Assembly: GCF_963676685.1 (NCBI RefSeq)
Contig: NC_092353.1
Span: 5,146,001 to 5,210,000, forward strand
Length of the DNA stretch: 64,000 nt
Direction: 5' to 3'
Source of the DNA: Mytilus edulis
Taxonomy: Eukaryota
Part shown: positions 1 through 64,000 of the stretch, one piece after another
Numbering within the stretch: the first letter of the stretch is position 1
Layout: every line of letters starts with the position of its first letter
Notes under the pieces: generated by a model
What the model was told of the DNA's origin: nothing
Seen by the model: the letters and a program-made list of their open reading frames with translations, nothing else
Databases searched by the model: none
Position numbers and translations under genes: made by a program

Positions 1-459
1 TATTGTTTTGAGATAAATAGCTGTCAATTTAATATTATAAGTTATTATTAATTAATATCAATTTTAGTCATGCTTATATGTATGTCATTTTCTATTTTAA
101 GACTTTTATGATGTATTTAAATGGGCAATTATAAAATATTATACCATATCTTGAGAAAAGGTTATTTTTTGGGAAAAAAGGAAAAGGGGGAGGGAAATAA
201 GAAATTGTAAGGTGTCCGTGGAGGGCATTTTCTTCTCATTTCAGATTTCAGAAATTAAAAAGAGTGTTGGTGGGATAAAAAGGTGGGTTTTTTGGGGGGT
301 AGGGGGGTCAATACTCAACAGCATAGTGTATTGCATAAAACAAAAAAATCAAAATAAATTCAAATCATTTAACCAATTCTAAGTTCTTTGACCACAGTAA
401 TTCTGTGACAAAAACCTACTATGTGTTAAATATTTGATTACAATCCAATTACAATCAGC

Positions 460-1170
460 TAAATATATCTTGGCATTACAATCTCTTCAGATCACAAATG
501 GAACAAACATATACAACAATCAGCAGCAAAAGCAAATCAATCTTAATCATTCGTCAGACGCAATCTAAAAATTAGTTCAAAATTAGCGAAGGAAAGAGCA
601 TATCAAACAAAAGTTAGACCAAAACTTGAGTACTGCTGTACAGTTTGGGACCCACACACATCAGAAAATATATACAGACTGGAACAAGTGCAAAGAAGAG
701 CTGCACGATATACTTGCAACAGATTTCATAACACAAGCAGTGTATCTGATATGCTTCAAAATCTGAAATAGCAAACCCTACAAGAACGAAGGCTTAAAAC
801 CAGATTACAAATGTTCCACAAAGTAATAAATAACAAAATTGCAATACCATCTCAAGATATTCTCATAAAAAGCCAGTCCAAAACAAGATCTACTCATCAA
901 TTAACATTCAGACAGCTCCAATGCAATAAATAAAATTGAGAATGGAAATGGGGAATGTGCCAAAGAGACAGCAACCCGACCATAGAAAAAAAACAACAGC
1001 AGAAGGTCACCAACAGGTCTTCAGTGTAGCGAGAAATTCCCGCACCCGGAGGCGTCCTTCAATATTAAATTCTCATTCTTCAGCCAAACAATCAAAGACT
1101 GGAATAAATTACCACCTGAAATTTTAAACAAAACTTCTACAGACAACTTTAAGGATGCACTTACCCATGA
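460..1170 (+). mobile_element. Degraded non-LTR retrotransposon (CR1/L2-like) ORF2 3' end, interrupted by a short repeat at ~933-1061
   Basis: Manual translation gives LGITISSD.KWNKHI...KANQ...RRNL...AYQTKVRPKLEYCCTVWDPH...LEQVQRRAARY...TLQERR...LQMFHK, and later KDWNKLP. This is the typical post-RT C-terminus of CR1/L2-type LINEs. It contains in-frame stops. Confidence 0.8.
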
Positions 1171-3292
1171 AGTACTCCTTAAAACCTTTTCTCACTTAAA
1201 CTAAATGTACCTATTGTTTTTATCTTAATTTAAAAAATAAAATAAAAAATGTAAAAATTAAAAGTTCAATAAAAATTGTAAAGCTTAAAAATAAAAGAAA
1301 AATGAAATTAATTTTAAAAAGCAACCTCAATCAGGCATGCGCCAGAAAGTAATCTTCAAAATGTTGATGGTTTTCTGTAACTAAAGAAGAAGATATTCAT
1401 GCGCGAATATTGTGTCCAATTTTGCCCCAACTGTTTAGGGTTGGACCTCTGTGGTCGTATCCAGCTGCGCTCAGCGAAGCAATTCATTTTTATATTGAAA
1501 TTAATAGTCACTACAAGCACAGACATGGCGAACGAGCTGTGATATATTAACATAGTAAGATGGCGCAAAACAATCGGTCCAAAAACGGAAAAAAATGCAA
1601 TCAGAGTTTTCAGGTCAAACGAGCATTTAATTAAATAGGAAATCTGTTGTTTGATAAGATTGTTTGGAAGTGTAGTGTTGCGAGTTTAATAGTCAAAACT
1701 CAGCAGAATCAAACAGACTTCCAAAAGCACGTAATTAAATTATCTAAAACATCAAAAGAATTTTATTACACATCACTGAACAATACTTAATTTTCACTAT
1801 TTTCATATGTTAAGGTATATTACAAAAGTTGTTGATAAGCTCCAGCTTGATAGTAGCTAGTTATAGAATTCGATAAACTGAGCACTGACAGATAAGTTGC
1901 AGAACTGCGTAATTATGAAAAAATGTAGAACATAGAACTTTTCTTTTTATCTCTATGGGGCGAATCCAGCCATTTTAAAAGGGGGTTCCAAACTTTGGAA
2001 AATATCCCAACTTTATATCCCTGTTTTAATGTGTTCAGATCGTCAAAGAAAAAGGCCCGGTGGTCCAACCTCCGGAACCATGCCCTGGGTCCGCCACTGA
2101 AACATTGGAAGTATAGTACGGAAAAACTGACATGATACACATGATCAACGTGATAATGTGATGTTGAAGTATTAAATGTTTTAGAAGTTTAATATTGTCA
2201 TTGTCGATTTTTCTGAATTTTATCTTGAAATCTATTATAATAAAATAAGAGAAACATAAAACAGCAAAGGCAAGGTCAGCAACATACACAAAGTAAACTG
2301 AAAAAATTTAAATAATATAAACTGAGCACGAATGCAACATGTCCGGCTTTTTAATTATATACAATATTTTCTAAAAAGGCATTTTTTATAATTAATATAT
2401 CCGAATGTATATAAGCTTCAGGTTTTTATGTGTTAGTTTTTTTTAATGTATTCAGTTTTCTTTCTTTAAAGAAATTGTATATTTAAGGTTGGTATAAATC
2501 AGAAACTTATAATGAGATAATCAATTTAAATATCTTTATAATTTAGGAAGTTTAACATGTTTAAAATGATTGATATTCAAAAACTTAAACATGTTAAACG
2601 TAATTTGCCAAAAAAAATTAGAATACTAAATTGACATCCATGCAAGTGAAACGCCAGAAGTCTCAACGGAATAAACAAATAATTTTTTATTGAAGTCAGG
2701 TTTTTTTTATTTTTTTTTTATTAAATTTTTTATCTTTTTTATTATAAAATATTTTTTTTTGCTGTTCTGTTATATGTTTTATGTTTTTGTTTCGTTGCTC
2801 AGTATCTGTGCATTGGAGTAGAATCCATATTTTAGTTTGTCTATTACGGAAACACATTAACATTCAAAGTGTTTATTGTATAATTAATTAGAAGTTCCTA
2901 CTGTGTGTCTATAAAATAAACTTGTGAATGAAAATGGCTAAAAATAATTACTATGTCACAATTTGTGGAACGATGTGTCATCCTCCCCCGCAGTAGCTGG
3001 TTTATTGATTATTGATCAATAAAAATGTTAATACGCAAACAGTGTCGGGATTTTAAACGATTGTGGGATTATCAACAAAGAATTTGTGTATTTCACTTTT
3101 AATATACATGTATATGTTGTTATGACGTAATTGTGCTGTCACATTACAGGTGTAATTTACCCAAAACGAGGCATGCAATACACAGCATGGGGAAGGAGTT
3201 TAATTAGTAGGTACCCGGTCATTTGGAAAACGTAATACACAGTGAAAATGATTGTGTATCGGACATAAGAAGTGACAGTTTGTTTACATAAA

Positions 3293-6200
3293 ATGGCTTC
3301 GAGTTCGGTCAGCCAGGAAAGCCTGGACACAGTCGACTATGAACAGAGTGCACGAAAAAGTAAAATCCGGTCTCTGCGGGCGAAAGGTGTACTTCCACGA
3401 AGCAGTGAAAGAGAAGCCGATCCAAACGATAAGGAGAATGGAGATGAAGGTTTTAGTGGTGAACACGAATCTCCCTCTCGTGGAGGGGTGGGCCGGGCAA
3501 AAGACAAAAGGACCAGACCCAGTCATTTGAAAGGAAAGATGGGTCTAAAAGACAAAAGGAAATTACGTGAAAAGAGAAGAAGTACAGGTGTTGTACACCT
3601 CCAATCAACAGAGGTAAGGTTACAGGTATGATCCAACATTTGAAGTTAGGGTAGGTGGGGTGCAAACATAAACATTTCGTTGACCCTGTTATTGCTCGGA
3701 TATTTTTTCTGTTCTTGGGGGGGGGGGGGGGGGGGGGGGGCATTTTGATACAGATCAAACCAATATTGTGATTCCGAATCTCCTTAGGCACTCTGGTGAT
3801 GACCATGTTCCTAAATACAGAAAATGAGGACGAAAATGGTAAAGGTATTTTCATGAATTTCTTAGTTAATTTACCTGATTTTCAATTTTCAGCTCACAGA
3901 TTAAAGGCTGAACCAGGGTGGGATGGGGTTGGGACCTATGCCCCCCCCCCTTGCATTGGAAAAATTTGGTTGCTTATATAGGGAATCACTGAAGCATGAT
4001 TGTAATGGCCTCCTATTTATAAAAATGTTCTTGATCTGCCACAGCAGATGTTTGATATTAAATGATGTGTAGTTACAGGGAAAATATACATGATATATAT
4101 GTAGGACTCTAAAGTGCGATGGGGACGCTAAAGTACGATGGTCACGCTGCGATGGTCTACGCTAAAGTGCTATGCCTCCATACGCTAAAGTTCGATGGTC
4201 CGCGAAAGTATAGACGTAAGAATTGTACTTGGATTATGACGTTAACAGTTATTTATACAAATCAAAAATGAATATGCCGGAAGATAAATTAAGAATATTT
4301 GATTGACAACTGTTAAACCAAATGTCCATGACTTAATTTCAGACCTAATCGTGCTTCGTCGGCTGAAGCAACTATGTTTATTTATTTCGGATGCTGGAAG
4401 AAGACCGTGTGTCCTGTAGTCGACCATTTTACTATATAGATAAAAATAGAATTACGCATAGGTATCGTGTATCCTGCTTCTATTGGTAGAAAACAGTCCC
4501 AGTTAAAATAATATCGATTTTATTGAAAAAAAACGTCAGTAAAATAAAGGTTAGTGCTTTTAAGCGTAAATTATAAATTGTCGGCTAAAACATAGTTTGT
4601 ACAGTGTAGGAAAATATAACATGTATTTTTCACGGAAAATGAGAAAGCTTGACGAATATCGCGTTTTCTCGCATTTTAGATTAAAGCTTAATGCCTTATA
4701 CAAATGTTACTTATTCTGACAATGTGGTCGATCTTCTGAATTTAGAAACTATCACTTAAGCCTACCGGTAAATCATTAAGTCATCACATATGTTATACCT
4801 TAACATACCGGATTAGTTACAACACTAGCAACACGACTGGTGCCACATGTGGTGCAGGATCTGCTTAACCTTCTGGAGCACCTGAGATTACCCCCAGTTT
4901 TTGATGGGGTTCGTGTTACTTATTCTTTAGTTTTCTATATTGTGTCATGTGTACTATTGTTTTTCTGTTTGTCTTTTTAATTTTTAGCCATGTTGTTGTC
5001 AGTTTATTTTCGATTTATAAGTTTGACTGTCCCTCTGGTATCTTTCTTCCGTCTTTTAGCATACTAGCTTTTGCAAAAAGACTTTCTTTTTTTATCCATG
5101 TACATTTTAAGCTGTCGAACCTTATCATATTGGTCCATCGCACTTAAGCGTGATATACCATTGTACTTTAGCAAACAAACAACCATCGCACTTTAGTGTA
5201 ATACACCATCATACTTTAGCATAGACCATCGCACTTTAGCGTGACCATTGCACTTTAGAGTCCTACATATATATGGCCACTTTTGGTCTTTTTTGTGGTC
5301 AACTGACCGTATGAAAACTCTTGCTGTAGATGGACCTGTCACTTCTGTTTGGTTTCATACAATGTATAAATATGAAGCCATGATTGGTCAGAAGGGGGCA
5401 TAAAATTTGATGATTCGAGTAGAGGCTGTGCCACTTTCTCTGCACTTTAAGAACCCTTACAGGAACTATTCAAATAGTTTGTAGGCATGGTAGGTAGATT
5501 GTTGCACCTGCTTAATTTCTATCTCTATCTAACATGCCTAGGTCCGAGACCACAATTATTTTGTAGTGCATTTCTTTTAGAACATAAATGGAAATAAAAA
5601 AAATCCCACCTGCGCTTTCTCAAGGAAACTTTTACAGTGTGTTGTACTACTTTTGGGACAAATTATATCAAAATTATAGAAAACTTCATCGTCTCTAACT
5701 CAAAATATGGACAATTTTATGTTAAGGGCGTCTTGAAATCTTTTGACAGCTTCCGAAGTGCTAATTTTCAACCTTTTTCAGCTGGACCAAATCACTACTT
5801 TCCTTTAAAATTCTGGACCCAATTTTTTTTACAGTGTAATTTCACCCCCCTACTTGCAATTTGAGGCATTAAACATGGAGAAATAAATTTGGAAGGGGTA
5901 TAAAAATTAATGGCAAGTAACCCACTGTCAACACTAGGGACTATATTTGTGAACAACGAAAATCAAGAACAACGAAAATCAAGGGACAACAATGGTGGTA
6001 TCGGACCAATATACCATCAAAATCTACTGGCAGTCCAAATTCCCTACACTTAATTCTTATATAACATGCATGAAATATTTGCTACTGAACACTTAGCAAA
6101 CAGTAACCATTCAACCTACAATGACCTACTTTTGACCTAATTTCAGTCTTTGGCTTTGGTCCTAATTCTCTGCATTCTGATTTTGTAATTGTTAATTTTT

Positions 6201-9200
6201 GTAGCTGATGTTTGGTTGTCTTGTATAATTTTAAAAGTACATATCACTTGACAGAGATATCTGAAACTTGTTTATAATAATAATTTTTAAAAACATACAG
6301 ATGTCATGGATGTAGATGTTTAAATATGTGTTTGCAATTTGTTCCATAGTCATGATAGTCCTGATAGTAATACTCAAGCCTAACCAAAATATTTTGTAAT
6401 TTATTTAAAAAAAAATGTATTTGGCCTGCATGGCCTGACAAAATTGTTTTCAGACATGTCAGAGAGGGGCCTTAAATTTTGTTCGTTATTATGTCATAAA
6501 GCAGCCTCTATGAGTATACAACATTTTCAGATCATCCATTATTGAATATAATACTGATGCATTGCCTACATTGTTACTCTTGGGAAATGAATTCTTATTA
6601 GAATTGATGGACATTTATTGTCCTATTGATATAATAATTAGGGTTCTTTGATCATAGAACAATGTAGAATGTACCATTAATTGAGTTACAGATCTATGCT
6701 AATTTGAATTCTTTTTACATGCTGTAAGGACCAGAATTTTGATGAGGGGGGGCCAGACATGCATAGTCTCAGAATTTGGTCAAACTTGTATACAGAATCT
6801 ATTACCACCCTACAATAACTTAAACATTAAAAAAAAATCATAGTTTCAGTATGGATGCCATAGTAACCACTCATGCTTATTTTCGTCCATTTTACATGGA
6901 AAAACCCCTTTTTTTGACATTTTCTGTAATACAATTCTCATTATGCATAACTGATAGGGCTGCGAGTAACAAAGAAAACATGAACTTAATAAAGTTTAAT
7001 CATGACATAAATACATTTATTGGTAAGTTTCGATATTTCCTTACTATAAAAAAAATATAGAAGATCACCCCCCTTTTTCATTTTTTTGAAATGTCAAATT
7101 TTGAATGGATTTCTAAGGCTATAATTTATAAAAATGCACCAAATCAGTGATAAAGTTATTACTCTTTTTAAAGAACATTATTATTATGCTGTCCAAAATA
7201 AAAAAAAAAAATAGTGGGGTAAGAAGTATTTATAGTTAAACATGAACCCCAAAAAGCCCCCACCCAGTTGCAAATTTTCTGCATTTGACACATATCAACG
7301 TAATGTTTTTTTTTCTCAATTTTTGACATTCGATTATTAACCAAAATGTTCAAAAAGAAGTCAAATTAATCAGTATGTTTCCCATTCCCCTAAACTTGCA
7401 TATGGATGGACATTGGTACACAGTTATTATTAACCAGGAAAAATATACTCAGTTTGACATTGCTTATGCTTTACCTGCTATGTTTTATTTGTTATGTGAT
7501 TGTTTTTACAGAGCACTGATGATACACTAGATGATGAGGATATAGTGGAAGAGGGAACTGAACTGAAAACTGTATCAGAAACAAAACAAAATACTTCATA
7601 TAATGAGGCTTTCTCAGTTGAGGGAAGACGACACAGGACCAATGATGTGGCTCGTAAGGCAGCATTGTACAATGAAAGAGTAGATGATAATCAGCCTCAA
7701 TCTCCTTCTGATGTAAGTTTTTTGGAGATTGTTATCATGGTTATTAGATTTAAGTGCCAATGACATGAATGAGACAACTCTCCATCCAGTATTGTCTAAG
7801 TCATAATATAATTTAAAATTATAGCATTTATGCAAATTCCTGTCCTTATTTTATACTTACTTTGTAATTAAATTATTATCTCCCTTTTGCACTATGTTGA
7901 CCATGATTGACAGCAAACTATATACATTAAAATAAGGAGATGTGGAATGTCAGTGCCAATGAGACAACTATCTATCCAAGTCACACTGTGTAAAAAAGTA
8001 AACAGTTATAGGCCAAAGTACAACTACAACATGGAGCGATGGCTCATGTGGAACAACGTTGTACACTTTGTATCTATTCTGGATGAAATTATAACACATA
8101 TGCATGATTATTTTGCTCAAGGTTAATATGACCGGTATTCAGTTTTAAAGAGATGAAAAGGGCATACAAAACATTAATGGGAACAAAGTCTAAAAATCCA
8201 AATTAAACTTGTTATTGTACTGATGCTGCTGAAGTTCAGTATCCAAAATTCATGGCACAATGAACATGACGGAGGAAGGTCATCAAATTGGTTTAACAGT
8301 ACATGTCAGAATATGAAAGCATTTGCAAAAAAATTAAGCATTTTGTATGTTGAAGCACATTTTAATAACTGATGGCAACTTATTATGGAGGCATGCAAAA
8401 TTAGAAGACTTTCGCAATGAAAATCAACTCAGAAAACCCTACTGAAATACTAGTGTAAAATATGACAACCCTTTAAATCCAAAAGTATCATATGCATGCT
8501 ATATATTATAATAATGATAAATGTATCAAAGAAATAATTACAAAACTGTTGACATGACCTTTTTTTCAATAAATATTTGTTGATGCCTTTAAATGTAAGT
8601 TATACTTTAAATAGCCCTAAATTGATGGATTTAAATATGTTAAACAAGTGTGACTAATACTATTATCTAAGTGAAACAACAGATGAAGGTGTGTTTACCT
8701 GTATCTGTCTACCTGTAATGAGCTAACCATTGAAAACTGTCCATATGTAAAACATGTTAAATGGTCATTGATAAAATCAGGTCACAAGTGTTAAATTATA
8801 AGTACATCTGGATCTTTAAGTAAAGGTTTTCATCACAAAACTGAATACAAGGCTGTCCTAGTCACTTATTGTGTCACATAGGGATATGTTTTTAGGGGTG
8901 AATAATTAACTCAAATGTATAACTTATTTGGTAGTAAAAAATTGAAAAATAAAATGTCCTGTAAGTTGCAAGTGAGGAGAGTTAATAATGAAAACATTCA
9001 TTTGTAATTGCTACCAAGGCAGATCCAGTCTTTTTCAAAGAGGGAGAATAGGGTGGTTCCAAACCCTCGAACACCATGAAATGTTCAGATAATTTAAAAA
9101 TAAAATAAATACTAAAATAAAATGGGAAGAAAGGAAGTGGAGGTTCTAACACCCTGAATATACCAAGGCAGATCCAGGGGGGAGGGCCCTGGGGAGCCCT

Positions 9201-12200
9201 GTCCACCACTTTTTGGGAAAAATTTGGTTGATTATATTGGAAATCACTGAAGCATGACTGGAGCGGGCCACCCCCCTTTCTCCCTTAGGTCAGTAAGTGC
9301 CCCCCTCATGAAAAGTTCTGGATCCACCTATTGACACCTCCTGGATCCACCATTGACTAGGCCAACCTTAAAAATATGTTTGTTTGCAGTTTTCCGACTG
9401 TACCTTCAGACTGAAGGGTCGGTAGGTAGGAAAAATATTTTATTTTATCAGCCAAAATACAGTTTAAACAAGCAGTTACACTAAACCAAGTTTCTTGTGA
9501 AGAAAAAAAAACATTTTAAAACAACAAACACTGGACATGCTGAAAACCAACATCAAATGAACAGGCATTTTCAGATAAAAAACTTTTTAACCAAAACTGA
9601 AACTTTAACATAGTGTCATTATCCAATTTATGACATAAAATATGGTATAATTATTAAATACTGGAACACTTATAAACAAGGAATGTCATTATGACTAGAA
9701 CTGTTTTAAAGAAATATATTCAGACATGTATGCTTCTTGACTAGAATGTTTTCATGAGTAGAGTTTTTTCATCAGAAAAATGTAGATATTAAAGATTTAT
9801 AAAACAATGTATTAAAGAGTGTATTTTTAATAAAAAAAAAATAACCATTGAATCTTCCTCAATTGAAAAAAAGGCAACTTGAAAAAAAGTATTAAGACAT
9901 TCGACTGTTTTCATATTTCTAACAATATTTAATTATATGTGATAAGGTTATATTTTTGCCAGGCTTTAATGAAAACCAAAGAAATCTAAAGTTTGGGGTG
10001 AAATCCATAGCACCCCATTAAAAGTAAATGGTCTGTACTGAAATGTTTTTAATGCATAAAAAAAATTGGCAGCATAGCTCCTAAGTACATGTTTTAATTG
10101 AATTCACACAGGCCACACAGTTTGGGTATATTTAATATTGTAAGAAAGAGAATAATTGCAATGAGTGGGCCAGCCCCCCCCCCCCCCCCCCCCCCCCTTA
10201 TCCTATAGGAGCATACTCATTGCAATCGAAGATAGATTTAATATAGAGAGAGTATATTTATTTTTCAAGCTAACCATTCATTTTCTCTACATCTTTGTGT
10301 AGTTAAGGTTGCTTCTTATTGATTTGGCATGATCTATATCCATTAACATTTCAAATGAGCCCTTCCTCCGTACAGGCGTGTTTACAGATATCCATGAAGA
10401 TGTAAGTCACGGAGGAGTGGTTTCATCTTTGTCGTCTTCACAACGATTTGTAGAAAATATGCCATACTTCAAGCTGCTGTCGAATTATTTAACCACTGAA
10501 ATTGGTTCCATAAAGTCAGGCTCCACAGATTCTGTACCCGATTTGTTTGAGACAGAATGGTTATTGTGTCAGTTATGAATATCCGCTGCATCATCGTCAA
10601 TGATATCATCACACATCATTACATGTGCCTGAATCTGTATAAACAGTTTACTAATAAACTTTTTTGTTTTTTATTTGTCTTAAAATTGACACGAGACGAC
10701 AGCGTAAAGTACTCCTCCGTGACTTCATGGATACCTGTAAACAATTTCCATGTGCTTTATCATTAAATGGTCACATGAACGCTTGACGGGAAGCTAAGAA
10801 AAACCGAACTTGAAATGCGTAATTGACCCAGACTTTAAATCATTTCCGGAAAGGACCCAAAGTTCCGGATTGCGTCAATAGAAGTTTTAAAAAAAAATTC
10901 TTCAAATTTAAAGCAATAAAATTTTCACAGTCGGGAGGATTTTCAAGGGTCGGTCGGTAAACTGCAAACAAACAATATTTTAATTTAAGCCCTATATCAT
11001 GTATAATTTTCCTTCTATCTGAACTGACTGATTGTTATTTAATCATTGGAGCTGGCCTTGCTATGAGTATTATTGGATCAGTTAACTATCTCAAATGGGC
11101 CAGTCATTGGGTAAGGATCTTCTCATAATAACCCAAGACAACATTGTAAACTGAGGTGAAGCCAATGTAAATAATGTCTTTTAAATGGGAACAATCTGCT
11201 TTATCCCCTATGACTGTTTTAATTTTTCTGTCATTATTGTCTCTTAAAATTTTATATTGAAAGATAAATAAAATAAGATTTCAAGTACCTAACACTGGCA
11301 AATACAGTCATTAGAAAAGGAACTAAAGTGAAGAAAACAATCTTCATGATCTTTGAATAAGGTTTACACTGGAGCATTATGTCTTTAAAGTTAAATCTGG
11401 CATTTTTATGTGAAGCATACCAGAATAGCTGCAGCCAGGAATTAAAATATTTATGCTGATTATTTAAACTGGTCTTTGGGATTCATTTATTTTTGTAGGT
11501 TCCAATTTTCTTGGTTTGAGGAAAACTTGCATATAGGTGGATATTTAGTTTCGCGGTTTTTGCTTTCATGGTTTTTTGCCAAGTCTGCACACATTCCATA
11601 ACAAAATTGTTATTTGTAGAACATTTGCATTGTGGTTCCCCTGTACCAATGAAATCAAAGAAAATTTGGTATACAACAAATATTTATGAATGCACAGTAT
11701 TTCCATGATTTCAGTACCTGATTTCAGTTTTGTCACATAGACAGACTACACTAACATCAATTTATTATAATGTTGAGCATGTTGAGTAAAATTAGATTCA
11801 GATATTTGAATGTATGCCATATTTTAATATATGAACTTGTTTTTACAGAGATTTAGTGGCAGAAGTGCATATAATGCGGTCAGAAATAAGAGGTATAGTT
11901 TCTTTACTGAAGAATTCTTATTGTTATTTTAAGTTTGACTCGTAAGATGTGACTGCCACTGGCTATGTAGTCAATTTAATTTATACGGCAACATGACCTG
12001 ATTACACACACAAGTGACTAATGCAAATTATTTAAAAGATATTTCTAAGACAATATAAAATGTGACACAATTTTTACTGGATGAACATCTTCTTGAAGAA
12101 GTACACTATGATCTACTTGAAAGAAGAACACTGTGATCTACTTGAAAGAAGAACACTGTGTTCTACCTGAAAGAAGAACACTGTGATCTACTTGAAAGTA

Positions 12201-15200
12201 CTCGAAAGAAGAACACTGGGATCTACTCGAAAGAAGTACACTCTGATCTACTCGAAAGAAGTACACTGTGATCTACTCGAAAGAAGAACACTGTGATCTA
12301 CTCGAAAGAAAAACACTGTGATCTACTTGAAAGAAGAACACTGTGATCTACTTGAAAGAATGAACTGTGTTCTACTTGAAAGAAGAACACTGTGTTCTAC
12401 CTGAAAGAAGTACACTGTGTTCTACTTGAAAGTACTCGAAAGAAGAACACTGGGATCTACTCGAAAGAAGTACACTCTGATCTACTTGAAAGAAGTACAC
12501 TGTGATCTACTCGAAAGAAGAACACTGTGATCTACTCGAAAGAAGGACACTGTGATCTACTGGAAAGAAGAACACTGTGATCTACTGGAAAGATCTACAC
12601 TGTGATCTACTCGAAAGAAGTACACTGTGATCTACTGGAAAGAAGAACACTGTGATCTACTGGAAAGAAGTACACTGTGATCTACTCGAAAGAAGTACAC
12701 TCTGGTCTACTGGAAAGAAGAACACTGTGATCTACTCGAAAGAAGAACACTCTGATCTTCTCTAAAGAAGAACACTCTGATCTACTCGAAAGAAGAACAC
12801 TCTGATCTACTCGAAAGAAGAACACTCTGATCTACTCGAAAGAAGAACACTCTGATCTACTCGAAAGAAGTATACTCTGATCTACTCGAAAGAAGAACAC
12901 TCTGATCTACTCAAAAGAAGAACACTCTGATCTACTTGAAAGAAGAACACTGTGATCTACTTGAAAGAAGAACACTGTGATCTACTTGAAAGAAGTACAC
13001 TGTGTTCTACTTGAAAGAATGAACTGTGTTCTACTTGAAAGAAGAACACTGGGATCTACACGAAAGAAGTACACTCTGATCTACTCGAAAGAAGAACACT
13101 GTGATCTACTCGAAAGACGAACACTGTGATCTACTTGAAAGAAGAACACTGTGATCTACTTGAAAGAAGTACACTGTGTTCTACTTGAAAGAAGAACACT
13201 GTGTTCTACATGAAAGAAGTACACTGTGTTCTACTTGAAAGTACTCGAAAGAAGAACACTTGGATCTACTCGAAAGAAGTACACTCTGATCTACTCGAAA
13301 GAAGTACACTGTGATCTACTCGAAAGAAGAACACTATGATCTACTCTAAAGAAGAACACTGGGATCTACTCGAAAGAAGTACACTCTGATCTACTTGAAA
13401 GAAGTACACTGTGATCTACTTGAAAGAAGAACAATGTGATCTACTCGAAAGAAGTACACTGTGATCTACTCGAAAGAAGAACACTGTGATCTACTGGAAA
13501 GAAGAACACTGTGATCTACTGGAAAGAAGTACACTGTGATCTACTGGAAAGAATTACACTGTGGTCTACTGGAAAGAAGAACACTGTGATCTACTCGAAA
13601 GGAGTAGACTGTGATCTAATGGAAAGAAGTACACTGTGGTTTACTCGAAAGAAGTACATTGGGGTCTACTCGAAAGAAGAACACTCTGATCTTCTCTAAA
13701 GAAGAACACTCTGATCTACTCGAAAGAAGAACACTCTGATCTTCTCGAAAGAAGAACACTCTGATCTACTCGAAAGAAGTATACTCTGATCTACTCGAAA
13801 GAAGAACACTGTTTTACCTGAAAGAAGAACACTGGGATCTACACGAAAGAAGTACACTCTGATCTACTCGAAAGAAGAATGATCTTCCTTGAAAAAAGAT
13901 CATAGTGTACTTCTTTCGAGTAGATCAGAGTGTACTTCTTTCCAGTAGATCACAGTGTCCTTCTTTCCAGTAGATCACAGTGTCCTTCTTTCCAGTAGAT
14001 CACAGTGTCCTTCTTTCCAGTAGATCACAGTGTCCTTCTTTCCAGTAGATGACAGTGTCCTTCTTTCCAGTAGATGACAGTGTCCTTCTTTCCAGTAGAT
14101 GACAGTGTCCTTCTTTCCAGTAGATGACAGTGTCCTTCTTTCCAGTAGATGACAGTGTCCTTCTTTCCAGTAGATGACAGTGTCCTTCTTTCAAGTAGAT
14201 GACAGTGTCCTTCTTTCAAGTAGATCACAGTGTCCTTCTTTCAAGTAGATCACAGTGTCCTTCTTTCAAGTAGATCACAGTGTCCTTCTTTCAAGTAGAT
14301 CACAGTGTCCTTCTTTCAAGTAGATCACAGTGTCCTTCTTTCAAGTAGATCACAGTGTCCTTCTTTCAAGTAGATCACCGTGTCCTTCTTTCAAGTAGAT
14401 CACCGTGTCCTTCTTTCAAGTAGATCACCGTGTCCTTCTTTCAAGTAGATCACCGTGTCCTTCTTTCAAGTAGATCACCGTGTCCTTCTTTCAAGTAGAT
14501 CACAGTGTACTTCTTTCAAGTAAATCACTGTGTTCTTCTTTCAAGTAGATCACCGTGTACTTCTTTCTAGTAGATCACAGTGTACTTCTTTCAAGTAGAT
14601 CAAAGTAGATCACAGTGTTCTTCTTTCAAGTAGATCACAGTGTACTTCTTTCAAGTAGATCACAGTGTACGTCTTTCAAGTGAAGAACACTGTATTCTAC
14701 TTTAAAGAAGTACACTTTGATCTACTTGTTTTAAAAGTTTCATTTATACACATGAGAATAAATTAACACTAGGTCAAGGGACTGATAGAGCGTTTTACAC
14801 TTGGCCATGACCATGAGGACTTTGGTCAACTGTCTGATGAAGAATATAATAAATATTATAGTTTATATGTTTTCAATATGGTTCAGAAAATAACATTTGT
14901 TCAGCAGTCTAATAAAGATTTTTAGCCATGCAAACATTAGAATAGTTGATACATGTACTATAACAAACAATAGCTTTTCATAAAGAAAAAATGAAATATA
15001 AGTAAAAAAGCATACAGCTTCATCATTAGACTTCAACACTATGCTCAAATAATAATTCCATTGTTCAATAAAGTAAATCAATTATCAACATCCTTATATT
15101 AAGTTATCAGCCCTGAATCTAAATGTATTGTATGATACCCGTAGTTTTATCTTTCTGTTCTCAAGACCTTGTTGCAGATCCATGATATTTTTGTATTAAA

Positions 15201-18200
15201 TAGTTTGAATTACTTTGTATTTTTCAGTCCTTCCGATCTTGAGGCAGATTTAGAAGATAACCAGGACTATGACAGTACAGTCAGTCATTCAGAAACCAAC
15301 TTATCTGTCATTGGAAAATCTGAATCAACTGATTCTAACACCTATAGTCCAAAAACTTCTCGTCCTCCTAATTCTGTATATTCTAGGATTTCCCCCTCTG
15401 ATCCCACCTTGTCGTATAAACCAAGTTCACCAAGAAACAATCTTCTATGGGAGTCACCACGCACAAATAAACAATCATCTCCTTCAAGTGATCATGACAA
15501 TAGAACAACTCATACTGTGTTAAATCGATTCCCATTTGCGGCTAATCAAAACCAGAACAAAGATTCTGACCTATCAAATAAACCAAAATCATTTCCCTCG
15601 GTGCTTTCACGATTCCCACAGTCAAATCATGACCAAGAGAACAAGTCACAGTCAAATATAGAAAAAGACAGTCAAAAACAGTCATATCATGATTCCAGTC
15701 AGTTTAGATCCACTTATCGTGACCTTGATAGCAAATCAAGGACACATGATGTGGAGACTAAAACTAAATCTCCACCTTCATATCGTGGTAACCATGGTAT
15801 CACAGAAAACCAAACAGGATCTCATCACCGTGAAAAGTTCATGGAAAATTTGAACAGTTCTAATCAACGACGATATCCTCGACATAATTTTGAGGATTCT
15901 TCATCAAAATTAGACGAGGAAAGAGCAAAGTTCAAAGAGGAAAAGACTAAGTTAGAAAAGGTTGGTGTGCTTTAAAACACTATTTTTCAAATGAGAAAAT
16001 GGGGAAAATGCCTGTACCAAGTCAGGAGTAGTACAATTGTTATCCATTCATTTGACTTGTTTGAGCTTTTGAATTTGCCATTTGCTTAGGGACTTTCCAT
16101 TTTGAATTTTCCTCAGAGTTCAGTAATGTTGTTATTACACTTTTTGCAAAGAATACTTAAACATTAGATATTTACTTATTTGGCATTATTTGCAGAAGTT
16201 ATTTTCTAGTCCATTGACAATGTATCTACACTATTTAATGGTGTTAATCTATTTTAAAACATTCATGGGGCCCTTTATAGCTTGTTGTTCGGTGTGAGCT
16301 AAGGCTCCGTGTTGAAGGCCGTACTTTAACCTATAATGGTTTACTTTTTAAATTGTTATTTGTATGGAGAGTTGTCTCATTGGCACTCACACCACATCTT
16401 CCTATATCTATATATGTATATTGTGTTATCTACTCAAAATTAATCTATACAGTTTAATCCATTGAAAATATTTAATTCTTATTAAAGTAATTGAATGTTA
16501 AATTATGCCAACACTTTTTAGAAACTTGATGAAGAGAGAGAAGAAAACAGACAGTTGAAATCTATGCTAGAAAACAGAGATCAGAAAATAGTGGAGTTAG
16601 AACGAGAAATTTATTGTCTGAACAAGGTAAAATATATTTAAATCACACTTTATTATGTTAAATATTTGCAACCATTTATAAATTTATGATTGTTAAAAAA
16701 AATTAATGATAGGAAGCGCAGCAAACATACAAAATTCAAAAGTGAGCACACCATTAGCTTTGACTAATTGGGAATACCATTGGAGCAGGACATAAAACAT
16801 TATAATTAATCTCTAAATACAAATTTGTTTAAATCAAAAAGAGGAAAAACTTTCATAGTTTGTGATAATCAATATTCTCTCCAAACTAAGTCTAGTTTTG
16901 CTTTGAAATTCCAGCAGATGTGAACTGGTAAGAAAACCTGTTGTCAGCTTCAGCATGACCATTATCATTTGAATTATCCCCCCTTTGTTTTAATAGATTG
17001 CAAGAGAATCTGTTTAGACTATTTGAAATTTTTGTTTATCAGGCTGCACCCATATATTAGTCTCTTGTCAGCAGTGGATACAGGATTTGAGGTTAAGAGT
17101 GGGGGGAGCAAACATAAATGTTAGCACAGCAGAGATTTTTTTTTTTTAGGCAAGATTATAGAAATATCCTTTATTAGGATGGGGACAACCCATGCTTTGC
17201 AAATTAAAGGGGGGGGGGGGGCCACACATCCACCTGAATCTGCCTGCCCCTGCTTGTGGAGAGTTGTCTCATTGACAATCATACCACATCTTCTGATTTC
17301 TATATTGACACATATAAGATCAATCCTTAAGTGGACACCTTTTGTCATGGATTTTAATATTAAAGTAAACATCAGTTGTCATGGATTTTAATACTCGTCC
17401 TAGATTTTAGTGGCAACATATATCAGGGATATGAATAACCAACACATTTAAAAAAAAGCTTTGCAACCAAAGTTTCTTTAAATGAGCTGTATTTTATCTT
17501 ATTATTTGAAGAATTTTATTTTGATAATATTTAATTTTATGTATAAATTATTGTTTAATCTTCAGTTTGTTCCTTAGTTTATTAATTAAAATGCTTATTT
17601 TCATGAATGAGGGTTTATTATCTAACCATTTACTTTGTAAACATCAATGTGCATCTTGATTTGCCTGTAACATTTTTTACGCAGTACCCAGCATGTAATA
17701 TTGTGTGTTGCATATTCTGTAATGAAGTACAAATTAGTTGACATTTCTGAAAAAAGGATCAGTTTAATCGATTGAAATAACTATAAATTGATGTAATTTT
17801 ATTAAATTTCTAAACAAACAGAAATGTTTATTTTTATCTCAGGAGTTGTTTAGATTACTATAGATGTTATAACTTTAATGGAGACATCTGAGGCACAACA
17901 AGAATACCATGTTTTGTTAGATTTTTTTACAAAGCACACAAAAGTGTCATATGAGAATGAAAAATAATACAGACAAAAAAATATTAATTAAGAAGGTGGT
18001 ATGATTGAGAATGAGACAACTGTCCACCAGAGACGAAGGGATGAGGACATAAACAACTGTAGGTGATAATGCACAGCCTTCAACAATTAGGAAAACCTAT
18101 ACCATTTCATACCTGCCAACTTTTCAAAATCCCCATGGGGGTTTTGCGTGCAAGATGGCTGTCCTAGTCCTAAAAAACCTTCAAGGGGGCCTTCAAATAC

Positions 18201-19176
18201 ATTTAAATGTTGTTTTTTGGCTTCTTCATACTTTAATAACATCAATAAGTCTAAAGTCATTGTAAAATTAATTGTTTTGTTTAAAATTGTGGACAAAATT
18301 GCTCTTTCAAAATTTCAATTTGGGAACCTCCATGGGGGAAATCCCCCACAAATAGTGACAGTTTACAGGTATGCCATTTAATTAGCTATAAAAGCATAAA
18401 AAAAAATGCAAAACAAATAAAAAGAGATATAATTTATAGCAAATGTCTGAACAAAAAATAATATTTTTATTTTTATCTTGAGAAAACTGGAATGACAAAC
18501 AACAAAAATACAACCAAATAAACCTGTGACAATTCTGCTTCTATTGATACCAGTTGCTTAAGGTCAATCCAGAAATGACCCCAAAATAATTTGGTGAAAA
18601 AATGTAGTTTTATATGAACTATACAGTGAAAAATCTCAAGTCAGGAATACTTATGGCCACACTCTGTACTTTATCAATAATGATACATTTCTTCAGGATG
18701 TATTACTAATAACTCTTCTTATGAATTAATATATGTGGTCAGTACCACATATGAAGGTTAAAGCCTTTAACTAAAGGTAGTCCCTCGTAAGCTCAGTTGT
18801 CGACTGAGCAAAAATGATTAATTATTTATTTATTATTTATCTATAGACGTATTTACACTTGTATGCAAATTTGTCCGCCATTCCGTAAAATCACACAGGT
18901 TCCCGTAAACTTTGACATCATAATTTAAATTAATTGACTTCACAATTTAAAAGTGATTGTTGCTTGACGTCAAAAGGTGATTCGGAGTAGATCTAAGGTC
19001 ATTCGGAGGCAAGATTCAGCTAAATACCAAAAGTGTAAATACGTTTATTGATCAACATATTAAATTAAAAACATTTATTTTAGGATCTTGAGGACTTGGA
19101 TGAAGACTATCAGAAACTACAAGTAGAGAACCATGCATTGATTAGAACAGTATCACAGCTTAGTACAAGAGTTTGA
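3293..19176 (+). CDS. PAWR: PRKC apoptosis WT1 regulator (Par-4) homologue, 6 coding exons, ~498 aa
   Basis: Exons 3293-3613, 7512-7712, 11849-11892, 15228-15960, 16522-16626 and 19084-19176 all have GT..AG boundaries and consistent phases. Conserved Par-4 motif KRKLREKRRSTGVV and (K/Q)QNT..NEA. C-terminal leucine zipper NKDLEDLDEDYQKLQVENHALIRTVSQL. Confidence 0.88.
4100..5267. mobile_element. Non-autonomous DNA transposon/MITE with long TIRs and subterminal repeats; contains an inserted short repeat at ~4820-5055
   Basis: Left end tgtaggactctaaagtgcgatgg and right end ccattgcactttagagtcctaca are inverted. TA-rich flanks. Repeated (c)gctaaagt(g)cgatgg motifs near both ends. Confidence 0.8.
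5541..6007. mobile_element. Probable MITE
   Basis: Imperfect terminal inverted repeats ggtccgagaccac / gtggtatcggacc. Confidence 0.5.
9358..10994. mobile_element. Non-autonomous DNA transposon with ~40-bp TIRs
   Basis: aaaaatatgtttgtttgcagttttccgac near 9370 is inverted to gtcggtaaactgcaaacaaacaatattttt near 10955-10982. Interior is degenerate and non-coding. Confidence 0.65.
12093..14727. repeat. 25-bp minisatellite (gaaagaagaacactgtgatctact(c/t/g)) in PAWR intron 3, with an orientation switch at ~13880-13896
   Basis: About 70 forward units (12093-13880), about 30 reverse-complement units (13896-14680), then a short forward tail. Confidence 0.95.
18843..19048. mobile_element. Short hairpin/MITE-like element with a TGACGTCA-containing core
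   Basis: TIR atagacgtatttacactt / aagtgtaaatacgtttat. Core is homologous to the element at 60464-60625. Confidence 0.7.
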
Positions 19177-19899
19177 TACCAGTTGAGGGACCAGTAGATA
19201 TATACCAGTTCACAGAACAAATACTTTTTATTCCCATTTATTATGAATCATTTTTGGTTATCTATTTTAAGATATTTGCTTTTAATGAATAGTTATACAT
19301 GTATCATGTATATGATAATGTAAATCATGTTACCAAACTATTGTCTTTCTGTTTCAAGAACAGCTCCACAGCCTCAGCCAAATAATTAAAATATTTGAAG
19401 CATGAGCAAAATAGCTCCATTGTTTCTCAAACGTACTGAAAGTTTTATCAACTTCCTAGAAGAGATGGAAGATAGATTATCAAGCTTTTTTCAAATATAA
19501 TAACCGAATCAATAGATTCAATTTTGAATGATATTTCTTGTACCCTTTTAATCTCTATCATGAATCTCCATTTTGCTTTTTTATTGATGTTTTAAAAATA
19601 TTGGTTGATATTTTATGGCAGTAGCTTATAAATGCATTTTTAAGGTATGACCTCATGAATGTCGGTCAGAGACTAAGGGTTCATCTGACTTTGACCTTAT
19701 TATATGATGGTTGAGAGGTGTTATTGATATCCCGCTAAAAAGTGATCATGATTTATCCTGGTTCTTTGTTTAATGTGGTTTTTTTGTGATAATGTTGGCT
19801 GTTCAGATTCTAAAAGTAAAAGACAACTATATTTGGTGTAAAGAATACTGGTTAGGTGTAATGGTAAATACACATCTGACCGAGTTATTTTGACTTTTT

Positions 19900-20163
19900 T
19901 TTATGCCCCATTTATGCCCCATTATGTTTTCTGATCTGTGCATTCGTCCGTTCGTCCTGCTTCAGGTTAAAGTTTTTGTTCGAGGTAATTTTTGATGAAG
20001 TTGAAGTCCAATCAACTTGAAACTTAGTAAACGATGTTCCCTATGATAAGATCTTTCTAATTTTAATGCCAAATTAGAGATTTTTTCCTATTTTCATGGT
20101 CCACTGAGCTTAGAAAAATGATAGTGTGAATGGGGCATCAGTGTACTGGGGACACATTCTTGT
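19900..20163 (-). repeat. Interspersed repeat family copy (Helentron-associated/DINE-like architecture); other copies at ~29697-29956 and ~31100-31393
   Basis: Shared sequence aacaagaatgtgtcc..agtacacagatgcccc...aagtttcaagttgattg...ataaatggggcat, with a gacg/gaca microsatellite stretch. The 19.9-kb copy is reverse-complemented. Confidence 0.6.
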
Positions 20164-22654
20164 TTATTGATCATTTTGTTTTTGTATTCTCTGTAAAAAG
20201 AAATTGATCTTAAAACTTTTGAAAATAAAATTTATTGCTTTTTGAAAGTTTCTTGCAAGCCAGTTTATTTTGTTTGTGCTTTTATAAAATAATATTAGGA
20301 TTCATCAATATGTTTTAATACATTATCATTAAAACCAAAAAAGAATATGTTTTTTTTTTATTAATCAAAATTTGAGTGAAGGAGCAGTATGAATTTATTT
20401 GTTTGTGTAGTCAGAAGATAATTTTGTACACACTGACTGAACCCTTATATTGTAATCTTTGACTAGTCATTGTAACTGTCTCTTATACTGTCAGAATAAA
20501 GCCTCTTCTGCTCTAGTAAACTTTCTTGTATTATAAATATGTTTTCTGTTGTTTGTATTTTAAGGGTCCATTTGATAGATATATTTGTTAAAACGTAGAA
20601 GTGGAAAATGCATTTAATCTTTTTTATTTATTTAAAACAGTCATATTTTCATTTTATTGTAAACAATTCAGGTGTTTCTTTACACAGTGCAAAAGCGTAG
20701 ATATTAAAATACTTGTGGATTCATTCGTCAATTTTGTGGATTTGAGGGGTAATAGGGGAAACTGTAAATTAAAATACTCAACAAAATATAAATATTCATA
20801 TACTTGATTAAAAATGATTCTACCCCTTAATTGAAAACCCTTCAAATAGACATGTACCTAAACAAAAACTTTTATACCATCAAAATATAAATAAATCCAC
20901 AGTGTTTTTTTTTTTTTTTTAGGTTTGTTCATAAAATCCATAAACCTTCATAATACTGGTCATTTTGACAAACATATCTTCCAACAATCGGCATTGGCAC
21001 AATACATCTTATTAATGGCATTTATCATATTTGATAACAATAGAGTCCTAACAAAAGTATTTCACCTTTTAATCAGAATATGACATTTAAGAGGAAGCTC
21101 AATAAACACCTGTAGAATGGAAAGATTTATAGAGGAAGCTCTGTAACATTCACTTTGTGGATACACAGGCATTAGATTGTTTAGTGTATAGAAATGTTTG
21201 TTTATATTTATCTGCACATATTTTACAAATAAAATGTTATCTTTCTTAGTCCATCTACAAAAAAGGTATACAAATCAGCATGTTTATTTATGTTGGTGGC
21301 ATGTCTAATACCTAAAACATTTAGCCATAAACATTAGGAGCATTATTCTTGTTTGTTTTCATTCTGATTTGTAGTTTAAGATTGTTTTCATTATTTGGCT
21401 TTAAGCCTTAGATACCATTACATATCAAGGGGACATAACTCCTGTAGGGTTATTAGCTCTAGAACTGCCTGTAGAGTGTCTGCTACCTAGTAGCTTTCAG
21501 GGTTTATAATCTGCTCGTCAGATGCTTAGCAATTTTCATTTAATAGCAGTATAGGAACTAGATATTTTAATCAGTGTTTCATATTTTTGTTTACTTTGAT
21601 TTTACATATAAAATTTGTTCCAAATTGAGTGCTAGTTTGTTTTGTTTGCTTGTTTAATTAACCTTCTTTGTATTAACTAGTATTTTATGTTGTATCTTTT
21701 TGTGAAACTGGGAGAATGAATCAATAATGCTTATTTTTGAACTGCTTTTTATCAAAATATAGAAGTATTTAATACCTGTACAGTGTATAATTGCACTTGA
21801 GTTTTTTTCTAAAATATGTTTACATGGTAGGACCATTTCAAAAATGATGTATAGAAAGTATAAGATATCTACCATCCTGTTGATGAAACACTGGAGAGTA
21901 GTTCCAAATTTTGTTCACAGATTTGAGTTCAAATACAAATTTAAAATTTTTAAAAGAAACAGTTTTTGTGTTGATCTGAGATTTTAAAGATGTTACAATG
22001 TAAGAAACCTGAACTTCTATAATTTTTGACTAATGTAACATTAACATATACCAGCATAGGATTTAAGGTGAAATTTTTTAATCTAAAATGTCTATTTAAC
22101 CAAGAAATCACTAACGCAAGCACTGTAAATTCAGAAATTATTGCATGCATTAATAATTGCGTGCATTTATTATTGTGATTTTGTCATTTTTGACTTAAAT
22201 GCGATTTTAATTTCTACGATGTTGAGAAAAATCCTGTTTAATTCATACAAATATTTCATATGCTAGTTTAAATTGTGTTTACAACTCTGTCGCATTTTTT
22301 GCAATAATAAAAACCTCACAATAATTTCTGAATTTACATTATTATGTGTTCTTGAATGATGCAATCTACAGTAATTATTATTGTTTAAATGTTAAGTTTG
22401 CGTGTTTCTGTTGAACGGTAGATATTCAGATATACCTGATGTACAAGCACTGTGATTTTAATAGTTGTGATAATATATAAGACGTCTAATATCAAATCAA
22501 ACTCACTTTGTATCTACTTATTATAACATAGAGTTCGGTAAAAACACTTTTATTTAGGATATAATTTTGTTTAACTTGTAATCCTTGTTTTTTTGGCCTA
22601 CAATCGTTAAGTGTATATTTTGAAAACATAATATTTTGTCAGAATCAATGAAAG

Positions 22655-23160
22655 ATGGTACATTGTGTACCTCTGGAACACATATGTGTTGCTCAGTTTG
22701 TACATTGTGTACCTCTGGAACACATATGTGTTGCTCAGTTTGTACATTGTGTACCTCTGGAATGACATATGTTTAGCTAAGTTTGTACATTGTGTACCTC
22801 TGGAACACATATATGTTGCTCAGTTTGTACATTGTGTACCTCTGGAACAACATATGTTTAGCTAAGTTTGTACATTGTGTACCTCTGGAATGACATATGT
22901 GTAGCTAAGTTTGTACATTGTGTACCTCTGGAATGACATATGTGTAGCTAAGTTTGTACATTGTGTACCTCTGGAATGACATATGTGTAGCTAAGTTTGT
23001 ACATTGTGTACCTCTGGAATGACATATGTGTAGCTAAGTTTGTACATTGTGTACCTCTGGAATGACATATGTGTTGCTCAGTTTGTACATTGGTACCTCT
23101 GGAATAACATATTTGTAACTAAGTTTGTACATGTTGAAATTCTGGAATGAGGTATGTGTA
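22655..23160. repeat. 41-43-bp tandem repeat, ~12 copies, downstream of the PAWR stop codon
   Basis: Unit gtttgtacattgtgtacctctggaatgacatatgtgtagctaa seen directly. Confidence 0.95.
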
Positions 23161-24030
23161 GCTATTGACTTAGAAACAAATGCTCTTTTTATATAATGAA
23201 TCTTTTGGGATGAAAAAATTTCAGTGTGATATATATAGTCAATAAGTTCCTCTAATATGAATGATTAATATGATATTTATCTTGGCTTTATATTCATCTG
23301 TATTTGCATACAAATTTGGCTAACAAATGTTTGAATATATGACCCTTAAAATGGAGTAATCAAACAGATTATAGGATTTTCGGATTCGCATATAAATAAA
23401 TAAGAATTGATCTCCGACAGGGATTTATTTGTGCAGAGAAATATTGGTTTAAAAATTTGACCAATCCATTAATAACCAGTGAGAATGTGTAATGTAATCA
23501 GAACTAGATTTATAGGGTCATCTATGTTGGTATTATTCATCCATGACTTGTTAAATCTCAGTATTTAGAATTTACCTCAATAATTTAAGCCTGCTGTTTC
23601 TCATTTATTTATAATGATTTTAGATAAACTCCTTTTATAACAGAAAATATCAAAATTTCATTATCAGTTAAATGAAATGTTTATTTAATATAATTCTGTT
23701 CTGTGAGGTTTAACAAATTTTAAATCCGAACTTCCAAAATTTATATAACCAGACTTGACAACAGGCTTGTTGTACAAACATATTAATCTCAGATATTTCA
23801 GGAAACACAAGGTTTTAATCATGTAGCTTCATATGCTAACAGCTGTGGGCAATTAGTGTATTAATGGCATAAATGTAGTATATGATACATGTGAAAAAAG
23901 GAGTTTATAACAATTTAGTTGTGTTCAAACAATGAATGTGAATCACTATATATAGATATATAGACGATGTTGTGTAGCACTTGATGTTTGTGATAAATGA
24001 TGGTTGTGATACAGAATGTGTTCAGGTTGT

Positions 24031-24418
24031 AAAACAGCTGTAATAACACAATAAAACTCATTTTATCTTCTCTTGTTTTTATTGGTCTATCAACTCCCTA
24101 AAACAGCTGTAATAACACAATAAAACTCATTTTATCTTCTCTTGTTTTTATTGGTCTATCAACTCACTAAAACAGCTGTAATAACACAATAAAACTCATT
24201 TTATCTGCACTTGTTTTTATTGGTCTATCAACTCCCTAAAACAGCTGTAATAACACAAAAAAAATCATTTTATCTTCTCTTGTTTTTATTGGTCTATCAA
24301 CTCCCTAAAACAGATGTAATAACACAGTAAAACTCATTTTATCTTCTCTTGTTTTTTTGGTCTATCAACTCCCTAAAACAGCTGTAATAACACAATAAAA
24401 CTCATTTTATCTTCACTT
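24031..24418. repeat. ~69-bp tandem repeat (~6 copies) containing AATAAA on both strands
   Basis: Unit aaaacagctgtaataacacaataaaactcattttatcttctcttgtttttattggtctatcaactccct. Confidence 0.92.
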
Positions 24419-27400
24419 TTTGTTTATCCTTGACAGATTAAAATATGAGACTGGTGTCTCCAGCAGCAGGGTCATCAGCAATGTATTAGTTTGTGATTAC
24501 GTCTAGTTTATGGTTAACCACTTGTGGTAGGTCAATAATTTGGTATGCAGTTGAATAAGCTTTGGCAGATATCAATGGAGAATACTTGGCCCTTTTCCGT
24601 ACTTTATTGTCTATTGACTGAAACTTTTGCTTAGTTAATGATTCTGTCAGTTTATGGGGAATCACTAGTGGTATATGTCAGTGATATTTTTATAAGCAGG
24701 TGTATGAACATTGGTATATCTCATTTCCTTAGATATTATTTGGCTCCGCTACCTCAGTTATGGTCTATTGACTTTGAAACTTGTGTATTAGTTTGTGATT
24801 AGGTCAATTCAAGGCAAACCCTTACTGGTAGGCTAATGTGGATTGGTATGCAGTTGTATAGGCATTAGCACATCTCATTTCCATGGAGAATATTTGACCT
24901 TGCCTCGTTAGTCATTTAGTCTATTGACTTTTAAACTTTTGCTTAGTTTACATGTACTGGTTTGTGATATGATCAGAGGAACCACTAGTGTTATAAAGTC
25001 AATGGTATTTGGTGTGCCAATTTATTTGCATTTGTAAGTCTCCTTTCCATTGAGATTATATAGTCCAACCCAGGGCTTCCAAAACGGTCATATATTCTGG
25101 TCATTTGTATAATGTCCGGTAAAAGTCCGGCTGGGCAAAGCATGAAACGGTCATCTACTTTTTAGTTTTCAAGGCTTTTTCTGTCATTTAAACAATTCAT
25201 AATAATCTTTTTGACTCAACCTTTTGCCTTTATCATCCACACATTTCCGGTCATAAAAGTGACATGATGATTAATTACTATCAAAACAACATCTACTTCA
25301 ATACTTCTAATTTTAATCAAGGCTAATTAGTTGTTGGACAGCTGAAATCTACAACTTCAACCCCCTAATCATGGTTCATTGACTGAAAATTAACATAAAT
25401 TACAAGTAAATGTTGGTGTTTAGCTTTGTTCAAAGAGAATGATTTATGATAATTCAATGTTATTTGATATTCATTGGCACTGCATTATTAACACAATAAA
25501 ATTCATTTCATCTTCTCTTGATTTTATTGGTAATATCATGAATGATTGCCAGTATATATTGGTGGAGGAAGCTTAAATGTTTAGATAGAAACAATGAACT
25601 TTTGTTGGAAAATTGGAAATCCTAATAAAATGCCTGATAAGTGCAGAGCTTGGAGTCTCAACCTCCAAGTTGACATGCTAGTGACACATTACATGGACTA
25701 CAAAGACCACTCAGCCACCTACAAAACCGTTCTATATATCAAATAAAATTTACCTGTTACTCATTTTGAGTGAAGAAATGTCTCGAGCACAAGTAATGAA
25801 CATTGATCAATAACCCTTCAAAACTTTATGGTCGGGTTATTCTGAATAGGTGGACAATGACATATTATGACAGTACTAAAGACCATGAAGTTGACATTTT
25901 GTGCACAGAGTAAATGAGAAACTGACCTTAGGATTAATAGATAACAATCATTGATAGATTCAAGGTCAAGTGACGCCAGTCATACCGCCAAGGTCTCTTG
26001 TGGAGAGTTGTCTGATTGGCAATCATACCACATCTTCTTTAATATATGGACACCTTGCAACCATTCTACAAACCAAATTTAGTTGACTTTTAACTAACAT
26101 TTTTAAATAGCTATGAACATGAAGTCAAGGACAGATAAACCCTGTCAGACAGACACATTCACTGAACAATTCAATACATCAAATTTAGTTGCTTATGGTA
26201 AATGAAAAAAATATGATTTTTCCATTGGTAAAGGGCATAACTCTAGAACAGTAAAAGTGATGGCACCAAAATTTAAACTGGATCTGTATATTGTGGAATA
26301 ATATAAGCATTGTGTATAAGTTTCATAACATTTGGTTGAGGCAAACTTAAGTTAAGAACGATTTTTCCATTTGTAAAGGGGCATAACTCTAGATCGGGAA
26401 AATTGACACCACCAAAATTCAAACTTGATCTGTATTTTTAATGGTAATAAGCATTGTGTAAAAGTTTCATAAAATTTAGTTGAGGGAGACTAAAGTTAGA
26501 GAATGGAAACCAACTTTGGAAAGTACGGACATGACGGACGTATGAACAGACAAACAAGGGTAAAACTAATGCCCCCACCACCATGGCTGGGGCATAAAAA
26601 CAGACTTAAACATAAAAACTTAACATTGAAACTGAAATAAGGTCAGTTTCAACCTAAATCACTGATGCATGAAATGATGCTGAAGTCACTTGAACCCTGT
26701 CTGACAGACATATAGACTTAGCAAGGATCCCATATACAAAATACAGTTATTTTATTGCTCATAAGTGAGTACCTCACATGACAAAATAAAATCTCTTTTT
26801 TTTTCAAGCAATTGATGAACCGTGAAAATGAGTTTAAGGACAATATGACAAACAGAATTTTCCTATCATAAGGCAGGCATCTGCATACAAGGTGTAAAGC
26901 ATCTTAGTCAATCTTAGTCACAAGTTTTTTTGTGAAACCACTCCTCATTCTATAAACAATGGACTGGAAATGAACATTCAAATAATAAACAAACACTTTT
27001 ATTTTAATCTCATTTAAATGCATATAAAAACAATAAACGTGAAAACCACATAAAATATATAAAACTTTTCAAAAAAGATTGTTGTTTTACTGAACACATA
27101 CATATGTACACATATAAAAAGAATATATGGTTAAATGTAGAGAAGATAAACATGTGATAGCTAATAATAAAACAATTGGGCTGTGTTCTATTGTTGTGCA
27201 AAACCCATATGACTAGAATATGACCCCACATATATTGCAAGTAAGAATTTTAGATAAAAATGCATTAATTATTTGCTTTCAAAAGTACATTGAATGAATA
27301 TCTAACATTAAACCCTTCCACCATTGCACAATTTTCAAACAGTTCATTACATTCAAGATTTAAATTTCATACCATTAAATATTGCTAATGGGAGAAAATA

Positions 27401-27459
27401 ATATCTTTCTTGTAGACAATGGTTTAAAATAAATATATCTCAAAATAAGGAAAATATTT

Positions 27460-30400
27460 TCACAAGCAAAAGTCAAGGTCAACTGACTGTCCTTTGTCGA
27501 CATGCACTACATGTTTTCGTTGTTGACCTTGACCCCAACATCCTGCAGTGACAGAGTATGTCCCAGGCTGAACAACTACATGTACGTCTTCTGTTCTTTG
27601 TAACTGAAAAATAAACAAAAATTTATTCATTTGGTCTTTAACATATATGTATCTCTCAAAACTGTAAACAGAAAACAAAACAATATTTGATTCTAATGTG
27701 TAACAATGGGTGCAATTAGTGGGGGTCTCATAGGGGGTTCAGATCCCGAATCCCGCTTACTGTTTTGTCAGATTCCCGTATCCCGCTTACACTATGTACA
27801 TAAGCAATTCTTATTTTTTTGTCATTTCCCGGGTCCCACAAGACCTCATTTCCCGTTTTCACGACACAATAATTTGACTTTCCCGTGTCACGCTTACAAA
27901 AAATCGGCAATCCCGTGTCACGCTTAGACCCCAATGAGACCCACATTAGTATAAATAGGTGAAATACAAACTGCTTACCCTTCAAAAACAAGTTTTCAGA
28001 TTCATGTAGTGTTTTGGTGTTTCGATTTTTTTAAATATGGTTGGGTTTATATTAATCAAGTCCAAATGTCCTCCTGAAAAACTGTTTGGATTCAATTTAA
28101 AATATTTAAGTTATAAGTAAACATGATGCATGATCATTGATGAGATGGACTAAGAAAAAGATCTGATTACACAAAATGGGTACAATTCGTTGAATCTTTT
28201 AAAATTTACAAACTTTTTATATTTGACTATTTAACCTATAATGACTACATACAGGGCTACTGTTCTGTATTTCACTATATCCTGGATTGTGGAATCTTCT
28301 ACAGTGTTGGGAATCACAATGGTCTCTGTTTGTTTTGTTAGTATCATAGTATTTCTGAAAATAAAATTAAACATAGTTTAGTACATGTAGCATTTATATA
28401 GATTATCATGTATCTCTAAAAATGAAATAACAAATAATCTATCATATACATGTAGAGGTTGGAAATTGTTAGTCACAATAATACAACCTGTATGAATGGT
28501 AAGTATATTGGTTGGATTGGTGAAATTCTCTTTTCTTTTGTTATTTATAAACAATTTTTGACTAGTTCTACAAATTTTCTAGGCAAGAAAAAGTTGTCAA
28601 CTCAAATAAATTATCATTTCCCCCCTATTATCAGAGTAGCATGAGAACCAGGCGCGGATCCAGATGGGGGGGTTCCGGGGGTTGGAACCCCCCCTTTTTT
28701 TTGGCCGATCAATGCATTTGAATGGGAGCATATAGCTGGAACCCCCCCTTTACTCTGGGTTGGGAACCCCCCCTTTTTAAAATGGCTGGATCCGCCCCCG
28801 AGAACCAATTATGGCATACAGTATATAAACAGATAAATGATCTTTCTACTTTCATTGCAGCAAGCTGAAATCCTTTTTAAAGGTTTATACCAGAAACATT
28901 ACATTTATTTTGGTTCTATCACTAAATAATTTCTGATGTATATAAATCAGTTAATAATAATAATACTTTATTCAGAAGCAATACAGCTTATAAAATATTA
29001 TTATTAATGGAGCATTTATAATAGCTGTCAAATTCATGTTTACCAATTTGACTAAAATTTTCATATTTGATTTATTACATACATTGTGTACCTGTACTAA
29101 AATGTATATCCAAATTATAGGAAAAAAAGAAAAAAAAAACTAATTAACATAAAATGTATCAGCATTGGTTTGTATGTTGTCTAGACACAATCTAGTTATT
29201 AAACCATTGAGGTGACCTCGGATGACTGTTGTCAAATGGTCTTATAAGCAATATAAACATGAATAGATAAATTGTGCAATTAGATTATTTTAGATCAGTT
29301 TGATTTCATATTATCGGTAAACAATATATTTTAATCATCATTTTACCTGTATAAGAATGAGTTTTACCTGTATAAGAATTAGTTTTACCTGTATGTGAAT
29401 GAGGTTTTTTGTTGTTAGAACCAGTCAATCATTTGTTTATCCTTGGTTTTACTTTCAATGTTGACACTATTATTCTTTTAAAAACTGAACATGCCATATT
29501 CATGCGTAACCCATCTCTAGCTAAGGGGTTATATTGAAGGTCACATAAAAACAGATTCAAAGAGGTTGAATTTCTCTTGCATGTGAATAATTCATCAGCA
29601 ATGTTTCTTTGCTTATTTACAACAAATTGAACCAAACTGGCTTCTTAAACCAAAATTATTATTCCCTTTCATCATTGTTCATTAATGATTGAAAACTAGA
29701 ACGAGAATGTGTCCCTAGTACACAGATGCCCCATAGGCACTATCCTTTTCTATGTTCAGTGGACCGTGAAAATGGGGTAAAAACTCTAATTTGGCGTTAA
29801 TATTAGAAAGATCATATCATAAGGAACATGTGTACTAAGTTTCAAGTTGATTGATCTTAAACTTCATCAAAAACTAACTTGACCAAAAACTTCAACCTGA
29901 AGTGGGAGATTGGACACACAGACCAGTAAACATAATTCCAATAAATGGGGCATTAAAAATCATATTCTATTTTTGTTTATATCTTGTAGCTAATACCCCT
30001 TTAAAGCATGCTCTCTCTAAAAAAAACACAAGGACTCACCTTACACTGCCTTGAGGTGTGTGACATGAACTGTACAATAGTACTAAAGGCGTCATCTATA
30101 CTGGTGTATGAGTCTGATTCCTACAAAATCAAGTCAATAAAGGATAAACTTAGTTTTGTGACAAAGGAGTAGGTCAGGTAAGGACCGATTTTGGCCTCAA
30201 ATTTCAGGTTCATCTGACAAAAGATTTTGACAACTTTTTAAACCCTTATGTGTCTATTTCATTTGAATCAATCAGTTTATGTGAAAGATTTTATAACTGA
30301 TTTAGTCATTAAAAACGATCCAATTCAAGCTCAAATATGAAAAATCAATCAAATATGCCGAAAAATGTCACTTTTCAGATGGTTTTTGTCAAAAATGAAA

Positions 30401-33400
30401 GTGGCCGCATCCGTGTTCATCCTAAACATTTATATATGTTATGTATTATAATAAAATGCAGCTTACATTTCAATATTAAGGATGAACACAAATCCGGCCA
30501 CTTTCGTTTTACACAAAAACCTTCTAAAATTTAACTAAAACGCTAGATTGTGAAGATTTCAGTAATTAAGCATGACTTTATGGTGCTAGTACCCGATATA
30601 TGTGCATTGTATTGCCAAAAACAGCCCATATTTATGTAGCAGAGGCATTCTACTGTCCAATAAATAACTTAAAGTTTACATTTCAACAATTTTGTAAAAA
30701 TGCTATATTTTGGGGCCAAAAAGGGTTCTTACTGGACCTACTCCTTTCTTTGAAGCATGTCATGTATGTAATCAATTATTTCAGTTGTTAATGAGAATGT
30801 GTTTTCCCCCTTAAATTTAGCCTAATCAGCAATACCTTCCTTTGAAACAAGAATTTTAGAAAGAAAATGTCCATAATTTCATTTTGTCATGTGTTTGATT
30901 GTACCATTATGACATTTTTTTTGTTAAAATGTCAAATGTTCTTTTTTCAATTTAAAAGATTTTCAAAAGGTATTGTTCATGGTGAAATATTAGACCACTT
31001 AATATTTAATACATTCTGAATTTTTAAGGCAAACTTGATTTGATACATCCTGTCCATTTAAACCAATTTTCATTTTTTTTTGGAAAAAATGACATTCAAA
31101 CAAGAATGTGTCTCCAGTACACAGATGCCCCATTCGCACTATCATTTTCTATGGTCAGTGGACCATAAAAACAGTGGAAAGTCTCTAATTTGGCATTAAA
31201 GCTAGAAAGATCATATCATAGGGAACATGTGTACTAAGTTTCAAGTTGATTGGACGTCAACTTCATCAAAAACTACCTCGACCAAAAACTTTAACCTGAA
31301 GCGGGACAGACGGACGGACAAATGGACAAACAAACAGACGAATGAATGAACACACAGACCAGAAACATAATGCCTATAAATGGGGCATAAAAAATATTTT
31401 GACAGTGTTTACCTCAATAGGTCTGTGACCTCTTGGTTTATATTCTGGCCAATTAACTTTCCTTGAAGCAGCTCTGAGATAAACATTCTGACCTACTGTT
31501 ACAGCTCTATGTAATGCATTCTGAGCCCATACATCTCCAACGGGGTACTAAATATAAATGTGTAATATAAAATAACAAATGAAAGTTGTGTTCAAATTTG
31601 TAATTATAGATGAAAAATAACAAATGTAAATGTATTACAGCAAAAGTTTGACACAATTGCTTTCCTTAGAAAATGTGGTAGATACATTGTCAGTCGTAAG
31701 CAGTTGAGCTAAGGAAGTACTTCTTTAGCTCAGTCGGTATAACTGCCTCGTAGCACAGAGGGCCCTGGTTCTAGTCCTGGTGGAGACAAAGATGATTTTG
31801 TATGAAGAATCTTGGCCTCCAGTTATATAAGAATTATAATGTAAATTGACAAGTGGTCTCCCATTGTAGCCAGAATTGGTAACTTTGACGTATTTACAAT
31901 ACAAATATGAATACAGACAATTATAAATGTGTTTAGATATATAATGTCAGAATGTAAAATGACAATTGTAAAAGTGTTAAGATTTATAATGTAAAATGAC
32001 AAGCTTTCAAGAAGTATTGGGGCCAATGGGCCATGAAACTGTTTGGCAGTATGTTGTTTCAGTTGTACACTACTGTCACCAGTTCAGCCTTGGTCGTTTT
32101 TCAATCTGCTTTATAGTTCAGCACTCCATTAACATACTGATAATGTGCTGGGCACTGCTGTCACTATGTCACAATGTGTGGGGTATTTAGTTTTTATTTA
32201 CCATGTTTACAGTTAAATATATATATATCTAAATAAAAGTTCAGTCATTTTCTTAGTCTTCCATAGGCGGATCCAGCCCCCCCCCCCCCCCTTTTTGTGG
32301 GAAAAATTTGTTTGATTATATAGGGAATTACTGAAGCATGACTGGAGCGGCCACAGGTGTGGACACAAAAAAATAAACAAAAAGTAGCCAAATGTCATTT
32401 CATATTTTCTTTTTATCATTTGGCTAAAAAAAATTGTGGACACAAGTGTGGAGACAAAAAAAATAAATAAATAGCCAAATGATAAAAAGAAAATATGAAA
32501 TGACAAATGTAGCCGCACAAGACTCAAGAGACAGATTAATAATTTCGGTCTAGACAAACCGGTACCTCGAATGACCGAATAACAGTTATTATCCAAATAA
32601 CACTTTGTATTCTTGTAATGACCGAATAACACTTACATTTTTAATATTGGCACACATTGGTGACTTTTAAACTTTGATTATTGAATTAGTATATATTAAT
32701 GATGTATTTTATAACTTAAAAATGATTAACATGATTAACAAAAAGCAGATAAGTTCATAAAAAACTTTTTAAATTTAGTGTGCACATCGAAAATGGGTGC
32801 GAACGGACCTGATACCGGAAATCACAATGGCCCCCATGTTCGATGTACACACTAAATAATAAATTTAAAATGATCTTTATGAAATTATCTGCTATCTGAA
32901 ATCATTTTCAAGTTATAAAATACATCGATTATATATTATTATTTAATAATCAATGTTTTAAGTGTTATTCGGTCATTTGTGTCATTTGCATGTTTCCAAT
33001 TGTTTGACCTGTGATTTTTTTCTGTGTCTATTGATTTCTGAAATATGTTTTCGGACAAATTATTATTTTGGTTCATTATAGTTCTATCAATGTTTTGAAT
33101 GCAAAAATTATAGGTAATCCTATTTATCAGTCAGGGGTGCTACTTGTCCAAGTTATTTTTAATTACTTGAAGAAGTAATATTAAGTAAATTTGTAGGCTA
33201 CTTATACAAGTGAATTTTAATTACTTGTATAGGTAAAAAAAACATTGGCTGAGTTATGTCCCTTAGACCTTCAAATTTTTTTACTTGTATAAGTAAAAAA
33301 GTCATCCTATCTTCCTTTATTGAATTCTCAAGATTTCTTTTCTCTTATATAATTTTAAGTTATCTGCCCTTTGCAGATGTTTTCACTAATCAGAGGCGGA

Positions 33401-35881
33401 TCCAGGGGGTGGTCATCCGGTGCCGGTGACCACCCCCTGGGTTTGCAAAAATGGTGCACCATGTACCAAAAAATGGTGCACCTTGAACATTTTGAAAAAT
33501 AAATTCGTCGATCAAATCAATTTGTCTATCGTAATCACCAGTCATAAAGTTGTCATTACTTACATTAAGGCTAAATACATGTACCTTGACAGGTATGTTT
33601 ATACAATGAACATGTAATCATCAATCGCTAATTACTTGGTCGATTTCTTTGATGTTAAGGTGTAAAAATGAAGAGACAGTCCTCAATCTTAGATGTTTTT
33701 AGCAGGTAATTTATACTTTTTTTACATTACTTTTATCTAAATTTTTAAAGTTTGTATAATAACTTTTCTCGACCAATAATATTTTTTTTACTGTGATGCC
33801 AGAGACATATAATACATGTATATGATGCCAAAATTCAAAAATAATTTTAAAGTTTAAAAGTCACATAAATATTCTATATTGAATTAATACCCCGTTCCAT
33901 CATCTGTTTGTCTAAAAGTTTCGTTCATTCCAATTTTTTAGTAACTTATACCCTCTTTCCTTCAGGAAACGCCACAAATCAGCCCCCTCTGAAGTACATA
34001 TATATGTACCAACGACTTGTAATGGACCTAGCATTGATACGAATAAAAGTGATCAGATTAAAGAAACAACCCCCGGCTTGCATATAAGTACAAACGACAT
34101 TGGTTTTGTAAAACAACCAACACGTAAATTAACAAACGAAGAGAAATTTAATTTGATAAGAAATCATTTCCAACCTGGAATAAACTATAACTTTCCTATA
34201 CAAAAATATGCAGGAAAGAACAGACTGTTTCAGCTGAATTGGCTAAATCGCTATGATGGGCTAGTGTACTCACCTTCACAAGAAGGAGCTTACTGCATAT
34301 ACTGTGCTCTGTTTGTGGTTGATAGTTTGGGAACATTATCATGCAAACCACTAACAGATTTGGCACATGCAAAGGACTACTGATATTCAAACATGTATTG
34401 ATAAAGCAATGAATGAACGTATAAAAGCAAACAGAACTGTTTTGAAATCTATATGCAAGTGTGTTTTGCTTTGTGGCAAACAGAATCTTCCTATAAGGGG
34501 CCATAAAAAAAAATTTAATTTAAGATTTCAAAAGGTGACCACCCCCTAATAAATTCCTGGATCCGCCCCTGCTAATCATTTAAGTTTAATTTCATGGGCA
34601 ATGAAAATCCCATTTATCTGTTATCTTCAAAACACTGCTCATTTACAACTTACAAGCCCCCCAAGGAGCAATTTGAAGGCCTTGCGCAATCAGTTTCTTT
34701 GTTGAATTAATGAGATGAAACATTGAACTCTAATTTAAAAATATGAGCTAACCTGGGAAAAATCATTAAAGCCCTGATATTACATCTCAAAACTTGAGAA
34801 TTTTTGTAGGATTGTAAGAAAAATTTACTTGTAAGTAAATTTTTGAGAAAATTAAAGGGAGATTATTTAAACATTATTTATTAACTTATGGTAGCACAAT
34901 ACAAAGATTTTTTTACTTCCAATCACTAACCTTTGAAATGCTGTAACTTTCTTATGAATGCATAGAAAATAACAAAAGAGGTATATACAGATAGATAAAA
35001 GATAATTCTTTTAAATGAATGCAATATTTTTATTATGCAATCATTATGTAATCAATTATTATGTAATTAGTTGCAAAATGTGGATAAGTTCACTTGAATG
35101 AATTTAGCTCTATCATCTTTTTAACTATACAGAAAATTTTAACGAAATCTTAATCAACACATCATGGGCTTCAAAAGGGTGTCTCAGATTGTCTCTATGG
35201 TATTACATTCTCTCATAAATCTCTAATTAGTGTAAACATCCTAACCACATAAAAGAAGATAATGTTTAATTAGGTGTAAAATTTGTTCTATACATTCTAT
35301 CTGAAATCTGAGACACCCTTTTGTAGATAATGGCCATAAGAACAACATATAATAAAATCGACCCTCTAGGGATACCTATGAAGAAGCTAATTTCATTTGA
35401 AAGTGGAAATTTGGTGAAAAATATTTTAGACACAGTTAATATTATAATTGGTTACATAATTGTTGCATAATACTAACATTGCATTAATTTGAAAGAGTAA
35501 TCTGTTAGCTATCCAAAACCAGAGACATATATTATATGTCTCTGCCAAAACTAACACTTTTATAAATTTTCAAGCATTATTAAGAAAGTTACAGCATTTT
35601 AAAACTTGGGAGTTGGAGTTATAAAATCTTTGTATTGTGCTACCTTAAGTGTGTATTTTTTTTTTACTTCTTCAAGTAAATAAAAATACTTGTACAAGTA
35701 GTACCCCCGACTGTTTATCAGCGCCTCCCCCTTTTTCTCAAACTGATTCTCTTCTGACACAATACTTTTTTTTCTAGGTAAGGACGAGTCGGTTTCATCA
35801 TTTAGAGTAACATTGTTTAAAAAATTGATTATTTATGTGTAAGCTTTGTGTTAGATTAGATGTGTTCACCTGCTTCGCCAT
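27460..35881 (-). CDS. AKIP1: A-kinase-interacting protein 1 homologue, 5 coding exons, ~157 aa
   Basis: Minus-strand exons 35881-35870 (MAKQ), 31547-31413, 30120-30040, 28354-28253 and 27603-27460, all phase 0 with GT..AG. Motifs RAASRKVNW, DAFSTIVQFMSHTSRQCKKYY and C-terminal PGTYSVTAG...HVVHVDKGQSVDLDF match the AKIP1 family as I recall it. The 12-nt first exon is the least certain. Confidence 0.82.
27721..27945. mobile_element. MITE
   Basis: TIR ggggtctcatagggg / ccccaatgagaccc, with internal tcccg repeats. Confidence 0.65.
28649..28800. mobile_element. MITE of the CAGG(G/C)GCGGATCCAG family with 5-bp TSD AGAAC
   Basis: TIR caggcgcggatccag / ctggatccgcccccg, flanked on both sides by agaac. 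Confidence 0.8.
30164..30746. mobile_element. MITE
   Basis: TIR aaggagtaggtcaggtaag / cttactggacctactcctt. Confidence 0.7.
33391..34571 (+). mobile_element. Internally deleted hAT-superfamily DNA transposon (ZMYM1/PRKRIR-like transposase remnant), 5-bp TSD CTAAT
   Basis: TIR cagaggcggatccagg / cctggatccgcccctg. Remnant ORFs 34078-34549 encode a TTF-type Zn finger (RLFQLNWLNRYDGLVYSPSQEGAYCIYCALF) and a DUF4371-like NRTVLKSICKCVLLCGKQNLPIRGH. No catalytic or dimerisation part remains. Confidence 0.8.
34890..35644. mobile_element. Non-autonomous Kolobok-like element (GG...CC termini, TTAA-type target)
   Basis: TIR ggtagcacaatacaaagatttt / aaaatctttgtattgtgctacc. Flanks are ttat (left) and ttaa (right). 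Confidence 0.7.
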
Positions 35882-35919
35882 GTGATGTTTTTAAAAGTTA
35901 AAAAAGCATGATGTTTTTG

Positions 35920-36020
35920 TTTTCAAATTGCAGGAAGTGAAATTAGGCGTTTCTGTCATGCGCATGAAATAGTAATTTTGGCGGTATTTTTTAAAAGTTC
36001 ACTGACAAAATATGGCCTCC
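35920..36020 (-). promoter_or_regulatory. Putative AKIP1 promoter region
   Basis: Just upstream of the predicted ATG: an ETS-like caggaagtg, an NRF1-like palindrome tcatgcgcatga and a YY1-like aaaatatggc. Motif-level evidence only. Confidence 0.4.
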
Positions 36021-37038
36021 TTTTTTTCTGGCACTATCATAGGTGGATCCAAGTAGGCCCTGAGGGGCACGGCTGCCCTTTTGTTGGATAAAATTTAGTT
36101 GGTAAATAATTCTATTTCCGTTGCAGTTGATCCCAATACGTATTTTATCGAAGTTGGCATTATGTCGATTGTTAAGTCAAATGAGTCGAGCATAGCGCAT
36201 GATGAGAGCGGACGTGAAAATTTTTGCAGAGACAATCCTTCAACATCATTGAAATTTATTGTTTTGTCAAATTGATTTCATGGATAAATACTATTATCCT
36301 TAAATCGTATATTTTATCATTTGTATTATATTTTTTTGTTGAGAGAGGTTTCGGCAGATAATTTCAGGTTTGTTTGAGACATGTAGTCAGATGGAATCCA
36401 TCAGTAGTTTCCATGTGGGAAACTATCAGACCAATCTATTTGATGTTTGAAGGTTTTAGCTGTTCCCCTAATCGATCGGTAGTTTCTTTCCGAGATCCTT
36501 ATCATAGGATTTTCGGCTTTCCTCTATCAGGAATACAGCTGGGCATTTAGCGGTATCGGTTTGATTCCAAGTATGTCCTCTCCGGTTTCCCGTTCGTTGT
36601 CTAGGCATTTGTGCGGCATCCGGGGTGACCGTATCCTTTATTTTGTATATGTTTTTTTATATTATGCATTTTTTTTTTTGAGGATGAGCAAGTCAGGTGA
36701 GTGTGTGTGTTTGTATGCTTTATTACATTGTACTTATTGTTTTGGGGAAGGTTAACTTTCTGGTAGTAAGACCCGTCACGGCCAGGCAGTGAAACTGGAT
36801 AGGCAAATGCTCACATTAAATCTGTACCGATACAGTGTGCTAAATGTCTTCCCTTTTACACCACAACCCAGGGTGGTGCTCCTATTAAAGGAGGGAGATA
36901 CAGAACATACATTAATTTCTATGTTTCGGACGAAATTTTCAGCCTTAAGGTGGTATAGGAGTTTAAATTTTCGCGCCTTCTGCGCAAGAAGTTGCGCATC
37001 TGATATCGACATTCGATCTGTTGTCGTAAATGAAATAC

Positions 37039-37251
37039 TGTTGTAAAGGTGCAATAATTCGATATACCTTTCCTAATATAAGATGTTGTCTTGGTAGAAT
37101 ATACTGATAGGGCAGGAATCCCAGGGCTGGAGTTCACCACAAGTGGGTCGTCTGAGCTCCGGATATATTCTGCGAGGTTGCGCAGTAAATACTAACTGAA
37201 GTTCCGGTAACAAATCTGGTTGTGGCAATCACTTTCCGGACATTTACTACA
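37039..37251 (-). repeat. 3' LTR (213 bp)
   Basis: Identical by eye to 45606-45818; tgttg...taca termini. Confidence 0.97.
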
Positions 37252-37260
37252 TTCCTCCCC
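37252..37260 (-). other. Polypurine tract
   Basis: Minus strand GGGGAGGAA directly abuts the 3' LTR. Confidence 0.85.
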
Positions 37261-37402
37261 GTTTTATTAAAACGTCAGCCATCAATGCTGGCACTAATAA
37301 CGATATGCTAAAATCCTTCACCGAACCAAAAAACAAATTCATAACTGTCAATCAATCAATAATCTGGTTAAAAGCATATATACAAATTCCTTCATCCTGC
37401 AT

Positions 37403-38869
37403 TTAATTTATATTATACAGTTGACTGGCATTCCGAGTTGTCACCCTAGCTATTTCCTCGGAGTGTACGTCAAACATGGATGCGAGCTTCCAGATGATTT
37501 CCTTAAGTAGTCCAGGAGATGCCTCATTGTGTCCTTGAGGTTTAAGATAGGGTGAATCGGTCTCCAAAACTAGATCCTCCAACTTCATCTCACAAACGGT
37601 TGCTCTATATCCTGGATACTTGTTATCCATGAGTAGGAACGGAGAGATACCAAATTTACCGTTTGGAAACATGGCTTTACATTGTCTGTATTCTTCAGTG
37701 TCACCATTAAAACAATGCCAATGTATTGGATGATCTTCCTCTAGGAAATTGGTTAATGAATCCCTGCACATATTCATTATTTTCTTGTCTCCCCTGCAAT
37801 GAATCACCACAGGAAGATGTTGCCTCTTAGCTAGTTTAAGCTGCTCCTCAAATACGTGGACCTGTTTCTTGAGTTCTTTGCTATTTGGTTTATCAGAGGA
37901 GTCTAACCCACATTCTCCAACTGCAATCATTCTGTTCACACAGATTAACATCTCTAAATCGGTAATCCATGAACTCAGTACACTCATCTCCTCCCCCTTC
38001 ACTATCCGTGGATGTATACCAGCAGTACTTCTTATACGTCGATCTCTCCTGATTTCTCCCATCTCTTCTATTGTTGGCCAGCGTCTTGGGAAGGCATAAT
38101 TAGCTATCAGATGTCTTATTTGGTATACTGATTCTCCATCTTTCCATTTGTAGATCGGTAAGCCAGAAAATCTGGCTTGTTGTTTCATCTTATCCAAATG
38201 GAAATGAGAATCAGTAACCATAATAGCCTTTTGGATACTGCATTGATAGAGGGATATTTCCTTTTCAAATGTAATAAGATTTTCGGCATCCTCAGTTCCT
38301 TTTAATAATAAAGCCAAAATTTTCCAATGTACCAAAGAATATATTGCAGATGGAGGAAATACAGCATGAATGACTTCCACATCAAATCTGTTTTTTTTAT
38401 TGTAGAAATTCAATAAGGGTATATCTGTCCAATGGAATACAGCTGATTGACATTGTTTAAAGACAGCTTCTGTTCGTACATACTCCACCAGATGATCAAG
38501 GGTCTTTTTGTCATAGCGCTGGCAAAGTTCCAATAGGAGACCATTCATCAATTCTGTCCATACTGACTGGTACTCTTCTTTGAAAATATTATCAGCAATA
38601 TTGCAGTTGTGGAGTTCAAGGCAATGATTTTCTAACATCTTGTTCTGACCAAATTGTTTATGGCAAGTCCAACATGCAGTTAGTGGATTAGTGTACCAGG
38701 GCAAATGTTGGTGAAATACATGCCTTCTTACATTAGTGAAACGACCTGGACATACCGGACAGAGTCTTGCCTTACTCAGATTCCTACTACTGCCTTTTAT
38801 CCTGGTATCTTCCTCCAATCTTTCAGGGATTTCACCATCAAATGGACCATAATCAAGCTCATCCTCCAT
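37403..38869 (-). CDS. Retrotransposon ORF3: two C2H2 zinc fingers plus a TatD-family metal-dependent DNase (488 aa)
   Basis: N-terminal CPVC...HVFHQH and CWTC...HCLELH fingers. TatD motifs DSHFHLD, GIHP, AVGECGLD, PVVIHCR, HWHCFNG and LVLETDSPY are all intact (domain ~38221-37403). Intronless and inside the LTRs. Confidence 0.93.
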   Translation of the reverse strand: MEDELDYGPFDGEIPERLEEDTRIKGSSRNLSKARLCPVCPGRFTNVRRHVFHQHLPWYTNPLTACWTCHKQFGQNKMLENHCLELHNCNIADNIFKEEYQSVWTELMNGLLLELCQRYDKKTLDHLVEYVRTEAVFKQCQSAVFHWTDIPLLNFYNKKNRFDVEVIHAVFPPSAIYSLVHWKILALLLKGTEDAENLITFEKEISLYQCSIQKAIMVTDSHFHLDKMKQQARFSGLPIYKWKDGESVYQIRHLIANYAFPRRWPTIEEMGEIRRDRRIRSTAGIHPRIVKGEEMSVLSSWITDLEMLICVNRMIAVGECGLDSSDKPNSKELKKQVHVFEEQLKLAKRQHLPVVIHCRGDKKIMNMCRDSLTNFLEEDHPIHWHCFNGDTEEYRQCKAMFPNGKFGISPFLLMDNKYPGYRATVCEMKLEDLVLETDSPYLKPQGHNEASPGLLKEIIWKLASMFDVHSEEIARVTTRNASQLYNIN

Positions 38870-38936
38870 ACTTAAAATAAATTAACGAACATGTAAATAT
38901 ATACATAATAATCCTATTTACACTATTTCAAAATAT

Positions 38937-41900
38937 CTACTGTACATAATCATGTAAGTAGGATGGCATTTGTCTTTTGCGCCTACCTACTTGTCCCTGT
39001 TTGGACCCATTATCTAATTTGTCTGTATCGCGATTTATATCATCACTATTCGGAAGCAGCGAATTTTGACTCAAGTCATAAGCGAGTGTTGCGTCTAAAT
39101 CGGACGGGATATCAATAAGTGAATGAAGATCTTTAATAATTATCTGTTCATTATTATAATTGTTTGTCAGAGAATCTGACACCAAGAAGGGATCATTGTT
39201 ATCAAGATCGTCAGTCAGAGATTCTGACAGAGGATTCAAACCATTTTGAGTATTCTGATTCTCACCACTAAATAAAATATCCAGATATAAATCCTCCAGC
39301 TCCATATTAGTGTCTCGCTCCAATTTATTCTCAGCTCGTCCAAGAATATCATTTCTAAGTCTCTGTAACCATAACGGTATTTCTCTGTCAATGCACAGCT
39401 TGAGTCTATCATGATGCACGACTTCCTCTCTTTTTCTGTCTTTAATCTTTAGCAATGCTGGAGACTTAACTTCAATGACCACATATGGACCTTTCCATGG
39501 AGCTTTTAATTTTGGGGATATCCCTACTTTCCTGGCTGTATCTAATTTTAGTACAATATCTCCTACACAATATTTTCTAAAGTTGAGATTTAAATCATAA
39601 TCTTGCTTTTGACGTTTTTGCGCAGATTTTAGATTATCTCTGGCGATATCATGAGCGTCCTTTAAAGAATTTCTTAAACTTTGAACATACTTACAAATAT
39701 CTTGATCTGGAAAACGTTCCTTTATTTGTCCTAAAACCAGATCAATAGGCTGATTTACCTCTCGTCCGAAAACCATAAAATTCGGTGTAAAACCAGTCTG
39801 TCGATTCTCTGTTGCTCTGATAGCACCTGCTAGTTGTTGTAGGTGGATATCCCATCTGTTTTGATTCTTCTTTAAGAAACAACGGATTAATTGAGTAATT
39901 ATTCTATTATATCTCTCCACCTGACCGTTGGAAGCAGGATGGTATGCAGATGTTCTTGTCTTGGAAACTTCAAGAAGATCACATAGTTGTCTAATAACCC
40001 TCCCATCTACATTTTTGCCTTGGTCTGTATGTAGCTCCATGGGACAACCGAATCTAGATATAGTGCTATCCATCAAAGCTTTTGCTACCACTTCAGCATT
40101 TTGGTTTGGCAAGGGACAACATTCCAACCACTTAGTAAATTGATCTATGATGACCAGAACATACTTATTATTCTGTTGAGTGACTGGCAATGGTCCAAGT
40201 ATATCCAAATGAATACGTTCAAAGGGAACGCCTGAATGGTACCTACCCAATTCTGCTTTGGCTCTCTTCAAAGGTTTTTTGTATCTATTGCATATATGGC
40301 ATGTTGAAACATAAAGTTTACAGTCCATTGTCATTCCATACCAGTAAACTGTGTGTCTTAATTTTGCCAAGGTTTTATCTTGTCCTAAATGTCCAGCTGA
40401 TCGTAAATCATGACAAAGATGAAGCATTTCCTGTCTTAATTTCCTTGGTGTTATAAACAAGAGCCTTGGTGCAACTGCATCATCCCAAAAATAGTAGAGT
40501 ATACCATTTCTAAACTCAAGTTGAGATTTTGACTGCCACAAATGCCTTACCAATGGACTACTCATCTGTAAGTCTTGTTTTGAAGGAGAGAAATCAGTAG
40601 ATAACCAGGCAATAACAGTACTCAGATCTATGTCATTTTTTTGTGCGTCTCTTAATTCATTTTCAGTATAAGGCTGTAATATCTTCCCTTTTGTGGATGT
40701 GACATCTTTAATGCTTACAGCACGTACGGTTAGTGGTTTAACAAAGTCTACTTCTTCTTCAAATGTGGACCACTGACTCCGGGCTCTTGTACAGTATTTA
40801 CAACCTCCACATGGAAGATTATTAAGTGGAATACTTGGCAAGTATGAATTGCATTCATTAAGTGTATCTGGGATTCGTGAAAGAGCATCTGCGTTTACAT
40901 GTTTTTTACCTGGTCTATGTTGAACTAACATGTTATATTGTGATAGTTCCTCAATCCACCGAGCTAGTTGACCTTCAATATTCTTGAAATTTAACAGCCA
41001 AGTAAGACTATTATGATCTGTACGGACAACAAACTGGTTACCTAGTAAATAATGTCTATACTGCCTTGTAAAAGTGACAATAGCCAATAACTCCTTTCGA
41101 GTTGTGCAATACTTTTTCTGAGCTGGTGTTAAAACCTTACTCGAAAAGCTTATCGTTCTTTCTTTTCCATCTTGTAGTTGGCTAAGTTCAGCACCAATGG
41201 TTTTGTCCGAGGCATCAGTATCAAGTATGAAGGTAGCTTCCGGATCAGGATAGGCTAAAACAGAAGAATTTACTAGTGCTATTTTTAGTTGTTCGAAAGC
41301 ATTTTCCTGTTCTTCAGTCCATACAAACTCTGATTTTCCTCCTGTTAATTTATGCAAAGACACAGCAATTTCAGCATAATTCTTTATGTGTTCCCTGTGG
41401 TAGTTTGTGAACCCGAGAAAAGATTCCAGCTCCTTTTTTTTCTTTGGTCTTGGCCAACTTTTTACAGTCTGCATATTCTCCGGATTTACTGAAATACCAT
41501 CTTTGTTTACAATTTTCCCCAAAAACTTGACTTCTTTTTGAAATAAGAAACATTTGGACGGTTTAAGTTTTAAATTGTAGTACTGAAATCTTTTTAAGAT
41601 GTGCAGAAGTTTAATCAAATGGTCATCAAAACTGTGGCCTAAAACGATGACATCATCCAAATATGCAAGGCATTCTTTCCATGTCAGACCTTTCAAAACC
41701 AACTGAATGACTCGGCTGAAAGTAGCTGGTGAGTTACATAATCCAAAAGGCAGTCGGACATGCTCGAAAAGTCCATATTTCGTGACGAAAGCCGTTTTAT
41801 GTCGATCTTTCTCATCGATCTCTATTTGCCAATAACCTGCAGCCATGTCCAACGTACTCATGTAGGCACTTCCTCTCAAAGTATCCATACAAGACTCAAT

Positions 41901-43523
41901 CTTTGGCAAAGGAAACACGTCCTTAGTTGTCACTTTATTAAGGGGACGAAAATCAATACAGTACCTCAGACTGCCGTCCTTCTTTCTTACTAAAACAGGA
42001 CAGGAACACCAATCTGAAATAGAAGGTTTAATAACCCCCTTATCTAACATTTGACTAAGATGTTTTTCTTCTTCATTTTCAAATTTCAGTGGAGTTCTAC
42101 GCATTTGTTGTTTAATTGCAGCTGCCTCCCCTGTGTGAATTCGATGTTTAATATCCCCATTAAACAATCCCAGATCCATGTCGCCTTTAGAAAAAATATT
42201 TTGAAATTCAATGAGTACTTCAGCAATCTTTATGCTACGATCTATGTCAAAATCTTTTACTGTTCGAGTATACAAATCTTTTAGGTGTTCTGGAATCTTA
42301 GAATTGAGTTCTTTTAATTTGTTTAGTTTATTTACAGAATTTCCATCTTTTAGTATAGTACGAATTTCTGTGGACGGTTTGACAGAAAATCTGTCACCTT
42401 TGAGCGGTTTGACAGAAAATCTGTCACCTTGAGGCGGACTGACAGAAAATCTGTCACCTTGGGAAGGATTGACAGAAAATCTGTCACCTTGGGACGGACT
42501 GACAGAAAATCTGTCACCTTGAGGCGGACTGACAGAAAATCTGTCACCTTGGGATGGACCAGCAGAAACCCTGTCACCTACACGTACCTTTTCCAATGTC
42601 TCGAAATTACCAGTTGGCGAACTGACAGAAAATCTGTCACTTATGTTTTCTGACGTTTTACACGAATTTGCATTATCGACATTGACAGAAACTCTGTCAC
42701 TATGTACTTCGGGGTCTTCAGCCAAATCACCCTGATCAGTTACAACATTGTATATCTCCATACCAATACCAAATTTATGACCTCCTTTCAATGTGATAAA
42801 AGTGTCTGTGTCATTTCGAAATACAGCCTTCACGGATTCATCCTTAGCAATTAAAGCATTTGGGGACAGAAGACCTTTTAAATTGGATTTCGGCTGAATG
42901 ATGATATCATCTGCTTGGGGATGATCAATTTCCATATCAACTATTTTTAAACTATGAGGTGGCACAACTGTTTTCTTTTTTATACTAATCCTGTATAAGT
43001 TTATTTCTTCTCCCTCGTTCCCAACAAAACAGACCGCTGGTATAGCCTCATTGTTTATGTGGACTGTGTAGTTTGCCATATCAATAACTGCTCCAAATTT
43101 CTCCAAGAAATCAATACCCAGAATGATATTATCATTTATGTTAGCAGTTACAAACCTCCATTTTGATTTTAACTTCCCTATTTCGATAGGTATCTCCTCT
43201 GTATATCTAGCATCAATTTTAGAATTTTTTCCAGCTCCTCGCAAAACTAAATGTTCCTTTAGTTTAATTGTTGACTGTAAAAGTGGTAAAATTGAAGTAC
43301 TCAAAACAGATATTTGTGCTGCACTATCTATTACAGCCTTAAATGTTCTTCCTAAAATTTTCATCTCAATGAACAAAGTTTTTGATTTTTTGCTTTTATC
43401 AAATGAAAAAATTTCTTGAATCGAAAACTTCTGTTCTTGACCAGACATTTCTGTTGGCGGTTGGCCTGTATCATCTGAAAAGGTCAAGGATTGGCCTACA
43501 TCCTTGGCCCTGAGTCGTTTAAA
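38937..43523 (-). CDS. pol: Pol polyprotein (aspartic protease, RT, RNase H, integrase), expressed by -1 frameshift from gag
   Basis: Protease VIDSAA. RT LPFGLCNSPATF and YLDD. RNase H LDTDAS...ELLA...RTDH. Integrase HHCC, HLD..HTDQG..GQVER and WKGPY. The ORF has no stops. Confidence 0.95.
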   Translation of the reverse strand, partial: FKRLRAKDVGQSLTFSDDTGQPPTEMSGQEQKFSIQEIFSFDKSKKSKTLFIEMKILGRTFKAVIDSAAQISVLSTSILPLLQSTIKLKEHLVLRGAGKNSKIDARYTEEIPIEIGKLKSKWRFVTANINDNIILGIDFLEKFGAVIDMANYTVHINNEAIPAVCFVGNEGEEINLYRISIKKKTVVPPHSLKIVDMEIDHPQADDIIIQPKSNLKGLLSPNALIAKDESVKAVFRNDTDTFITLKGGHKFGIGMEIYNVVTDQGDLAEDPEVHSDRVSVNVDNANSCKTSENISDRFSVSSPTGNFETLEKVRVGDRVSAGPSQGDRFSVSPPQGDRFSVSPSQGDRFSVNPSQGDRFSVSPPQGDRFSVKPLKGDRFSVKPSTEIRTILKDGNSVNKLNKLKELNSKIPEHLKDLYTRTVKDFDIDRSIKIAEVLIEFQNIFSKGDMDLGLFNGDIKHRIHTGEAAAIKQQMRRTPLKFENEEEKHLSQMLDKGVIKPSISDWCSCPVLVRKKDGSLRYCIDFRPLNKVTTKDVFPLPKIESCMDTLRGSAYMSTLDMAAGYWQIEIDEKDRHKTAFVTKYGLFEHVRLPFGLCNSPATFSRVIQLVLKGLTWKECLAYLDDVIVLGHSFDDHLIKLLHILKRFQYYNLKLKPSKCFLFQKEVKFLGKIVNKDGISVNPENMQTVKSWPRPKKKKELESFLGFTNYHREHIKNYAEIAVSLHKLTGGKSEFVWTEEQENAFEQLKIALVNSSVLAYPDPEATFILDTDASDKTIGAELSQLQDGKERTISFSSKVLTPAQKKYCTTRKELLAIVTFTRQYRHYLLGNQFVVRTDHNSLTWLLNFKNIEGQLARWIEELSQYNMLVQHRPGKKHVNADALSRIPDTLNECNSYLPSIPLNNLPCGGCKYCTRARSQWSTFEEEVDFVKPLTVRAVSIKDVTSTKGKILQPYTENELRDAQKNDIDLSTVIAWLSTDFSPSKQDLQMSSPLVRHLWQSKSQLEFRNGILYYFWDDAVAPRLLFITPRKLRQEMLHLCHDLRSAGHLGQDKTLAKLRHTVYWYGMTMDCKLYVSTCHICNRYKKPLKRAKAELGRYHSGVPFERIHLDILGPLPVTQQNNKYVLVIIDQFTKWLECCPLPNQNAEVVAKALMDSTISRFGCPMELHTDQGKNVDGRVIRQLCDLLEVSKTRTSAYHPASNGQVERYNRIITQLIRCFLKKNQNRWDIHLQQLAGAIRATENRQTGFTPNFMVFGREVNQPIDLVLGQIKERFPDQDICKYVQSLRNSLKDAHDIARDNLKSAQKRQKQDYDLNLNFRKYCVGDIVLKLDTARKVGISPKLKAPWKGPYVVIEVKSPALLKIKDRKREEVVHHDRLKLCIDREIPLWLQRLRNDILGRAENKLERDTNMELEDLYLDILFSGENQNTQNGLNPLSESLTDDLDNNDPFLVSDSLTNNYNNEQIIIKDLHSLIDIPSDLDATLAYDLSQNSLLPNSDDINRDTDKLDNGSKQGQVGRRKRQMPSYLHDYVQ
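42380..42699. repeat. In-frame 30-bp tandem repeat with a palindromic core in the pol PR-RT linker (GDRFSVSPxQ)
   Basis: tgacagaaaatctgtca at 42380, 42410, 42440, 42470, 42500, 42530 and 42623. Variants at ~42560 and 42683. Confidence 0.95.
43478..43523 (-). promoter_or_regulatory. -1 programmed ribosomal frameshift signal
   Basis: T TTA AAC in the gag frame (43523-43517), a ~7-nt spacer, then stem GGCCAAGGAT/ATCCTTGACC. Pol is in the -1 frame and is open from 43541. Confidence 0.85.
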
Positions 43524-45046
43524 GCTTTTGGTGATGGAGATCTATTACGATAGGGAGAACTATTTCTGGGCTTCTTGCAATCCCTACTAAAATGACCTTC
43601 TTCCCCGCAATTGTAGCAATTACCTCTTGCAGGACTATTGTACCTTCTTTGTGGCGAAAAAGCTCGATCTGTTCTTTGTGGTGACCTTGACCTCATATTC
43701 TGACTTACTATGCTCAATACTTTTTTTACCATGATCTTAGTTTCTAATAAATCATCTTCTGTCTTCTGTAATCTTTTCTCGAACACATTCATCTTATTTG
43801 TTCCTTCGTCAGACTTCATAATTGCACGGACTGATGTTTCCTGTGTATCCTCATTCTCATCATTTTGCTCCATAAAAGAAACCCTTTTAATTTCTGCTCT
43901 TCGTGTACCCATTATGACTTTTTGATTCGCCACTGCACTTCGTACATATTGTACCGCTTGATCCAGAGCATCTGGATTTTTGTCCATAGCAGTCAAAGCT
44001 GCACGCTTGTCTACACAACCTTTAAGAAAAGCATCTGTTGCCAAAGTTTGTACGAAATTATCTGGTGTATCCGGGTAGCCATCGGTAGCCAGCTCCTGTG
44101 CTCTTTCTGCAAATTCCTCTAACGATTCCTCTTGCTCTTGCTTAAGATCTTGTAAAAGTCTTCTTACAATGTGTGGCGGTTCCTTTCTACCAAAACGCTC
44201 TTCCATTTTCTTGCATAAGCTTTCATAATTAGTTTGTACTAACTTTGGTCTTGAGCTGTAAAATTTCAAAGCTTTATCTCGCAAACATTCAATCAATTTA
44301 TACAACCTTTGCTCACTCTGCCATTTGCATCTATCAGCTATAGTGCTAAATTGTAGATAATAAGGACGCCAGTCATTTCTGCCATCATATGTTGACATCT
44401 TTGGTGCTGTGGGACCACCATAATCTGAGTGTTTATGATCATTAGCATTATATTTTCCTTTCAATAATTGAACAGGACTACTCTTTTCCTCTTTTTCGGC
44501 TATTACTTTTTCTACTTTAAGCAAAGTTTCTTTCTGCTGTAGTTGAGTCTGAATTTTCTTTGAATATTCATGTATATCTTTAATCTCTTCATTCTGTGAT
44601 TTAATCATTTCTTTCATTTGTTCAATTTGTTCCTGTTTTTGTTTTGTATAAACGTCTCTTTGTTGTTCAAACATAAGCCTCTGTTCTTCTATATGTGCTT
44701 TACTCTGTTCAGAAATTTTCTCTATTTTTGTTTGAAAAGTCTCTGCCATATCATCTCTGGATTTTTCTACCGACAAAATCTTGTGACGTAATGATTCAAT
44801 GGTATTTTTCAGGACCTCTTGACCTTCATCAGACTCCTCTGGGTCCTCAAAACAAATTATTTTCTCATTCAACAGTGCAGTCCACAATGATTGTGGTGCT
44901 TCTGGAATCTCCTTTAAATTATCTAAATTAAGTAATCCGTCTTCTTCTCTCTTTGCAATTATTGCTAAGGCTCTAGTTTCACCTATCTTTTTAATCGCTT
45001 TTAACTGTGTAAAGTTAGCTTTGTTTATATTAATAGGTTTTGCCAT
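43496..45046 (-). CDS. gag: Gag with N-terminal helix-hairpin-helix domain, coiled coil, capsid-like region and CCHC knuckle (~516 aa from first ATG)
   Basis: Starts MAKPININKANFTQLKAIKKIGETRALAIIAKRE. Capsid-like YDGRNDWRPYYLQF...LKQEQEESLEEFAER...FLKG. Zinc knuckle CYNCGEEGHFSRDC. Confidence 0.92.
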   Translation of the reverse strand: MAKPININKANFTQLKAIKKIGETRALAIIAKREEDGLLNLDNLKEIPEAPQSLWTALLNEKIICFEDPEESDEGQEVLKNTIESLRHKILSVEKSRDDMAETFQTKIEKISEQSKAHIEEQRLMFEQQRDVYTKQKQEQIEQMKEMIKSQNEEIKDIHEYSKKIQTQLQQKETLLKVEKVIAEKEEKSSPVQLLKGKYNANDHKHSDYGGPTAPKMSTYDGRNDWRPYYLQFSTIADRCKWQSEQRLYKLIECLRDKALKFYSSRPKLVQTNYESLCKKMEERFGRKEPPHIVRRLLQDLKQEQEESLEEFAERAQELATDGYPDTPDNFVQTLATDAFLKGCVDKRAALTAMDKNPDALDQAVQYVRSAVANQKVIMGTRRAEIKRVSFMEQNDENEDTQETSVRAIMKSDEGTNKMNVFEKRLQKTEDDLLETKIMVKKVLSIVSQNMRSRSPQRTDRAFSPQRRYNSPARGNCYNCGEEGHFSRDCKKPRNSSPYRNRSPSPKALNDSGPRM

Positions 45047-45121
45047 TTTATCTTTACGCAATGTTTATAATTATGCGATTTATTAATTACAAAATAACCG
45101 TGTAGCGATTTGTCGCGGTCC

Positions 45122-45344
45122 TGTCAGTAACACTGACACAATAATATAAATATGCAGTTTATTATTTACTGAATAACAATGTAGCGGCTTGTCAGTAACA
45201 CTGACACAATAATATAAATATGCAGTTTATTATTTACTGAATAACAATGTAGCGGATTGTCAGTAACACTGACACTGTTTTATAACTATGCAATAATTTT
45301 TCAGTGATTAGCCGTATTGCGGAGTGTCAGTAAAACTGACACCA
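45122..45344. repeat. ~68-bp tandem repeat (4 units) with a 17-bp palindrome in the retroelement 5' leader
   Basis: tgtcagtaacactgaca at 45122, 45190 and 45258; tgtcagtaaaactgaca at 45325. Confidence 0.92.
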
Positions 45345-45591
45345 GGAATTTTCCAAATTTTCAAAAATTTTCAAAGTAGATATTTCTATGAAAACAAATG
45401 GATGTATGGGCAATCGGTTATCAGAAATTCTGATATTAAATTTCCATGATTATTATACTCATGAAATATGTAATGTTCTTTTCTATAGGTACAATAACTG
45501 TTTGTTTTCTTTGTTGTGATTTTTCAGTTTTGCCGCCAAAATGTCAGGAAACAATGAATGTCTCGAGTCGATTTAAAGTAAATTCGAACCG

Positions 45592-45604
45592 ACTTCTGAC
45601 ACCA
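45592..45604 (-). other. Primer-binding site complementary to the tRNA-Leu 3' end
   Basis: Minus strand TGGTGTCAGAAGT, one base after the 5' LTR. The plus strand reads ttcgaaccgacttctgacacca, resembling a tRNA-Leu 3' end. Confidence 0.85.
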
Positions 45605-45605
45605 A

Positions 45606-45818
45606 TGTTGTAAAGGTGCAATAATTCGATATACCTTTCCTAATATAAGATGTTGTCTTGGTAGAATATACTGATAGGGCAGGAATCCCAGGGCTGGAGT
45701 TCACCACAAGTGGGTCGTCTGAGCTCCGGATATATTCTGCGAGGTTGCGCAGTAAATACTAACTGAAGTTCCGGTAACAAATCTGGTTGTGGCAATCACT
45801 TTCCGGACATTTACTACA
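45606..45818 (-). repeat. 5' LTR (213 bp)
   Basis: Identical by eye to 37039-37251; followed by the PBS on the minus strand. Confidence 0.97.
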
Positions 45819-46228
45819 ATACTTTGTACCAAGATGAAAATAAAACATAATTCTCTTCATTATGTCCTTCAATTAATCGGGTTCACTTTTTTTATTGAAA
45901 AAAATTCAAATACACATCTTTTTATAATAACATTTGGCAGTGATCACTTCCGGCATGCACGGAAATGCAAAAATGGACACAACAAAAGACGTGGAGATGT
46001 TTACATTGCTCAACGGTGAACTGCTTTTTACAATAACTAACTTGCTGCTCAGAAAATATAGAACATGAGCAGCATTTTGGTGTACTATGAGGCAGTTTCA
46101 CATAAGTCACATACATAGAACGAATCCTCAAACAGTCGTGTTGATCCGTCGACAGAAGAAGAAAAAGGTATAATTTCATGTTTAATGCGACTATCGTAAT
46201 ATCTTTATATGTCGTCTGCCTCCTAGAA

Positions 46229-49200
46229 ATGCCTACCATTAGGAGTGTTAAAGGGCGCTTTTCAACTAAGAAACCTGTAGAAAGAATACATAACTTTATT
46301 GAAAGTAGACGAAAAGTTAAAACACAACCAAAGAAGTTCTCTGTCTCAGACATAGTTTTAGAAGACCACCCTTATTTTATTTCATCATCACTGCAAACAT
46401 CATCTACATTAACCAAATATCCTCCTGAAACCAACAAAAGCTATCACGAACATGACAGAGATGATTTATTTAATGAATATATTCCATCTGATCTTGTCCC
46501 CCTAGACCATTGTAGATTCCTGTGTGAATTGGAGTATTTGGCTAGTCAGCTGAAAAGCTGTATCGGGTGTAACAAACCCCTTCATTTGCACGATGCCAGG
46601 GGTGTTAGATGCTATGGCGTTTCAGGAATTTTGTATATTGTCTGCCATAGACCAATATGTGGTCGTTTAAACAAAATTAAATTAGGGAAGACACATTACC
46701 CTGGTGAAAACAAGAGAGGCATAGGTGTATTTGATGTCAACACTAAAATAGCTACAGGTTAACATGCATTTAAAAATGTTTAATTTTATGTTTATAACAG
46801 TAAGGCCAAGGGACACCAGTTCCCGTTACCAGGTTTTAATTGTAATGATATTCATTGAGCAGAACAAATCGTCCCACTTGTGAAACGTGTTAACTTAAAT
46901 CCTGTCAATCATGTCAATGTTCCTTCGGCCAACTTGTCCAACTTAATGAAAAAGGCAAATGCTAGATGTATATAATTTTCATGTGATGATGTCTGCTAAC
47001 TCTCCAACTTTTGTTGGCATTCAAGTCAAATAAATACTGATAGTCACTTCTTTATGCTTTATTTCAACAAAAAGAAAAGAACTACAAATTAAATATAAGA
47101 AGATGTGGTATGTTGAGCAATGATGACATCCCTTCACAGAACCCAGTATCTCGCCTAATTTATGAAGTTGAGGAACGTTTACTGCAGATTGCATGTAATA
47201 TTTACCATGTTTACTGGAAGACCAGCTACGTCCATATATATATATAAGTAACATTATATTATACAAATATAAAATACAAATACAAACTTTAACCACAGAC
47301 ATGACAGAGTCAATATTTATTTATCTAATGTTTTCATAGATATTAATTTTATTAACTAGTGGGATGGGAACATGATAAATATACAACAGGATTGCATCTT
47401 TTTAATCAAGAAGGGCGAGTTGACAATACTTAATTCATCAGGATTAATCTATTTCTCACAAGTGGGGCGAGTTGACAGACCTTATTTCAGAGTGATTTTT
47501 ACCCTTTTCATAAATGATGCAAGTTAAACAAACCATTTTCAATTCTTTTTCACAAGTGAGGCCATTTGGTAAATCTAATTTGGTCAATTCAGAAAGTGGT
47601 GCAAGTTAAAAAAATGGGGCGGTTTGCCAGTGTGATGATTCTTCATGGATTCAATATACATCCTAATGTCTAAGAGATCCCAATTTTTTTTATACATGTG
47701 TATTATATGCCATAATTTCATGGGTATGTTTGAATATAAAAAAAAGATGTGGTATGATTGGCAATAAGACAACTCTCCACAAGAGACCAAAATGACACAG
47801 ATATTAACAATTATAGGTAACTGTACAGCCTTCAACAATGAGCAAAGCCTATACTGCATAGTCAGCTATAAAGGCCCTGAAATGACAATGTAAAACAATT
47901 CAAACGATAAAAGTAACAGCCTTATTTATTTAAAAAATGAACGAAAAACAAATAAGTAACACATAAACAAACAATAATGATTGAATTACAGGCTTCTGAC
48001 TTGGGGCAGGCAAATACATACATGTTCACTATGCTGAATTTAATATGAATGAAAAAAGTGGGTTTATGTTTTTTAAGTGCAACTAAAAGTTGAAATGTGT
48101 CCAGATTTAAATGATTACATATAAAGTTCTCATAATCATGATACATGTAATTCATTGTATTTCAAAATATCCAGGTATGATACATTCCGGCATCGGAGGA
48201 ACACAGTTGAGCAACTTTTTGTCTGTACTCAACATACATAGCATAGATTTCAAGGCATTAAAAGAGAGAGAAAATGAAACTGGAGCTGCTATAGAAGCAC
48301 AAGCAGAAATATCTGAGGAAAGATACTTACAAGAAGAAATAAACCAGTCATTTACAGGTTTAACATTTAAATTAGCCAGATACAAGCTTATGTTAAACTG
48401 GACATCTGTGTTGAATTGTTACTTATTTTAAGATTTACTTGAATTTAAAATTGAATACTTAAAAAAGTTCACCTATATGTATTATAATTTTAATATGAAA
48501 ATTGATAAAAAAAAAAGGAACTTCAGCATTTTTACATCTTATACAGACTTTGAAGTGAATTCAGACAAAGGTCATTAGATTTTTCAAAATGGAACGTTAA
48601 CCAGTGTTTAAATTTAATTATTCACATGATTAAGAAGCCTTTACATTTTTTTTCCATGGAGAGTGTTTGGGCATGGTCCATTGACTTTGAAACTTTTGCA
48701 TATCTTACATATTAAAGTTCATTTTACAGGGAACCCTTAATTGTAGGTCTATGATATTTAGTATGCAGTAGAATTATTATTGCCATATCATATTTCTAAA
48801 CTATTATTGAATATTATTGTCCATATTCCTTCAGTCATGACATGGTTCAGAAATTTTACTATTTTTATGAGTTAAGTGTTATAAAATATTGCTAAATGAA
48901 TTTCATTGTTTTCTTTTTCAGCAGTACATTATTTTAAACCTTTCATATTATTGTTCCCAAAATTCTTTAATAAATATTTATTTATCTAATTTACTACGGT
49001 ACTGTTATTCTCATAGTCATGTTAGTTGTCTAATTTGGAAGTGACTGTTAATTACACTATAGTACAAACAGTGATCATATAACCACTATATATCTTAGCT
49101 ATAGGAAAAAAAAAATTTCTCTCTTAATTATCATGATTTCAATATATGTATTTTCGTGCAGAGGAAAATGGTGACACACAAACAGGTATATCTGTATCAA

Positions 49201-52200
49201 CCGACACATGCTGGCAGAAGAAAGGTTCTGGTAGATCCTACAATAGTTTGTCAGGTATATATGGTTTGACAAGTAATATCCTCCTTGTACAAATACTCAT
49301 AAACTATTTCTATTGAATTATGTACAAAATGAAGTCAATTGAGATTCTACATCTATAAATATTCCACTGACCTGGATTTTGGATTTCATAATTATCAATA
49401 ACTTAGCTAATTAATATATAATTTAAAAAATATGTGTCCATAGGAAATTTCATAGACAAAATTTTGTTTGTCGAACATAAAATTGAGATTTAAAATGGGA
49501 AAAGTATCATGTAGACAACAACATGACTAAAGAGCAAATACAGCCCAAGGCCACCTATATAATTTTTCAACACAGCAGATAGGGATTTAGCTGGTCTTCT
49601 AACCATTATCCATACTAGTTGAGTGAAAATGAAAGTACACTTAATTCTGAATCACATAAATGAACCTTGACTTGGTTGCGATAACATTACATTGGTTTGC
49701 ATTTATGACAAATAGGGATTACTGTTGTTCTAACAACGACTTCCCTGTTTTCAAAAATAAGTTTATACACATGGAGATTTTTTTTTAACTATTTACAGGT
49801 GTTTCAACTTTGATAGGGACGAAAACAGGAAAAGTGGTGGATCATCGGTTAAGAATTTCCTCCTGTAAAATATGTGAAAAGGCCAAATCAAAGGAGATGA
49901 TTCCAAGGATACATCAATGTAGAAAAAATTGGAGTGGATCTGCTAAGGTAGTCTCCCAAAAATACAAAACAAATATCATTATATAACACTGATGTTCAGA
50001 ATTAAGTTTTCAGAAGTTCAAGAATTGCAAAATTATGACTTTGAAATAAATTATAAAAAATACAGACATTGTACACATCAAAATTAGAAGTACTGTCATT
50101 CACAAGCTCAGATGTGTATTTTGAATTATATATATAGGGATTGTCATCTTTTTATAGAAGTCGTAACTTTCATAGAGCTTAAGAATAAAGGTCAAATTTT
50201 ATTTTCCTGATTTTAGCTTTTCTCCTTGTTCAGTTAAAGCCCTTTCATAATAATTGAATTTTTGATGAAATACTTATTAACTATTTAAAATAGAATTCTG
50301 TTCAAAGGGAGATAACTCACTTTTAATTTTCCCTAGTTAATTATACCAATACATATATACAAATATTTTATTGGCACAAACTCAATTACAATAATTGGCA
50401 ACAGCCCATACAACTAGTATACAAATAGTAATGATGCAGCAATTAAACAATACTACATACATGTAGCATATCATTGGGCACTTTTTTAACCATGAAATTT
50501 GCACACAATCTTTCTTCTCTGTTAACTTTCACGTATCTACCTCTTTCAATTTCAAGATTTTTATACGACAGCAAAAATTGAAATTTTTTGGTCGTATATT
50601 GGTATCACGTTGGCGTCGTCGTTTGCGTCGTCGTCGTCCGAATACTTTTAGTTTTCGCACTCTTACTTTAGTAAAAGTGAATAGAAATCTATGAAATTTT
50701 AACACAAGGTTTATGAGCACAAAAGGAAGGTTGGGATTGATTCTGGGAGTTTTGGTCCCAACATTTTAGGAATTAGGGACCAAAAAGGGCCCAAATAAGC
50801 ATTTTCTTGGTTTTCGCACTATAACTTTAGTTTAAGTTAATAGAAATCTATAAAATTTTGACACAAGGTTTATGACCACAAAAGGAAGGTTGGGATTGAT
50901 TTTGGTAGTTTTAGTTCAAACAGTTCAGAAATTATGGGCCAAAAAAGGGCCAAAATAAGCATTATTCTTGGTTTTCGCACTATAACTTAAGTATAAGTAA
51001 ATAGAAATCAATGAAATTTAAACACAAAGTTTATGACCACAAAAGGAAGGTTGGGATTGATTTTGGGAGTTGAGGTCTGAACAGTTTAGGAATTAGGGGC
51101 CAACAAGGGGCCAAAGTAAGCATTATTCTTGGTTTTCGCACCATAACTTTAGTATAAGTGAATAGAAATCTATGAAATTTAAACACAAGGTTGGGTTTGA
51201 TTTTTTGAGTTACATTAAAAGATTTTAAACATAAGAAACCCAGATTATGGATACATTTCTTCATATTACTTGTCCATAGGTTGTTTTCTCTTGTTTGAAT
51301 AAATATATACAAGAGAGACAATTTCTGGTATACGTTCTTGCAATTTTTTTCTTAGGGTATGGAGCCAGATATGGTGGTAGAAATGCTAAAAGGACTGGAT
51401 GACAAAGACATAGTAATTTCACAGGTTGTAGGTGATGACGACTCTACTGGCTTTGACAGGGCAAAAGTATTAATGCCAAGTTCCTCAATGGTCAAAATCA
51501 GTGACAAAAACCATATAAAACACAATATAATAAAAAAAGTAAATGATTTAAAGTCAAAGCATAGAGAGTTGTCAGGGATGGTTGCAGAATCAATAGTTAA
51601 GAATGTGTCATATGTATTGGAACAGAATATTGGTAATCCTGAAGGAATTGAAAAAGGTTTTCATGCCACAGTCAACCATATGTATGGTGACCACCAATAC
51701 TGCACAGAAAATTGGTGTGGATATTTGAAAAACAAACACAACTATGTCCACTCAAACCTTCCTTATGGAAAAGATTTATCTTCCGCATCACTTAAATCAG
51801 ACCTAGAAAAGCTATTTATACAGCAGATGGTACCACAGTCGGACAAATTATCCCAATTAGGGTCTTCACAGGCAAATGAGAGCGTTAACAATATAATAGC
51901 TTTAAAAGCTCCAAAAACTAAACATTTTTCCTCATCTTCCAGCCTTAACTACAGAGTCAGCTCTGCTGTACTGCAAAAGAACGAGGGATATCATTACATA
52001 TCAGAGGTAATAGAATTATTTAAATCCTGTATTACATTTAGTTCTAGCACACATGACCTTCATTTGAAGATATCTTCTTACAGGAGTTGATGCCTTTAAT
52101 TTTTTTTCTTTGAGGAAACTAAACCTAAATTAAAGTTGATAGAGAGTACCTTTGGTTAATAAAAATAGTTCAACCAATATTATCTTAAATTATGTTAAAA

Positions 52201-54466
52201 TGGAGGAATTTTCAATTATAAAAGTTATTGCCCTTGAAATACTTACTTTTTCAACAAATAAACATAATTAACAAGATCCACACAGATTTGTTGGCTGGGC
52301 TGAAATTGTCAACTGAACCTAAATATCTCCATACAATAATTATTTTTTCTGAATAATGATAAAATTTATCAAGATCTATACAAATTACAGAACTTTTTCA
52401 AATATCAAGTTTAGAAAAAAAAGCCATATCAAGTACAGCTAAGGCATCATTAAAATTAATTACCAATATAGTTCACACAACATTATAAGCAGTCAGCCCA
52501 TCATATGATGCTTTATAATGTGCACATTATCTAAACCGTATTCATGTATACACTATATAATAATTTTGTAAGTAGTATAAAGTAATCATATGGACAAGAA
52601 ACAAAATATTCTGTTTGGTGTCTTGTACTTATATTGACACATATATATGATGTGAGTATGGATTACCTTTCTTTAATTTCAGTTAAATACATCTATAGGA
52701 CTATCACCAGGAAATGAGACAATACGAAGGGGTTCAAAGCTTAACCTGCAGAGATCGAAGAAGAAAGCAAAGACCCAAAGTAAGGAATGGAAGAAGAAGA
52801 GAATATTTTTGAAAAAGAAAAGAGCTAAAAGAACAGTATTGTCTGAAACGAAGGAAGGAACAACATACCAAAGTTCAATCGGTAATTTAAGAAAGATTTC
52901 AACACATATAAAAATGTTGGAATATTTACATTTTTTTATTTGCACCAAGGTGACAACTATCAACCAAAGTTAAAGCCATGTTGATATAGGCAATTATTAA
53001 CAATCTATGACCTTCAACAATGAGAAAAACTCAAACATTACAGTCTGCTATGAAAGGCCTTGACCTGAAAGATATGAAAACATTTAACTACAGGGTCATT
53101 TGCATGCCACATGTGAAATACATACCTAACATTCTGGTGATAAGAGTATGAAGAAAGAAGCATTTTGAAAAAAATCTGATTCTTTTAAAATCAATATACC
53201 TTTATAGTATGAAATTTGCTTTTAAAACCAGGTTTACAGGTTGATCAGAAGAAAGAAGACATAGAAAATATACCAGATATGCCAGATGATAGCCACCAAG
53301 TTGTAACTACTGATGCACCATTAGTGGTTTTTGATTTGGAGACGACTGGTCTCAGTAAGTAGAAAGCCCAGAAATCATATCACTGGTCTGACTAAAAGGA
53401 GATATTCTCATTAGTCATATGCATTCTTTATGCTTATCTGTAGGTCAACATTGTTTTGTTAAATGATATGTCAAGATTCCCTTTTAATGAAAATCAGTCA
53501 TTTTAAAATATAGTTTTGAGTAAATAAGTTTTTCAACGTAGAACTAGAACTTCTTACATTTGATTATATATTCATGACTTAATATTGCAGTTTTAAAACT
53601 TATGATGAATGAATTTTAATGCTTTAAAAGAAAATCTGAAATTAAAAACTGTTTCTTATTCTAAATTTTTTTTTTCAGGTAGATATTCAGATATTACTCA
53701 AATTGCAGCTTGCAATGTAGACAGAATATTCAGTCGTTATATTTTCCCTAACCAGCCTATATCAGCAGAAGCCTCTAGAATTACTGGATTAACTGTAGTT
53801 GGTAATAAGATGTATCACAATGGTTCATTGGTTCCGTACAAACTACCCCATGAAGGATTGACTGACTTTTTAAGTTATATATCCGAATTTAAAGACAAAC
53901 CTATATTAATAGGACATAACATTAAGAGATTTGATTGCCATGTTTTATTTAATACATTGTGCTCTCTAAATATGTGGAATGATTTTTCTTCCCAAATATC
54001 TTGTTTTATAGATTCTTTGAATTTGTTTAAACAGGTTGTTCCTGGTTTAGCATCATACAGTCAGTCTTTTTTAGTTAATAACTTACTAGGACAAGAGTAT
54101 GAGTCACATAATGCTGTCCATGATGCAAGATTATTGCTTAAACTAATAACTGACAAGGGAAATATTTCAAATTACCTTGATGATTTAGCTTTTTCACCAA
54201 ACTATCCTGACCAGTACCACTTGCAGTTGTGCAATTTGAAAACATATTCCAAAGTAATAAAGGAAAAAGTAATTTCAAAAGCTATGGCACTGAAAGCAGC
54301 TAAATCAAATCTGAAATTATGCCATTTGAAAATGTCTATAGATAGAGGTGGTAAAATGGGGCTAATAGCATTACTGTCAGAAAAGTCAGTTAAAACAGGA
54401 GATGTCAGAGTGACAAAAAACAAGAAAATATTACAAAGAATATTTGATTACTTTGAAAAACAATGA
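46229..54466 (+). CDS. Spliced DDE transposase ('Mutator-like' domain type) fused to a DEDDh 3'-5' exonuclease, 8 exons, ~904 aa
   Basis: Exons 46229-46757, 48175-48357, 49162-49254, 49799-49947, 51356-52006, 52683-52881, 53232-53354 and 53679-54466 have GT..AG boundaries and total 2715 nt in frame. Transposase motifs: Zn ribbon CIGC..C..C, DTCWQKKGSGRSYNSLSG, CKIC..H.C.KNWSGSAKGMEPD, VGDDDS, SSQANES. Exonuclease motifs: FDLETTGL, GHNIKRFD, HNAVHD. Confidence 0.88.
50555..51200 (+). mobile_element. Helentron-associated (DINE/HINE-like) element with ~160-bp internal tandem repeats, in transposase intron 4
   Basis: ttttatacgac...ggtcgtatatt short inverted motif, a cgt microsatellite, then units containing aaaaggaaggttgggattga at 50721, 50880 and 51041. 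Confidence 0.6.
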
Positions 54467-55570
54467 ATTTTTACTTGGCCTACTTCAACTTTCAGTACAG
54501 ACATACATGTAAATGAGAATTTTTGATATAACAATGTATGAATTTGAATGTAGAATTCTTTACTTGGCCTACATCAAATATTAGTACATGTATCATAATG
54601 TTAGATATGACAATGAATGAATGCATATGTGGAGTTTTTTACTTGGCCTACATCAAATATTACTACATGTATCATAATGTTAGATATGACAATGAATGAA
54701 TGCATATGTGGAGTTTTTTACTTGGCCTACATCAAATATTAGTACATGTATCATAATGTTAGATATGACAATGAATGAATGCATATGTGAAGTTTTTTAC
54801 TTGGCCTACATCAAATATTACTACATGTATCATAATGTTAGATATGACAATGAATGAATGCATATGTGAAGTTTTTTACTTGGCCTACATCAAATATTAG
54901 TACATGTATCATAATGTTAGATATGACAATGAATGAATGCATATGTGAAGTTTTTTACTTGGCCTACATCAAATATTACTACATGTATCATAATGTTAGA
55001 TATGACAATGAATGAATGCATATGTGGAGTTTTTTACTTGGCCTACATCAAATATTACTACATGTATCATAATGTTAGATATGACAATGAATGAATGCAT
55101 ATGTGGAGTTTTTTACTTGGCCTACATCAAATATTAGTACATGTATCATAATGTTAGATATGACAATGAATGAATGCATATGTGGAGTTTTTTACTTGGC
55201 CTGCATCAAATATTACTACATGTATCATAATGTTAGATATGACAATGAATGAATGCATATGTGAAGTTTTTTACTTGGCCTACATCAAATATTAGTACAT
55301 GTATCATAATGTTAGATATGACAATGTATGAATGTGTATACATGAAGAATTGTTTTACTTGGCCTACATCAAATATTAGTAAATGTATCATAATGTTAGA
55401 TATGACAATGTATGAATGTGTATACATGAAGAATTTTTTTATTTGGCCTACATCAAATATTAGTAAATGTATCATAATGTTAGATATGACCATGTATGAA
55501 TGCGTATACATGAAGAATTCTGTACTTGGCCTACATCAATTATAAGTACATGTATGACAATGTTCGATAT
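54467..55570. repeat. 79-84-bp tandem repeat (~14 units) starting right after the transposase stop codon
   Basis: Unit ttttttacttggcctacatcaaatatta(g/c)tacatgtatcataatgttagatatgacaatgaatgaatgcatatgtg(g/a)ag. Confidence 0.95.
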
Positions 55571-55584
55571 GATTTTATAAGACA

Positions 55585-56602
55585 GGGGATATGATTTTTT
55601 TTTAATTGGACTGCATTACTAAGAGATGATGATAAAAGACAGATTAGATATGATTTTTTTTAATTGGACTGCATTACTAAGAGATGATGATAAAAGACAG
55701 ATTAGATATGATTTTTTTTAATTGGACTGCATTACTAAGAGATGATGATAAAAGACAGATTAGATATGATTTTTTTTTAATTGGACTGCATTACTAAGAG
55801 ATGATGATAAAAGACAGATTAGATATGATTTTTTTTAATTGGACTGCATTACTAAGAGATGATGATAAAAGACAGATTAGATATGATTTTTTTTTAATTG
55901 GACTGCATTACTAAGAGATGATGATAAAAGACAGATTAGATATGATTTTTTTTTAATTGGACTGCATTACTAAGAGATGATGATAAAAGACAGATTAGAT
56001 ATGATTTTTTTTAATTGGACTGCATTACTAAGAGATGATGATAAAAGACAGATTAGATATGATTTTTTTTTAATTGGACTACATTACTAAGAGATGATGA
56101 TAAAAGACAGATTAGATATGATTTTTTTTTAATTGGACTGCATTACTAAGAGATGATGATAAAAGACAGATTAGATATGATTTTTTTTAAATTGGACTGC
56201 ATTACTAAGAGATGATGATAAAAGACAGATTAGATATGATTTTTTTTTAATTGGACTGCATTACTAAGAGATGATGATAAAAGACAGATTAGATATGATT
56301 TTTTTTTAATTGGACTGCATTACTAAGAGATGATGATAAAAGACAGATTAGATATGATTTTTTTTTAATTGGACTGCATTACTAAGAGATGATGATAAAA
56401 GACAGATTATATATGATTTTTTTTTAATTGGACTGCATTACTAAGAGATGATGATAAAAGACAGATTAGATATGATTTTTTTTTGATTGGACTGCATTAC
56501 TAAGAGATGATGATAAAAGACAGATTAGATATGATTTTTTTTTAATTGGACTGCATTACTAAGAGATGATGATAAAAGACAGATTAGATATGATTTTTTT
56601 TT
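55585..56602. repeat. ~58-bp tandem repeat (~17 units)
   Basis: Unit gatatga(t)n aattggactgcattactaagagatgatgataaaagacagatta. Confidence 0.95.
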
Positions 56603-59345
56603 CTCTTAGTTATTTGTTTATGTAACACAATGTTAGAGAAGATTGATAAAAAAAAGTGTATGTCGAGTTTTTTTACTTTGCCTACATCAGTCATAAATAC
56701 TAAATACTTGCATGACGAGGCAGATATGATGATATAAGACAGTGGATATGAGATAATTCTTTTGCTTGGCCTACATCAATTATTTGGTTATATATAGGAC
56801 AATATATGTACTATGGATAGTTATATAAGACTGTGTATATAATATTTTTATCTAATTTAGCCTGTAATTAATTGCCTGTCCATTGGCATTGTAGAATGTT
56901 GATATCAATTATTTCATTTGGCCTATATATGTCCAGGTCTGAATTGTTAAAATGATTATAAAACTTATTTTTAAAATATTGTGAAATGTGTTAAGTAGAT
57001 TTCTAACATGTATTTGATGCTGTTTAAAATATTTAACTGGCTGGAGAAAATGTATACTGGTACATAAATAGATAATTTTGTTTATTCTATACACAAACAT
57101 GAATTTTTAAGGATTTTTTTTTTGGTTATAAATGATAAAGAATATAATAGCACTACATACAGTGACTTTCAGTCTCGGTACAGGATAATTAAAACAAATT
57201 TAATTCTCACACGACCTTTTAAGAAATAACTTATTCCAACTTTAACTGTTAATACATTGAATCATCATTGTCAGTTCTTTTTCTTGTAAATTGGAATTAT
57301 ATGCAGGTGTTTAATTTTTCAGCTACTAGTCTTTTTGTTTGGGCTTGGTAAATTTTTTAATGTAATATGACATTTACATGCTTTATCCAACATTGACAAC
57401 TTACTTGTAGCATTTTTATAATGTTTAATTCATAAAAAAATGCTACAGAACCATATACATTTTTTATTTTTATGTTTGTAGTTATAACATTGAGTACTAA
57501 CAGTCTGTTGTCTACTTGGTCATATTTGTGTTGGACTACACCTGTGTTTATAGTACTGACAATAAAAAAGAAATTATCATTCTTTTTGCCTTATTCTATA
57601 TTTTCTTAATTCTTTAAAACAAGAGTGCAGACACACAAGTCAAGGTCAGATGAATCCCACCAGGCATACATGTACAGCTTAAAATCCTTCATACAACAAA
57701 TAAAGTTGACCTATTGCTTTACTGTTTAAGAAAAAACAGACCAAAAAACACAAAAACTTAACACTCAGCAATGAAACATGAAAATGAGGCCAAGGTCAAA
57801 TACAACCTGTGAGAATGACAGTACATATTACAAACATTCCATACAACAAATATAGTAAATCTATTGCAGTATAAAAAAAAACCAGACCAAAACACAAAAA
57901 CTGAACTATAACCATTGAACCATGAAATTGAGGTCAAGGTCAGATAACACCTTTCATTTATTCATGTACACCTTACAGTTTTTCCATAGACCGGAAATAG
58001 TACTAGACCTATTTGATAATGTATCTGAGATATGGACTTGACCAATAAAACTTAACCTTGTTCACAGATCCATGAAATGAGGTCGAGGTCAAGTGAAAAC
58101 TATGTGACAGACATGAGGACCTTGCAAAGCTACGCATATTCCAAATATAGTTACTCACAATAAAAGTAATTAACATTACAAATATCATAACTTTTTTTCA
58201 AGTAGTCACTGAACCATGAAAATGAGGTCAAGGACAATGGACAGACGGAAACTTAAAATCATGAAGACTGGAGTATCTATATACAAAGTATGAAGTATCC
58301 ACCTTCTAAAAATTTAGATATAAAGCTTTTAAGAAGTTATCTTATGCCGCTGCGGTCTTTGGATCACTACCCCTATGGCATGCTTTCTGCCACAAAAGTC
58401 GCAGGCTCGACAAAAAACACTTTACTCCAAATAATACATAATTTGTCTGCTCTGGTTGTATATAACACAACCTGTCAGTTTTCAACCTTCACACAAATAT
58501 ATGTGCAGTTATTTACACTTAGAAATATAAGTTACAGGACATGTTGGAATAGCTTGATGAGACAGCAACCAAGCAACACAAATATACAACAAAGATATAG
58601 AACCTATACCTGGAAATATACCAGTGCATCTAAATGTAAATGTTCGACATAACAAAATTGATAATAATCATAATCATAAAAACTAGTATTTATACCCATA
58701 TTTGTTTTCATTTATGGCGAACAAAATACTCAATTTGTTTTATTTTAACAATTTGATACATCTGAAGCCTGTATTTAAATTTGAACCATCATTTCTATTA
58801 TTGTGCAGTATATATATAATAAGATGTGGTATGATTTTCAATTAGAATATGTAACCAGAGAGCATGATTCTACACAATGCTGAATTGGGAACCTTGCAGA
58901 AAAATGTGAAAATGAGGAGTTGTGGAATGATTGCCAATGAGACAACTATCCACCATGTAAGCAATTCTACATTCAAAATCGATTTCTCCCCATGGACTCA
59001 AACCCAAGACCTCTGTGACAAAAGTCAGTCTTTGTTTTTTAGTTTCCTAAGCTCAACGGCCTACGGATAACTAAGTATATTCAAATAAAGGAAAAAATCC
59101 TGTCATATAGACAACTCTCATAGAGGTTATCAATAAAGGTCATAATTAGCATTCAACAATGAGCCAAATCCATGTGGCATAATCAGTTATATAGGGCCGA
59201 AATATAACAATTTATACGAAAAATAAAGCAGCTGATATATATAAATTTTTCAACTAAACCAAAAAAATCTAATGCAGAAAATCATCAAATTTCATAGAAT
59301 CGCGTTTTCTGGTTTTTATATTTTTTTGTTTACATAGAAACAACA

Positions 59346-59540
59346 GGGGGCATGACCCTTTTCGGGACTTTGGGATCGGGTGTTTTTAAACTCAGAATTT
59401 CGGGATTGATCCTTTCGGGATCCGGGATTTTTTTTTCGAATTTTAGGATTTAAATTTCTTTGAATTCGGGACCTCGGGATTTCATGTTTTTAAGCCCAGG
59501 ATTTCGGGATCAGGACTAGTCTGACCCCACCCCACCCCCC
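59346..59540. mobile_element. Short cggga-rich interspersed repeat; related inverted copy at ~61676-61887
   Basis: Repeated ttcggga motifs. The shared segment cgggacctcgggatttcatgtt...agccc(a/g)ggatttcg appears reverse-complemented at 61.7 kb. Confidence 0.6.
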
Positions 59541-60221
59541 TTAACAAAGCATTAATACAGATATATTTCCTCGATAGTGCATTTATTTTATTGTTTTTTA
59601 GAACTCCTTAAAAAAAATCCTTCCAGGCCTGATGTAACGGCATTTTCAATTGAGTATTTTCATTTTGCATGTTAATATAGGGACAAAATTACCAACTTAA
59701 ATGTGATTGTTTCATTTGTTTCCATGGCAACCGTTTGTTATTAGTGTTTTTTAAAGTCTATACTCTTGCACCTTCACATAACTGATAAAACATTAATAAA
59801 ATTCCATCATTTGAGCCTGTAACTATCCCTTAATTGAATATTTTCAAGAAATATCAGTAAAGTTTCCATGGAAACCGAAATAAAATGATATTTTTCTTTC
59901 TTATATGCACGGTGACCTATATTTTTTTTCGTGTTTTTTTAAAGCTTATGGTATCAGCACTTCATCTCTAAAATATATCAAATTTCTATCATTTGTTTTT
60001 TAATGAAAATATGACTTGAAGCATAGAAGGTGACTAATTTCCCTATATATCTATACAAAATAAGCCGAAATTTATGGTTTTTTGAAGTTCACGTAATTTT
60101 CTTATATGGCCGGTGACCCCCCATTTTTTTTTATATTTTCACTATTTACCTTGTAGGGATCAACTGTGCAAAGTTTTGGAAAAATCTATCATTTTTATTT
60201 TAGACACCTATACCACCTTAA

Positions 60222-61050
60222 AACATACTTACACCAGAGATTTGTTACCCTCATATTCAACGGTAGCACTATAAAGCTATTCATTATAGCAGCGTCTTTT
60301 ATCCCTAGCCAAACAGAATTGCCGAGGTAGTGGGTTTGAAAGTGGGTGATCCTAATGCGTATTTGATCGAATTTGGCTTTATTTCCATATTTCGGACGAA
60401 ATTTCGGCATTTAAGAATGCTTATCCCAGAAATTCTTTGCCCTCAAATTGTAGTACTGTCCAATACACCTTATCGCTATTCCCGGCTGACCCGTCCGCTT
60501 GAACTCTTGACGTCAACAACAATCACTTTTCCATTGTGGCGTCAGACATTTTGTTTTATGACGTCAAAATTTTACGGGAACCTGTGTGATTTCCAGCAAT
60601 GGCGGACACATAGCGATAAGGTGTATAGCTATAAATTAGGACAGCCGCCATACTCCATTATGCCTAGCTATAAAGAACTGCCCAGACAATGGGTCGGAAA
60701 GAGGGTGTCCCAATGCGTATTTGATCGAATATGGCTTTATTTCCATATTTCGGACGAAATTTCGGCCTTTAAGAATGCCGCAAGTTACCCCAGAATTTCA
60801 CCACCCTACCGCTATGGTACTATCTAATAGCTATTCAGTAGACGGTAGAGCAGAGTCTATAATCAAATTTTCTAATTTGACTGTTTTTCGTGTTACAGGC
60901 GAATTTTTCTGCCTGTAAAAATGCTTACCCCAGAATTTCTTTATCCTCCCGCTGTAGTTCCATCCAATAGCTATTCAGTAGAGCAGAGTCTATAATCCCT
61001 AGCCATACAGAACTGCTGAGGCAATGCTTTGGAAAGTGGGTGAGTGACCC
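60222..61050. repeat. Degenerate ~150-200-bp tandem repeat; target of the large DNA transposon
   Basis: Recurrent ttcggacgaaatttcggc..ttaagaatgc..cccagaa...ctagcca.acagaa.tgc..gg...gaaag.gggtg motifs at ~60390, 60750 and 60920. A partial unit lies at 36915-36948. Confidence 0.7.
60464..60625. mobile_element. Short hairpin/MITE-like element with a TGACGTCA-containing core
   Basis: TIR tacaccttatcgctat / atagcgataaggtgta, inserted into the ccaatagct site of the local repeat. Confidence 0.75.
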
Positions 61051-61134
61051 AGTTTCAAATAGAAGTTGTATTGTCGGTATACCATGAAAAATTTCAATTC
61101 ACATCAAAATTCTATTTTTCTAGTCAATGGTTAA

Positions 61135-61273
61135 CAGATGCGGATTTAGGGAGCAGGGCCCCTCCTTTCTTTGAGAAAAAAATTTGGGTGATTATATAGG
61201 GAATCACTGAAGCGGGACCCCTCTTAGGCAGCCAGTGGGCCCCCACTTATGAAAACTTCTAGATCTGCCACTG
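61135..61273. mobile_element. MITE of the GCGGAT family with 5-bp TSD GTTAA
   Basis: cagatgcggatttag / ctagatctgccactg, flanked by gttaa on both sides. Confidence 0.65.
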
Positions 61274-62191
61274 GTTAATATGAGTTGTGAAAATCTCCAA
61301 TAAAGGTTAAATATGCGTTAATCCGAATTACATCCTAGACTACATAAATCTTTTTTTCGAATCAAAAACTATAGCTGAGATTTTAAAGAAAAATAAAATT
61401 GTCGCTCAAGTAGTTTTCCAAACGCAATTGCAGGATAGCTTTTTATAAAGAGATTTGCAGTATGAGAATTGCTGGATAGCTTGCATGACACTAGTCCTAT
61501 TAGACCAAGGGAATCAACAAGACCTTGTTATGCTTTACAAGATGATTGTGGAACTAACCGAACAAGTCAAAATCTTTTAGTTACTACAGAAGCTCAAACA
61601 TTGAAGAACGACAAGAAACAAAATCGAAGGTTTTAATATCAAACTAAGCAGTACCACAATGAAACAAAGAAAGAAGGGGTCGGAAGGGTCCTGATCTCGA
61701 AATCCCGGGCTAAAAACTTAACATGAAATCCCGAGGTCCCGAATTTAAAAAAAAAAAAATCCCCGACATCCCGAAATTTGAAAAAAGAAATCCCGGATCC
61801 AGAAAGAATCAATCCCCAATTCCGGAGCTGAAAAACACCCGATCCCGACGTCCCGACGTCCCGAAACAGGTCCTGCACACCCCCCCAAAAGAAACACTCG
61901 TTCTATACAAAAATTATAATAGATTTGGAACCACTTGGATAGTATTCTTATAAAGAAAGTTACGGGGTCCCCGTGAATTACATGCAGTTGGAGTATAAGT
62001 ATTGCTGCTCTGCTTTCAAACCTGCTCTGCGTAAATATAAAAAAAGAAGATGTTGTTGCCAATGAGACAACTGTAAGAGACCAAAATGACACAGAAATTT
62101 TAAAACAACTATAGGTCACCGTACTGCGTAACCATGCAAATACAGATATACCAAATTACTGATAAAGGCGCTCATTCTGACTGGGTGGATA

Positions 62192-62969
62192 TGTCCCAGA
62201 CCATATGAGTATTTGGACCGTATGCGTACGGTCCGGACCGTATACGTATACTCGTACGGTCCGACCATACGCGTACGGTCGGACCGTATGAGTATACGCG
62301 TACGGTCCAGTACGAGCTGACCATACATGTTATTTGATCATATGGGTTAAATTGAAACAAGCATTTATCACAACCTTTATTTTTAGTTTTACAAATTGTT
62401 ATTGATAATTTATTACAATGATAGATAGAATGAACAAACGAACATTTGAAATTAAGTATTTGTTTAATTTTATATCTGAACCCTATTTTGGTACTCTCGC
62501 CCAAGGGGACACAAGTCAAGTAACGTAATATTTTTTACATTTTCATGTATGCAGTTCATGCATGTTCCTTAGCATTTGCATTTTTTGTAAAGTTGCTAAA
62601 TATTCTAAAACAATTGACCTCCCACATTATGTTTACTTCCAATATCTTCAATTTCAGTGATCATAATTCAATTAATGTATTACTGATCGACATGCTTAAT
62701 TCAAGAGACTAACAGGTTTAATTAGCGTGAATTTAAAAAGAAGTTAATATATAAAGTTTTTGTTTCAAGTACAATTGAGCTTTTTTATATTAATTTAATA
62801 GTTAAGTTATGTTGATCTGCTATATGCATTTGTAACTAATAAACTTGACCAACTTTTTAATATTAGTCAGACCGTACGCGTACGGTCCGACCGTATGAGT
62901 ATTTTGAAAAAATACGCATACGGTCCAGACCGTACGCGTACGGTCCAAATACTCATACGGTCTGGAACA
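62192..62969. mobile_element. MITE with long TIRs built from palindromic gaccgtacgcgtacggtc units, 4-bp TSD GATA
   Basis: tgtcccagaccatatgagtatttggaccgta / tacggtccaaatactcatacggtctggaaca, flanked by gata. Confidence 0.8.
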
Positions 62970-64000
62970 GATATATATACAAATCCTCAGCCATGACCCG
63001 TCCAAACGGTGACACTTAATTCGACACCTCGTGTAGGAAGGCGATTGCTAAACTTTCTTTGCAAGTAAAGTTTATCGGTTACCTTGCATAGTTCTGTAGT
63101 GTACACCAACATGTTGTAATGCAAAATACACACCGCCCTTTCATTTTCTAGTTTAATCATTGCTGGCTAAACAAAATTTAGTCTGACACAGCATGTTTAA
63201 AACTAAATATAGTAAACATTATTTATTATCGTAATTAGTCTACATGACAAATAACACAAAAATAACACTATGATTCGATTTACAATATGTTAACCGATGA
63301 CGGGACAACCAGGTGTCTAAGAGAAAACCAGAGAAAACCCCACAAAAGTTGTAGCAAAAAGTGCCATATGTACTTGAAATGTTACTTATATTGCTTCCGG
63401 ATGCATGTGCGTGTACACATATAAGTAAATGTAAAATGTGGTCTTAATTGATAATAAAATTAATATTATCATTAAACATGATATCATTCGAACTTTACAC
63501 TTTTCGTCAGCATATACTGTACATAGGATGGTTAATGAATTGGATGGACCTCAAAAATGAACCCGAAATGGTTGTTTCTTCTGTTTCTAAAGACTTTAGC
63601 TATATCTGAAATCCATGGACGTGAAGATCATTACAGTTTTCAATGCATGAATAAAATTATTTCCAGGAACCAAATTATAGATAATTGCTCATGCATAACT
63701 TCAAATGAAATTAAAACGACTAAATTGTTTAAATGCAAATGTGAAAGTGCTGGAACTGATCGCAATGTTTGGATGGAATTTGTTTGCAAACATTCCTCCA
63801 GTAAAGACAGTAATTTAAAAACCATTCTTTTGGAAAAAAATAAAAGCACAAACGAAGTCTATTTAAATCGTTCTTGCATCTCTTTGTCTTTCTATAAGGG
63901 AGTATCAAAATATAGAATTGAATTGTTCTGTAAAGGATATGGACTTGGAGTAAAATGTAAGTGTAATGTGCCAGTGGACAATCAACTTGGGCATTCAGTG

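Follow-up and report, generated by a model that had tools for sequence, protein, structure and literature searches.

The 64,000-nucleotide stretch of Mytilus edulis DNA analysed here (hereafter the window) contains an intact, recently inserted Ty3/Gypsy retrotransposon that encodes a TatD nuclease as its third gene (ORF3). This ORF3 is a real, clade-defining accessory gene, for which the DEDDy-nuclease ORF3s of rotifer elements form the precedent. Its preliminary description as a captured and retained accessory nuclease was supported by its presence in many copies, by an identity of only ~33% to the host gene and by a dN/dS of 0.08. The features of the element are listed below by window position and strand.

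45819..45822, minus strand: target-site duplication GTAT (4 bp), with its second copy at 37035-37038
45606..45818, minus strand: 5' LTR of 213 nt (TG...CA), with the same sequence as the 3' LTR
45592..45604, minus strand: primer-binding site, starting with TGG, one base past the LTR
45457..45459, minus strand: putative splice donor, with the exon end at 45459 and the GT of the intron at 45458 (joint 38870/45459, seen in a single contig of run X1)
45122..45292, no strand assigned: 68-nt tandem repeats of the leader
43496..45046, minus strand: gag, 516 aa, with an N-terminal helix-hairpin-helix (PF12836), Retrotrans_gag and a CCHC knuckle
43517..43523, minus strand: slippery heptamer TTTAAAC inside the gag/pol overlap
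[quoted passage not shown]
38871..38885, minus strand: T-rich tract and AG, a putative splice acceptor, one base 5' of the ORF3 ATG
37403..38869, minus strand: ORF3, 488 aa, with an acidic disordered tail, a zinc-finger/helical domain and a TatD nuclease
38255..38800, minus strand: N-terminal module of ORF3 (aa 24-205), in which a helical bundle packs together with two C2H2-like sites
37412..38215, minus strand: TatD barrel of ORF3 (aa 219-486), with H222, H224, E319, H357, H385, E436 and D438
37252..37260, minus strand: polypurine tract GGGGAGGAA
37039..37251, minus strand: 3' LTR, 213 nt

The LTRs, previously noted as identical, matched at 213/213 nucleotides with a TG start and a CA end, and together with the GTAT duplication this indicates that the insertion is recent. 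All of the hallmarks of a Ty3/Gypsy element were identified, namely LTRs with a target-site duplication, a primer-binding site with a polypurine tract, and the pol domain order. The primer for the primer-binding site is probably tRNA-Leu; the TGG start of this site recurs in seven other LTR-bearing loci, and no tRNA genes were found in the window. Pol lies in the -1 frame relative to gag, with frameshifting probably occurring at TTTAAAC, and a stimulatory hairpin 3' of this site was no stronger than in shuffled sequences (z -1.19). At 1534 aa, the pol of the window copy is longer than that of two other copies (1514 aa), and a 30-nt in-frame tandem repeat (window 42342-42581) is situated between its protease and RT. 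The ComEA-like helix-hairpin-helix (PF12836) forms the start of gag in many families of the clade (window 44900-45046, L049, L077). The stop-free ORF3 of 488 aa, described as lying between pol and the polypurine tract on the gag/pol strand, was confirmed at 38869-37403 of the minus strand, with its ATG 70 nt downstream of the last pol codon and its end about 140 nt from the polypurine tract. A further ORF of the window (33916-34380) had no Pfam match.

The C-terminal part of ORF3 (aa 219-486) was matched by TatD_DNase (PF01026) with an E-value of 3e-42 and a score of 145 bits (cut-off 27), and all five TatD motifs quoted in the preliminary description were found. The AlphaFold model of ORF3 (pLDDT 92; best match to TatD structures E 4e-15) predicts a TIM barrel with the His-x-His, Glu, His, His, Glu-x-Asp metal site. 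The seven metal/catalytic residues were retained in 95/100 aligned homologues and in 12/13 families. At locus L040 (998-2521), which has identical LTRs and an open ORF3, the first metal histidine is gone, and because the first metal motif is degenerate this nuclease may be weakened or dead. No signal peptide or membrane segment was identified in ORF3, the highest 19-residue hydropathy being 1.31 and the first 33 residues being strongly hydrophilic.

Ahead of the barrel, two C2H2 fingers and a linker of ~130 aa had been proposed. Two sites are indeed present, but these are C2H2-like only, with Pfam zf-C2H2 falling under its cut-off (E 0.57 and 3.2), and in place of the linker a folded helical region is predicted, which together with the fingers makes up a single compact domain (aa 24-205, pLDDT 94.8, pTM 0.89). 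Finger 1 has the spacing C-x2-C-x9-H-x4-H, with 9 residues between the Cys and His pairs, and was retained in 15/15 families along with the tryptophan of the last helix; finger 2, with the classical C2H2 Cys-His spacing of 12, was retained in 8/15. For this N-terminal module no Pfam family passed its cut-off, a fold search of 48,161 chains gave nothing significant (best Z 3.0), and Foldseek returned no match at E <= 0.001 in the PDB or BFVD. Fold matches to C2H2 fingers were weak (E > 1), and matches in the Atlas were to unnamed or generic zinc-finger clusters. The module is a domain predicted with confidence, and neither solved structures nor predicted viral ones gave a match to it, which falls short of proving a new fold. 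The disordered N-terminus that precedes it is only about 25 residues long, compared to the long disordered region of TATDN2, and a short acidic motif of this tail was conserved in one subclade. Longer fused forms of ORF3 were not found among 784 candidates, a result that is weak evidence. One homologue of 1117 aa (P0263) possesses a NADAR domain N-terminal to the zinc module and TatD.

The possibility that ORF3 is found only in this copy was examined and dismissed, as at least 92 genome matches to ORF3 and at least 134 to the TatD profile were identified. Sixty of the match loci, picked to span identity and frame-length classes, were taken as 10-kb stretches, and in 53/60 of these TatD loci, gag/pol domains of Gypsy type were situated upstream on the same strand. 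The remaining seven consisted of host-type genes (L071, L085), Helitrons (L061, L086), a Helitron-type locus (L060) and pol-less ORF3 fragments (L045, L087). In a reverse search by pol, which is unbiased towards TatD, the best 49 of 3998 candidates were scored, and a TatD match was situated downstream of pol (by coordinates) in 46/49 of these best-scoring relatives in this Mytilus genome, with the remaining three encoding a related ORF3 with another tail. No TatD was found within the 6 kb read of nine Gypsy loci outside this set, the 3' ends of three of the nine being uninformative because integrase does not follow RNase H in the stretch. A locus that seemed to possess the N-terminal module without TatD turned out to be a truncated copy.

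In a tree of RT, RNase H and integrase (15 families and five outgroups), all 15 families fell into one clade (100/100), which comprises 13 families with TatD and two nested families with a putatively ubiquitin-like tail instead. Trees of TatD and pol were compared for 11/13 TatD families, two others having been missed by the motif pattern, and these agreed for the most part: 6/8 splits were common, with a Mantel r of 0.88 that 0/10000 permutations equalled, while two splits conflicted, both of them weakly supported in the TatD tree. In a later quick tree of all 13 TatD families, the window family was placed beside L037, matching pol. The TatD gene entered the ancestor of a large clade in a single acquisition and has since then mostly been co-inherited with pol. 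Its tree length of 12.5 compared to 6.0 for pol corresponds to evolution about twice as fast.

Homologues with the full ORF3 architecture are numerous, and those that were named derive from four Mytilus species, Crassostrea and Mizuhopecten (as proteins, with the element layout read in one bivalve genome), the near-identical ones among them being from Mytilus. Three gene models of Mytilus coruscus fuse pieces of gag or integrase with parts of ORF3. Two alignment scans of metagenomes for the context of ORF3 outside this genome gave no pattern, single-protein metagenome scans gave none in one and three weak loci in another, and viral contigs gave nine matches of ordinary TatD level.

Neutral evolution of ORF3 across copies, which had been named as an outcome that would speak against retention, was not found. 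Using pairwise Nei-Gojobori counts, in which transition bias is ignored, the TatD region of the window copy differed from that of L031 by 39 synonymous changes over 173 sites and 14 non-synonymous changes over 643 sites, a dN/dS of 0.08, compared to 0.10 for the N-terminal module and 0.06 for both pol and gag. TatD values ranged from 0.06 to 0.12 across 10 copies of the window family, and from 0.07 to 0.26 in pairs of other families with dS > 0.06; two near-identical pairs gave 1.16 and 0.81. When different families are compared, synonymous sites show saturation (pS 0.7-0.8) with the ORF3 frame still open. The TatD of ORF3 is under purifying selection, and the pairwise dN/dS values gave no sign of positive selection. 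The synonymous distance between the window element and L031 and L032 climbs from 0.09 in gag to 0.17 in pol and 0.27 in TatD, which suggests recombination between subfamilies.

Regarding the origin of the nuclease, near-identity to a host TATDN gene was not observed, identity being only ~33% to the best exon of an intron-containing host TATDN2-like gene. In a careful tree of 37 rows, the root of which is approximate because the outgroup does not form one side of a branch, the Gypsy-type TatDs formed one clade (100/98) within a TATDN2-like group (96/96) that also holds host gene L085, nematode and other eukaryotic rows and the TatDs of Helitrons. TATDN1-like, TATDN3-like and bacterial rows fell outside this group, these row labels having been assigned from architecture and source names. 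L085 is a host gene with introns and a long low-complexity first exon, and is TATDN2-like by architecture; among 39 outside sequences it was the top match of a Gypsy TatD HMM, with 232 bits compared to 123 for TATDN1, the score of the TATDN3-like row being lowered because it is without the first motif. A TATDN1 origin was rejected by the AU test (p 0.0002), and grouping with the long-branched TATDN3-like row was not (p 0.06). The donor of the nuclease was most likely a host TATDN2-type gene, an origin which these comparisons support but do not prove. ORF3 resembles host TATDN2 (PF01026; human, PMC10711561; medaka, PMC12709183) in fold, metal ligands and position in the best tree, and from motif position E319, E436 and D438 would correspond to E91, E201 and D203 of the E. 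coli protein and E593, E705 and D707 of the human protein. It differs from host TATDN2 in being intronless, in its location inside LTRs, in its ~33% identity and in having a compact zinc/helical domain in place of a long disordered arm.

Intronless TatD genes with a Cys/His-rich head were also identified on the same strand downstream of two Helitrons whose RepHel occurs with an OTU domain (L061:1001-6582, L086:995-6366), and L060 has the same type of TatD gene, with RepHel absent from the 10 kb read. The Helitron TatDs form their own TATDN2-like branch (97/96). Helitron and Gypsy TatDs are possibly sister branches, as they are in the best tree at 73/92, an arrangement that the test neither shows nor rejects. 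A literature search pairing TatD with Helitron or KptA terms returned no relevant paper.

In the families without TatD (L121:3427-4692, L123:5309-6574, L122:5894-7459), the N-terminal module is kept and a tail of ~70 aa takes the place of the nuclease. The homology of the module to the ORF3 of these families was supported by hhalign (97.7%, E 1.5e-12). The replacement tail had no Pfam match, and its nearest named look-alikes, which we take to be small ubiquitin-fold domains, scored 0.81-0.89, below 0.9; a ubiquitin-like nature of the tail is a lead only. As two families possess this tail instead of TatD, the clade does not depend on the nuclease, and as the module is shared with them, ORF3 is most readily understood as a conserved adaptor, the C-terminal part of which is exchangeable. 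Among the third genes of outgroup Gypsy elements (L127:3219-4067, L133:3292-4356, L129:3244-5849), two encode C2H2 zinc-finger proteins and one is a coiled-coil, env-looking frame pair, its likeness to env having been judged by eye. The plain zinc-finger third genes of the outgroups suggest an order in which the finger gene preceded the nuclease, the latter being added to it. Other added domains were also identified in the clade, namely a Tpt1/KptA RNA 2'-phosphotransferase (PF01885) between gag and protease in two families (L076:914-6376, L078:3151-8163, L062:807-3308) and a PHD or PHD-like finger at the end of the integrase in all seven families of one subclade (L062, L074, L076, L077, L078, L079, L121, L122).

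The env genes of retroviruses and errantiviruses are expressed by splicing, and a similar arrangement may apply to ORF3. One contig of run X1, the RNA status of which is a guess, connects 45459 with 38870. The 6588 nt left out between the two have GT-AG ends on the element strand, and the joint falls one base ahead of the ORF3 ATG; this single contig has a depth of 4.9, a short side of 30 letters and 90% likeness, and its leader diverges from the window copy beyond 45524. Depth in X1 was 27.8 over ORF3 compared to 0-5 over pol. Coverage of the element was more even in run X2, in which the joint was not seen, and two confirmed RNA runs yielded 14 and 0 reads. An AG was found immediately 5' of the first ORF3 ATG in 12/16 families compared to 42/398 in-frame pol ATGs, although the families are related and do not amount to 16 independent trials; in L052, one of the 12, the AG lies in purine-rich sequence and is doubtful, and in the other four families an AG lies within 11 nt of the ATG. 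These observations support, but do not prove, the production of ORF3 from its own spliced subgenomic mRNA in the manner of env. Pol and ORF3 are separated by a stop in 14 families. In one other family, pol continues in frame from the integrase-PHD region into ORF3 in 7/8 copies with the junction found (nine examined), with L079 (5596-9009) containing an IN-PHD-TatD frame of 1138 aa. A CAG acceptor-like site before the ORF3 methionine is kept in the read-through copies, which are L080, L081, L083, L084, L090 and L124 beside L079.

Human TATDN2 breaks down the RNA of R-loops and hairpins but hardly acts on plain hybrids, and it no longer binds when the N-terminal arm is missing, RNA reportedly being preferred over DNA by its subfamily (available text of PMC10711561), and medaka tatdn2 shields primordial germ cells from R-loop damage (available text of PMC12709183). 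Because of these roles of the human and medaka proteins, the reading favoured here, with a probability of roughly 0.45, is that the nuclease of ORF3 is steered by its N-terminal module to the R-loops and left-over hybrids of the element itself. The zinc/helical module would stand in for the long TATDN2 arm needed for R-loop binding and would bring the TatD barrel to the element's own nucleic acid, where this metal-dependent 3' nuclease would strip the RNA strand from R-loops at transcribed copies and would likewise remove the RNA of left-over RNA:DNA replication intermediates. The outcome would be less DNA damage and fewer alarm signals from an active element in germ cells, and it is proposed that fitness would thus be raised without the nuclease being essential. 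However, the substrate is borrowed from human TATDN2, with other TatDs being DNA exo/AP nucleases, the element retains its own RNase H, and TatD is lacking in two nested families, as is the first metal histidine in L040. The persistence of the N-terminal module where TatD has been replaced is also compatible with a trans-acting counter-defence, a reading that we consider doubtful but deserving of serious attention, in which the module would be an adaptor that attaches to a complex used by the host for silencing or sensing (piRNA pathway, chromatin or nucleic-acid sensors) and would present a swappable C-terminal effector. That effector would be either a nuclease by which guide RNA or nascent RNA is trimmed, or a decoy resembling ubiquitin. 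The apparent mRNA of ORF3's own, the greater tree length of TatD, the acidic tail motif conserved in one subclade and the ubiquitin-fold look-alikes (as a lead) would agree with such a role, but positive selection is not indicated by pairwise dN/dS, the ubiquitin-like assignment is below 0.9 with no Pfam match and the host partner is hypothetical.

The read-through from pol into ORF3 in one family and the Tpt1/KptA phosphotransferase in the polyprotein at three loci of the clade point to another role, which is unlikely, namely that of an enzyme packaged with Gag/Pol which would trim cDNA 3' ends, remove primer RNA or cut abasic sites prior to integration. AP-endonuclease and 3' exonuclease activities are reported for TATDN1/3 and E. 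coli TatD in the available text of PMC12709183; on the other hand, a stop lies between pol and ORF3 in 14 families, X1 depth is higher over ORF3 than over pol, and the TATDN2 subfamily reportedly prefers RNA (PMC10711561, available text). R-loop removal, counter-defence and a particle enzyme are partly compatible and not fully exclusive of one another. Neutral carriage, in which a host TATDN retrocopy would have been picked up once by the window element, is effectively excluded. Although ORF3 is intronless and kin to a host gene family, such carriage is refuted by the pol clade, the agreement of TatD and pol trees and dN/dS, and does not fit an open frame with a dN/dS of ~0.1 in 13 families with saturated synonymous sites, or an identity to the host gene of only ~33%. 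Equally, the env position and apparently env-like spliced mRNA might be taken to mean that ORF3 helps the element to move between cells as a substitute for env, yet with a soluble TIM-barrel fold and neither a signal peptide nor a membrane segment, this role too is effectively excluded.

The nearest known counterparts come from bdelloid rotifers, where the LTR retrotransposons Juno and Vesta encode a DEDDy 3'-5' exonuclease as ORF3 (Rodriguez, Kenefick and Arkhipova 2017, PMC5408684, available text); they are further cited in the portions available of PMC6338049, PMC6431247 and PMC5718144. As in Juno and Vesta, the nuclease of the mussel element occupies the env position with catalytic residues intact, and is of a type common to a second class of element (Athena in rotifers, Helitrons in the mussel). 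In contrast, the mussel ORF3 is a TatD TIM barrel rather than a DEDD fold and is fused to a folded domain for which the libraries searched gave no family. Repeated gains are described for the rotifer ORFs in the text available, whereas the mussel TatD is ancestral to a broad clade and tracks pol; its purifying selection is clear, while for the rotifer ORFs the available text of PMC5408684 found that values within the genome did not deviate significantly from neutrality. The gag-pol-ORF3 layout is shared with env-bearing Ty3/Gypsy elements (errantiviruses; PMC13524379, available text), but unlike theirs the mussel ORF3 encodes a predicted soluble enzyme in which a membrane segment is lacking. 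Expression of the third gene by splicing may be a further trait in common. The lineage of the window RT probably belongs to one of the MolGy clades of mollusc Gypsy elements, which are classed by RT/RNase H only (Thomas-Bulle et al. 2018, PMC6238403, available text); neither 'ORF' nor 'nuclease' occurs in the main text of that paper as available. Likewise, TatD does not occur in the available texts of PMC6431247, PMC5718144 and PMC13524379, and a TatD-bearing Gypsy ORF3 is not described in those of PMC10886601, PMC6962438 and PMC5408686. No paper on TatD in Gypsy or other LTR retrotransposons was found in the full-text literature, with Repbase, Dfam and most subscription journals being outside the search.

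A more far-reaching interpretation, offered here as a tentative possibility, is that this is an old and widespread invertebrate Gypsy clade in which ORF3 would be a genuine accessory gene, as the term is used for retroviruses. Such a gene would combine a spliced transcript, an adaptor of undescribed fold and an exchangeable effector (a TATDN2-derived nuclease or a ubiquitin-like domain), and would disarm a defence of the host that relies on R-loops, on small RNAs or on the sensing of RNA:DNA, with the nuclease drawn from a pool shared with Helitrons. A new enzyme class joins the short list of third genes of LTR retrotransposons, and with clear selection, many young copies and sister families with another tail, the retention of ORF3s that are not env becomes testable with one soluble protein. 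A gene labelled 'TATDN2' lies within the Hox cluster of the giant squid beside transposon-like genes (figure legend in the available text of PMC6962438) and may be element-borne. In bivalves, many of the proteins to which the annotation 'TATDN2', 'tatD' or 'YabD' has been given resemble genes of these elements, by which counts of the gene family would be inflated.

Follow-up and report, generated by a model that had tools for sequence, protein, structure and literature searches.

In a 64,000-nucleotide stretch of Mytilus edulis DNA (hereafter, the window), a retrotransposon encodes a Gag protein whose first residues resemble the DNA-binding helix-hairpin-helix (HhH) domain of bacterial ComEA, and a third open reading frame, ORF3, that encodes a TatD nuclease. 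The locus thus raises the questions of whether the HhH is genuine, whether it belongs with the nuclease, and which nucleic acid, if any, it would hold. The HhH-Gag is a real, lineage-defining feature of Ty3/gypsy elements, for which we infer a function from sequence and predicted structure.

The element and its reading frames

The window carries a complete Ty3/gypsy retrotransposon on the minus strand, which is intact, with paired LTRs, a primer-binding site, a polypurine tract and a GTAT target-site duplication at both flanks (Table 1). The insertion is recent. Gag is followed by Pol in the PR-RT-RH-IN order of Ty3/gypsy elements, and Pol overlaps gag in the -1 frame. Translation likely passes from Gag to Pol by a -1 frameshift at the TTTAAAC heptamer in this overlap, T TTA AAC being what we take to be a slippery-site pattern for such frameshifting. 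The host tRNA behind the primer-binding site was identified as tRNA-Leu CAG by ARAGORN, starting from host tRNA 3′ ends; elsewhere in the genome, a tandem array (G000:C7:21401335-21449307) holds 57 matches to the tRNA-Leu 3′ end, and the four genes checked there are tRNA-Leu(CAG).

The TatD domain of ORF3 is matched by Pfam TatD_DNase with an E-value of 3e-42, and ORF3 also contains a zinc-finger-like region (CxxC...H). The TatD motifs DSHFH, GECGLD, HCR, HCF and ETDSP are intact and place the domain in class II, which is defined by HxH and by conserved Glu, His, His and Asp motifs; the motifs past HxH presumably fill the conserved class II roles. The closest named proteins to those of the element come from Mytilus. 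In four 2026 RNA runs, 23, 12, 6 and 0 reads fell on the element, with no joints among them, which is too few to judge expression or ORF3 splicing. Elsewhere in the window, the element has as neighbours pieces of a Mutator-like transposase and an exonuclease-like ORF of the RNase_T/PML_C kind (46145-54466), and a 25-nt tandem repeat forms two blocks in inverted orientation (12055-14732).

Table 1. Features of the Ty3/gypsy element, in window coordinates.
Feature	Position	Strand	Description
5′ LTR	45606..45818	-	213 bp, TG...CA; 0 mismatches against the 3′ LTR
Primer-binding site	45592..45604	-	13 nt complementary to the tRNA-Leu(CAG) 3′ end, CCA tail assumed
Gag, 516 aa	43496..45046	-	HhH, variable linker, capsid-like domain, CCHC knuckle
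ComEA-like helix-hairpin-helix, Gag residues 1-66	44849..45046	-	Pfam HHH_3, predicted model, match to ComEA 8dss
Likely -1 frameshift heptamer T TTA AAC, gag/pol overlap	43517..43523	-	From the sequence
Pol, 1534 open codons	38937..43541	-	Protease, RT, RNase H, integrase (gypsy order)
ORF3, 488 aa	37403..38869	-	C2H2-like zinc finger and class II (HxH) TatD nuclease domain
Polypurine tract	37252..37265	-	From the sequence
3′ LTR	37039..37251	-	213 bp; 0 mismatches against the 5′ LTR

A ComEA-type domain at the start of Gag

The minus-strand ORF that opens with the ATG at 45046 starts MAKPININKANFTQLKAIKKIGETRALAIIAKREEDGLLNLDNLKEIP, which is the N-terminus of the 516-aa Gag. The first-pass annotation had recognised the ComEA/HHH_3 pattern in this peptide, and Pfam agrees: HHH_3 (PF12836) matches Gag residues 3-48 (E 2.8e-6), with 27.8 bits against a cut-off of 27 when the whole protein is scored and 31.8 bits for the isolated N-terminal piece. 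The further Pfam domains of Gag are Retrotrans_gag (253-322) and zf-CCHC (476-492); the linker and the capsid-like region are known from Pfam together with the alignment, and by inspection the linker appears coiled-coil-like. For the first 72 residues, the best PDB sequence match was ComEA 8dfk (E 0.0044). Searching the PDB with a profile of the 26-row HhH alignment gave EEPD1 (top, with two units at 31 and 29 bits) and ComEA (47.6 and 48.3 bits) as the best matches; against this profile, the EEPD1 units score 29-35 bits each, Tex 23 and ComEA about 48. The NCBIfam comEA models TIGR01259 and TIGR00426 match 23 and 21 of the 26 rows, respectively, at E ≤0.01, and the row of the window's Gag misses the cut-offs of both models (29.5 versus 152.35 and 24.6 versus 53.1 bits). 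When 1.84 billion representatives were searched with the HhH profile, the best 150 were multi-repeat proteins and uninformative on host range; clusters of HHH_3/ComEA came up in the ESM Atlas at 0.90 or below and serve as a lead only.

Structure prediction pointed the same way. The AlphaFold2 model of Gag residues 1-70, computed from the 26-row alignment, has a mean pLDDT of 84 and places four helices at 12-17, 23-36, 41-45 and 52-60, that is, two HhH units joined by a loop with no connector helix, as in ComEA-type domains. Among 48,161 chains, its best structural match was ComEA 8dss (Z 10.4, rmsd 1.8 Å, 65 residues aligned), a Z of 10 being moderate for a small helical domain; next came Tex (Z 9.0), the ComEA-related 2duy (8.6), TEFM (7.0) and KIF22 (6.9), with Spt6 also listed. 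Foldseek ranked PolC and ComEA first, with a best E of 0.09 and no match at E ≤0.001. The predicted model supports a ComEA-type HhH fold at the Gag N-terminus and with it the earlier view that Gag carries here a domain foreign to its canonical architecture. The structural domain extends to about residue 66 (about 44849), little beyond the end at 44890 first assigned to it.

Like the ComEA domains 8dss, 8dfk and 2duy, the Gag domain has the four-helix HhH-loop-HhH arrangement, opens with ININ.A, and shares hairpin 1 as well as a basic residue where ComEA has K164. It differs in heading a retrotransposon Gag, where ComEA is a periplasmic uptake protein, in lacking the GhG of hairpin 2 and in scoring far under the comEA cut-offs. 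Bacterial ComEA or host EEPD1/KIF22 are candidate donors of the fold; a likely host EEPD1 copy lies at G000:C5:90761590. A host-looking 345-aa frame with an N-terminal HHH_3 (49.9 bits), a basic tail and no second Pfam domain was also seen (L138:3339-4373).

The putative contact residues were then compared. In ComEA, the lysine numbered K164 or, in its equivalent, K166 is needed to bind DNA, and K166A abolishes binding in EMSA (PMC9747964). R25 of the window's Gag aligns with the lysine of ComEA GVGPSK, which, from the chain numbering, would be K164 (the equivalent of K166), so that R25 provides a basic residue at this position as far as that numbering holds. Sixteen of the 17 subclade-A-type rows have K or R in this column, and all nine rows of subclade B are non-basic there. 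Hairpin 1 of the window's Gag reads K-I-G22, with R25 and R33 also present; its second glycine is kept in 25/26 rows, and the first, a Lys in the window's copy, in 13/26. None of the 26 aligned domains has GhG in hairpin 2, and the canonical (HhH)2 arrangement for dsDNA binding, GhG in both units, is therefore absent. The domain is about neutral (10 K+R and 8 D+E in the window's copy), near-neutral or acidic in many members, and invariant at N8, L15 and R33. Taken together, the window's HhH appears to be a ComEA-type fold with one usable hairpin; it is predicted to bind dsDNA without sequence preference and, given the single hairpin and the near-neutral charge, binding would be weak per monomer.

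Distribution, conservation and linkage to the TatD ORF3

Within the same genome we counted at least 128 HHH_3 matches (150 of 169 candidates scored) and at least 127 matches to the ORF3-type TatD (140 of 155 candidates scored). Of the 128 HHH_3 matches, 47 are followed on the same strand by an ORF3-like TatD no more than 13 kb away; chance alone would give about 0.0006 for each. A set of 120 loci, chosen by HhH, TatD or RT matches and hence biased toward domain-positive loci, was scored with profiles built from clade members, and Pfam independently confirmed the HhH and TatD domains found in this way. In RT/RNase H trees, which contain elements of this genome and one metagenome locus but no named reference elements, all sampled HhH- or TatD-bearing elements of the genome form one group, with a support of 1.0 in FastTree (89 rows, seven short RT matches dropped) and an SH-aLRT of 99 in a quick IQ-TREE search (42 rows). 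The 41 outgroup loci, of which 31 have an LTR pair at their ends, contain neither domain; their best scores are 9.3 bits for HhH and 7.7 bits for TatD. HHH_3 scores of related Gags reach 40.8 bits, and set against this outgroup maximum the match exceeds chance. Three degraded loci that lie near the clade by RT (L147, L148 and L150) have neither HhH nor TatD.

Among the 19 in-clade rows of the 42-row tree, both domains are present in 11 (the TatD of L036 being broken), HhH occurs with no TatD in the locus in six, and TatD without HhH in two; of these, L045, L066, L071, L141 and L145 carry deletions or were viewed in part. Two of the absences are firm. In the multi-copy L075 family, Gag, Pol and TatD are intact and the HhH is lacking (about 2 bits), and HhH is thus dispensable in this family. 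Since its placement is weakly supported (0.62-0.85; SH-aLRT 84), a loss of HhH is indistinguishable from a TatD gained first. Conversely, L064/L131 and L065/L132, viewed over their whole length including both LTRs, retain the HhH and have an ORF3 with the zinc-finger region in which TatD is absent. Among RT-less elements, too, HhH is retained at loci that lack TatD. HhH-Gag marks one Ty3/gypsy clade that also has the ZnF-TatD ORF3, and both domains probably trace to the base of this clade. The first-pass annotation had proposed a lineage with a two-part DNA-handling toolkit; the lineage-wide co-occurrence stands, but since intact multi-copy families can lack either one while keeping the other, HhH and TatD are not an obligate pair, and the HhH-Gag lineage has its TatD ORF3 as a separate accessory and not as a required partner.

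Several apparent exceptions were set aside. The L079 family, HhH-less by Pfam, contains a diverged HhH, and L058 and L141, which seemed to lack TatD, have a near-identical relative, L133, that has it. The protein P0120, with TatD plus HHH_3, would be a fusion, but its TatD fragment lies upstream of the HhH and it is likely a gene-model join; P0078, with SAP plus Gag, begins with 129 residues that match a separate repeat, unlinked to Gag in this genome, and is likely a gene-model chimera.

The clade is variable in its other parts. A Tpt1/KptA RNA 2′-phosphotransferase domain stands at the Pol N-terminus in two families and as the second ORF of RT-less elements, either with HhH-Gag or with Gags that resemble those of the sister group and have no HhH (L068:2234-7696, L139, L054-L057, L059, L060, L070 and L171-L174). 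A PHD finger follows the integrase at the Pol C-terminus in a sister sub-branch, subclade B (L133, L144, L052, L079 and L142); none was found in the Pol of the window or of L075. In L131:4318-5856 and L144:7851-9116, ORF3 keeps its zinc-finger region and has an unannotated C-terminus in place of TatD. L062:2221-8694 and L063 are bounded by LTRs (100% identical repeats), encode a single HhH-Gag-protease ORF of 1479-1541 aa and lack RT. In L083:481-6062 a TatD ORF adjoins a Helitron/PIF1/OTU ORF on the same strand, and another transposon class may therefore carry TatD.

The HhH domain itself is conserved and under purifying selection. Averaged over pairs from 30 full-length Gags, identity reaches 0.62 in the capsid-like region and 0.48 in the HhH and falls to 0.16 in the linker. 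The uncorrected pN/pS of the HhH, examined in 14 family pairs and five close copies, is 0.06/0.50 for L055-L068, 0.12/0.50 for L062-L066 and 0.18/0.65 for L061-L062; very close pairs hold too few changes for a verdict, and L051-L053 has two nonsynonymous changes and no synonymous one. An HhH is present in 58 of 83 Gag homologues, every one inside the first 15 residues, and for the other 25 the alignment to the query starts no earlier than residue 77. Named hosts of HhH-Gag include Mytilus, Crassostrea, Ostrea, Pinctada and the crayfish Procambarus, and ORF3-like TatD proteins are named from Mytilus, Crassostrea angulata and Mizuhopecten. Of nine metagenome loci, three have HhH-Gag and one has gag-pol-TatD, with the start of Gag cut off.

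What the HhH may hold

The conservation across families and hosts, the purifying selection and the fold match largely refute the reading that the HHH_3 match arose by chance or marks a neutral relic, which we consider very improbable even though the window's Pfam score is just 0.8 bit over the cut-off. A role with RNA is rather unlikely: the HhH would bind RNA or RNA-DNA hybrids and aid Gag in the capture, traffic or export of genomic RNA prior to assembly. Tex, the second structural match, and TEFM and Spt6, also listed, act on RNA or transcription complexes, and the degenerate hairpin 2 removes the paired-hairpin mode of dsDNA binding. There is precedent in Cer1, which exports its genomic RNA with an accessory protein (PMC10309623); on the other side, ComEA stands above Tex both by profile (47.6-48.3 versus 23 bits per domain) and by fold, and the CCHC knuckle of Gag already serves RNA. 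It is also unlikely that the HhH, with most of its binding to nucleic acids gone, is retained as a module for protein interaction or assembly, either a capsid spike or a dock for a host factor. The near-neutral or acidic charge of many members and the non-basic K164 position of subclade B would fit such a module, and the invariant N8, L15 and R33 may be structural, but the retention of the hairpin-1 glycine in 25/26 rows and of K/R25 in 16/17 subclade-A-type rows is unexpected if the domain is purely structural.

Host EEPD1 suggests a further arrangement by analogy, in that EEPD1 (PDB 9yi2) is an animal protein in which a ComEA-type HhH is paired with a nuclease; it differs in that its two HhH units are fused in cis to a nuclease of another family. 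HhH-Gag and ZnF-TatD would then be a split enzyme: with HhH holding the cDNA or the target DNA, TatD would cut abasic sites or trim 3′ ends as reverse transcription or integration proceeds. The two domains share a clade and probably its base, EEPD1 is the top PDB match of the HhH profile, the TatD motifs are intact, and both AP-endonuclease and 3′ exonuclease activity are known from human TatD enzymes (PMC10085689). We nevertheless find this quite improbable in view of the L075 family with TatD only, of L064/L131 and L065/L132 with HhH and no TatD, and of the RT-less elements that keep HhH with no TatD in the locus.

Our best explanation, which we hold at a little less than even confidence, is that the Gag HhH is an outward-facing, weak, avidity-based tether to host DNA. 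In PNMA2, whose capsid derives from Ty3, the outer spikes consist of protruding residues that precede the capsid domain (bioRxiv 10.1101/2023.02.09.527862). By analogy, the HhH would sit on the outside of the virus-like particle, facing the host cell and not the packaged genome, and the first-pass suggestion that it tethers the element's own cDNA is for this reason less likely than a hold on host DNA. Each copy may contact dsDNA through hairpin 1 and R25, and the many weak copies on a multimeric capsid could grip host DNA by avidity with no sequence preference. The particle or the pre-integration complex would so be held on chromosomes until integrase acts, much as the p12 region of MLV Gag, also upstream of capsid, tethers the integration complex to host chromosomes (PMC3531515); p12 is retroviral and unrelated in sequence, and the analogy is functional alone. 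The HHH_3 score above cut-off, ComEA as top match, R25, the kept hairpin-1 glycine, an identity higher in the HhH than in the linker, purifying selection, the N-terminal placement in all 58 homologues with the domain and the integrase PHD finger of subclade B speak for such a host-DNA tether. The Lys in place of the first hairpin-1 glycine, the moderate Z, the degenerate hairpin 2, the non-basic K164 position in subclade B, the neutral charge and the HhH-less L075 speak against it, as do the fold shared with Tex, TEFM and Spt6 and the best Foldseek E of 0.09.

More tentatively, the elements of molluscs and crustaceans may form an undescribed lineage with its own kit for DNA tethering and end processing, namely a capsid capped by a ComEA-type chromatin tether, an intact TatD ORF3 and, in some branches, PHD or Tpt1/KptA. 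One PHD-bearing lineage goes by the name Selgy. Our literature search on HhH, ComEA or TatD with LTR/gypsy retrotransposons found, among the papers listed, no description of this combination, the match for a Gag HhH dealing with an unrelated Cer1 domain, although an earlier annotation (e.g., in Repbase) is possible; nor do the available parts of surveys of mollusc, annelid and env-bearing gypsy elements and of gag co-option describe HhH-Gag, and their supplements may list domains. Named gypsy clades include C-clade and MolGy1-16 (PMC6238403). Retrotransposons capture chromatin readers (PMC6673714), and chromoviruses, PHD-bearing elements, rotifer Vesta/Juno (DEDDy ORF3) and CopiaMBD have likewise captured domains for handling chromatin or nucleic acids, along with enzymatic ORF3s (PMC6673714 and PMC5408684); the mussel element differs from these in that the extra module is an HhH capping Gag and that ORF3 is a ZnF-TatD.

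For only a few model elements is it known how the particles of LTR retrotransposons get to host chromosomes and remain there, and a conserved domain that is small, soluble and placed at the Gag tip offers a direct handle on this question. Families with HhH plus TatD, with HhH only and with TatD only provide natural controls in one genome. The HhH and ORF3 are also practical markers of a gypsy clade whose proteins are publicly annotated under host or bacterial names, as comEA, tatD, TATDN2 and TPT1.
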